A stretch of 63,782 bases of DNA, the filler included, from Intoshia linei (Eukaryota; Animalia; Orthonectida), in assembly GCA_001642005.1 (NCBI GenBank). It is 6 parts of 6 records of this genome, joined end to end, with 100 filler letters (N's around TTAATTAATTAA, not from the genome) between each part and the next. Parts side by side here need not be neighbours in the genome. Positions count along the whole stretch, not along the records: positions 1 to 16,969 come from LWCA01000830.1; 5 more parts are not named here. The stretch is one strand, 5' to 3'. Below, piece by piece: positions 1 to 63,782 of the stretch (position 1 is the stretch's first letter; every line of letters begins with the position of its first letter). The position numbers were made by a program, and so were the translations under genes. Under the pieces are notes generated by a model. That model was given only the letters and a program-made list of their open reading frames with translations, was not told where the DNA came from and ran no database searches.

Positions 1-919
1 TTCAATAAAGTGGAACACACACACAAACAAAAATCGCGTAGCATATTATATAAGATAGGATGATCATTCATTTAAAAGTGAATCAACTTATATATTAGTT
101 TAGTTGTATTTAACTACAGAAATGACAGTTATTAATATTAATATTTAAATATTAATTAATCTTTTAACTACAAGATACATTTTTACAATTTTTTCAGGAA
201 TGTAAAAATTATAATTCATATTTGCATATTATCTTATTTTTAAGCAGAAATTTTTTTCAGTGTTGTTCAGTGTTATAATATAGTATATTTGTAATTATTT
301 AATTTATAATAAGTTTAAGATCATTAAAAAATGAAAATATGTGATAAATCAATATTTCACATAAATAGAAAAAAATATGTTGTACATTGTTGTATTTTTA
401 AAATATTAAAAATAATTGGGAACATTTGATACTATCAAAATTAACAATTAAAACGCGTCATCTTGCAATATAAAGGTAATGAAACAGAATATAGTATAAA
501 CCGTCAATAGTTATTTATGTAAAGGAAATTTTGTCATAATATTGTTGTTCGAATTGACTCAAAATTTGATAATTTAATTCAAAATATATTGAATGTAACT
601 GCGTAGGTAAATTATAATTTAAATAATTATTTATCAAGACAATCATAAATTTTTTCATAGTTAAAATTGCACCACATAAATCAATATGACAAGTAACTAC
701 TACAATAAAATATTTTTTATTTTGCATGCATAAAAATTGCGTTAACCAAGTTAAAAGCTACAATAATATAATATTAAATTAGTTAAAATGATTTGTGAGT
801 ATGTTTGCCTTTGAGAAACAAAAATTAATGCCATTTAAATTTAATAAAATAAAAAATAAATATTTGTCAAACTATGAAACTACTACAGTCTATAGCCAAT
901 TTAATAAACATTGAATTAC

Positions 920-1143
920 ATATAAACTTCTTTCCATTGACTGTAAATATTACAATAAAGACAAGCGATGCATCGATCATCTCCTGTTAGGTTTCCTTCT
1001 GATTCATTGATCGCATCTATTGTTGAACTCCAATTTAATGTGACAGAGTGGTGATCTATTTTGACGATTTCAGGTGACTGTGGTTTGCCTAATAATGATA
1101 ATTATAGATAACTTGATCGCAATTAAAAATTACTTGATATCAT
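920..1143 (-). CDS. FANK1: FANK1-like protein, 5' exons (FN3 domain); gene continues leftward, downstream exons not resolved
   Basis: ATG at 1143, a GT-AG intron, then exon 920-1088 give MISSKPQSPEIVKIDHHSVTLNWSS...QWKEVY. This resembles the FANK1 N-terminus ([20 protein letters not shown]). Ankyrin repeats were not seen in the window. Confidence 0.6.
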
Positions 1144-1459
1144 TATATACCAAAATAAAAATAAATCAATACAGCGTTGATAATAAAGTAATTAATATTT
1201 TAACTTGTACAGCTGTATTTGGAATTAAATATTTTTGAATTATCAAAAGTGTTCCAATTACGGAAGCAATTACTCTTCTCTCAACGCCAAACAATGAGAC
1301 GTAATTAGTTTACATATAATTTTGACAGAAAAAAGCCAGCATAAAAACAATTTTTGTTTATATAATAGCATATAGCACGTCAATATGTTTTTGTTTTGTT
1401 TTATTTTTTGCTTCAGTGCAATTTGAGTTCACGGAAGTATAAAATCAGTAGCATAACAT

Positions 1460-2865
1460 TTATTCATATAATTGGGCATTAAACTGATTTTTAATTGTAC
1501 ATTTCATGGGTAAGCAATATACTGGATGAACTTTTTTCATGTCATCCATGTTCATTAGAGATAGTCCTGTCAAAGAAAAACAAGTGTGGAATGGATCGCA
1601 CTATAATAAATGTATAAATTTTAATCTAAAAATAAAATAATTCACCATATCTCCAGGTCTATCACTAAATCCACCATTTTCGGGGTCTTGACACTGATAA
1701 ATAAATTTTTTTAGATGATTCTACAAATGAAAATATATTTACTGTCTATTTTTAAATGAACATTACCTGATCAATCCAATCAATTTTCCCAATTATTTTT
1801 AAAGAACTGAGAACCCACCATGAATAACATGTGTCTGGTTTCTTTTGAGGTCTTCCATTCAATCCGCCAGATGGTAATTGTCTATTGCACAACCAAAATC
1901 CCAATTTATTAGTGTCTATCTTGTCTAATCTTCTCATTAAAGATAATATACCGACACAGCAATAAACCTAAGCTATTATAAAACATATTGCATACCAAAA
2001 TCATATATACCTGTCCACAGTGCGATTCACTATCTAATCTACGCCCAAAGGATCCATCAAAATTTAAACATTCGATAACATTATTATACACTTTTTCTAT
2101 GTGCGGACATTCTCTCTTCTAAAAATAAATTGAATCTAAAAATGAACATTAACCAGCATATTTATAATCATTAACGCTGAAAAATCGTTTTTGTTATCCA
2201 TGTAATCATCTAAATTAAAATTATAATTAAAAAAAAAGTAAACCAAAGTCATCTCCACGAAAATACCCTTTTTGGCTCCATAAAGACAATACATACTGAT
2301 AAATTTTTTCTGGATTAATAAGGTCAACACTGTCCAGAATAACCATTATCTATTTTTTAACATTTATGATTCAATAAACATAACAGTAAAATTAAATTTT
2401 TCTTATATACATTCAGTTGTTTAACAATTAAAGATAAAAATTTGATTGAAATGTATATGCATTTTACAGTGACGTCTCTTGACACCGCCATAAATGTTTA
2501 AATGCCATTTTGGCAATATTGAGAGGTCTTACTACATTAAATATTAACAAATGCTGTATAACCTGAACTGCGCTCAAAGTAGAAGAAATACTGGAAACAT
2601 GAATATTTTCATCACTCGAGAATCCTCCATCTTCGTTTTGACATTGTTTCACAAATTTAATTATCATTTGGTTTTTTTCAGTCCACAGTAAACCCATAGT
2701 TTCTGCACACATTAGGCACCAATAAACTGCCGACATACGGAAATTGCACGTTTCCATTTTGAACTTGATTAAAAATAATTTTAGAATTAAAGTATAATAC
2801 AGGGTGGCATAACGTTTATCGTCATGGAAAAATAATACTTTTGTAAATCCATTAAACATGTACAT
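1460..2865 (-). CDS. RABGGTB: Rab geranylgeranyltransferase type II beta subunit, multi-exon (start codon uncertain)
   Basis: Spliced translation contains [23 protein letters not shown]...[29 protein letters not shown] and DPFH. The Zn-ligand Asp/Cys/His residues are present. Stop TAA at 1460-1462. Confidence 0.93.
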
Positions 2866-3329
2866 TTCATTGAAAATTTCAAGGACTCACAAATATTTTA
2901 AACACATCAACTGGTACATATGATCCACTTTGGTGACCACTAATATAAACCAATACATCATCGTTTCCTAACATTTCGTTATTGTGAACCTGTGAAAATG
3001 AAAGAATATTTTGACGGGCCTGAAAATGGGTAACTTATATTAAAGTATAACAGTGGTTCTCAACGGTTGACTAATCTCTATTTTTAAATTTTTTTACATC
3101 TTCTTACTTACATGTCAATTAATTGTATCATACATGTAAGGTAATTTAGCTAAAAATGATGTATGTGCATTAACCTGTGTACAAAAAAAAAACCTTTTTT
3201 GAGTAAACGAGATGTAACCCATGGAAAAAGTTGAGTAATTATTTGTATGTTACGAATATGGATTTGAAAATTTTTTAAATCAGAAAAGGCCACCCACTTT
3301 TGCTCTAAATGTCCTCCCAAAAAATTTCA

Positions 3330-3900
3330 ATTTTCGAAATTGAGTTCTTCAAGACCAAAAACCCAATTTTATTTTTTTAAAAATAAAATCAACCTTAAAA
3401 TTTAAAAAAGCATATAATATGGAACGCGTATGAAATCGTTACAATTGTGTAAATCTCAACTTCAGAAATTTCAAAACCACAAATGAATACTATTTTTTAA
3501 ACATGAAAAGTCCTAAATTTTTATAAAACATATTCTGTGATATTTTTTCAAACTCATAATCATTATCATAAATATTAATCCCAAAAAATTTCCATTTTTG
3601 ACAATAGATCCATGGATAAATCTGTTTTTTACCATTTATATAAGAAAGTAAGAGGCGTAGAATTTTAAAAATATCAAATTCTAATACAGTTTTTTGGTAA
3701 TTAGATTTTATCGCAAATTTTATTTTCAGAAATTGAATCCTTCAAGGTCAAAAACCCAATTATCCTATTTTTAAATATCAAACGAGTCCTATAATTTCAA
3801 AAATATACAATCTGATACAAATTTTAAAATGATCAATATTAGCTTTTTTTGATAAATTCCATAAATTTAATTTTTTTTGAAAATATTATTTTTAACAATT
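3330..3900 (+). repeat. Copy of a dispersed tandemly repeated element (same family as 34190-34560 and 48300-49430)
   Basis: Shares blocks such as 'atcgcaaattttattttcagaaattgaa', 'aaacccaatt' and 'gaaaagtcctaaattt' with the other loci. Confidence 0.6.
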
Positions 3901-4731
3901 ATAATTATTAAAATTTATAATAATCTTATTTTTTTAAATTTTGCATAGTAATTTCGTTTTAGTGGTCCGCGAGAAATTTTATAGTATATTATCTGTCCGC
4001 GGTGAAGAAAATGTGGGATCCCCTGCCATAATATTTTAAATTTTAGAGTTTATCATAACAAAATAATTATTTTGTTGTGATAAAATTATTGCAAGAAAAT
4101 CAACAAATAAAAATTCATCAAATACCTAAAGGAACCAGCAGGTAAAATTTAAATACCTTTAAGTTTATTGAGTCGATATTTTCTATGAATTCAACATGTT
4201 TTTTCAAATATAGATGATTTATCAACGTATCTCCATATTTTACGTCAATATCTTTCTAAAAAAATATATTTTGTAGAAGTGTAAAAATTACAACATCCAT
4301 TAATTTAAACTTTAAGCTTACAAAATAAAGAGTTATTTAAATTTACATTGATTGTATTTTTAACATGAAAATTTTCATGAATAATTATTAGTATTAATGT
4401 ATAAAACCCTTTTTATTAGGCTAATATTTATATAGGAGTTGGTGCAAGAAGTAATTAAATTAACAAATGTAAATACAAACCTTGAAAATTACGAAAATTG
4501 TAACAAAAATTGTTGCATCTGATAAATAAAAAACGATTCCATTACTGCATAAAATTTTTTTTATCGTCGTCCACGACTTGTCTGCTCACTTTAGACAAGC
4601 GTGATATAAGTCATTCGTTGGAATTATTTAATTTTATTTTTTTTTGTTTCGTTTGATTTATCTTAAATTATTTTCCATGAAATCAAAAAAATTTAATATT
4701 TTTAAAACTAAAAAATAAATTTATTATAATA

Positions 4732-5443
4732 CACTAATTGACTAATAAAAATTGACTAAAAGCGCAAAATCTCGAAATTTAAATTATATAATAACAATAA
4801 TAATATATATTTACAAAAAATATATATCTTACAGTATAAAAATTCATTAGTACCCACGAAAATACAACATTAATTTCATAAATTTGTGCATGGAAGACTA
4901 CCGTTTCCAATTAAGACGATGACCCGAAATATACGTCCAGGCTTGCAAAGTCATTTTTTGACAGAGAATCTATAGAAGCTATTGATTGGCCTTCGCAAAG
5001 TCCAGATATGAACCCGATTGAACATCTATGGGCTCATATTAAGGTCAAATTGATAAATAAATGCGTTAAAAACAAGACGGAATTGAAACCAGCTGTTCTG
5101 GATGTGTGGAGGAATAAAGACGTGAAATTTTGCCAGAAGCTTGTCGATAGCATTCCAAGACGTGATATGGAACTCTACCGTGCAGAAGGTGGTCATACGT
5201 CATATTAAAAACGTTTTTAAATGAATATTATATAAATGTGCAATACTTTTTCCATGTGTTAAAAGTCTATGAAATTAATATTGTATTTTAGTGGCTACTA
5301 ATGAATTTTTTTACTACAAGATGTATTTTATTGTAAATAAATATTACTATGGTTATTATATAATTTAAATTTTGAGATTTTGCGCTTGTAGTCCATTTTT
5401 ATTAAACAATGTGCAAATTATGCAATACTTTTTTCCAATAGTG
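4732..5443 (+). mobile_element. Internally deleted Tc1-family transposon with long (~150-190 bp) TIRs
   Basis: TA-CACTA...TAGTG-TA ends. 4732-4885 is the reverse complement of ~5265-5443. The interior encodes only the DDE C-terminus (WPSQSPDMNPIEHLW...GGHTSY, ORF 5008-5208). Confidence 0.9.
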
Positions 5444-7802
5444 TATATGTACCTGATTTTTGTCCGTTAGACAAGCCGCCCGAATATGACAAGCTTTTAT
5501 AGATACAAATTTATATGAATCCAGTTGATACATTTCTGCTTTTGGGTGACTATACATTTTCTAAAAGACGATAAATAATTTAAAATTGAAAATGACTTTT
5601 TTCATCTAATAAAATGGGGAATTTAAGAGGGAAAGAAAGTAAATTGTTTAACTAATTGATCAAACAGGTAAATTATTATATTTGTTATTACCAAAAACAT
5701 TCTTTTCGCGTAAAAATATTTTAGTTAGTGGAAAAGTACGGTATAATTAATAAAATAATCATACAAAACACCCATCAATTGCAGTATACGGTTTGTTATC
5801 ATCTTACTTCCATTGAATCAATTTTCCTTTTTACGTTAAAATAAGTAATTCCGAATAAAGAGCAGCGATAGATACGAATTTATCATTAATTACCAAATTT
5901 GGATCACTCTAAAATTATATAAACGTGTAATGTACATATTAAAATTTACATCGTTGAAATAAATATAATTAATATTTTTATCAAAGGTGACATTTTCGCT
6001 CACTACTGGTTCTTTGAAATGAATTAACGAGTTCTTATCTTTTCTATTAATAAAAACTGTATTATTAAAATTTTCGTTTTCTAAATTTCAAATTATTTAG
6101 ACAAAATTCTAATTTTACGAGGACTTTTAACATTTAATATCCGATATTGATATTTGATTATACAGATCAATTAATTTACAAATTCAAGGTTTCAAAAACA
6201 AAAAGATCCAAGATGAAAACAATGAATTCATTGAACATTGACGATATTCGATTTATAAAAAATTATCGGTCTAAACTTAATATTACTAAAAATATAATAA
6301 AAGGTAGACTTTTGGATGTATAATATACATATACACTTTTATTTTTCAAAAATACAAAAATTTCTAAAGAAATGGCACAGGCTAAATTCTAAAATACTTT
6401 AAATTTTGTGGGAATGGTGGATACATCCGTATACTGCCAGTAACCAATTCTTGGGAAGAATCGATAACTGCTATAAGTGCCAATTAGTGGATTTAACATG
6501 AAAATTGATGTAGGTTTTTGTATTTAATGTTTAAAATGGTATTTTATTGCTATTATACCTTTAAACGTTGATGTAACGAGATATATTGACCTCATCACTC
6601 GAATCAGAACAGTATCAGTTAGAAAATTACATGTATATAAAATAGAAAAATCTATACTTAAATGTTTAAAAAATATTGAACAGTATTATTTTAAATAACC
6701 AATATTGAATAAGAGTTAAAATATCATAATTAAAGTTTTAAAATAAGAAAAATGATAGGTTTTTATTAACAATAAAAATAACATTCTATTTTTTAGACAT
6801 TGTAATTTGCAATGCCAGTTTTAGTTTGGATAATGTGTAATATTCAATACATAAATGTATAATTGTGCATCGATAACGGTTTCATTATAAAATTATAAGC
6901 TGGAAATTTTATACCGAAGCTTAATTATAATTATAGGATTAATTAATTTTTCCATGGAAACATAATTAAAAAGTTGTCTACCATCTGTCGAAATATTGAC
7001 AAATTGTTGTTCTTTTAACGGTATAACACAACATTGAAACAAGTCAAATATTTAATAGAAATTTAATTGTATGAATTTCAATGTTTAATAATTATTTCCG
7101 TTTTTAATAGATATGTACCTTCTCCAATTAAACAAAGTCTTAAAAACAGTAGGTTTCAATCTAGGTTGGTGGTTCCATCGAACTTTAGTAAAAATAGATG
7201 TTTAACTTAAAATCATGTAAATTTTTCGGAATTCTGGAAAAAGTGATCACCTTTGTTCTTTTAACTTAAATGATTTTCAGCTACAATGAATAAAAATAGA
7301 TTTAATGTCATTTAAATACAGTCAATTTTGTTCCATATGAATACGAAGGGACCAGGTTTTGATCATGTTCATACTATACTGTAATATAAACGTATATGAA
7401 TGGCGATAATAATATAATTAAAAGTTTCGAAATGTCCAATTAATGTTTATTCAAACAAAATTGTCGTGTTCATATTGAGCTGAGTTCATATTCTAGGATG
7501 TTCATATAGAACAGAATTGACTGTAATGTACTAAAATTTGTAAATCATTTTTGAATCAATCCCTGAACAGCTCTTTTTACTTTTTTCAAAAAGTTTGACA
7601 CTATTGATATAGAATAATTCCTTGCATTAAATATGTCATATTACACTTGTTACGATTAAAAATTTGCAGAATTAGGATAAAAATTTTAATTATTTTAAAT
7701 TGGTATCCATGAGGAGTTGAAATAAATTAGAAATATATATTTGTAGCTGTGTCAGCAGAATAAACATAAATTAATATTTTCAAATCATTTAAAAATTTTA
7801 AG

Positions 7803-10800
7803 ATGAATGAGAGGTTAAATTCGAGAGATTCAACTACACCTGATAAATGTTTGCTTATTCAGCAATTTAAGGTTAGTATATAGAAAATAAAAGGTTTAAT
7901 TTGGATATAGGAAGTTACTGGGAATGCAGATGAAGCATATGTATCATTTCAATTAGAAAAATGCAACTGGGATATATCTGTAAAATATATAATTTATAAC
8001 ATTAAGTTATCTGTAATTTTAGAATGCCATCAACAAACACTACATTGAATCTCTAAATTATGATAATACAAATAGCTTGATGGAAGATATGTATTCGTGA
8101 TTGAAATATATATTATATAGTTAATTTAGGGGAAATTTGGATGAATCTGAAAGTACGATAAAAAGCGAAGATGACAACATGAACAATGAACAATCTACTG
8201 ACGATGAAGATAAAGCAATCACTGACCATAATAACTTTTTTATGAATTTACTACTTATTCCTCTGGAAATTTTGAAATCAGTGGCCAGTACAGCGTTTAA
8301 TATAAGTTTAAGGATTAAAATTCACATTAAATACTGATTTAGTTGTAAAAATATTGGGACTGAATATTAACCAAGTTGGAGTGAGATTAACAGATTCTGC
8401 AATTTGTAGTCAGCATCGTTGTGATTTTAACCATCAAAAATCATATTGCTCCAATTTTAGTGAATATTTAAATGAACGAATTTATTCTAATCATCAACCA
8501 AAAATGGCGTTCTCTGAAAAAAATTTATACGAGGTAAATATGAACTTTGCATTACTTATTGATTAGGTTTTGGACGAAGTTACAGATACTGGAAAAGTTT
8601 TGTTGGCCTTTTTTCACAATGAAAAATGCTCAGGTTGCGTGAAATATTTAAGGTAATATTTATTATTTCATTTTTTGGTTACTTTTGTATCTTTTTTTTA
8701 AGTCGGAATACATTCTGCATTTTCTTAGCAGTTTCCTGGACTTTTTCGTCGTCTAAATCAATGTCTATCTCTTTACCATCATCATCTTTAGGTTTAACTA
8801 CTATTTTAATAATTATCTGTAAATAATAAACTACCTTTTTCTTTTTTATCCATGTCTTATTCTAATTTTTGTTTAACTGAATAACTTATATACTCTAATG
8901 TTTCACGACCTTATTTGTATGTACATTGTACAATTTATTTTATTGATTTATTTTAAAAATATTCCTATTATTTCGTTAATGTTGTTAATTATATTATATG
9001 CTTGAGAAATTTGTTTTTTATTATACATGTAATGTACAATGACAATCTCAATTGCTAATTGTTTGGTCATTTTACTTGTACAATTCCATGAATAAATTTA
9101 CATTTTATTCAGTGTAACTTCAAATCGATTAGTCTGAATTAGATTTATAATATAACCATTAAATTAATTAAACATTACAACTTCATTATATGGATATATT
9201 CATTTTTTAAACTATATTGATTTATTTTTATTTAGAGAAATTGTCACTAGTTCCATTTTGATTGAAAAATTTAGCAATTTTATTGTTTGGGGTTGTAGCT
9301 TTGATGATACTTTAGATGAGCATCAATTTGGTATAGATTTTAATAACAATATTTTATATATATAGCTTCTCAAACTTTTAAAATTGTAAAAATTCCAACA
9401 ATAATTATCTTAGCTCACGTCGAAAGTGCCAATAAAATAATAGGAAAAATTAGAGGAATATCAAGTTATACATTTTTCAATTTAATTTTAATAATTTTGG
9501 TTAATTAATGTAATTAGATTAATTGTATTTGTATTTAGATGTTGATGATGTTAACCATCGCATTGAAATCATTTCGTCTCGGTTTAAAAGTCTAATAAGT
9601 ATTTATAGGCAAACCAGGTATTTATATTTGTGTTAATTAAAAAAAACTTTAGATTAACAATAAAATATAATCGAGAATTACGTGAAATGCAGGACGCTAA
9701 ATACGCCGAATCACTTAGAATTGATCAAGAAAAGGTATGCATTTTTTATAAACCGACTATTAAGAAAGTACACTTTGGTTTACTGTATGTATTTTAAAAA
9801 TAATAATACCATGGTAGGTATTATTAATTTTCAAATTTAATAACTACAGTTTCTAATTTTAAATTAGGATTTCTCGTGCCAAGATTTCAGTTTTACCAAC
9901 CATAAAAGGAAAAATATTTTTAAACTAAATTATGCCATGTAAAATTTAATTTATATGACATAAACCCTTTTTTACAATCCAAAATAACTGAGTTTAAAAT
10001 TGTGTTTGTCGTGATATTTACAAATCGATATAGATGAAGGAAGATCATTCCCTTTAAAAACATTTAAATAAGGTGCGTTACTAATTTATCAAACATAGTA
10101 TATTCTGTTGAACCCTAATTTATATTTTAAATTTAATTAAAGTAAAAAGGTTGAAATTGCATTTTAGTTGTAGTGAAATATTTTTCAATGCATTTTTAAT
10201 TAGATATATTGTAATTAGATCATATTTTGTGATTGTAAGTATATACCAATAATTGAACTTAAAATATATATTGTTTAATCAAATCTGGTATTGAGTGACG
10301 TATTCAGTTTAACATAATGACGTTAAATTTTTATCTAACATTTCATTTTTATTTAGTTATTTTAAGTAGACTGATAATCAAATATATTACATGCATAATT
10401 ATGCATATATTATAATAATTAAGTTAACATTAAATAAAAGTGATCATAATGGCTATATTGATTGATAAAATAAAAACTTTTTAAATAAATTTTTTTAATT
10501 TATTATACCCTTCAGTTTTTATTATTAAGATACTTTAAATCAACTTATTTATTGATATTTTAAGTAAAGTTGGTGAAACTTAATCTTTACATTACTCTAT
10601 TTAATTATTTGTTGACTTTATAATAATTATTTTAAATTTTTCTTAAGTTGCAAATATGTATGTGTATTTTACCCGTTTATAAGATTTTTATATCCATCTT
10701 TTATGGTCAATATTTTTTACTCTAGTAATATTTTCCACTTATAAGTTTCAAGTTCTAGAATAAAATTTGGTAAATACCTCTTGCCTCCTTAAAATTAATA

Positions 10801-11276
10801 TTAATTTTTTAGTTGAAGAAATCCCAAATTTTGAAAGATGAACAACTCAAAGCAGAGGAACAAAAAAACCAAATCATGCTTGATAAAATCAAACTAGAAG
10901 AACAATATAAACAGTGTAGAAATAAAATCAAAAATGAATTTAAATTATCTGAATTTTTCCCAGGTTCTATCATGATTTATGTAAGATTGCCTAATGGAAA
11001 AAAAATTAAAAATTATTTCGAAAAAAATGCCTCTATTACGGTATTTTATTTATATACTGCTTTAATATTTTATTTTAGGAATTGTATAATTTTGTCATTT
11101 CAAATGATCAGTGCCCCAAATTTTTTAATTTATTTATACATAATCCTAAAAGGATTATAAATTTTCCAGTTGATTTGTACATGACTCAACATAAACTTTC
11201 TACTTTTTCAGACAGCCAAATTTCTGAAACTGTGACTATGTATTTGAACGAGGTATATGAAGAAGAAACTGATTGA
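7803..11276 (+). CDS. FAF2: FAS-associated factor 2 / UBXD8-like (UBA-like, UAS, coiled coil, UBX)
   Basis: N-terminal LLIQQFKEVTGNADEAYVSFQLEKCNWDIS (UBA-like), then RELREMQDAKYAESLRIDQEK, then UBX motif IYVRLPNGKKI...F. Short GT-AG introns throughout. Confidence 0.85.
8679..8853 (-). CDS. PEP-19/PCP4-like acidic-IQ calmodulin-binding microprotein (46 aa), nested antisense in a FAF2 intron
   Basis: Exon 8835-8853, a 34-nt GT-AG intron (8801-8834) and exon 8679-8800 join in frame (141 nt). Product: MDKKEKVVKPKDDDGKEIDIDLDDEKVQETAKKMQNVFRLKKKIQK*. Confidence 0.75.
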
Positions 11277-11329
11277 TTGTTATTAAAATTGTACATAAAT
11301 GTTTCATTGTTTATTTAATAAATTTTAAT

Positions 11330-12987
11330 TTATTCAACTGGCACAATTCCACTTTTAATTGTGTTTTTATTCCAAGTGTGCAATACTTGAGTAGAAAGGG
11401 GATATTCAGTCTAAATTACCTTACAGATTTAATATTGATTATTAATACCTCTGTGTTATCCGCGTGTACTTTCACGATGATTACGTTGCACGAAGTACTG
11501 ATTAATACAGGAAACTCTTCGGTGCTAGATTTGTGTTAATTGATTAAAAGAGCAATTACCTGTCATATACGTGAAGATGAATTTCATCTGAACTGCTAAT
11601 ATTGACGGAACCGACTCTGTTGGTAATCTAAAGTCAACAATGATAAATTTAAATTATCAATTTACATGAAAATGGGCTCGCTTGCATTTTACTATATCCA
11701 GGGTCGATATGATTGTATCAACGTGTACGTGACATTTGTTGCAATTCTCTAAAAATGTATAATATAAATATAATGGACTCTTGATACCTATCAATGTATA
11801 ATTATGTTTATTCTTTATTTTAATGACCGTTTCAGTGTTGGATATCAGCATACAAGTTTCCGATTTATCTTTTATATCTACTTCTACCGTGTCTTTAACA
11901 AAGTTTTCCTATGTATGATAGGTCAAATTTTATTTATAATAGAAAATTAATTTAAAAATACAATTGTCCATTTCTTTCCGGCATACTGTTTTATTGGTTT
12001 TTTAATTTGAGCTTTAGTGGCAGTTGTAGTAACTTTTGAACCGCTCGTTTTAAGAGTTGGAATAATTTTATCCCCCTTTTTTACATGCTTTAAACCTTCA
12101 AAACTATTACACATAAACTGGAATATAAACCTTTTGTAATATTCAATCCAGAGTTCAGGTCGTTGAATAAACTTGTTAAACCTCCACCAGTCGTCGTAGT
12201 TGTAGTAGTTTTAGGTGCGGCGTCCTCTGTAACTTGAGTTCCATCGTATACTGTCCCCTAAAATATTATTATAAGATACAAGATTTAATACCTTTGGATT
12301 CCATACTAAACCAGTTGTGTGAATTTTTTTGACATATAGAGCCATATTTTTTAAAAAATCGATCCATAGTTGAGTCCAAATGATAGAATCTGTATCATTT
12401 TTCTTCTTAGAATCGACTAGAATACGATTTGTATAATATTGAGCGGCATCGCACATTCCATTAATATGAGGTCCAGGAGTTGGTGTCTAAAATACACAGT
12501 TAATAATTCTACCGTTTCAACAAAATTACCACTTGAACCCATGCAAATGCAGGTATAGATTCTAAAATGTATTTAAAATAAATTGAAATTAAAATGATAC
12601 CAGAAATTGCAGCAAAATAATTTTCGGATACATTTTTCCTGTTATCATTTCTAAAAGCTTGTGTATCGCCAATCTGTTGTGCCAAGGGTTTCAAAATTTC
12701 AGCAAATTGAATCTAATGTGTATGTAAGATAAAATATTAAATAGTAAAATTATACCTCAGTTGGTTTCTTTATTTTTTCTGCTAATGATATAACCTTTCT
12801 AATCTCATTGACTACCTTACTAACAATGTTTACCTAGAATTTTTATTGAGAATTACATCATATTCTTCTAAATCTACAAATTTTAATATACCTGTTCGAT
12901 AATTTTTGGATCTAATGTTTGTGATATTTTAACAAAAGCGTTAAAATCTTCTTCAATCAATGTATCAAATTCAGACAAGGAATTCAT
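11330..12987 (-). CDS. CAP: Adenylyl cyclase-associated protein (CAP/Srv2 family)
   Basis: HFD motifs ESIPAFAWV, PGPHI, DAAQYYTNRIL and HTTGLVWN; WH2 SLFNDLNSGLNITKGLKHV; CARP domain ending TEYPLSTQVLHTWNKNTIKSGIVPVE*. Confidence 0.92.
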
Positions 12988-13643
12988 TTTGATAAACGTA
13001 TCGATAACTGTTTAACAAATCAATATTTAAACAATGTGAATAAATAATATTTATCTCATCATACTCTGTATATAACAATGCTCAACTTTATTTAGTTATT
13101 TTGATTCCTTTGTTTGATTTATTGTGATGTATGTTAATTTTAACAAGTGCTGTATTTTCTTTTTTAAAGTGATTGCAACAATATAAAACTCCTTACTTAG
13201 TTTCAATGATTGAATGAAATATGATATGACCCATATAATAAACTTGGAGCAGTTTTACTATTATTGTAAAACTAGACAAGATTAAATTTAATTTAATATT
13301 CCGCTATTATTTCTAGAGTTAACTAAAGTCACTGACCACTTAATTCATATAGAAATCCAAAGGTAGAAATGTATTTTAATGTTATTCTTTACGAAATTAT
13401 TTTATTTCACAATTTTTTTGACGTTACTTAAGCTTAAAACTTATAGGTGTAGTGTAAGTTCTACCGATATAGAGTTAAATTACATTACATCATTTATCTC
13501 AATAAGATACATTATTTGGCATTCAAAATGATATTTTAAATATTCTTAAATTTACATTTTTTCGTAAATACTTAAGTAGAAATCAATTAAACAATTAATT
13601 TATATTTAAATCACCATTATTTGAATGATTAATGTTATGTTTA

Positions 13644-14256
13644 CAGTCCAACCAGGTTTGGGTGAACCTCGGCAGCAGGCACCCTTTTGGAACAATTTTT
13701 CAATATTGTGTTAATTTCATAGTATTTTGTACAATTTTCTATAAATTAGTGTCAGATACACCTCGTTTTGGGGCACTTTATATTTTTACAAAAATTAAAT
13801 TATAACACAAAATAGAAATACTTAAATTAAAAACACTTAAGATAAAAAGTTATCTAGACGAAAACTATGTGTAATGTATGCAACAAGTAAAGGAACAATA
13901 TCTCGAATAAATAAGAAAATTGTACCATTTTTGTGTAATTTTGTTGTTTGATAAAGTTAATTTTGATAAACCAATACCGTCAACTAGCGGACCTAAATAT
14001 GTTGTTCTTTTTCTTTTGAAGATAATTTAAGATTTTTACATTTTTCAATACTATAAAAGTCTATTTTTTAAATAAATGCACTATTTTTTTGATGATAATT
14101 TTTTTATAATAATATTTAATGTAATAACTCATCAACGAATCATTATCAACTTTCTTAATCTGATTAAATATATCATTGTTTAATTAATTTAATAGATAAC
14201 AGAATTTTATCATTACCCCCAGTTTTGAGGCACTTTTCAAAAAAGGGGTTATACTG
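13644..14256. mobile_element. Tc1/mariner (pogo/Tigger-like) MITE; second left-end copy at ~38844-39000
   Basis: TA-CAGTCCAACC...GGGGTTATACTG-TA termini. About 130 bp are shared with 38844 onward ('gaacctcggcagc', 'cctcgttttg'). Confidence 0.6.
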
Positions 14257-14950
14257 TACTACAATTTAATTTCAAAAAAATTTTAAATTCTTGCAGCCAA
14301 CAAAAATCACCAAATATCTTATTTTTTCTTCAATCAAATTTTTCGAAAGTTATATATAATTATAGATTCTATATATACAAATGTATGTAGTGGTCGAATT
14401 TATAAGAACCAGATGATTTTACAATGGAATATTTCACTTTATATACTTCTGTCACAATTCATCATTTATTGTTGTAAAAATTAAAAACGAGTAATTTGCA
14501 TTGAACTCAGACAATTGTAATAACAGTAAGGCAGCACGGTATGTATCATAAAAGTATACAATATCGTAATGATAACAAATTTCAAAGTTACACATATATA
14601 TAATGTATATATTATTCACTATAAATATTGTAAATCTTATGTACGTAAAAAAATATATATGTTAATATCGTTTAAGTTAAGGGTTATTCATTTTATCATT
14701 AATATCATGTAGTTGTATGAGATTATTATTACTCACATACAGTTAGTATACAATTGACTTTTGTTTGTATTGGAATTTACACGAAATTGGACAAAATTAT
14801 AAAGTAGATTCACTACTTCCGTGACATTAATGCGACAGCAAATTGTACATAATATAAATAGTATTAATACTAAACAATTCATCATTGATACAATATAATT
14901 TTTAATCATAGCACATTTTTATCGAATAAACTGAATTAAAAAATTACAAA

Positions 14951-16969
14951 ATGTTGAGAATATGTATTTTGATTGCGCTTCTAGCTGTTTCAATCCAATC
15001 AATATGTAATTTAAATAAAATTTAAATTCATATTTTAAAATACAGATGAATGTGATTTTTCAAAAAATTTATGTAAAAGCAATTCCGACAGTTGGTACCT
15101 ATCGAAAGGTATTATAATAGATGGAGAATCATTGTATGCATATACTGATGCAACCAATTCCATGTATTATTTATAAACTTACTTAGGGATGGGATTCGCT
15201 TAAAAATGATTAACGTTCACATAACAAAAAAACACATTTCCTGATGAAAATATATTGAATAATTTGAATATAATAAAATAAATGAAAAATATATATAATA
15301 ATAATTAAAATATTTTTTAATGTAAATTGCAAAAACACTATATGTATAACGTTATATCTTATTTTTTTGTTAAATCCCATCCCTAATTTAAATAAATGTA
15401 ATTATCATTGTGCATTGCATAATTATAATCCACTAAGGTTTATTATAAATTATAATGAATCCATTATATTAATTTATGAAATGATAGTAATCTTAAAATA
15501 TTAAATATTTAGATTAAGTTTTCCTATTGAAAATCTTTCCGTTTCTTTTTGTATAACATTTGAATATTTCTTAAACAATAACAATAATAAACTCATATTT
15601 GGATCAAAAAATTCCATAAATGGAAAATTCAATGATTGGGCATCTCAGCCATTATTAAATCCAAATAAATGGACTACGGAACAAATTTATCTTGATATAA
15701 AACCATTTATTAATAATAATGTAAATAGAAGATAATATTTTTAAAAATTCTAAATAGATTGGTTTTGTTGGTTTTGTATACGATGTCAATGAATTTATAG
15801 CAATTAAATACATGGAAATGTTTGCTGGAACTTGTGGTAATTTTAAATTTAATTAAATTTTCAACTTTTAGAATAATAATATTTTTAGAGGAAAGAAATC
15901 AACAATATAAACGTAATATAAAAATCATTAAAAACATATAAAATGTATATTATTATGTATTTATATAATACCAATCATATTTAATTTTACTGATAATAAA
16001 AAAACTAACGTATTGAGGGGAAATATTGAAAAATTAAAAAACATTCATGACATGATGAAAATAATTAAAACTTGATGATTTAAATTTAAACTTAACGTAG
16101 ATTTATGAAAACCCCCATGCAGAAATCATTGTGAACATAATAAAATATGATAATAATTATAATTACATTTTGTATACATGTTAATAAAAATGATGGGAGC
16201 GAAAAATTATAAATGATATGTATATGTGGTAAATTGTCTTCATAAAAAAATCGTTTACTGGGAAAATTTAATAGTATATTTTCATGATTCCCGTATAAAT
16301 AATATTCATTGCTTTTACTATATCCCTTACTGGGTTCAAACAAGAAAATGTAAACGGCACATTTGAATGATGCAATACAAATTCTTCACTAATAATAATA
16401 GTAATGTAGTATTAAAATTTTATATTTTTTCTGAAATCACAAAACTGCGGTATACCTATTCAAGTCCGATATTTAAACATAGCTGATTTATCAAAATACT
16501 ATACTTTAAAAATTAGTTTGTACGACGGGAAATATGTCCGCTGTCATAATTATGATAATTGATACATGATAAATGATTTGATTCTTAAATAGTATTTCCT
16601 GCAATATTGTATTATTTGTTTTATTATTATTTTTAGATAAACGATCAATAGAAGATGAATTAGAATCAAGCAATGTTGATGAAATTTTGGCATTTCACAC
16701 TCCATTGGAAATACCAAATATAGTACTAGAAAAAATTATACCGGACCAAGTATATGAATATCGTCATAACCAACACAAAGACCATGTAAATGAACACGAA
16801 AATGACCAGCATGGTATACGTCATTATGGAGAAGACAAATATGTTAATTTTCATGACCAAATTGGTACCCATCATCATGAAAACCGCTACAATAATGATA
16901 ACCATGACCACTACAGGCACCATCATGGCCATGATAATTACGGAGATCATGGTCACGTGGATATGCATA
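14951..16969 (+). CDS. Secreted MAM-domain protein, probably continuing into a KR site and a His-rich tail; 3' end lost in the gap
   Basis: Signal peptide MLRICILIALLAVSIQS. MAM-like motifs CDFSKNLC..W, FCITFEY, NKWTTEQIYL and IGFVG...FIAIKYMEMFAGTC. The phase-1 donor matches the phase-1 acceptor at 16637, which opens KRSIEDELE...His-rich. Confidence 0.7.
15184..15385. mobile_element. Short hAT-like MITE in an intron of the MAM gene
   Basis: 13-bp TIR TAGGGATGGGATT...AATCCCATCCCTA; TSD not preserved. Confidence 0.55.
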
Positions 16970-17069
16970 NNNNNNNNNNNNNNNNNNNNNNNNNNNNNNN
17001 NNNNNNNNNNNNNTTAATTAATTAANNNNNNNNNNNNNNNNNNNNNNNNNNNNNNNNNNNNNNNNNNNN
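16970..17069. other. Assembly gap with six-frame-stop linker (also 27523-27622, 58425-58524, 59970-60069, 62224-62323)
   Basis: Identical N-run, TTAATTAATTAA, N-run structure, 100 nt each. Confidence 0.97.
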
Positions 17070-17630
17070 GAAAAATTTTTTAGGGGGCGTTGAGAAAATA
17101 TATTGCTAAAAAGGGGGCGGTAGACCAAATGAGTTTGGGAACTTTTGCTTTACATCAGGGGTTCCCAAACTCATTTGGTCTACCGCCCCCTTTTTACCAA
17201 GATTTTTTCAACGCCCCCTTGAAAAAATTTTCCGTTACGTCGTATAATATGTATTTAAAAATTTAGCCAATAATTATTAATAAATCAATTTTTTTTTTTG
17301 ATACATATTCAACCAATCAGATATTTACCAAGTCGATATTTAATAGTAATCAAAATTATACTATATAATTATATATGTTGTATAGAATGTGTATAACTGT
17401 GAAATGTACACATTCTATACCACATATATGTCAATTAAAAAATAATATATTTAGTACTGTCACTTTATTTCAGTATATCACAAACTTGCCATAAAAATCT
17501 CACCTTACAACCAAAAAATTCATCAACGCCAACGTCTATATTATATACTAGAACTATATCATATTTTTTAAAATCATTCTTTAAATCAATCGCCCTGGGG
17601 CGATATCGCCCACTTTGGTAACTTCTACAT
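17070..17630. mobile_element. Two hAT-type MITE ends in head-to-head orientation, forming a ~160-bp palindrome
   Basis: 17070-17147 is the reverse complement of 17156-17232. Spacer is CTTTACAT (8 bp). The element starting CAGGGGTTCCCAAACT ends near 17625 (cccactttggtaac). Confidence 0.7.
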
Positions 17631-17691
17631 TGTAGAGAAATGGCAAATTATAAAAAGAGTACTGTATCTAATTTACTTTAATAATTTGTAT

Positions 17692-17880
17692 TTACTTTAA
17701 TAAATCCACGGCACTATCGATTATATCTTTATCAATATTTATTACATGAAACTGTTCAATTTCATCATCGACGGAGGTATGTACAATTTTTTCAAGTATA
17801 AATTCATCCAAAATATTGTCCAACATTTTTAAAAATTTTAATTGAGCCAATTTCACAAAATGAAATGTATTGCTATACAA
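17692..17880 (-). CDS. Possible orphan exon, unknown product
   Basis: Open 62-codon acidic, protein-like frame (ILDEFILEKIVHTSVDDEIEQF). No recognisable motif. Confidence 0.25.
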   Translation of the reverse strand: MYSNTFHFVKLAQLKFLKMLDNILDEFILEKIVHTSVDDEIEQFHVINIDKDIIDSAVDLLK

Positions 17881-18494
17881 TTTTAAATTTTATGAAATCA
17901 TAGTTCACATGTCTAGGTAATAAAAACAATTAAAATGAAATGTTTGTAGTTTATATTGTCTCGATAACACTAACGCTTAGAGTTATTAAGTTTATAATTG
18001 CCAAAAGGTTCATAAGAATGAATGTATAACTATTGATATATTAATTTTTATAATAAAAAAATCAAGATTCTTGAATATTTTCAAATATTTTTTTATTTTT
18101 CATTATAAAATAGAGTAAGGTAACCCTTATTAGTGCCGTTAATCGATATAGGATGTATACCGGTTAGATCGTATATAAAATTAAAATATTAAACGAAATG
18201 TCAAAAAGAATTTTCACTTTAAATTTTCAAAATATTGCCGTTTTAAATTTTGATATAATAAAAATCTTTTTAAATATTGAATATATGATAGATAACATTT
18301 TAACGTAATCTTTATGTCAAATTAAACAAGTTGGTATTTTGTTGTCAACAGCTTTTACATGTCTGCTTATAAAAAACAAAATTTCTATAAATTTGATTAA
18401 CTGTTTTAAATGCAACTGCAAAATAAATAGACAAATACTATACATTATAACATTTGATACATAGCTCGGTTTGTTCTTAAAGAAACAGATTCAA

Positions 18495-21252
18495 ATGAAC
18501 ACAAGTTTAATTAAAAAAGAAAATAACAGAGAGGGGTTGAAGATTGTAATGTAATTTTTTAAATGTACACTTGAAAAACGTATATTTAGGCGTATATGTA
18601 CGTTCTTCATTCTGCCTCAATTCATTTCTTTGGCCATCGCGACTACTGCAATTACATCTGAATACCTAATTTTAGAAAACGTAGAAGTACCCAGTTGTAA
18701 ATATCCCATTTCACTAAAAAAATATGTATAGTCCAAAACACTCTATCATACATTGCTGTCTTTATAATGTATTCAATATTTCATTTTTCAAGGACTAAAT
18801 TTCTAAAAACAAAAGGGGAGCAAATATTTTATTTTCTAAAAAGAAAACAAACTCTGTATTGTTTTCTTTTGTCAATTCTTGACGTGTTTGCAAATTACAT
18901 GATTGTAAAAGCTTACCAGCATGCTACGATCACAACAGTCCAGGTTGGTAGAATTTTATATAAATTATGAATTTATTTAGTTGTTGGATACGTTCATTAT
19001 ACCCACCGTAATAGTTGCATCTATTGTGATTCTGAAAACACTATATAGTTGGTTGCATTTTTTAGCAACATTTATAGCTGTTTTCGGAATGGGGATGTTT
19101 GTTTATGCCAATTATCTTGTAATTGAATCAGGTTATTTTAATATTTATCCAATTAGTTTTTATGCATTTGTTAGGTCATAATAGTGTCACCGGTTATGTT
19201 TTAACAATATCTGCTGCTGTATTTTATGGGCTGCAAAATGTTAATCAAGAAAAATTATTACAGAATATTGGACAATGTCAATATCTTACATATACAGCCT
19301 TTTTTTCAATTATTATTAGTTCTATTTTAACGTATTTTTCCTTCAATTAGAAACATTTTTTTATTTATGTAGTTCACCACCCTACTTTAAAGTATGATGG
19401 TAGGAATTTAATTTTCAATATTTCCTAAATCTCATCAATTAAGTAAATTTCCTTTATTTTCGGATTCAATCTATATTTTTTATTTCAAATAAAAAAAATA
19501 AATATAAAATTAATTATCATAATTATTAATTAAATTATAAAAATAAATTATTAATAAAATAAATGTTTTTCATTTTGACGTGAGTCTCATGTTGAGATGC
19601 AAAAGATGATGAATGATTAAAATTTCTTATATCTTCTGAGTAATATTTGATGTAGCTCTTGTTCTTAAAAAAGGTCTAATCTTTTAATGTTTTTATACGA
19701 TTTACCCTGATAAATGGGCGGGTTGTCTTTGATATATGGCACGGTGCTTTATCTTGCTGCATCTTCATTCCATGGAAAAAATTTTTCTCATTTCCAAGGA
19801 TTCTCTGGTATTCTTGAGCGTTTACTCCTCCTTCACATTTAATCAATATTCTTTTTCCATCTGCCCTATTACCTCCACATATCATAATTAATATTATGTT
19901 TTATGCTTTTACTTGTGTACCTTGACAAAAACATTGTTTTTTGGGTCTTCGTACATATACTCTTCAATTTGAAAACAATTCAAATCTACTTTCATTAGTA
20001 AAGGCTACATTTTGCCATTGGTTTGTCCATGCCACTTTTGCTTTACATTATTTTAAATGCTTTGATCTGTGAATTTTTTTCAGAAACGGTTTTCGACTTG
20101 CAATTCTTTCATATAATCCAAATCTATATAATACACGTTGCACCGTCCTCAAATTTGGATTTTTGGAATTATTTGAGTGGTGTTTGACCTTCAAAGCTGT
20201 CAAGAATGGGTTTTTAATTTATTCCCTTTTTATAATAGCCTCTTCCCTAAATGTTAGCATGCGTTTTCTACCTGATATTGGCAAGTCAGCTATGCCTAAC
20301 CCCTTTTTATATTTTTTTAATTATATTTTGAACTTCACATCGAGACATTATTAAGGTTTTACTTATAAAAACCTGACTTTTTCCTTTCTTGAATAAGGAC
20401 TCAACATTGCATTTTTTTTCGTCACTTATGCGCGTCATTTACTAAACTAAAAATAATATTTCATTTATATATCATTACATTTTAGTTTTTATTGAAATTT
20501 AATTAGTTTAATTGAAATTATGAAGGTGTCTAAGACTTATGTCGGTCGGAATTTTAATTACAAATACCTATATTTCATTAATTATTAAATTTTTTTTATA
20601 GTTGTTAAATATTTGTTCTTGATCATACACTAGATATGATATAAGAAAATGTCTTAAATCATGAACCAGAAATGTTTAAATTAATTACAATGGGGTGCCT
20701 AAGACTGTCGCGCACTGTATATTTGGTTAGACTGGAAAACAGGAGTGCTAAATCAGTGTTTCCTCTTATTATTGCGACCGGTGGAAAGAAATAACTTTTT
20801 TTTTTAAATTTATGAAACATGATATAAAATTGTAGATTGTCGCTAGAATCAAAAAAGATTCAAAACATTGATTTCCATAATTCAAATACAAGTAAATATA
20901 CTTATAATTATAATTACAAAACCTTAGTAATGTATTTGAGTATATACGTATTATCAATGGGATTTCTGTATAGTATTATACCAATTGTTCTACGAAATGC
21001 AGGAGCATGTGTACTAAACCTCAATATACTTTCGTCGGACGTGTATTCTTTGCTAGCGGGAATATACTTTTTTCACAATGATGTAATTATTAAATTTTAT
21101 TAATTAATTTTTAGTTTATGTATATGCATTTCATTGGATTTGGAATAATCATTTTAGGAATATTGATATTTAATATTCAAAGAACCAAACAAACGATTAA
21201 TAAAAAAACGGTAGAAACACCAAACGAAGAATCATCACATCTAAATGTGTAA
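18495..21252 (+). CDS. SLC35F: Solute carrier family 35 member F1/F2-like transporter
   Basis: PQFISLAIATTAITSEYL, DVFANYMIVKAYQHATITTVQLLDTFIIP, FYGLQNVNQEKL, LNLNILSSDVYSL. The intron 19332-20835 holds a Tc1 remnant. Confidence 0.92.
19600..20717 (-). mobile_element. Decayed Tc1-family transposon in the SLC35F intron
   Basis: End TA-CAGTG with an internal direct repeat (ggtgcctaagact / ggtgtctaagact). Frameshifted transposase from ATG ~20438 includes ASRKPFL, WQNVAFTNESRFEL and MQQDKAPCH. Confidence 0.85.
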
Positions 21253-21259
21253 TTTTTAT

Positions 21260-24200
21260 TTAATAATAAACAACATTGTATTTGTCTAACATAGAATTAG
21301 CTTCTTTGACTATAACATTATCTTTAAATTCTTTATTTGCTTCTTTGTTCATTTTCTATGAAAATGTATAATTTCATCACAATAAATATTTACCTTTTCT
21401 AGCAATACATTTTCATAAAATACTTTGTTTTTCAACTTCCTCTTTGATTCCAGTGCTTGAATTACACGTTGATATTTCCATCCAGTTTCGTGTGCCAATC
21501 GTCCCAATTGACAGCACTTTAATAATATATTACTATACAACTTTAAAATACCTTTCGTTTCGGTTTAACACGAAGACACCTCAAACAAGAATTTACAACA
21601 TATCTTTTCGTTTGATCGAACGGTGGAGGTATTCCATCATACGTTTTCAATTTATCAAAAGCTTTCTGACCACGTGCAGTTTTATGTGGCAACATACCTA
21701 AAATTAACAATTAAAATAAAAACAATAACAATTTCGGGTTGTTTATTATCAATTAGAAAACGACAATTATTATCGAATATTTTATGAACATGTTTAAAAA
21801 AACACAAAAATGTATCAAAACGGTCGTAGCGCGAATGTACCATTTTTTAGTTCGTATAGGGTTAAAGCAGGGTTTCCACACTTTATTTAATAGCGGACAT
21901 ATACATCGAAATTACTAAACAACATTAAGAAAATTTGATAAAAACGTAATATATTCATTTATAATTACTAAAAAATGTTTCAAAATTATTTCGCGGACCG
22001 ACATTCTGAAAAATTTAACAAAAGTAGTTTGACCCGACAAAATTTTTATTATTAAATAAGATATCGCTTAACAAAAGGTGAGAAACAATTGACAACACAT
22101 AAGTGGATTTACTATAAATTTTCAAAATTATAATTATAGCTCTTAGCAGTGCTGAACCTACCGAGACCCTCTTCGGGACCTGGACAAAAATTTTCTAAAA
22201 TGGTGCCTTCATTTTTCAAATTTTGCATTAAAAAATGGTATTCTTGAATATTACACTAGACAACATTGCATAACAATAATACCATCTTGTAGATAATTTA
22301 GCGCTGATTTTAATGATATAATATATTTATAAATTTTAGTTCATATAATTCATTTATTAACACTTTTAATGTTAAAAAAAATAACGAAGCTTCACTTCAA
22401 TTCTAAAATTGACCAATTATATTATTCAAAATAATGTTTACTTTAAAAAAAATAAAGTTTTTTAAGTTTGAATATTTATTTATTAATTTAAAATGCATGT
22501 CTACAAAATAAACGAAACATATTATTGCTTTTGATGTAGTATATATTTGCCAAACACTAAAAAATGTTACTCTATAACTGATAAATGTAAAAATTTGATA
22601 ATGCAAATATACAGTTTAATATACGAGAATCAACTTTAATATCCCTCCAATCTATATCAAACGTGCCATTCGTCTATAATGAGATTTGTGACACCTAGAA
22701 TATGAAAACATTCAGAAAGTGCGAATGACTGCTATTTCTGTATTCTGAAAAAAAAAAAACAAATAAATTAAGCTTCACTCTTATCTGGCCACCATAAGAA
22801 ATTAAATTAAATGAAAAAAAATTAAATTTATTAATATATATTTTTTTAAACATCAATAGCTAAAAATATCGAACTAAATCTTTTCCGTAAATCTGAATTT
22901 AGACACTAAAATGTATTGTTAAAAGGTTAATTATAACTCATATCAGATGTTCATCCTGTTAAAGCGCCTATCGTCAGTTAAATTTTTGTACACCTGTAAT
23001 TTATTTAATATTCATTTCTTTTTAATTTAAATGTGATCATGTAATTATCCGCTATCAATTCCATATATATTGAAAAAAATTTAAATATCTCATTATAAAC
23101 TATAATTAAATTAAAAATTAAAAAACTAAAATTAATTGAAATAGCTTAGTTGCTATGATGTTGTCAATCATTATCTTTTAATAGCAAACTGTAAAATTAA
23201 AAAGAGAAGTATCATGTTGATCAAGAAAATTTCAGCTTTTTATTTGTATGGGTCTCATGCAGACCCTCGAAAAAAGTTTTCATTTTGTTGTCTAGTGTTA
23301 TAAATATTATAAATATTTTGTGTTCAAAATTTAAAATGTCAATCAAGAACCATAGAGAGGTAATTATGAGTTATATGACACTGCATAGTTTGTGAAAAAA
23401 TTTTTATTTCCCATTTCCTTGAGGTGGAACGTTCGGGTTCAACTGTGAAGACCACAAATCATAATTTTCAATCATTGTAGTCATTGATCATGGCATAAAC
23501 GTTTTTGGTATTGAATTAATTAAAAGATCTTATAAATATTATATTACAATTATTAAAATAATATTTATGAAAATTATTTTTTTAAAAAACAAAAATTTTT
23601 ATCGTTAACGACAAAATTGCAATTTACTAAATTTTAATATTTTTATCGATATAATCAAATTATTCACGTTAATAATCCTCCTGTATGCATCTATAAATTA
23701 ATAACCTCGAACTGATTTAATAAATATTTTCGAAGGTGCTTTAAAGTGGAATGGTCCTTTAGTGTGATTTGTGTTGGTTCGCTTATTCATCTTGTCCAAT
23801 CTTTTCACTAAATATTGAAATAATTATATATTAAAGTTCATTACCTTTATTTCGATAAAAACTGCCTGAAATCATTATATCTTCACATCTAACTACTACT
23901 ATATCCTGGCCTAAAATCAACAAATTATAAATTACGATAAAAAGATAGAATAAGTTAAAATAAGAATAGAAATAAATATTAAAATATATATATTAAAATA
24001 AGAATTAAAAGATAGAATAATTAAGAGATAATGTTAATAAAAAATAATTTAAAACTTTTCCATTGATTCCGACTCAAAAATTATGAACTGACCGAATTCA
24101 AAATTGAAAAATTTGATTTTCACGTTTGAATATTAGGAGTCTCAATATAGAATAAACGGGGTGGTGTTTATACATTAAAGATTATTATTTACGTTAACAT

Positions 24201-24381
24201 GCCACATAATATAAAATGGATAAATTTAAAATTGTATAAAGCTGTAATATACCTTGCAATAATTTTTTAGCAATAAATGCTGCTAATCTTCCTTTCAAGT
24301 GTCCTCTTCCGTCAATAACCAATTGCTAGAGATTATGTGTTAAGTTTAACTTTTAAATCATACCTTGTTTAAAAAACTCAT
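21260..24381 (-). CDS. RPL13A: 60S ribosomal protein L13a (uL13)
   Basis: [81 protein letters not shown]. Seven exons, with a ~2-kb fourth intron. Confidence 0.97.
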
Positions 24382-24898
24382 TATCGTTAACAAAAATGTG
24401 ATTTTATCCAATAAAGTTAACTTTTTATTAAAATAAATATATATTTATTGTTACTAACAATTTGTTAGTACACTACAGTAGTTCTGAATATCACTCACCT
24501 TCGTGAGAAAAATATTTACTCAAATTGAGTACACTCACTGTAACATTTGCTAATTAATAATAATTATAACTGTAATATTTTTGTAACTTCTTGTATTTTT
24601 TTAAGTATTTCATACATATTCAACATTAAAAATTATTAATTAATCTAAAACACTACAGTGCATAGTGGTAACTTGGCCAATTTTCAGAGACAAGTAAATT
24701 TCTATTATGGAAGCTAATGACAAGAAATTCTCAGGTCCTACATCTACGGCATAGATTCTACGTCCATTGTATTAAACATATCTGAGATATTAAATTTTAA
24801 AAACATTCATCTAATTTTACGACAATGTACGTTAAAAGTAAACCTAATTTAAAACAAAATAATACATTTTAGAAAACTATAACCTAGTAAATGTAAAC

Positions 24899-26700
24899 AT
24901 GTATGAAAAAAAAGATTTAAAATATGAATTGTTACACGAACCTGTATTCCCTAAATGTGGGCGTCTTTATAAATGGTTACAAGTATCATTTACAAAATAA
25001 ACGTAATTTTAAAATAGGTATGAAGAACGTTTCAGAACAAAATATTTAAAAAATTTACACAAAAACAAGCCGTACAGATTTTTAAATGCTCACGACTGGA
25101 AATTTATCAAATCCGGTACAGACGATTTCCGGGATGGAAGTCCTGTAAAAATTGACGATAGTTTTATAATTAATGTAATATTTACTTGTCAAAAATATAA
25201 AATTAATTCAGAAAACTGGAAACTGTCGTCCAAATATTTTGAGTCATTTTAGTCAAATATTAAACAAGCGTCTCAGAAGCTTGTCAAGTAAACACGTGGC
25301 CAATTTAACGAACCAAGAAAAGTTTTACATGTATCAATTTCCATCCAAAAATCGGCGCACTAATTATATAAATCAAGTCATCATGAGTTTAATGATTCAC
25401 CCTCTCGCCATCTTCCCGCATCTTGAAAATAGTCTCCCTCAAAATGTACGTACAAATTACATTTTAGGTAATTAAAGTATTCATTTTTAGATTTTTGAAG
25501 ATATTGTTAACCTCCTTGATCCAGATTTGATAGTTTGCGACTTCTCTGGAGAAGTCTCTTCAAATGAATTTAAAATAACGTCAGAATTAGATGATGATAA
25601 TGATGAATTTAAAGGAATTAGGTAAACGATAATGTAGAACAGGGGTAGGCACCATTTTCACTGTGACCAAATCTGAATAAATTAATATGCCTAATAGCTT
25701 CCAAAATTTTGTGCCGCCTTGATGTTAAACATTCACATGTATTTCATTTTACATAATAGTGATGCAATCAGCCTAGAAGACAAAGTATACAGATGGTTAA
25801 CTTTTGCCGAAAAAGATAATTCTGATACATTTTCAAAAAACGTTAAAAACGTTCCAGATGAAATTAATCAAAGTGTAATTTAGATTTTTTTCATAGTTTA
25901 TTTTTGTTTAGAAATCTCACATTAAAAAAGTTACTAGAGATTTTTGTGAATGGGTTAAATCTCTTGGAGGAGATACTAATATCGATGAAAAGTTTGAACA
26001 TTAATAATTAAATGTAACCTTTTTAGAACACTGGCAGGATTGTTTTCTTCTGGCTACGATGTGAATCCTGGAATGTCTTCAAATATTCAAGTGGTAGATT
26101 TATGTAACGTACCCACTGATTTGAAAGACGATGGTATCAAAGATCAGTCCAATTCCAAAATACTTAATGGGTATTTACCGGATTTGCATAATGAAAAGGT
26201 AATCAAATTGATTGAACAAAGTTATTGTAAAAAAAGTTATTTGGGTTTTTGACCGTGAAGATGCAAATTGATATTTTTTTCTGTACCGGAAAAAAATTAG
26301 TTTTAATTTTGTTTTCGTAATTTTATGGTACAGCTAATTTTCTAAATAAATGGATACACAGACACACTTTTTAACAGCTAATTGAAAGGATCAACTTTTT
26401 TAGTAAACTTTTACTTTATATCTAATTCTATCTATTTCTATGGATATTATTATTATGTTACTTTTAAATATTACTTATATGATGTGTATTAGCAAACCAC
26501 AAAAAGCACAGATGAGTATAAAAAAAAAAAAAAGAAATATGGCAAGTGGTATGTCAATCCATCTCAATGGAATGAAATAATGAAACAAGATAGTATGCCA
26601 CTTAATCAAAAGCTCGACTATTTAACAAACCCCAACAGTCCTAGATCGTCTTTTAATACAATACAAGATTTGGTAATTATGCAATTTTTATATTAAATAA
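24899..26700 (+). CDS. FAM47: FAM47 family (FAM47E-like) protein; start and last exon uncertain
   Basis: KWYEERFRTKY, WKFIKSGTDDFRDG, HPLAIFPHLE, VTRDFCEWVKSLGG, LFSSGY, YGKWYVNPSQW all match motifs characteristic of FAM47 proteins. Confidence 0.8.
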
Positions 26701-27339
26701 TACATTATCAATATATTCTCCATTATATTATTTATTAGAGAATGAGTGTATAATTTTAAAAATAAAGTCAAAACAGTACAATCCTAAAAATTGTCATAAA
26801 TAGCTTAAATTCCAGAAAAAATAAAATTGTAAATAAACCTGTATTTCGTTTTTTAATCACTGCTGGTATATATTCAATGTCTGCTTTCGATGAGTAAAAA
26901 ATATCAAAATAAATATAAAAATAACAAAGTTGTACTTTGTACTTCGTTGTTGTAGTTTTAGACAAAATTTTGTACAAAGTATTTTAAATTTTTTGAAAAT
27001 GAATATTTGAGAATCAGAAATTTCGTAGCAATAAAAAAAAGGGTCTTTCGTATTTTAGAACCCATAATTTGAAGATTTTATATAAACTGTATTGAAAAAA
27101 TAAATATTGTCATAACACCACCAAATTAAATTATAATTTATTGAATTTATCGTATATTTTATAATGAGCATGGATATTTCGAGTTTAGATGATTATAATT
27201 GATAATAGAAATACAAAAAATGTAAATAAAATATTTAACACATTCATTACGTGTGAATTGTATAATACGAGTGTATTCAACAACATTCAAATTATTTATC
27301 ACTATTAATATTGAAATAAACTTGTTATTAAATTTATTA

Positions 27340-27522
27340 TATAAACTGAATCTTGACAAAATGAATAAAATGATGATGATTATTTTGATGAATCAAGCGG
27401 ATCTGAAACAGATTTCGAATACTTTCGTGAACATAACACTGACTCAAACGAATCTATTTCAGATACCAATATGGAATTAACTGGAAAAGATGGATTAACT
27501 AAATGGAATAATTATTCTGTTA
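27340..27522 (+). mobile_element. piggyBac-like transposase N-terminal fragment, cut by an assembly gap
   Basis: Acidic tract DDDYFDESSGSETDFEYFREHNTDSNES followed by GKDGLTKW, the typical piggyBac N-terminal layout. Confidence 0.5.
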
Positions 27523-28851
27523 NNNNNNNNNNNNNNNNNNNNNNNNNNNNNNNNNNNNNNNNNNNNTTAATTAATTAANNNNNNNNNNNNNNNNNNNNNN
27601 NNNNNNNNNNNNNNNNNNNNNNTTTGTCAGTAAAAAAATTGAATTGTAAGTTTGATGATTTTGGAGTGTCAGTATAGAAATTAAAAATCTAGTTTTTGAA
27701 AATTGAATATAATTATGTCCACCCCTTTTATCTTTTTTATATTTTTCTCTTGTATTTATTATTATCCTTGTGAGGTTAATAATTAGGTTAATCTTATAAC
27801 ATACATTATATAATAATATCATCCACTACAGACCCAAGTTAAAACTGAAATATTAAGATACCATATTATACCTACAAACCATATTACAAAAAAATTAGAA
27901 ATATTCTATGGTGTTCACACCAAAGAATATTTTTTTATGAAAACAAATTGTTAATTGTTAATTAATTAATTGTTACAATTAATTAATTAACAATTGTGTC
28001 AGTATTTTTCTATAATTATTTTTCAGTATTGTAAATGGTTTGTTAGTATTTTAGGTGCCTTTACTAACAAAATAATTTTTTTTACTGCCCTTCCAATTTA
28101 AATACTGACAATCAATTATTTATACTGACACAAATAAATGCACGCCATTGGTAAAACTGGAATTTTACCTAAAGGGTTTTTAAAACCGAATTTTTCCTTT
28201 TAGGGTTGTTAAAACTGAATTTTTCCGTTTAGTGGTGGTAAATATTGATTTTTAGTAAAAATGGTTGGATTTAAGTAGACACCCATTAATAATTATACAC
28301 TGCATTATTTGTAGCGATCTTTCATTACATTGTATTTTTTAACCGTAACGACACTTTTGAGGGTTTGAAGAATTATATAACGTGATAAAATTTTTATAGA
28401 GGTTGGGTTGTCATTTTAGAAAGCGACAACTAAAATTTAATTTTTATTAATAATTTTTAATAATAATAGAAATTAATAAATCAATAAAAATAATTAATAA
28501 TTATAAATTAAATAATATAATAATATTAATCATTATAATAAAGTTTAATAGTGTATAAGTTAACGTCCGTTGACGTCTTTGATAAATAAAAAATATTCTA
28601 ATCATGGGTTACTTCATATTCTGTATATAAAAATTATTACTGGGAATGAAATTTTTATCTAAAACTTTGGTAAACGTGAATTTTGAAAAATATATATTAA
28701 AAAAAATTTAACATTTAAAAATAAGAAAAAATTCTTTAATTATCTTAAATTGGAAACAACTGAAACTTCAAACGGACGGTAACGTATACAACCGCTAAGA
28801 AATATAAATTAACTAATAAGTATACATTTTTAATTACATTTGGATTTTAAG

Positions 28852-31800
28852 GAAGAATACGTTACTGAAGGAATATCATGGAAAAATATAGATTTTTTTA
28901 ATAACAAAATTGTATGTGAATTAATAGAAGGTCTTCAAAATAAACCTGGAGTTTTTGATTTATTAAATGATGTCTGTAAAGCGCAACACGCCGTCACAGA
29001 AAGTGGAGATGCTGTGTTTCAAGGAGTATATTAATAAATAATTTTTAATATAATACATATATAATTTTAAATATAAATTATTTAGAAATTGAATTCTGCA
29101 TTTTCATCACATCATCATTTTGTTCCAAGTGGTTGTGGGTTTACAATACATCATTACGCAGGAGATGTAAGTTTTTATGAAAATTAGGTAGAATTATTAT
29201 TTTTACTTATTTAGGTTACATATAATATAGAAGGATTCACTGCAATGAATAGAAATGCAATATTTAATGATTTAATTATATTAGCAAAATCATCCCAAAA
29301 GTACATTATTTGTATATAATTACCAGTTATTATCAAAATTATTCATTTATTAATTATTATAAATTTATTATAATTAATGATACACTTATTATGTTGTGAT
29401 ATTGTGTATACCAATTTTTATTTAGCCGTTTGTTAAGAAATTTATTTATGGATGACACTTCATCGAAACAGAGACCTTCCAATGTAGGAACTAAAATGAA
29501 AGTAATTGTCGTTTTTTGTAAATTAGAGCGTATATTTAATTGACTAATTTAAGAAACAAACTGCTAATCTAATGAGTGCAATTCAGGAGTGTGTACCCAG
29601 CTATATACGTTGTCTTAAGCCGAACGAGACTAAAAAAGCTCACGATTGGGACAATGCTCGGTAAATATTAAAATAATATTAATATTAATATTTAATGATT
29701 ATATCATTATTTTCAAACCCAGGCACCAACAGTTACAAAAACCTGAAAAAAAACCAGTTTGAATTTTTTTACTGAATAAAAAAATTAAATCTTCAAAAGT
29801 CTTCAAAACATTTTGGTGTGGGGTTGTAATAATACCGAACCTACCAACTCGAGGCCATTCTAAAATGAATAATAAACTCTAAAAAAAATTGTCAATCAAT
29901 GTGTAGTGCTATGGCTTTACCCATCTCCAAGGATTTTGACTTTACATCTTAAATTTAATACAAAAATACATACAAATGTGGTTAATATTCAAGAATATAT
30001 TTTTTTAATGCTCACTTTTTAAAAATGACGCCTCAGCTTATAATAATGTCGTCAAGATCTTACCACGAAGAGAGTTTATGGTATGGTAGGCTGGGCACAT
30101 GGTCATACGACCCAAAAGGTTAGAAAAAAAAATGAATTCAAGTTAAAAAATAAATTCATTATGATTTATGATAATTAAACGTTACCCCAATATAACCATA
30201 TTTTAGATGTTCACATCAAGTTGAATATTTAGGATTGGAAGAAAATATTAAAGTACGACAAGCTGGTCATGCATATCGACGTATATATGAAGATTTTGTC
30301 CATAGGTTATTAATTTGTTTTTTAATTATATATTTTTACATTGTTATTCTGTACAATATATTTCAGCGGTTTGTTCTTGACACAGTTTGTTAATGAGAAA
30401 ATTAAAAGGTTAATAATAACGATTTAATTACTTGGATATCACCAAATTTACCAACACAGGAATATATTGTACTGCATCATGGAATTTAACATGATTTAAA
30501 TGTACTAATACTTGATATTAATAATTTAGATACAAAGTAATATTAAATTTAAAAACTGGTCAATCAGCCGGAATTCCAAAGGATGCAACTCGTAAAATAC
30601 TTGAAAAAATTAAATTGGGCAACGAGTAACTCTCATTTAAAAATTGTAATAATATTTAAGTTATCAATTCGGACATACGAAAATATTCATAAAAGATGCT
30701 GAATCGGTTATTTTTACTCTAAAATTTATACATCATGTATAACTGTATACTATACAATATACCGTATAGTATACGGCGTATACTATAAGTGGGTTTTCAA
30801 AAAGGGAAGCATTAGGAGTAAACTTTTCAAAGTCTAGAGATTATTTTTTATTGGTACTTTTTTTCATTCAGATCAAGTTTAAACTCTAAACTTTAAATGT
30901 AATAATTACTAGGTTTTTTTATTGGAGTCTACTAGAGAAAGATATTTCAGTGAAGCGTCCAATAAAATTCAAGAATTTTTCAGAATAAACATGGGAATGT
31001 TTATGACTCATAAAGGTATTTATAATAATGATTTATTAAGATTAAATAAAGTATTTTAAACGACTGTATTAATTTTTAACTTCATATCATCCATCTTTTA
31101 ATTAACTATTAAAAGAGATGAAGCTATGGGTCGCCCAATATGTTGTAAAAATTATTTTTTAAATTATATTGATGAAATGTCATATAAGGTTTGGTAAACC
31201 TTGCAGATTACCGAATTTATGGTCAAAATTCAAATTTAATAAGAGGAATAATTATAATTAATAATTATTATAATAGACACTATATACTATTACATTCTAA
31301 TGAAAATTTTAACAGTTTAAAAATATTCTTTAATATGAGATGGTGGATGGCTGGAAAATAAAAAATAACTGATTACGTGACTAAACTTTTATAACTAACC
31401 ATGTATTGCATTGAAGGTAAGTAAGTTAAAAAATTAAAATTAGATATTTCTAAGGGTAGACAAATTTTTATAAATCACTTTAAATTTAAATTTTTAACTT
31501 TTTGACTCTCATTCCAAGTATGATTGAGCATGCAATATAAAATATATATTTTTATTACAGCTCCAAATATTTACGGAAACCGGAAACAACGTTGTCGTTT
31601 TTCAATTAATCTGAGAAAAAGACAAGATTATATGGAAGTAAGTAGCTATCCAGACATTGTTGGTAAAATTGGAAAAATAAAAAAATTGCAATTTGCTGAA
31701 ACCATATCTAAATATGATCGACGTTTTAAAGTAGGATTATTGAATATATTAGGGATTCAAATAATAAATTAGATGAGTAAGCGGCATTTGATACTAACGC

Positions 31801-34800
31801 AAACGAAACTATTTATATTTGGACAAGAAAAGGTAAATCTAATTTACACTATAAAAAATTATAGAGTTAAAATAAAATACATTTTCTTAAATTTAGATAA
31901 AAAAAGGACCAGATAAAGGCAAAAAGATGTACGTAATAAAATATGAATCACCTATAGAGGAAGTGTCATCTATAAAAATAAGGTAACTTACTATTCGATA
32001 TTTTAAATTAACTTTATCACTTTTAAATATTGTTGGGTGTTCTTTTATGCGCAAATATAAAAAAGTGTTATTGCGCATTTTTTACTGTACTGAAATGAAA
32101 TATTTTGTATGTAAAAAATTATAAAGTAACTTGGAATCCTGGAAACTGAAAATTCTTTTAAATGATTAGTAAAAAATTCCATGTCAATTCAAAATTTACC
32201 TGATATATAAAAACACAATTTAGTACCAAACAAGACGATATGATTATAGTTGGGTTTAAGAATAACATTGAATTCTTTTTGGAATGTAAACACAAAACTG
32301 AATTTATAGCTTCACTTAATTCTTGCTACAAAAATGTTAATAACAGAGATTTGTACATTAACCCTTGTGACAGGTATTTATCATTTTATCTTAAAAAAAT
32401 ATATCTTATTTTATTTTTTTATTTTAGACTGGTATACACAACTAAATCTAATAGTAAACGCAATGTTACTTTTGATGATGCCGGTCCGAAAGAAGAAAAA
32501 AATATAAAAAACAAGGGTGCAACTTCCCATATATCTATTGCACGTGGTCTTCCAGAAAATACATGTAATATAAACCACATGTATAAAATACATGTATATG
32601 ACATGGTAACAGTGTTTCCGAACCAATTTTTGTCTAGTGTCATTTGTCGTATCTTTGTAGATGAGAAGTGGCGCATTACATTTTTATGTATATTATATTT
32701 AATATTTTAAAATCATAATACAGGGATGGTTATACTTCTTTGCGAAAGGATCGTATTTAAAAATTAAAAATATTCAGATTTTAGTAGTAGTATATTTGAA
32801 AAATAATAATTAGATTGTGGATATAAAAAAATTTAAGTTGTAGCGATTTGTCTATAAACATTTAACATCTTATTATAAGGGCCGCATGCGTATATATTGT
32901 AGTTTTTGTATTATTTTGGTATCGCATTTCAATTAAGTTGTTTAGAAATCGGCGCATTGTATGGCAATTGTTGATCATGTGCTGTAGATTTTTAATTTTG
33001 ATGAATAATTACAAAATATCCAGAATGACATCAAATAAGAGTTGATAGTGTTGAAACTTTTCCTCATTCTATATTCATATTATTAATTCTATTGAAGGTT
33101 TCTTAATCTTTTGCCATGCGCTACCCATTTTAATAATAAAAATGTTCAAAACCTTACATCCATTTTTTTGTGATGAAATGATGCAAATCTTAATTACATA
33201 TAATGTATAATAGAGTGTGGATTTTAGTACCTTTTTTTTATATTTTATGGTCCGGAACGGATAAAGTCGCGTATAGTTTTAGATTAATAGTTATAATATA
33301 TAGTTTTAGTTTTAGTATAGTTTTATGATTACACTGAAAAAAAATTTGTTCAATTTTTAGCGGAAACGTTTGCTACTTTAAAAAATTTTCAACACCCTTG
33401 GCCAGCAGTTCTCAACAAACTTCGCAGTTGGTACCCCTAAACTAAAAAAAAATAATTTGGTACCCCATAATAATTTCTATTTATTGTAACTATGATACCA
33501 TGTGAATTAAAAAAAATAAAATAAATAGTTAGTTTAACTCTACTTCATCAAAAATAGATACATAAATGTATTATGAAATTTTAAAAATATTTATAATTTA
33601 TGAATCATAAAGTGTGAGTCATAGGATGAGACGAACTGGTACCCCAAAATAATGTATGGTATCCTAGGCCCTAGGGTATAAGTATTAAATAAGTATAAAA
33701 TCAAAAATTGAATAAAATCACACAACCTCCAAAATGTTTGTTGCGACCCCGTGGTTAAGAAAACAGTTGTAATTTATTTTAATTATCTTTCTCAGTGAAA
33801 TATTATACAAGATATTGTACTTCCAAATCGGCATGGTTTGGAAACACTGCGTAATGATTGCAATAATTTAATATATACACAAGGGTAGACACAATTTCAT
33901 GGACTTTGAGATATCATTAATTTATAATTTAATATTATTTAAATGTTTTGAATGTTGAAAAATTTGATACATTTAACATGAACGGGCTTTTTCAAAACTG
34001 AAATTTCCGAAAAATTGGTAACTGACCAGTTTGGCTTATAATCAGTTAGAAAAAATACAGCACCAATTGAATGTAAAATTACTTATTTATACATATTAAT
34101 ACAAATCCAAATTTTGATCAATTAATCAAATATATAAATGTTTCATACCTGTAATACACGTAATATACAATGTACATCGTTACTTATATGAAACTCTTTG
34201 TTTGTCTGTGTGTGTTATCGTTTATTTCAATAACTAAGAGTCTTAGAATTATATAAAGTCCACATTTCTATTACAGTTTTTTGCGGGTAAAAGTAATATA
34301 AATTTCAACCTCTGAAACTCACATCTTACCGGCGAAAAGCTCTAATTATTTTTTTTTGAAAATCAAACGAGTTCGAGAATTTAAAAAAAATTACACTCTG
34401 ATACAGATTTTAAAATAATAAATATTTTCATAAGTTTAAATTTAAAAAAATATATCTTCAGGGCCAAACGTCAAATTACCATTTTTTTTTAAATGAAAAC
34501 AACCCTAGAATTTCAAAAAAAAATACAGGCGTAACAGTTGTATACTGTTAATACACACAAAATTTTCAATCTAAATAAGTAGTATACATTATATGTGTAA
34601 TAATGAACTGAAATGTATTCAATTAAAATACATTTTCTAATATATATTAAATAGATACATCATTTAGGTGTCGGTTATGAAGTAAATTTCAGTGATCGCT
34701 ACAACTATACAAATTTTTCAAGTAAACATTATAATATATTGTATTTTAAAAAAACAATATATAGGTAGTCAAAACCACAATCAAAACCAAAACCAAACAA

Positions 34801-35888
34801 GAATTCAACCCACTTATAACAAAGCACCACCTACACCAATGAAATCAAAGTATTATCAATATATTTAAATTATATTTCTGAAAAATACCGTATGACTCTA
34901 AATGAAAAAAGATGAAATATGTAGTAAACAATACCTGAAAACATGTTCCATTTTAAGAACATTGGCGGGACTAAACTTTTCATTCTTTTCATTTGTATAA
35001 AAACAAAGGGTAATTTGTTGTTTTGGTAGAAAGGTACACATTTTTAAATTTATCTTATTTTCTGAGTTGAAAATGAACTATAATGTACAATTTGAATATT
35101 GATGCATAATAAATATTATTTTAGCCAAAAACAATGCCGTGTTCTATACGATTATGACGGTGTAGAAGCTGGAGAATTAACAATTCGTCAAAATGAAACG
35201 ATTAACATAATCGATGAAGGTAACTAAAAACTATTTTTATAATGGTTAAACTTTGACAATAGATTATAAACTATAATTTATAATATATTGAACAATCACT
35301 TGAAAAATTATTATTGATAACGTAAAAAATGTTGCAAACCCCACTAAACCATTTACCTCATTAATTTTATGCTACTAAAACTATCATATGAAACTATTAT
35401 TTCATCAATCCTGATTGATCAATCAATTGTAAATTCTATAATATATGGTTACTTCCATTCCAAGGGAACCGATCAAATGAGTTTAAATATTGCATCATCC
35501 TCCACCCTTATTAAAATATTTGTTTAAGTTTTTTAAAATAAACTATACAGTATTACCTATACAGTATTAATTTAGTTCAGTATTATCAATATTTAGTTAG
35601 ATTTAATTTCTTTTCTTGTATCTGTTATCAGTGTTTCAAATCAACTCTTGGGCTACTTACTCAAATGAGTTACTAATTTTTTTACCAGTAGATCCAGTGT
35701 CAAAAAACCAATTCTAAATAATCTACACTAAAATCCGTTAATTCAACCCCTAATTAGCGAACTGTTACATTGGATCAATTATAGAGCATATATAATTTTT
35801 AAATTTTTCAGATCCATCTGGATGGTGGAATGGTGAATGCAACGGTTATGTCGGTCTGTTTCCATCAACCTATGTTGAACTAATATAA
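28852..35888 (+). CDS. MYO1E: Long-tailed class I myosin (MYO1E/F-like): second half of motor, TH1, SH3; N-terminal motor exons absent from the visible sequence
   Basis: [70 protein letters not shown], and SH3 CRVLYDY...DPSGWWNG...GLFPSTYV*. Confidence 0.92.
34190..34560 (+). repeat. Dispersed repeat copy (Helitron-like, GTCT-type 5' microsatellite) in a myosin intron
   Basis: 'gtttgtctgtgtgtgttatcgtttatttc...gagtcttagaatt' parallels 48315-48365. Internal blocks are shared with 3330-3900. Confidence 0.5.
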
Positions 35889-35943
35889 ATTGTACACAAG
35901 TTCAAATAAATAGTCAATTTTATTTACAATAAACATAAATACA

Positions 35944-38900
35944 TCATTTGGTGTTTGAAATAATTTTAAATTGATTTGCAATTAATTGAGCAGATTTAGA
36001 GTCCGAAAACATTGTGAAAATTAATTCACATATACCATTAATCAAAAACCTTTGATTCATTGAGGGGTATTGTAAAATTGTCACAACCTTATCACATGCA
36101 ATGTAAATATTGGCATCAGCACAATATTTTTTCAATTCTTCTAGAAATTAATTATTTACATTATTTATACATTAAACTATTTTCAATCAATCAATTTAAC
36201 AAAAAAAACCTGGAAAATGTTGCATCACTAAATAACGAGTTAAAAATCTAGCATGGCTTTTAGATAAATAAGAATATTTTTCATTATTAGATATTTCGTA
36301 AGGGTAAATCATTCTTCTATAAAAGAAAATAAGTATCAAGAATTCCAATATTTCTCTCAAAATATTGACATGAACCATAAAATAATATAAGCAGACTTTA
36401 AGTAAAATCAAGATTTTACAAATCCGCATAGTTAAAACATTCAGTGTTTTCAAAAGGGATAAAAAATAATATTAAAAAATCAAATATACTTGATATTGTC
36501 AATATGTTTATCAAATCTACTAGCTTCATTAACAAAATTTAATATTGATCTAAATATTAAAATAACACATGTCATTATACAAATAATAAAAACCTATTAA
36601 ATCTATCATGGAAAACATTTTTAACGGTAAATTCGACTAAACTAAACATTTTGTTTCCGAATGTAGAATTAGCACCTTTATGCTTAAAATCTAATATTTC
36701 TGTGACACAGTCAAGTAAAACTTTAACCGGATAGTGCTCATCCTAATAAGTTTTAATAAATTAAAATAAATTAAAAAACCTCGGATATCAAAGAAACGTC
36801 TAAAAGAATATATTACTATTCACAAATGTGTACCTTTAAAACTATTGACAAAAGTTTGCAAATGATTAAAATCAACAAAATACACAATGCACTAAATTTT
36901 AAATTAAAACTAATTTCAAAAAACATTACATACATTAAAAAATTGTCAATAAATTATACCTTTGATTCTAAATCATTAAACAAGCCAATATTTAAGTTGT
37001 GGTTTTTAATATTTTTGATATATTTGAGCATGTCAATATTATTAAAATTTATTAATCTTGGCTAATAAAATTTTTATAAAAATATGATTAATATTACATA
37101 ATCTTTTAATAATGACACTATTGAATTTGCCATTTTGAACGTTTTTAAACGGTATCCTCTTGCAGATTTTATGTTTGTATAATTGTATTCATAATAGTAA
37201 CTATTATATTCTTTGTATTGCTTAATTTGTAACATTAAAAAAATTTAATCATCAAATCCTGCATTATTCTGATTAATATACCTTAATCATGATGAAAAGT
37301 TTTAAATAGATACCGTCCCCTTTAGAATCTAGATAATCTAAATTTGACGTGAAATCCATTTTATTATCTAATATACTCGAAAATTTTCGATTTAGTGAAG
37401 AATCTTCAATGATAATTTTTAAAGTTCGTTTGTATTCAGAGTCCTAAATATTCAATTAATCAAAATACACTTCAAAAAAAATTTCAAAACTCATCACAAG
37501 CACACCTCTAATTGAAAATTGACTTGATTAAATGCAATATTTTTCATATGAAGTGAACATTTATTTGATAAATTGACTAAATACGGGTATTCATCCTTCC
37601 CATTCATCCATTCCACGTCGTGCGATGATTTAGCAACAATATATTTTTGTAAAAATATCATAAAAGCATATATGTCACTTTTATTAACACATTTCATGAT
37701 AAAAGTGTGTAAATCATCCAATGTTACTTTTTTAACATAGAGCTATATTAATTTTAAATATTTTAATTTTAAAATTAAATTACCAAATTTATCAATTTCA
37801 TATTTAAATAATGCGGATCGGATATATGTTCAAATGACGACAATGCAATGTTGGCACAAATGCTCTAAATTATTACAAAATTTAAGATTGAATATAGTTC
37901 ATTTTTTATTCTTTCAAAAAATCACCCAACATGAAACGTGGAAAATTTAGCAACAGGGTATTATACTAAATACACTTACGCGTAAATAAAAGTATTTCCT
38001 TAAACCTACCGTCGAATTCTAGAATTTAAAAAAATCCAGATATAGTTTATGGTAGTTTATCTAAAAAAAACATTTTAACCTCATAAATCCACACGCATGT
38101 ATTCCGGTCAATCATGAATTTTAATTGGTTTTCACTATTTAATTATAATTATAGACAAAATTGTTATAATTAAAATCCAAATTACAATCTCAATTAAATA
38201 AAATTTTAAAATTTTTTAAATGTTCATCTAGAAACTTTCACTGGTAGAACTAGCTAACTTTTGTATTAAGTACATAATGACATTCTAGTTATAAAAATAA
38301 AATAATTATTACCTGAAAAAAAAATCGTAAAATACGACAACGTGTAACTGAATAAGATAACAATCTGTGTGAAAATAATTGAGATATAACTGTAAAAAAG
38401 TCTAAAAATTACAAATTAAAATATAATAATACAACATAAAATAAAAATTTTGATAATGAACAGAATAGTATCATCTCATTTAAATTCTCAAATTGATAAT
38501 TAAAATATGGTAAATAATATAAAATTATTAATAATTTTATTAAATTTTGGCTAGTAATTTCGTAATAGCATAGTATTATTTTGTAGTAGCCCGCAAGAAA
38601 TTTTATACTAAATTTTCGTTTCGGATGAAGAAAAAGTGGGAACCAGTGGTAGATCTAGGATTATCAGCCAGGGAGGCGAAATAATTATCAGGAGCCAAAC
38701 GCATATAATGTATTTAATTGCATATAATTTATTTATTCAACTGTATCAAAACGACATTTTGAGCAAGTTATCTTTCGATTATAAACAACGTTAAGTCCGA
38801 TAATTTAACTTAAACTGATGTTACTATAAAACATTACTATAATACAGTCCAACCCCGGTTTGGGGCGAACCTCGGCAGCGGGGCACCCTCGATTTTTAAG

Positions 38901-41052
38901 GCACTTTTTAAATATTTTATTAGTTTCATAGTATTATGTACTATTTCCTATAAATAAGTGTAAAATAAACCTCGTTTTGAGGCATATTTTTTTACAAAAA
39001 TTTTAAATGAAAATAGTGAACGATAAATTAAATTATGAGATAAAATTGGAAATAGCTCAATTATTAAAAAATAAAAAGTTACTTTTGTTTTTATCAGATA
39101 TTATGTAAATGTACATGTACAATCATGTACATCATAAAAAAATTATTTACGACCTGAAAGATTTTTTATTCCGATGAGCATCTAAAAAAATTAAAGGGAA
39201 CATTGGTCAAAACATTCAGTTTCAAATGTGGTCTGAGTAGTATCGACCCATGGGTTGAGACGCCTGATATATGTTTGTTTTATGATGCAATACATAATGC
39301 ACAATACACACGTAACGCTAAATGTTTACTCAAGATATTTATACAATTTACATCACTTTAAAAACGATTTAGTTAATCATTAACATGGCATTGCTCCACA
39401 TGACAATGGCTATGCATGGGAATACAAAACTGTCAGGCGCTGATAGGTTTTAAAAATGACTAGTATCACGGGTATATGTTCACTGCACATCGTGCAGTTT
39501 GGTTCAACTACAATTAAGTGATGCAATAAAAGAAATTTGAAAATAAAATGAATAATGAATATCAAAAATAGATAACTTTTTTTAACAGTGAAATTTTAAA
39601 TTATCAATGAATTATAATCTTAAACATCATTTTTAATAAAAAATCCGTCAACGTAGAAGTTTTCAATAAGTTATTAACATTTTCGTTAGCAAATAAAAAA
39701 TTATATATTAAATTAAATTAAATTTTTAATTTTACTTTTATGTATATTATAACAATGGATGTTTTTAACTCAATTAAAATTAAATATTATTTATTATTTT
39801 TGTTTTGTTTTTTGTTGACATATTATAATATGTACTTATGACGCGTCATTTCATTATTTTTTATGTTTCACAATTTCAAATGCATATTAAAGATACTATC
39901 GAATCGTATGACTCATTATACATATATCATTTTAAAGGCAATATTCACATAAATATAGTATAAAATAATTAGCTATGTATTAATAATGTATTAAATTAAA
40001 TAAATTAAATTAAACATTTAAATGTAATTAAATTAAATTAAATTTTTGTTGACATACTTTTGACGCTAACTGTAAATGTATTAAAAAAATAAACGATATA
40101 AACGCAAAATATATCTAAAAAGGATTGAGAAATTATTCACCTTGATCAATCACGGAAAATCTCTAAAACACAAACCACACACAAACACAAATATCAATAT
40201 AAATTAAATGTTGAACATGATAGGTAAACAAATATAAAGCAAAAATACTATAAAAAATAAACCTTTTTGATTTTTGGCTAGGAGGGAGGGTGAATAAAAT
40301 ATATTATTTTTGGAGAAACTATACAAAGACGATTCCGCTTCATGAATTATATCAAAGGCGTAATCTACAAATGATAAAAAAATGAAAAATATTGTTAACC
40401 TTTAGTATCTCCTTTAGATAAAATTAAACTATAAAGACGAAAATGGCAAGAAACGTTGTATATAAGCGTAGTACCAATAAATTGAGTAAATTTTCGACGG
40501 TCCCATCTAATGTAAATATAGAAAAGGAAAAATAAAATGAAACGTGAGCATCAATTTTCCAAAGATATTAAAAAAGCAATTGTGAAAAGCCCGTTTAATT
40601 TCTTCATCATCACCAATATGAAAATACCATGAGCCAATATAACTTTTAAATATAATGTTGCAAATCTAAAAATTAAAATGAATAAAAATAGAAAAAAACA
40701 AACATCGCGCAAAGAACTAATATTGAATTGATTTCCGAAAATGTGGTCATTTGGAATGTACATTATGCTTGATATCTTTGAATTTTTTTCCTAATAACAT
40801 ACAATTAATGGCACATTTTCAATTACATGCAGTAATAATGCGCTATCCTCCAAATTGTATACTCCCGTTTTAATATAACTAATTTTGCAAAACAATACGT
40901 ATGTAATTCTAGAAGTTAATTTTTAATACATTTTAATTTTACCCAATTAAAAAGAAAAATAGATACGCCAATAATATCAAATCATAATAAACGAATACGA
41001 AGGTCGCAATCCATAGTATACTAAAACCTTTTTCATCAAAAATAGCATTCAT
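35944..41052 (-). CDS. Divergent SNX13/14/19/25-type sorting nexin (N-terminal TM, PXA ... Nexin_C)
   Basis: Hydrophobic N-terminus, PXA-like IIFKSYIGSWYFHIGDDEEI and ..SCHFRLY, and Nexin_C-like end ILQYPSMNQRFLINGICELIFTMF. Middle exons were only partly resolved. Confidence 0.6.
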
Positions 41053-41257
41053 TATATATTCATTTCATGTTACAAAATTGATTCAATTTATATTGGGATC
41101 AAATTCTGCATGGTAGTTACACGTATAAACTCTTGGATATTCGTTAAATGTTTATTATTAAACAAATTGGGCAAACATTCTTAAAAAATATATATTTGAC
41201 TTTATCGCATATTTATTTCGTGTAAATAAAGTTTATTTATAAATTTACAATTCCATG

Positions 41258-44200
41258 TCAAGTAGTGTCTTTAATTTTATTTTCATTGATAAATTTCAGT
41301 CGAGAATTCAAGTGTATTGTGTAGTCAAATGGAATAGATTGATATAAAGAATAATCAAAATAAGGATACGAAACTTTTATTTTTAATGTTCCTGTAAATT
41401 TACATTTAGTTTAATTGAAAATATATCGATATACCCATATCCCACGCTTTAAGCATGACAATTTTCAAATTTTCATATTGTTTACGACAGATTGCTAATT
41501 TTATAAATAAATCAAAAAATTATTTAATCCAATTTATATAATTGATTTTAAAATTATTTTCATTTTAAGGTTAAATCATTCACCCGTTAAATGTGTAATT
41601 TATTCAGCTTATATAATAAATGTATTATACTATTGTAGTCTAGAAAATTTACTGTATTTTACTTCATTTTAAAATTTAATGTATTGTAAACATTTTTTCA
41701 TTAGCATAAACATGGGATAGACGAAATTTTTGTAAAATGGGCCTCATTTTTATAAATTGAGTATTAAATAGTATTAAGTAGTATTAAGTATTAAAACAAT
41801 TAGATTCTTGAATATCATAACTATTTTGTGTGTTAAATTTAAAATATCAAGTCAAGAGCCTTAGAGAAGGGATTTACAACGTCCGGCAGTGGGCAATACA
41901 TCTGATCATAATGCAATATATCAGGCATTCTCAATCCTTTTTCGCTGTGGACCCCCAAAAAAAATTAATAATAATGACAATTTTTAATGAATCATTACAT
42001 TTGGGTGAAACCAATGATGGTCAAAAGACATAGAGTACTCTATTTTTGCGAGGTGATAAACTTGATGAACTATTAATATTAACCTTTAATCAATGTTCCA
42101 AAATGGAACATGTTTTTCAGGTATTGTTTACAGTACATTATTAATTGTTTACCACATATTTTATCAGATCAATAAAAAGTCTATATTATCTATCTTCCCT
42201 GTGAAGAATTAATATTTTATATCCCTTGGTTGACGTTTCATAAAATCATGAATATTGACTGATTTTTTGTCCCATTTTCAATTTGAAATTTAAAGTTTTT
42301 TTTTATAACTAGAAACTTGGCTTGGTCATAAATTTTAATAAAATATTTAAATAAAACCGCTGTTCCTAAAATAGAACAATGGAGGTTTCCCAATAAGTTT
42401 TTACACTTGTAAGTGATTTAATTTACTACCAAAGAATTTACTTTTACATAATTTTCACGTTTTATATTAGTATTTCTAAGCCTTTATGTTTTAAAAACGA
42501 CTTGATGTTACTGAAAATGTCTATGATATGTAATAAATGTATATAATTTTCATGGACCCCCAAAAAAGTGCTGTGGACCCCGTTGAGAATGGCTGCAATA
42601 TATCACTCTATTTCAAATTAAAAAGTTAAAATGAGATTTTATTCAAGGTCTATTTAAAATATTTTAATCAAATAGTTACATTCTTGACTTTGCCCCAGTT
42701 TCTCAAATGTTAGCGAAAAGCACACAAAATCAAGGCAGTCACTGATTTTTTTTATGTCTTTATTAATATTTACATAATTTTTATGTCTTCCACTCTAATG
42801 TATCAAAAAATCGGTTTTTAATGGAACTTTTTTCTATTGTCCAATTATTATTAATTATTTACTGAAAAATTAAATATTAATGTTTTTTCTTATGGAATCA
42901 GTCAGAAGAATTATTGATCTTAAAATTTAGTAAAATGGGATTTTTCATAAAAATATTGGTAAAAGCAATTTTTTTCCTTAAGGGTTGGTAGAATTTGGTT
43001 TTTTCATTTGGAATCAGATAGAGTAGTTTTTATTCTAAAACTTTAGTAAAAATGGATTTTTAAAAAAAAATATTGGTAAAAAGGGATTTCTTCCTTAAGG
43101 GTTGGTAAAATTGTGGTTTTTCTCATAAGATTATATTAAATTAGATAATTTAATGAAATATGTTGAAAATTGTAGATTCGCCTACAATCATCTAAATTTT
43201 CGTATTCACCCCATGAGAAGCACTGCATTAATCCTACTATTGATATTTATTCCGATTCAGATAAATGACAAATATGGTGTTAATTTATATGAATGAATTA
43301 AGGATTAATTTTAATTGAAAATTGCAAATTGAAAAACTGATATTATGCTATGCTATACTATGCTGATACTGTATTAAAATTAAAGAAAATTATTTTATTA
43401 ACCTAATACTGACTACTGTTACTATATACGTATACTGACAGAGTAAACTTTCTCAATGTCGAAGTAAATTTTGTGCGGCCGTAGTATCAATGAGTAAAGT
43501 AGCATGGTGGCTTAATTAGTGGAAAGGTTTTGCACCCCTGCCTTAGAGGATCGTTAGGGGCTATATGAGACTATGTATAGTTCATGAAAAAAATTTAAGG
43601 GGCTATTTTTCATTTCCGGGTGGCCTCGAGCTTGGTAGGTTCAAATCTGCATAAAGAATAGTATGATTTACCAAAATAAATTTTTCAAATAAATTAATTT
43701 TTTAACTAATAAATTCGAAAAAGTGGGTGGCACGAGGTACTTTTAAAATCAAAAATATCCACATTAGTATGCAGAAAATGAAACAGCGCTTAATTACAAT
43801 AAATACCATAATTAATTTTTACATTAAATAAAATTCAAAAAGGAATCAATTTCAAGTCTCATTTTACTTTAAATATCAGAAACGTACATAAAATGTGAAC
43901 TGGAAGTATTTGGCCCGTGTATTCGTTGAGAAATTGCTTCAAAAGCAAGATATTCTAAATTGAATAAATTAATTAATATAGCATATACACAACTCAAAAT
44001 AAATACGAAAGGTCAACCTAGTAAGTGTCCATATACCTGAAATTAAACTAATCAGAAATTAATAATTCCAATAAAATCTTATAATAAAATATGTCTCATT
44101 TACATGAAGTAAAGGTTACTAAAGTTTAGTCACACATGTGCGTCTGTGAGTAACCATTTATTTAAAAAATTGACAGTTCTAGAAATTAAAATTCAGCTTT

Positions 44201-47200
44201 TTCCATAGCAAAAAGTAAGATAAATTTCAATCTCATAAATTTGCAGCTTCAGTGAAAACCCATATTACTCCTTTTTTAAAACGAAGAAAACAAAGTCATA
44301 AAAAGTAGTCTACGCTTAAAAAAATAGAAATTACAATACAGTTTTCAAGTCTGATGCAATCCATGACCTGCCAATTTTATTATTTCAAATTTGCATTTTG
44401 AGGTTCAAAAGCACAAATTCAAATTCAAAACCCATTAGTTTATAAATATATTGTAATATTTAATAATTATAATAAAATTGAATAATTTGTAATCAAATGA
44501 ATATTTTAATAAACAATGGAAAAAAATTGTCTTTATCATGTAAGACTACAAAATGAAAAAATGTTTATAAAAATGTGACCTCTATATATTGCTTAATTGA
44601 TCGTTCATTATCTAAAAATTAAAAATAACTATTTGGACTGTTAATTAAACATTTCATTATACGATAATTTTGTTATACTTAAGAAATTTTCCAACATCAC
44701 CTATTAATAAATTTAAAAAGTATGCCCTCATGATTTTAGGCCCGTGTCATATGGCCCCTAGCCCCTCTCCACGGCCCTAGTTTTAGTACTAAATAATTTT
44801 ACAATATATTGTACAGGTCACAGCGTAAAATATTCAATCTGAAATTAACTTTAAAATTTATATCATTACTTTTGGATGAAGTACCAAATGATCATCTCGG
44901 CATAATGGGCAAGGATTGGTAGTTTGTAAAATTCCTTTTCTCTAAAAATAATACAAGTTTTAAAAAACGTATAAATTTTTACTTATAGTTGATAATTATG
45001 GCAAAAAATAATAAATTAATAAAAATCTTACATGAGCCGAACCTACCGTAACCAAGACCCCTCCTATGCACATAGACTAAATTTTTGTAAAATGGGGAGC
45101 CAGTTTTTCTAAATTGAGCATTGAAAAAATATTTTTTCAATATTGAACTTTTTTTGTGTCAATTGTAAACTGCCGAGTTCAGACCACTGCATGACTGCAG
45201 TGGAGAGGTCAATAGAGCTTGAACATTACTCATTGTTTGGAAACAATTTACCAGGATCTATTTTTTATTTTGGGTAAAAGGCAATCGAACCAGAGCCGTT
45301 TTAAGGCATAGGCAATATGGGATATAGCCCAGGGTCCCTCATTAAAAAAGGCCCCAAATTAATAAAAGTACTTTACATTTATATCTTGAAATATATTTAT
45401 TTATTATATATCATTATATTTTTAAATAAATATAAATATATCTCAATTATTAATAGTAGTCTTGATTTGACACCACAGTTAATACTATAAAATTAAAGTA
45501 AAAATTACATTTTAAAACAATGCATTTACAAAATTTTTTCAGATTAAATTTTTTAATTAAACAAATTTAACCGTAGACCCGATGGTACGATCACGGGTTA
45601 TTTTTTAATTTTGTACGAAAATAAGACAAAATTGCGTGTTAGGTATAAATATCGTTAAAATTACAATGCACATTTTGCGAGTTGTTTTTGGAACAATATG
45701 CCCACGAAAATTTCTTTTGTAAGCTTGCCATACATATAAATCTCGATAGGTTATTTTGTATGCTAAATTTACAAATCAATTCCTAAATTCAATTAAATTT
45801 TAATTTAAAAAGATGTATAAAAATTTTAAAATGCCAATTACGCCAGTGTGGCAGATGCTTAGCGTGACTTTTCTCACAAGGTGTTCTGGAATGGTTCCTT
45901 GGTAACGTAAAATTTTAAAATAAAGTTAAAATAAATACAGAAATATAAAGAAATGTTCATAAGGGGTCGCGAATACAGAAAATTTGAAAACCACTTCTAT
46001 AAAGTATGCTTGAAAGATAAATTGTATTTGATGTGAATTTAATTTGTTTCATTCTTGTAAATAAAATTTTTGACCAATTAGAAATAGAATACTGTATTTA
46101 AATTAAAGTCTAAATCTATATCTAAGTGTAAGTTTTTCATTTATTTGCAACACCTTGAGTAAAATTTGACAATGTAAATCTCTATAGAAAATATTTCCAT
46201 ATTATAAATGTTAGCAAAAGATGTATCATTAGATACTATAATATTGTGTTCGCTAAAATTTCAAGACACCTTGAGTATAATATTAAAATTTAAATCTCTA
46301 TAGAAAATAATTAAACAATGAAACAGCAATAATGAAATTATAATGTTAAGTCTAAATATATATCTAAGTGCAAGGTGTTCATTTTATTTTCAACACAGCT
46401 TGAGTAAAATTTGACAATGTAAATCTCTATAAAAAATATTTTCATATTATAAATGTGAGCATAAATTTATCATTAAGATACTATGAAATTGTGTTCGCTA
46501 AATTTTCAAAACACCTTAACTTAAGGCTTAAGTAAAGTATAATTTTAGAATTTAAATCTCTATAGAAAATATTTATCCAATTTTTACGATGTACAAATTT
46601 ATTCTAATTGAAATTTTTGAGTTTAAAATTTTGTACTGATTTTTTTTAAATATAGATTTTAACAGATAATTTATTATTGACATTTTATATAAATATCGAA
46701 TATGAACTATGATGTGATATCGAACTTAAATTATAAAAATTATGTTATTTATTAAATAGAATTTTTTTAAATTTTAAATTATCTAGGGTGTTCGGCGAAC
46801 ACCTTGCACACTATGACCTACACCACTGCAGTGTGGGAAACAATCTTGCCCATAAACCTGATAATGGACCTGCTGGTTAGCTATTTTTTATCATATTCAA
46901 AATTACTTTTTTGTTTTAGAAAATATTTAAAACAATAAATCTTTTTGAATAATTTTCGATACATATGGGTATATCAATCCAAAAAGAAATCTACCTTATC
47001 TGTCATACCACTCTGAATAAGCAAAGTTTTAGTCATATTTTTTATTCTATTTTAAAAATATTGAAAAATGTACCTTCACTGTTCATATATTCTATACTTT
47101 CTTTGTAATCAATATCTGTAGACAATTCATAGGGAACCCTTATATCTAGACGTTTAATAACTTCAATAGATTTAGGCAAATCAAATTTCCTTGAATTGTT

Positions 47201-47236
47201 ACGAAAAGTATTCAATAAAATACTAGAAATCTTCAT
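41258..47236 (-). CDS. MRPS18B: Mitochondrial ribosomal protein S18B (mS40)
   Basis: Six in-phase exons: ESIEYMNSE / YKITYRDLYVWQAYKRNFRGHIVPKTTRKMCI / NPCPLCRDDHL / NILLLKQFL...TGQI / ICRKQY...AWDMG / ...FDYS. Confidence 0.9.
41922..42595. mobile_element. Complete hAT MITE with a perfect 8-bp TSD, nested in an older MITE
   Basis: TSD CAATATAT at 41914-41921 and 42596-42603. TIR CAGGCATTCTCAA...TTGAGAATGGCTG. The interrupted host element matches 56124-56630. Confidence 0.85.
46105..46575 (+). repeat. Tandem duplication of ~240-bp units in MRPS18B intron 1
   Basis: 'aagtctaaat.tatatctaagtg...ttgagtaaaatttgacaatgtaaatctctata...gtgttcgctaaa' occurs at ~46105 and ~46347. Confidence 0.8.
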
Positions 47237-47362
47237 ATCAATGAAATAAAATTCTCTTGTTATTAAATATCGACCGTTTTTTATTTATATTTGATTTTCA
47301 TTTTTTTCATTTGATTTACAGTTCTTCTCAGTAAATTATATTATAATAGATAATTGTTCGTC

Positions 47363-47412
47363 CTCGGGAGAGCTAGGTGCTGTTTGTACCAAGTACATAA
47401 CAGTCAACTTAG
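47363..47412 (+). mobile_element. Helitron-like 3' terminus (hairpin plus TTAG/CTAG), in the MRPS18B/SPR divergent promoter
   Basis: Nearly identical to 54094-54143 and similar to the reverse complement of 62140-62189. Confidence 0.55.
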
Positions 47413-47646
47413 TTTTAAAAATAAAAATTTTAAATTTGAATATTAAATTTACAATTAAAATTATTTGCCTATACAATGTTTGTACTGATGTCTTTTGTAA
47501 TTGTGCCAGATGCACTAATGAAAAACAAAATTAACAGTAACTTTAACAGTATCGAGTATACACTTGGTACCAATATTAATATATCGCAATCTATGAGAGA
47601 TAAAATCAATAAAAATATATCAAAGTAGTTAAATTGATACATTTAA

Positions 47647-49899
<2,253 letters not shown>

Positions 49900-49949
49900 A
49901 AAGAAATAAAATATACAATTTATTAAAAATTGATAAATAGAATAAATAA

Positions 49950-51182
49950 TTACAAATTGTATTGTAGGTTGAATCTGTGAGTGTCATTTCGTTTTTCATT
50001 GTCATTTTTGCTATTAAATTCAGGCAATTGGTGGAATTTTTGACTTGATTTGTTCATTTTGACATTAGATTTAATTTTAGGTGGTACGGTGAATACAGGT
50101 ATATTTAAATGTTGACTAATCTCAGTAATGAGTGCATAGTCGTAATATAAAAGATCCAACCAAACATAAGTTAAAGTGATACAAATGACATACGATTCAG
50201 GAATTGGACTATTGAAATACTGATTAATAATGATGAATCCTGGACCAAGAAAAGAAGTATCCAAAAAATTAACTTTAAATCGACTTATATTACATATAAT
50301 TAGATTGGTGCTAATTTTAATGAATGATGTGCCAAAGATAAGAGTAAACAAAACAGGCTGGTTAGAGTAAAGAGAGAATTGTGACTTCCAATTAATCATA
50401 CACATTGAAACAAATAAAATGGTTGCTGGAACAAGTGGAGACAGTACACTCGTGTTGGCAATAGAAGACCCATTCTTCCCAATTCCACCTTTAAAAAATA
50501 TCATGCAAATATCATCTTTAATGACATATATTTCGATTGCAATGGTCATTATACAAAAGATATAATTCAATTTAAATCCAAAAATGTCCATGAGAAATAT
50601 ATCATCTCCAAAAACGGTTGCAATCATAAATCCAAACATTACCAAGAATTGAGACTCTGTAACAGAAAACTTGGAAAATAGAATCCTGCCAGTGAGGTAT
50701 CCACGCCAATGTACAATGTAAAATATACTCTGAGCAGTAAAGACCATCATAAGATACAAATATGGATACATGCCCAATCTTAATGAAGTCATGATTGAAA
50801 TTGATATAAATATTGTCGATATAGCGTCACAACCATGATCAAATATTTCGCCCAAAGCACTACTCATTCCAATTTTTCTGGCGTGCTTTCCGTCAATGGC
50901 ATCCAAGGATTGGTAGAAAAATAAACCCAACGCACACAAAAAATGACACCATCTTGGCGCAGAATCTGTAGAATTCAAATTTACCGATAAAAGTATCGTT
51001 GCAGTCACTACGTTGACAATTAAGCCCACTATCGTTATCGTATTTGGAGCTATGTTGGCCGGTACATGTTTGACTAACCATATCCAGAACGGCTGCATGT
51101 ACACATCCAATACTGATAAATTATCACAGGAATATTTGTGATGCTTTATAACCTCCAATTGTTTTTCGTTCAATACGTTCAT
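49950..51182 (-). CDS. CEPT1: Choline/ethanolamine phosphotransferase (CEPT1/CHPT1), single exon, 410 aa
   Basis: CDP-alcohol phosphotransferase motif YQSLDAIDGKHAR...SALGEIFDHGCD; also APNTITIVG and GGIGKNGSSIANTSVLSP. Confidence 0.93.
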   Translation of the reverse strand: MNVLNEKQLEVIKHHKYSCDNLSVLDVYMQPFWIWLVKHVPANIAPNTITIVGLIVNVVTATILLSVNLNSTDSAPRWCHFLCALGLFFYQSLDAIDGKHARKIGMSSALGEIFDHGCDAISTIFISISIMTSLRLGMYPYLYLMMVFTAQSIFYIVHWRGYLTGRILFSKFSVTESQFLVMFGFMIATVFGDDIFLMDIFGFKLNYIFCIMTIAIEIYVIKDDICMIFFKGGIGKNGSSIANTSVLSPLVPATILFVSMCMINWKSQFSLYSNQPVLFTLIFGTSFIKISTNLIICNISRFKVNFLDTSFLGPGFIIINQYFNSPIPESYVICITLTYVWLDLLYYDYALITEISQHLNIPVFTVPPKIKSNVKMNKSSQKFHQLPEFNSKNDNEKRNDTHRFNLQYNL

Positions 51183-52311
51183 TTAACGATATGTCAATAA
51201 ATTAGTCTTCATCTTTATTTCTTTACTCTGGACGATATTTAAATGAGAACATTGATACAGTTCTTAGATTCAGTTGTTTTCAGTGTATAGCAACACTGTT
51301 TTGTGTGTTTTTAGCACTGAGATTCGTTTTGTTTATCAGTTGTAATTTCAGTCTAATTTTATGTCAATTATAGAATACACGCATTTGTATCCAATTTACT
51401 TGATTTTTGTTTTTTAGGTAGTATTCATTATTTTACTCTGACTTGTTTATCTTTTTCTACGACATAACGCTTGGTTCTATTTTTAGTGTAACCTATTTGC
51501 ATAATTAAAAAAATTGATTAGTGCCCAGAATGTGTATCTGCGCAGCTAGACTAAATTCCATCGTATAAATTTATAATTAAAAAAATGTATATTATGCATT
51601 GAATAACGGGCCGTAATTAATGTGTGATTAAATTAAATGTCTGATGTAAATTTTAAATAATATGTGTTAATGGAGCATAATCCGTCCCGGCTTGGGAGCC
51701 ATTTTTTACCATCATCAAAACCTGGTTTTTGATGAAATACTTATTCTTAACAGTGTATAGCACATTTTAGTTAATTCCATTTTATAATGTAGATTACATT
51801 GTGAACCAATGTTCGCAAATGTGTAGAGCGAGTTGTAATGATTTTTAGGTAGTACAGCATAAGGAATCTTTAAAAAATAACAAATTTTTTGGTAGAAATT
51901 TATTTCGAAAGGTGGCTGATATATGTTACGATCGCGGATGTAAATTAACCCTGACGCCACCTTTAAGATATTTTTAAACAGTAAGAAAAAATAATCAATA
52001 ATATAAGATGAAAAAGATATTCATTTAATTGGGATGAAACAATCAACATTAGTGATAATAATAAAAATTTTAAATTATACTTACGAGTAAATAAATTATT
52101 TAATTAATATTAATTAACAATAATAATGTAAAGTAATTAATTTATGTTATAAATTTATTTTTATATACACAATGTGTATCACGTGTATATTTTAAATCTA
52201 ATATTTACTAAGAAGATATGTATTGTACAATGTTCAGAATGTGTACAAAAATATAAATTTTGAAAAATGTATTGGTATTGGTAAATAATACATGTATAAT
52301 ATATAATTTAC

Positions 52312-55300
52312 ATTATAGAATATATTTTGAATCTGTGGTTTTCAAATTGGATGAAAATTCGTCTAATAAATTGTCAAATTTATCTTTTTCCTAAAATTTG
52401 AATAAATATACCAAAATACAATGTTTCAGATAATGATATATTATGATTTAATATTGATTTCCAAACTTTTCAAGTTGATGACTGCTTTGAATCACAAAAA
52501 ATTATACATACTAAAAATCAACCTTTTAGACTAGTCGTTATAAATGAGGATTCGTCTACCCTTGGTGTGGGTAGTGCTTGCTCTCGAAAAATTTAAATAT
52601 TCTTAAATTTAAAATTATATTTGAAAATTTTCAAAAATATAAGCTTGTTACATGAATGCAAAAATAAAATCTTCAAAGAATAATCATTTTTAATTGTCGC
52701 TAATAAATTTAAGCGTGTAACAACAAAATAATTTCAGTTATTACAATAAAAAAACAACATTAAATTATAGTGTAATTCAATTCAGTTTTATAATTTAATT
52801 TTTTAATTTGGTATTAGGTTTTTTTTCTTTAAGATAACCGCGATGTTCTATGAAAATTAATAGGACTATTTTAAGTGAGAAAACGAAAAGGCAAAATGCT
52901 CTATTTGGGGTACAATGATGAATTATAAAAATTCTTCAATACCTGGTTTACATCGTTACTTAACACGCGTACATTTTATGATCAAATCATTGGGTGAACC
53001 TGTAAATAAAACATACAAAAAATTCCAATATAACAGTGTATTTAAAAAAATAATGATAGCCACGAAAGGGTTAAAGTCATAATTGATTGCTTACGATGGA
53101 CTAACCATAAACCAAGTTACCCGATCAAATTTTATTTAAAAAAAGTTAAGACCAATAGGCTTGCCTATATCTCAAAATTGTGTCATTAATTTTGTAAATA
53201 GTTATTTTGAAAAAATTAGAAGACAAATAATTGAAAAGATTTATGAGATAAAATGTAATAATAGAAAATATCATTTGATAAGTGGACCAGTTTTATAAAT
53301 AAAAAATATTTGAATGTACATCTTTACAGTCTCAAAAATAACTTTAATCTTGGACTTATTCCCATATATGGAAGTTGTGATGATACAAAATGTTAAATAA
53401 ATCCATTTAAATCAATAATTCAATAAGTTCAATAAATCCTACTTTGGGTGTTTTATTTAACATTTTAAAGTTAACAACCAATTAATACCAGATTGTAATC
53501 CTTCATTATTTAAAAAATATTAAAAATTTTGGAACTGTTAGTACTTTTAGTTTTTCTATAATTAAAAATTTTTATTGTATTACTAACAGTATGATTTAAT
53601 TTTTTCTCGAGAAATTGGAAGCACTAGGTGTGGGTTGAAAAGTTTAAAGAGTACTTAGGGTTTACTATATCTATCCAAAATTTTTTAAATAACCAATGTA
53701 ATTATACTTAAAGCAGATACTCAATATATTCCATCACATTAAAAAAAAAATACTTATTTATTTACAATTTTATTTTTTCCGGAATTTAGGCTATTTATGA
53801 CAATTTTTAGAATTGTACTGTTTTTACTTTATTTCTAAGATTATATACTTATTCTGTCTAATATATTAAAAAAATGGGATAACTCAATTGCTTTTAAAAT
53901 TATTTACACAGATGTTAAAAAACAAAATGTTAATATGGAATAATTCAATTTAAAGTAAAAAGTAATGTGATATGACGGTTCCACCTGAAACAAATTTGGA
54001 AAACCACTCCTTTTAAAGATTGATAATAATGAATAGTAGCATTTTTAAGTAAGATTTTAGTAATTAATTTATTTTTTTGGTAGAACTAAATTTCTCGGCA
54101 GAGCTAGGTGCTGTTTGTACCAAGTACATGACAGTCAACCTAGTATTATATAATTTATGATTGTTAATAATAATATTGTATAATAGAAAATATATCAAAA
54201 ATTAAAATATACACAATGAAACTTTTTAAACACATTTTTCAATGAATGTTTCTTTTTCACGGAATCTTCATTATAATGTACATTAAAATTGCTATTATTT
54301 TGGAAAAATGTAAAAAACTCGTTGAGCGAATAAAACAGTGTTGACCAATAATCATACAAGTTGTACTAAAAAATTCATTAAAAGTATTTATTATGTATTT
54401 ATTGAATATTACGTTCAACTACAATATATTCCAAGTAATAAAAACGTTATACCGATTTTAGTGAATTTTTAATGGTTTTTTTCAGTAGTATAAGAATAAT
54501 AAAAAATTACTTGATTGAATACTTTTGGGTTGGTAGATACTTTATTATATTTATTTTTTAATTTATTATTCATCATGCTTTTAATCTCAACCAAATCATC
54601 ATTTCTTTCCTAGGAAAATTGTAAAATACCTTTAAATAATAATTACCCTTAACATAGAATCCAAAGTTTCAATTAATTGTTTGTTTATTTTTACTTTGGT
54701 CTAAATGTTTATAGTGTTAATATTGTAATATTAAAATTAATAAATTATAAATTTTTTACTATCGAGTATTTACCTTATTTGAACCAAGTGATTTTAGTGT
54801 AGATTTTAGTTGGGATGTAGACGTGGATTTTTTTTTTGACTGAAAATTTGAAGAAACACAAGAAGAATTTGAGTCATTTGATTCAATTACACCGAGCAAC
54901 TGATTAATACAATTTTTAGTTTGATTTATCTAAACAGATAATTATTAAAATTTTAATTAAGAAAAACATTTTTAATTTTTTCTACATCATCTTCCTGAAA
55001 CATTTCCTTTAAATCTGAAATTTCTTTTTGTAGTTTAATAAAATGAATTTTTTCTGTGGGTGTTAAAGATTTGTAAATTTTTTTCATATCATCATAACGT
55101 TTCATACTATCCTGACACGATAAATCTGCAATTTCGGAATCTGGCTTTTTAAAGCTTGTCATAACTGCAATTGATTTTTTATGTATACTTTTTTCCATTT
55201 TACACTGTATTTTAACATTTTTTTTACTTTTTGTAACTTCATTGTGTATATTTTCATTAGTAAATGTTTTATTCATATTCATTATATTCTCACGTAATTT

Positions 55301-57368
55301 GTAAATTTCCATATTTTTATTTGTCAATTCTTGGTTTAGTTTTTCAATTTGTGCAATCTTTTTCATTTCAGTCTAAATAAAATTTAGAAATATTCATTAA
55401 TCATAATAAGCAATATTAAAATATTAATACGAATAATGGTATAATAATAACTTAATTAATATATAAATACCCGCCAAGTATTGTACTGCATATACTTATG
55501 AGGTAAAGAAAATTAATTTTAAAATTACATCTTGATATTTTGGTGTTTGAACTGATATAGATTTCATGATTGGATCTGTAGTATGCAATTTTTGTATATA
55601 ATTTTGCCATTCATTAATTTGATAGTACAGTTGATTAAATAAATTTGGTAATTCGTTAAACGTAGAATCGTACCAATTCGGTAATTTCTCTAAATGCACA
55701 CTATATTTTATTTTATCATATTTTAGTAATAAATATTTTACATTTACTCACTTTAGTTTAATTGATATTTAAATTATATAACAAATCTACCTCCATCAAG
55801 ACTATTTTCAAGTTTCTGACAAATTTGACTTTCATGTTCAATTACTGATTTATATAAATTGTGTTTACATTTTTCAATATTAAAATTTAATTTTAACTTA
55901 TTCGAGTCCTATAAATTTTAATAAAAAATTTTAAATTAAATCAATTAAAAAATACATTAATGTTGATATTTTTTTTGTTTTCTCCATTTTTTATTTTCAT
56001 ATTTAAAACTTGCATTTTTGAAATTGCTTCATCATTTTTACGTTGCATTTCATTTAACTAAAAATTTTAAAATTAAAAATTTAATTAGATCAAAGTATAT
56101 CAAGGATAATGTCATGTTAGGGTAGGGGTTCACAACGTGCGGCCGTGGGCAATACATCTGATTATTTCACATTACATGATTTTACTTAAAATTAAAAAGT
56201 TAAAATAAGATTTTATTCAAGGTCTATTTCAAATTTTTTAATCAAAAAGTTACATTCTAGACTTTGCTTCAATTTCTCAAATGTTAGCGATTGGAACAAA
56301 ATATCAAGGCAGTCACTAATATTTTTTTATGTCACTATTATTAATTACATATTTTTTATGTTTTCCACTCCAATGTATAAACAAATCAGTTTTAATGGAA
56401 CTTTTTTCTGTTGTTCAATTATTATTATTAATTATTTACCGAAAAATTAATGATTAATGTTTTTTCAAAAAAATATTAGTAAAAGAAAATTTTTCAAATT
56501 TTTTTAAAATCAGGTTTTTTCTTATGGAATCAGTCAGAAGAATTATTGATCTAAAAATTTATTAAAATGGGATTTTTCATAAAAATATTGGTAAAAGCGA
56601 TTTTTTTCCTTAAGGGTTGGTAAAATTTGGTTTAAATAAAAAAATTCATTTTATTGGTTATAAAATCATTGTATCTTAGACAGAGTCGAGATACTAGCGG
56701 TTTTTGTTGCCCAGAGATGACAAATGACAAATTTTTAACTTTGTAAAAACACTTCTGGTCTGCGGGTCACTGGTTGCCAATCCCTGGTATAAAATATTAC
56801 ATAATTAGTTTTATATTCAATCATTTTGATAATTTCTTCTTTATCAGACTTGTTCAACTTATGACCAAGTCTTATTTCTTTGTGTAATTGTGCTTCTCGT
56901 TGTGTCATTGTTTGTATAATAAAAGTTAATTTTTCAATTTGTTCTTTGAGATTTTTAATTTCATTTGAATATTCTGTAAAATAATCTAGTAAATCAAGCA
57001 TAGAAAATAACAACCATTTTTGTTGTTAAAATTTTCCAGGTACTCATATTTTCTATACTTTCCGATGTAAGCATTATCATTATAAGAATCATTTTCCTTA
57101 AAATGGATATAATGTAAACATACATTTTAATTACTTTTTAACATTTTAACATTTTAAGGTTTGTACGCCCGTATTTGTAATTAAAAAATATTTACTAAAA
57201 AATTAATACCCGGACAAACTTAACGATATATGTTAGTAAAATGTTCTAAAACATACATCAGAAGAGGTATTTGGAAACATTTTATCGATTCTTTTCAATG
57301 CTAGCTGTTGTTCCTGATTGTAAATTTTACTGTAGGCTTTTGAAAGCTCAATATTTTTTTCTTTTAGC
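52312..57368 (-). CDS. Multi-exon coiled-coil protein, unidentified; boundaries approximate
   Basis: Several K/E/Q-rich heptad exons with GT-AG borders (ORFs 54953-55366, 55496-55699, 56735-57013). Confidence 0.55.
54010..54143 (+). mobile_element. Short non-autonomous Helitron-like element
   Basis: Ends with hairpin CTGT.TGTAC-CAA-GTACA..ACAG, then CTAG and T. The upstream part matches the reverse complement of ~62360-62415. Confidence 0.6.
56124..56780. mobile_element. hAT-type MITE, uninterrupted homologue of the element at 41866-43110
   Basis: About 500 bp of high similarity to 41866-41913 plus 42604-43110. Right end reads 'ggttgccaatccctg'. Confidence 0.7.
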
Positions 57369-57670
57369 TAAATTTAATAAATAGATTAACATAAATTAAA
57401 GTACAAAGTTTATACTAAAAAAATTCAAAATTTCAAAATTAAAAAATAGTAATAAAAAAGATATTTATTTAAAATAAAAAGCTACTACGTATTAATTATA
57501 TTTAATTATTCAATTTTATTAAATACTAGCAATAACCTTAACATTTAAGGATTTAAATGCATCTACTTTTATCAAATTTGGATTCACTTTTAAAAACTTG
57601 CAGATAATTGTAACATTAAAATATTGCCTGTTTTAAAATTTTTTTGAAATTGCGCAATTTATTAATATTA

Positions 57671-58424
57671 CACACCCCCCGACAAAACGTTAGAGCATTC
57701 TATAAAAATGCTATTAAAACCATTTTCTGGATAAAAATTAAAATAAAATTTAATAAATTTAGAAAATGTCACTTATCTATGACATATCAAAGTGTATAAA
57801 TATAATTTATTGCAATTATTCATCGCTAATTACCCCAAAATATTTATTTTCATTATCGATTACGCGACAAAAGTGCTCTAAGAGATTATATTTTAGGTAT
57901 TAATTAGCACTAAAGCTAAATTTTTTAATTTCAAATAATATCTAATTAATAAATACATATATAATACAAAATTTTTAATAAAGATGTTTAAAGGAAAATA
58001 TTTAAATGAACGGGAAAAGGGAATTATTGATTATATGATAAAGGAAAGACAGCCAGTCGAAAATTGCAATAACATTAGCAAGAAGTAGGAAGTGCATACA
58101 AACGTATCTCAATAATCGTTAGTCAAAAAAATTAAATAATAAAATTGGACGCCCAAAGACATTAAGTCCATCTGATAGACGACTTTTATTACGAGAAGCG
58201 TCTAATTCTCGTCGTAGTGCTAGTTCAATAAAATCAAATTGTTCTTTTAATGACGTTTCCACTCGGACGATACAACGGGAATTATGTTCCTCACCGAACA
58301 TTCAACGAAGAGTCATGATAAAATGCCCAAACCTTACAAAACTCCACATAGAATAAAAAAATACTTTTTTCTCGTACCAATATGTCCATTAATTGGAATC
58401 ATATATGTTTTTCCGATGAAAACG
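57671..58424 (+). mobile_element. Decayed Tc3-like (Tc1/mariner) transposon, 5' half, cut by a gap
   Basis: Frameshifted GKYLNEREKGII...IAITLARSRKCIQTYL...GRPKTLSPSDRRLLLREASNS...NWNHICFSD. Confidence 0.85.
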
Positions 58425-61015
58425 NNNNNNNNNNNNNNNNNNNNNNNNNNNNNNNNNNNNNNNNNNNNTTAATTAATTAANNNNNNNNNNNNNNNNNNNN
58501 NNNNNNNNNNNNNNNNNNNNNNNNGCACAATACAATTTAAACAGTAAAACATGTATTTTAGTTAGTAAAAAATAGATGTGTTATCTATGATGTGTCACGT
58601 ATACGACAAGTTAATTGTTGTACTATAACAGTGGTTCCTAAACTTTTTCATCCATGGACCACTTGGACATCAACATTGGACCACAAAAAAAAATGTGTGT
58701 GGACCACATAATTTTTAAAAAAATCCCCTTAATCCTGAACACGTCACTAAGGTAATATTTAGCTTTTTTTATTATGTATTTCTCCTTAAATCGAAAATTT
58801 TACAGATGAGACCGATTGCAGATGATACTTTTTGCAAGCGTTACATCTACATTGATAGTCATAGTGCGGCATCATAGCACTATAGCAACCTGAAAAAAAT
58901 TTTTATAGGCCACACTTCTTGAAATGATTACTTCTGCCTGTAATATTATTTCTACATGCAATTACATGTATTCATTTATAGCCTTTTATTAACGCTTTAA
59001 AAATTTATTACAAACTATAAATTAATAAAAATTTAATTGTTATCTTGAAATTTTAATTCATTTATATATTATTATTACTTACTAAGTATTTATCGTAATT
59101 ATTTGAAATAACGGTTACCAACTTGTGGACGTGAAATACTTTTGGCGCGCTGTAAAATGTCATGAGTAATTAATTTTTAATAATTGATCGAGTTTTTTAT
59201 TGAGATATAAAAACAAATGTATACAAATTATGTATAAATAAATACCCAAAATATCCGTGTATTAAGTTTTTTTCGCTATGGTTGATTAATAGTGATTAAT
59301 AATTTTTAAAGTCATATCGAACATCAAAACTAATTTTTATGTTTAATTTAAAATTTCAACTCAAAAAATGTTAAGATCGCTAAGAGTTATATGAAACTAC
59401 AATTAGATTGCAAATTTATAAGGGCATATTTTCCATTTTCTGTGTCGTCTAAAGGAAGCACTATCGAACTAACTTAAATTTAACACACGTTAAAATTATT
59501 TACGTTATTCAGTAAAACTTTAATCCATTTTGTTAAAATGCTGTTCAAGTTCAGTCATAATATTAATACAGTCTAAGTCCTATTTAAAGGAATTCATAAT
59601 TATCGGAATTCTTATTTAACGGCATTTAAAAATAATGACAAACCAAAAATTCTATTAACTAAAATTTTATATAGTATGTGAAGATATAACATATCCAGAG
59701 TTATCAAAATATCTAAGTTTAATTGAAAAAATAAGTCATGACCTCAAGGATCTCTTTAACGGCTCTAATTGATATTTATACCCTTGAAACAAAATGTCAC
59801 AAGATTATCTCAAATAAAAAAAGCAAACCAAAATATTCTAATATTTTCAAAAATCTGATAAATTTATAAATAAAAGATATTAAATGTAAATAATTTTTTA
59901 AATTTCAGTAACTAAAATTAACATTTTATAAATTTTATTTTATTAAGCGATATTAAAGAACTTCTCTTTNNNNNNNNNNNNNNNNNNNNNNNNNNNNNNN
60001 NNNNNNNNNNNNNTTAATTAATTAANNNNNNNNNNNNNNNNNNNNNNNNNNNNNNNNNNNNNNNNNNNNTCATAACTAATATACTCGAATGTTATATAAT
60101 ATACTAATTAATTTAATTTTTTAATATTTAATTAACTTTGTTTCAATTTGATACGTGTTTTTATAAATGTTATGTTGTGTGACCATATGGTCACACTGGG
60201 AGTATATGGGTTAAACTATATAAAACTAGCACAAATAGTATGATTCAAAAGTATTTGAAATCGCAGCGGAATCAGAATCGGAAACGTTTTTTTTAAGAAT
60301 CGAATCGGAATCGGCATCGTTGAAAATTTAGGAATCGTCGCATCACTAATTATAACTAAATATTTCGTTATAATACAGAGAGATCCGTCATCTGTGAATA
60401 ATAAGGGTGTAAGTCAAATTTTTATACATGTTTAATGTTTAATGTGTGTAATTTACACCTAACATTAGTTTACAACTTTTTAAAAAAATTTAGTGTTAAG
60501 ACTTCATAGGTTTTATTAAATTTTCATGGCAACTAATATTTATAAATTATTTTTTTAATATAAACATTAATATCCAGTCAGACTTGTGGACCGTGAACAT
60601 TTGGTTCCGAATTTTTTTAATGTTTACTATAAAAAAATAATAAACAATGAAAATGACAGTGAAATGAAACATTATTAATCATGAATGTAAGTTTATTTTC
60701 TATATAAGTCAAGTTAGTATAGTAATATCAGTTAAGTTCACTATTTTTTCACTATATAAAGGGTTCACTATCAACAAGTTTGACTGTATATTATTTTGTT
60801 CACGATAAATATACACTGTACGTTTCAATAAAGTCACAATTATGTTTTCGATCCCTATAATAGAATTCAAAAAATTAAATAGATTTTTACTTAACTCCTT
60901 ACAAAATAATTGGATTTAACCAAATTTTAAAATTTTTAATGATTATATTCAGGCATTGATTAGATTATAATGTAACAACAATCTATACAATGATTATATT
61001 GTAAATCATTTTTGA

Positions 61016-62830
61016 ATGAAAAACTCATGGCATATGAATTAACTATAAAAGTGATTTTCCATCCTATAATGAAATCACATTTCGTAAATAGTACTAATAT
61101 TTCTTTATGAACTAAAAATTTACAAATTTTAAATATTATTTTATAATAATACATATTATAATATACAATGTTTAATAAACTTTATACTATGTAGAAATCA
61201 ATAAAAATGAATTATTTGAAGAAGGAAAAGTAATGTATGAAGTATTAAAACATATCCAAAAAAATTTTAATGATAACATAGACAACATAGTACAATTTTT
61301 TGATGGCAATCCATCAGGTATGCCAAAAGTACATTTATATAATACATATATTACATTATATGTAAGTATTATAATATATATTTAATTATTTTTTGATTTT
61401 TTGGATTAATACGCCCCTTTAATTATTAAAGTACTCTATAAAAAGGTCTATTTTTTTTCAATATTAGTTTTGTCAAAATGTCTTTCATTCTAAATAAAAA
61501 TATTCCGGGAGGTCGAAAAAAAATATGAAATTGTTGAACAGTGTTATTTATAAAAATTTATAAAAATAAAACATATTAATAGATTTAGGTGATTTTAGTT
61601 TTAAAAAATGACAAAATATTCAAAAAATAAACTATAATTCACTAAATTTACCTTAAAAAGGTAATTCTGATAACCTACATTATTTTGGGATAATTTACTA
61701 CGGTGTAATATTTTATGTACATATTTTTAAAATAATATATGTAATAATGTACATTATTACACCATATTTAATATTATTATATCGTATTACATAAATGTAT
61801 AGTAATTATTCAACCATTAAATATATTTTTTAATTTGCTTATTCTAGTCTTTTAGTTGTAGAAATGCAAGAATTCACAAAATCCCTTCTTGAAATAATTG
61901 ATAATGACGCTAAAAGCGAAAAAATTATAATTACAAGATTTGTGAAACTCTTTATAGAATTCTTTATTTTTAGTATTTTTCGAAATATTTATTGTTCAAA
62001 TTAAAATAGACTATAAAAAATGTGATCCGATTGAACATAGTGAAATATTAAATAATGAATGTACGTCTAAAGCATTAAAAGATTTTTCTGATATAATCGA
62101 CTCAATGGGTACATCACATAATACATATTTATATTATAACTAGCTTGGCAGTTTTGTACTACGTACAAACAACACCTAGCTCTGCTGAGGGCACTCTTTT
62201 ATTATACCAAAAAAATAAATTCANNNNNNNNNNNNNNNNNNNNNNNNNNNNNNNNNNNNNNNNNNNNTTAATTAATTAANNNNNNNNNNNNNNNNNNNNN
62301 NNNNNNNNNNNNNNNNNNNNNNNTATTATATTATATATATATTAATATATTTATTTTCTTTTAATTATACCAAATCAATAAAAATGCTACTGTTTAATAT
62401 TACCAATCTCTTAAATCAGGTATGGGCAACGTTATGATGTTAAAGGCCCGGATAGTAGATTCTGATAATTTTGCGGATAATCATATTAAAAATTTACTAC
62501 CCTCTGTCTGCATTTAGTGAAATAACAGTGGATTAAAAAAATTTTAATAAAAATTATACGGAAGGATGAAATTGGCCCTCGAGCTATCCTTGCTTTAAAC
62601 GAGTGCTTCCAGAACTTGTTTGACCATATACCCTTCATTTCACTTTAAATTTAATTTAAAGTTAATCATTCAGTTAATTTTATTTTGTGAACATATTTTT
62701 TTATTTCATTATTTTACTTTACTATTTAATAAAATTTTTCGACAGTTTGGTATTTTTTATATTTACGGACGGTGTTATTGAATTCATAGTAAAAAAATTA
62801 AATTGGATGAAAAGTGTGCAAAGTATAGGT
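61016..62830 (+). CDS. Unidentified spliced gene, partial
   Basis: Successive open exons with GT donors, e.g. NKNELFEEGKVMYEVLKHIQKNFNDNIDNIVQFFDGNPS, VVEMQEFTKSLLEII and YKKCDPIEHSEILNNECTSKAL. Confidence 0.4.
62140..62189 (-). mobile_element. Helitron-like 3' terminus, third copy
   Basis: Reverse strand reads GCTAGGTGTTGTTTGTAC-GTA-GTACAAAACTGCCAAG-CTAG-T. Confidence 0.55.
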
Positions 62831-63782
62831 AATAATGGATGGCAAATTATTATAAATCAACTGGTCTAGAAAAACTGGAATACATTGGTGATAAACAGAT
62901 CGAATATACCAAGCTCGAGGTTACTAAAAATAGGCCCAAAATTTTTTTTTGAAAACGATGAGTTGTGTCATATAATCCCTAAGCACTAGTGGTTGTGCCG
63001 GGAAAAAAACCGTGACAAAATTCCCGCGATATTTAATAATTTCCGGGAATTAAATTTCCCGAAAAAAATTGAGACATACTTCTATTTGATTTATGTTTGT
63101 TATTATCATGAAAATATGATTATATTATAATATTTAAATTTTACTATTTCAAAAATGCCACCACTAATAAAATTTTATCAAAAATACCATTTCAAGCCCT
63201 CATGGAAAAATTGTCTTAATTTGATATTCTTTTCAAAATCCGATTTTACGAAATCTTATGAAAAAAATCCACTTCATCAAACCACAAATAAAAAATATAA
63301 TTTTCTAGTCCTTAATGGAAAAATATCCTTTTTCCAATTTTATTTTGTAAAATATGAGTTGTTACGAACTGGAACGCTATTATCAAGATTGTTAAAATTA
63401 AAGGTATCCATTCTTTCTAATTTCTAAGGTTTTCTAATTAAATTTGTAAATTTCAATCTAGATTCGTGTTATTTCTTTCATTAAATTTCTTTTTGTTTCT
63501 AAAATTAATTAAGGTCTCTAAAATTTTTAATCCTAACTTACATTTTATTTTATTAACCCTTCACTATCGCACTGGATTATTTTTGACCTATATTTATGAA
63601 TTCAATGTGTCTTACACGATCGGCTAAATAAATTAATTTATAGTCATTAAAATAACAATAAAAGTGACACTTTAAATTTTACTACGGTGTGTATTTATTT
63701 TAATTTTTTATTGTATTGAGTTGAGTTAACTCAGTACATATATTTTTTCACAGCTAAAAACTATGAAAACGTATATTATTGA

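Follow-up and report, generated by a model that had tools for sequence, protein, structure and literature searches.

The window analysed is a stretch of 63,782 nucleotides, filler included, in which six parts of the genome of the parasite Intoshia linei are joined end to end, and the locus described here lies in the first part, a contig of 16,969 bases. The plus strand carries a UBX-domain gene, presumably FAF2 as judged from its domain order and the human sequence, and one of its introns harbors on the minus strand a short open reading frame split by a mini-intron (Table 1).

Table 1. Features of the host intron and of the minus-strand microgene, in window positions
Feature	Positions	Strand	Description and basis
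Host intron	8653-9235	+	Intron of the UBX-domain (FAF2-like) gene, 583 nt, GT..AG; spliced RNA contigs
TATA-like box	8885-8892	-	TATATAAG, 32-39 nt 5' of the ATG; regex match, weak in a 25%-GC genome
Exon 1, coding part	8835-8853	-	ATG, five codons and the first base of a split Val codon (MDKKEK-V); predicted from sequence alone
Mini-intron	8801-8834	-	GT..AG, 34 nt (37 nt with the AG at 8799-8798), frame kept by both; sequence
Exon 2, coding part	8679-8800	-	Residues 7/8-46 and the TAA stop (8681-8679); translation, profile match of 37.3 bits, RNA contig
Acidic segment	8745-8771	-	E17-I-D-I-D-L-D-D-E25; aligned without gaps to both the module profile and PCP4 residues 27-57
IQ-like motif and basic tail	8682-8720	-	M34-Q-N-V-F-R-L-K-K-K-I-Q-K46; alignment
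3' UTR	8647-8678	-	AATAAA at 8664-8659; signal in sequence, contig end at 8647

Host intron and structure of the minus-strand reading frame

An earlier note on this DNA had placed the reading frame within a FAF2 intron at about 8653-9236. Each of the three RNA runs had spliced contigs with the joint 8650 to 9234 (cut +2), which confirmed the plus-strand intron; it is unusually long for the host gene, whose other introns measure 33-43 nt apart from two of 74 and 1078 nt. The identity of the host was checked more weakly. Single host exons gave a weak UBX half-domain (19.6 bits, E 0.001) and a thioredoxin-like match at E 0.083, the window was missed by genome-wide searches with the UBX and UBA_4 families, the UBX exon had no match in the PDB, and a host exon used as a contrast query in the ESM Atlas returned unnamed clusters only.

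Reading of the minus strand bore out the remaining structure proposed in that note, namely an ATG, a 34-nt GT..AG intron and an in-frame second exon with a TAA. The start codon (8853-8851) stands in the context AAGACATGG, with A at -3 and G at +4, and is preceded two codons 5' by an in-frame TAA. Exon 1 ends in AAAAAG and is followed by the donor GTAGTT, and the acceptor is a tandem NAGNAG whose second AG (8799-8798) is also in frame; its use would lengthen the intron to 37 nt and shorten the product by one Val, to 45 aa. The translation of exon 2 (8800-8679) reads VKPKDDDGKEIDIDLDDEKVQETAKKMQNVFRLKKKIQK up to the stop. When the frame of exon 2 is read 5'-ward without splicing no Met is met, so that the mini-intron is required to bring an ATG into frame, and both its length and its ends agree with the RNA-confirmed introns of 33-43 nt in the same window. 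At 31% GC, exon 2 exceeds both the mini-intron (15%) and the remainder of the host intron (20%).

The TATA-like box, if used, suggests a very short 5' UTR with transcription starting at about 8862. At the other end the poly(A) site likely lies at about 8647, 12 nt past the AATAAA and at the end of a contig that carries no A-tail, and the 3' UTR shares 6 bases with the end of the host plus-strand exon (exon end 8652). The predicted product has 46 residues, or 45 via the alternative acceptor, and is composed of a charged, disordered N-terminal part of about 17 residues and a 29-residue acid-IQ module, the kind of module that forms the functional core of calpacitins. The plus-strand ORF at 8626-8826 is present as well (66 aa) and is hydrophobic junk, in keeping with its earlier dismissal as a mere shadow. 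An Rfam scan of the whole 16,969-base contig gave no match.

Similarity of exon 2 to the acid-IQ module

Homology searches were carried out with exon 2 only, exon 1 (6 codons) being too short for searching. The 40-aa reference query (8682-8801) begins with a Val formed by the last G of the intron and TA, the same residue as in the spliced codon. A phmmer search against 1.84 billion representatives yielded 69 matches at E<=1e-3, and the module EE[IV]DIDLxDPEVxxAAxKIQxxF[KR]G was found in 71 of the 75 proteins formed by these matches and six cluster members, with 1 to 20 copies per protein. E-values computed on full sequences, as low as 1e-41, were discounted as inflated by the tandem repeats, single modules reaching only 18-25 bits. 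The best single-module pairwise matches were those to P0060 (62% identity over 26 residues, E 2e-9) and P0053 (53% over 36 residues, E 1e-9); both matched modules are C-terminal and end right before the stop, as does exon 2. Named relatives are igl from Pycnogonum, neuromodulin from insects and a neurogranin-like protein from Mya. Proteins of 54-62 aa that appeared to carry one module (P0242 and others) were rejected as PCP4-sized relatives and are internal-Met truncations of two-module proteins.

A profile was constructed from 334 unique acid-IQ modules of invertebrate proteins. Exon 2 aligned to it without gaps over model positions 3-31 of 34 with 37.3 bits, a value carrying a mild circularity in that the source proteins of the profile were first found with the exon 2 query; human PCP4(21-57) aligned to the same positions, also without gaps, with 45.6 bits. 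An acidic segment followed by an IQ-like motif at the PEP-19/PCP4 spacing, as the earlier note had described, is what this alignment contains. The similarity to acidic-IQ proteins for which that note had proposed a check was found both with the profile and, independently, by a language-model search of the ESM Atlas, where exon 2 returned Purkinje cell protein 4 at the top (0.91, 179 shared features), followed by PCP4L1 (0.89, 187 shared features) and an arthropod IQ protein (0.89). The relative P0047 matched PDB 2n77_B (PCP4) at E 4.9e-4, and the direct alignment of exon 2 with PCP4 gave a modest local score of 49, attained by 5 of 20,000 shuffles. A Pfam scan of exon 2 returned no family at E<=10, PF00612 (IQ) included, and a phmmer search of exon 2 against the PDB likewise returned none at E<=10.

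AT-rich DNA commonly contains short ORFs with a high share of Lys, Asp and Glu, and the contigs are strandless. One could also imagine a chance open frame in an AT-rich intron, over which the RNA stems from intron retention or from an alternative exon of the host. In 20 Mb of composition-matched order-3 Markov sequence read in six frames, however, the maximum among 408,662 open segments was 12.8 bits, against the 37.3 bits of exon 2, and the ESM Atlas named PCP4 blind to the hypothesis. Furthermore, the plus strand has no GT at 8800 and therefore no host donor there, and the contig over exon 2 is limited to 8647-8799. This reading is rejected by the profile statistics and we hold it to be extremely improbable. 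The alignments instead support exon 2 as a true match to the acid-IQ module common to PCP4 and the invertebrate igloo-like proteins.

The microgene had been thought to be probably unannotated. No protein sharing words with exon 2 (40-aa reference) was found in a collection of 5.8 billion proteins that holds other Intoshia linei proteins, and the microgene is therefore unannotated. In a whole-genome scan with a 27-place pattern no DIDLxDxxV match other than the locus had acidic surroundings. Most of the other matches to the 27-place pattern belong to an unrelated dispersed repeat. A search of the Intoshia linei genome with P0059 missed the locus because a single module is too weak for genome-wide pairwise searching, and gave three candidates (best E 3.3), one of them a SPA17-like gene. 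The IQ motifs of this SPA17-like protein (L015, G000:C3392) match the C-terminal half of the profile with 29.4 and 24.7 bits, but the protein, in an open frame of 648 residues, combines an RIIa-like N-terminus with canonical IQxxF[RK]G motifs, lacks the acidic DIDLDD part and belongs to a different family.

Transcription of the locus

The three RNA runs consist of spliced transcript contigs that carry no strand information. Run X1 contains a separate contig of 153 nt at exactly 8647-8799, with a depth of 189, which comprises exon 2 and the short 3' UTR. One of its ends coincides with the predicted acceptor and the other lies 12 nt past the minus-strand AATAAA; if the 8798 acceptor were used beside another form, a branch point would be expected at 8799, where the contig ends. 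The depth of run X1 is 0 over 8864-9060 of the host intron. Comparison of the runs revealed that the depth of the host mRNA is 645 in X2 and 654 in X1, yet the stretch 8647-8799 reaches only 2.5 in X2. As its depth is uncoupled from that of the host mRNA, the transcript is not a by-product of host splicing, which also speaks against a retained intron or host exon.

Among the contigs listed none covers exon 1 or the 8835/8800 junction. The independent antisense transcription that had been proposed is upheld insofar as a separate contig exists whose depth does not follow that of the host; the minus-strand origin of the RNA and the spliced junction stand as predictions. The X1 contig ends at the acceptor and none of those listed covers 8835-8863, and exon 2 might accordingly be read as the 3'-terminal exon of a larger gene on the minus strand, with one or more 5' exons lying, for example, under the host exons upstream of 9236 or joined by trans-splicing, and a product of more than 46 residues, possibly with a second module; the closest relatives P0053, P0060, P0064 and P0065 are indeed two-module proteins. 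The module profile, however, detected no second module in any frame of the 16,969-base contig, the X1 depth over 8864-9060 is nil, and the first ATG met upstream has a stop two codons before it and is joined in frame to exon 2 through an intron whose size is typical and whose signals are good. A first exon of 28 nt would, moreover, leave junction contigs too short for placement. We regard the larger gene as unlikely and retain a two-exon microgene, in which a minus-strand transcript would comprise the ATG mini-exon, an intron of 34 or 37 nt and a terminal exon running to 8679, followed by the AATAAA and polyadenylation at about 8647.

Relation to the calpacitins and predicted action on calmodulin

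We consider it likely that the 583-nt intron of the UBX-domain (FAF2-like) host harbors a real, unannotated, minus-strand protein-coding microgene with an acid-IQ product of 46 or 45 residues. It is a new member of a known family, the calpacitins (PCP4/PEP-19, neurogranin, GAP-43 and igloo). Like the microgene product, PCP4/PEP-19 and PCP4L1 (structure 2N77 with the calmodulin C-lobe) are tiny and carry one C-terminal acid-IQ module, and PCP4 and the product share without gaps the arrangement E-[F/I]-D-I-D-[M/L]-D, 10 residues, [I/M]-Q-x-x-F-R and a Lys-rich tail. PCP4 has 62 residues and an N-terminal tail of 29, whereas the product has 46 and a tail of 17; PCP4 has Pro37 and the IQ Ile where the product has Glu and Met, and the IQ Gly is absent from both.

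By alignment the invertebrate igloo-like modules (25 bits, 53-62% identity) are closer than PCP4, the module being too short for a tree. To this set of proteins, called igloo, 'neuromodulin' or 'neurogranin-like', belong Drosophila igloo, P0227 (igl, Pycnogonum), P0211, P0271 and P0275 (insects), P0306 (Mya) and P0022 (Owenia), and the product matches 15 conserved positions of their module EEIDIDLDDPEVxxAAxKIQxxF[KR]G. The igloo-like relatives, with lengths of 88 to 2856 residues, contain 2 to 20 modules whose IQ parts match Pfam IQ, whereas the product has a single module and gives no such match. The assignment of the product to a PEP-19/PCP4-like calpacitin type in the earlier note holds with regard to membership in the module family and has to be modified in that igloo/neuromodulin-like proteins are nearer than PCP4 and that the Pro hinge is absent.

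Neurogranin and GAP-43 (neuromodulin) carry, as does the product, an acidic or hydrophobic stretch before the IQ motif. In both the IQ motif contains a Ser phosphorylated by PKC (IQASFRGH), and GAP-43 is much longer and palmitoylated. The product has Val at the position of this Ser and PKC regulation is therefore not expected. The IQ motif has the consensus [ILV]QxxxRGxxx[RK]. In the IQ-like sequence M-Q-N-V-F-R-L-K-K-K-I the residues Gln2, Phe5 and Arg6 are kept, and Met, Leu and Ile stand at positions 1, 7 and 11. Met at position 1 occurs in 3 of the 334 modules and the closest relatives have KKMQACFK, a precedent for the replacement of the IQ Ile by Met to which attention had already been drawn. 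Both neurogranin and GAP-43 are ligands of apo-calmodulin, whose Ca2+ affinity they lower or tune (PMC5122967; PMC9618489).

Alignment with PEP-19 revealed that I18, I20 and L22 of the product stand at the columns of Phe30, Ile32 and Met34, the residues of the hydrophobic plug of PEP-19 (PMC5122967). The spacing from the third anchor to [I/M]Q is 11 residues, identical in all 334 modules and in PCP4, and the product stops in register with PEP-19 Ala58, where the calmodulin-bound helix ends. Glu25 occupies the column of the PEP-19 Pro37 hinge, which is Pro in 97% of the invertebrate modules; in PEP-19 the substitution P37G strongly reduces Ca2+ tuning but not binding (PMC5122967). Five near-invariant module positions are changed (Pro12 to Glu, Ala17 to Thr, Ile21 to Met, Gly27 to Leu and Arg31 to Ile).

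Canonical calmodulin exons are present in the Intoshia linei genome. A complex prediction of exon 2 with the calmodulin C-lobe gave a score of 0.39, against 0.02 for the best of three controls, and lends weak support: at 0.60 or under just 5 of 78 solved complexes passed, as did all 4 passing mismatches. The mark applied was reached by 51 of the 78 solved complexes and by 2 of 108 mismatched pairs. The runs agreed in at least 80% of contacts with a partner pLDDT of at least 61; a similar complex, PEP-19:CaM, has already been solved and the pass may reflect memory.

The five substitutions at near-invariant positions, which include the Pro hinge and the IQ Ile, together with the unmatched Pfam IQ, the weak complex prediction and the loss of many neural genes in orthonectids (PMC6543705), would also fit a decaying relic, that is, a former igloo-like module now transcribed as non-coding antisense RNA with no functional calmodulin-binding peptide. 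Against this, the frame is intact from ATG to stop and the stop falls exactly at the end of the PEP-19 helix, the plug and acidic residues, the Q, F and R and the basic tail are all kept, and the GC content is exon-like. The unusual states are found in intact relatives, KKMQ in P0053, P0064 and P0065 and a Pro-less (Glu) second module in P0060, the contig depth is about 0.3 of that of a housekeeping mRNA (one run), and fast sequence evolution is general in orthonectids (PMC6543705). A relic seems to us quite unlikely, and the coding microgene is preferred.

If the product acts in the manner of PEP-19, as the homology suggests, its last 21 residues would lie as a helix in the C-lobe groove of calmodulin. 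The acidic stretch would be held next to Ca2+ site III by Ile18, Ile20 and Leu22, and the Asp and Glu side chains would alter the Ca2+ on/off kinetics or buffer free calmodulin. Because of the Glu at the Pro hinge and the degenerate IQ (MQ, no Gly), the tuning as judged from sequence probably differs from that of PEP-19; apo-calmodulin might, for example, be buffered with no faster Ca2+ exchange. More tentatively, and with somewhat less than even confidence, the product may be the smallest natural calpacitin yet seen and that of the only acid-IQ gene kept in a bilaterian genome that is among the most reduced, and may tune calmodulin differently from PEP-19.

With the microgene, the gene set of Intoshia linei gains a member that had been missed, which indicates that intron-nested genes with micro-exons and fewer than 50 codons escape annotation even at 42 Mb. 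The relatives of the product form a large invertebrate family, most of it unnamed, in which as many as 20 acid-IQ modules stand in tandem; this family links igloo to PCP4. If the reading is true, the animal would have kept a calpacitin of neuronal type that tunes calmodulin, despite a rudimentary nervous system and heavy neural gene loss, and the minimal calpacitin would be a natural experiment on the essential parts of the module, its substitutions (no Pro hinge, MQ for IQ and an end at the bound helix) providing a minimal peptide with which binding may be separated from the tuning of Ca2+ kinetics.

Structure of the microgene and its host

Analysis of contig C2183, taken whole (16,969 bases of an assembly of 41.6 Mb, 3,520 contigs and ~25% GC), indicated that the locus is an unannotated microgene of the acid-IQ (calpacitin) type, lying antisense within a host intron. 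The source is the orthonectid I. linei: an intronless EF-hand gene elsewhere in this assembly matches an NCBI protein of I. linei with 100% identity. Reading of the minus strand recovered the ATG, 34-nt GT..AG intron, in-frame second exon and TAA described in the earlier note, and this exact two-exon model is probably correct.

Features of the microgene read from the sequence
Feature	Position	Strand	Detail
Start ATG	8853-8851	-	followed by 16 further coding bases of exon 1
Donor AAAAAG/GTAGTT	8834 (first intron base)	-	sequence reading
Acceptor ..AAAATAG/	8801 (last intron base)	-	sequence reading
Exon 2 stop TAA	8681-8679	-	open frame from acceptor to stop

The start codon is flanked by A at -3 and G at +4, and a TAA stands two codons 5' of it. 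Since the unspliced exon 2 frame is open as far as 8861 and contains no Met, an intron must shift the frame by one base, and the 34-nt intron does so. A tandem acceptor with its second AG at 8799-8798 keeps the frame, giving an intron of 37 nt and a product one Val shorter. The I. linei genome is compact with short introns (PMC6543705); in the neighbouring genes, most of the introns confirmed by RNA measure 33-43 nt, start with GTA or GTT and finish with TAG. The mini-intron has 15% GC and the rest of the host intron 20%; exon 2 has 31% and the host exons have 30-35%.

Spliced RNA contigs of the three runs (X1, X2 and X3) defined eleven plus-strand introns in the host gene, including 8653-9235 (583 nt), which encloses the microgene, and 9735-10812 (1078 nt), and placed its poly(A) site at ~11337. 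Domain scans of single host exons matched UBX weakly (E 0.001) and otherwise gave only a thioredoxin-like hit, and further structure, protein-cluster and genome-wide family searches returned no identity. The domain order and the motif SLRIDQEK agree with FAF2/UBXD8, which makes this the putative identity of the host. The intron proposed earlier is RNA-confirmed, and its FAF2 name is tentative.

X2 and X3 contigs also lie at ~10046-10242 in the second long intron, with loose ends at 9915 and 10100 continuing into dissimilar sequence; this RNA could represent a repeat or else another transcript nested in the host, and an Rfam scan of the contig returned nothing. Near the 5' part of the host, at 7369-7525, base differences cluster among the RNA contigs, along with a single deletion and several loose ends; allelic variation, a paralogue or a repeat may be the cause. 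In the region 11337-12400, one 2,935-nt X1 contig runs across the host 3' end and a convergent minus-strand gene, in which the introns at 11411-11787 show CT..AC ends; the 3' ends of the two genes therefore overlap or adjoin. Elsewhere on the plus strand, an ORF at 5008-5208 (..NPIEHLWAHIKVKL..VDSIPRR..) is a candidate for the C-terminal portion of a Tc1/mariner DDE transposase, and a frame rich in His, Asn and Asp at 16687-16969 (..HHHENRYNNDNHDHYRHHHGHDNYGDHGH..) stays open until the contig edge cuts it.

Exon 2 and the calpacitins

Exon 2 returned nothing from Pfam, the PDB or a word-indexed protein search, in which no public protein shared words with it, in line with the earlier suggestion that it is unannotated. 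An exhaustive phmmer search against 1.84 billion representatives gave 69 matches at E<=1e-3, nearly all of them proteins made up of 1 to 20 copies of the module EE[IV]DIDLxDPEVxxAAxKIQxxF[KR]G, with IQ parts that pass Pfam IQ. The full-sequence E-values of these matches are repeat-inflated, single modules scoring just 18-25 bits, and therefore a profile was made from 334 unique modules. Exon 2 scored 37.3 bits on this profile, gapless over positions 3-31 of 34. The null maximum was 12.8 bits, from 20 Mb generated by an order-3 Markov model of the same genome and read in all six frames, which gave 408,662 open segments and 15 million residues. Pairwise, it shares 62% identity over 26 residues with the last module of the relative P0060 and 53% over 36 residues with that of P0053. 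Exon 2 is very probably a genuine coding module.

A further relative, P0047, matches Purkinje cell protein 4 (PDB 2n77_B, E 4.9e-4), and PCP4 residues 21-57 score 45.6 bits on the invertebrate profile at the same positions as exon 2. Of 20,000 shuffles that preserved composition, 5 reached the score of the direct alignment of exon 2 with this PCP4 stretch. Independently of alignment, the nearest ESM Atlas clusters were PCP4 (0.91), PCP4L1 (0.89) and an arthropod IQ protein (0.89), while a host exon used for contrast found unnamed clusters only. A profile of the small members recovered igl, neuromodulin and neurogranin-like proteins as named relatives; the calpacitins comprise neuromodulin, neurogranin, PEP-19 and igloo (PMC9618489). 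The profile and the ESM Atlas clusters back the PEP-19/PCP4-like acidic-IQ layout put forward earlier.

Comparison with PEP-19 showed that its plug residues Phe30, Ile32 and Met34 (PMC5122967) correspond to Ile18, Ile20 and Leu22 of the peptide and that its acidic residues are retained. The C-terminal Lys26-Lys46 has the same 21-residue length as the bound helix Glu38-Ala58 of PEP-19, with the stop immediately after. The N-terminal tail, dispensable in PEP-19 (PMC5122967), has 17 residues against 29. In contrast, Glu takes the place of Pro37 in the peptide (in PEP-19, replacing this Pro with Gly severely impairs Ca2+ tuning but spares binding; PMC5122967), the Gly after FR is Leu, and the IQ Ile is Met. 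This Met, already remarked on in the earlier note, was read in exon 2, and intact relatives also show Met at this position and loss of the Pro.

The module profile found no second module in C2183. A degenerate DIDLxDxxV pattern occurred at 29 places in the whole genome, of which 25 belong to an unrelated repeat, 3 lie in non-acidic context and one is this locus. This repeat family, possibly a mobile element, has about 25 copies carrying the near-identical string GATATAGATTTGAGGGATTTCAAAGT, dispersed across many contigs (for example C236:230-255 and C309:16672-16697), and is unrelated to the acid-IQ module. The same genome carries what looks like a SPA17-like gene on the minus strand of contig C3392 (131-2074). 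Its open frame of 648 residues has an RIIa-like N-terminus and two IQ motifs of canonical form (AAIKIQSSFRGMKARKEV and AAIKIQAGFKGMKVR), then a long acidic tail, and lacks the acidic part of the module.

RNA over exon 2

Run X1 contained one 153-nt contig at exactly 8647-8799 with a depth of 189, the sole contributor to its bin's depth, and zero depth over the rest of the host intron. Host mRNA depth was similar in X2 and X1 (645 versus 654) but the exon 2 stretch had a depth of 2.5 in X2, which argues that this RNA is not a by-product of host splicing, contig depth being a poor measure of expression by the tool's own warning. This uncoupling, in RNA read without strand, agrees with the independent transcription postulated before.

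No RNA contig covered exon 1, and neither the junction nor an A-tail was seen in contigs. The end at 8799, where the plus strand has no GT, may be the point at which the 8798-acceptor form diverges from a form reading T at 8800. The other end, at 8647, falls 12 nt beyond the only nearby minus-strand AATAAA (8664-8659) and could mark the divergence of A-tailed and read-through forms. A TATA-like box at 8892-8885 (minus strand) would yield a first exon of ~28 nt, and junction contigs would perhaps be too short to place.

Calmodulin and the wider family

The genome holds canonical calmodulin exons. Exon 2 modelled together with residues 85-156 of P0115, a calmodulin C-lobe, scored 0.39 versus 0.02 for the best control. 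Among reference pairs, 51 of 78 solved complexes attained this mark, as did 2 of 108 mismatches; at 0.60 or below, it was attained by just 5 of the 78 solved complexes and by all 4 of the mismatches that passed. At least 80% of contacts agreed between runs, with partner pLDDT at least 61. Since a similar complex is already solved, the prediction may be recall; it gives weak support and would lift the odds of binding only slightly. On balance we somewhat favour binding of the peptide to calmodulin.

Among public proteins, P0001-P0021 form a mostly unnamed invertebrate or marine-eukaryote family whose proteins reach 2856 residues and carry as many as 20 acid-IQ modules in tandem; in the literature searched, igloo alone was described. 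Such proteins could serve as big calmodulin stores.
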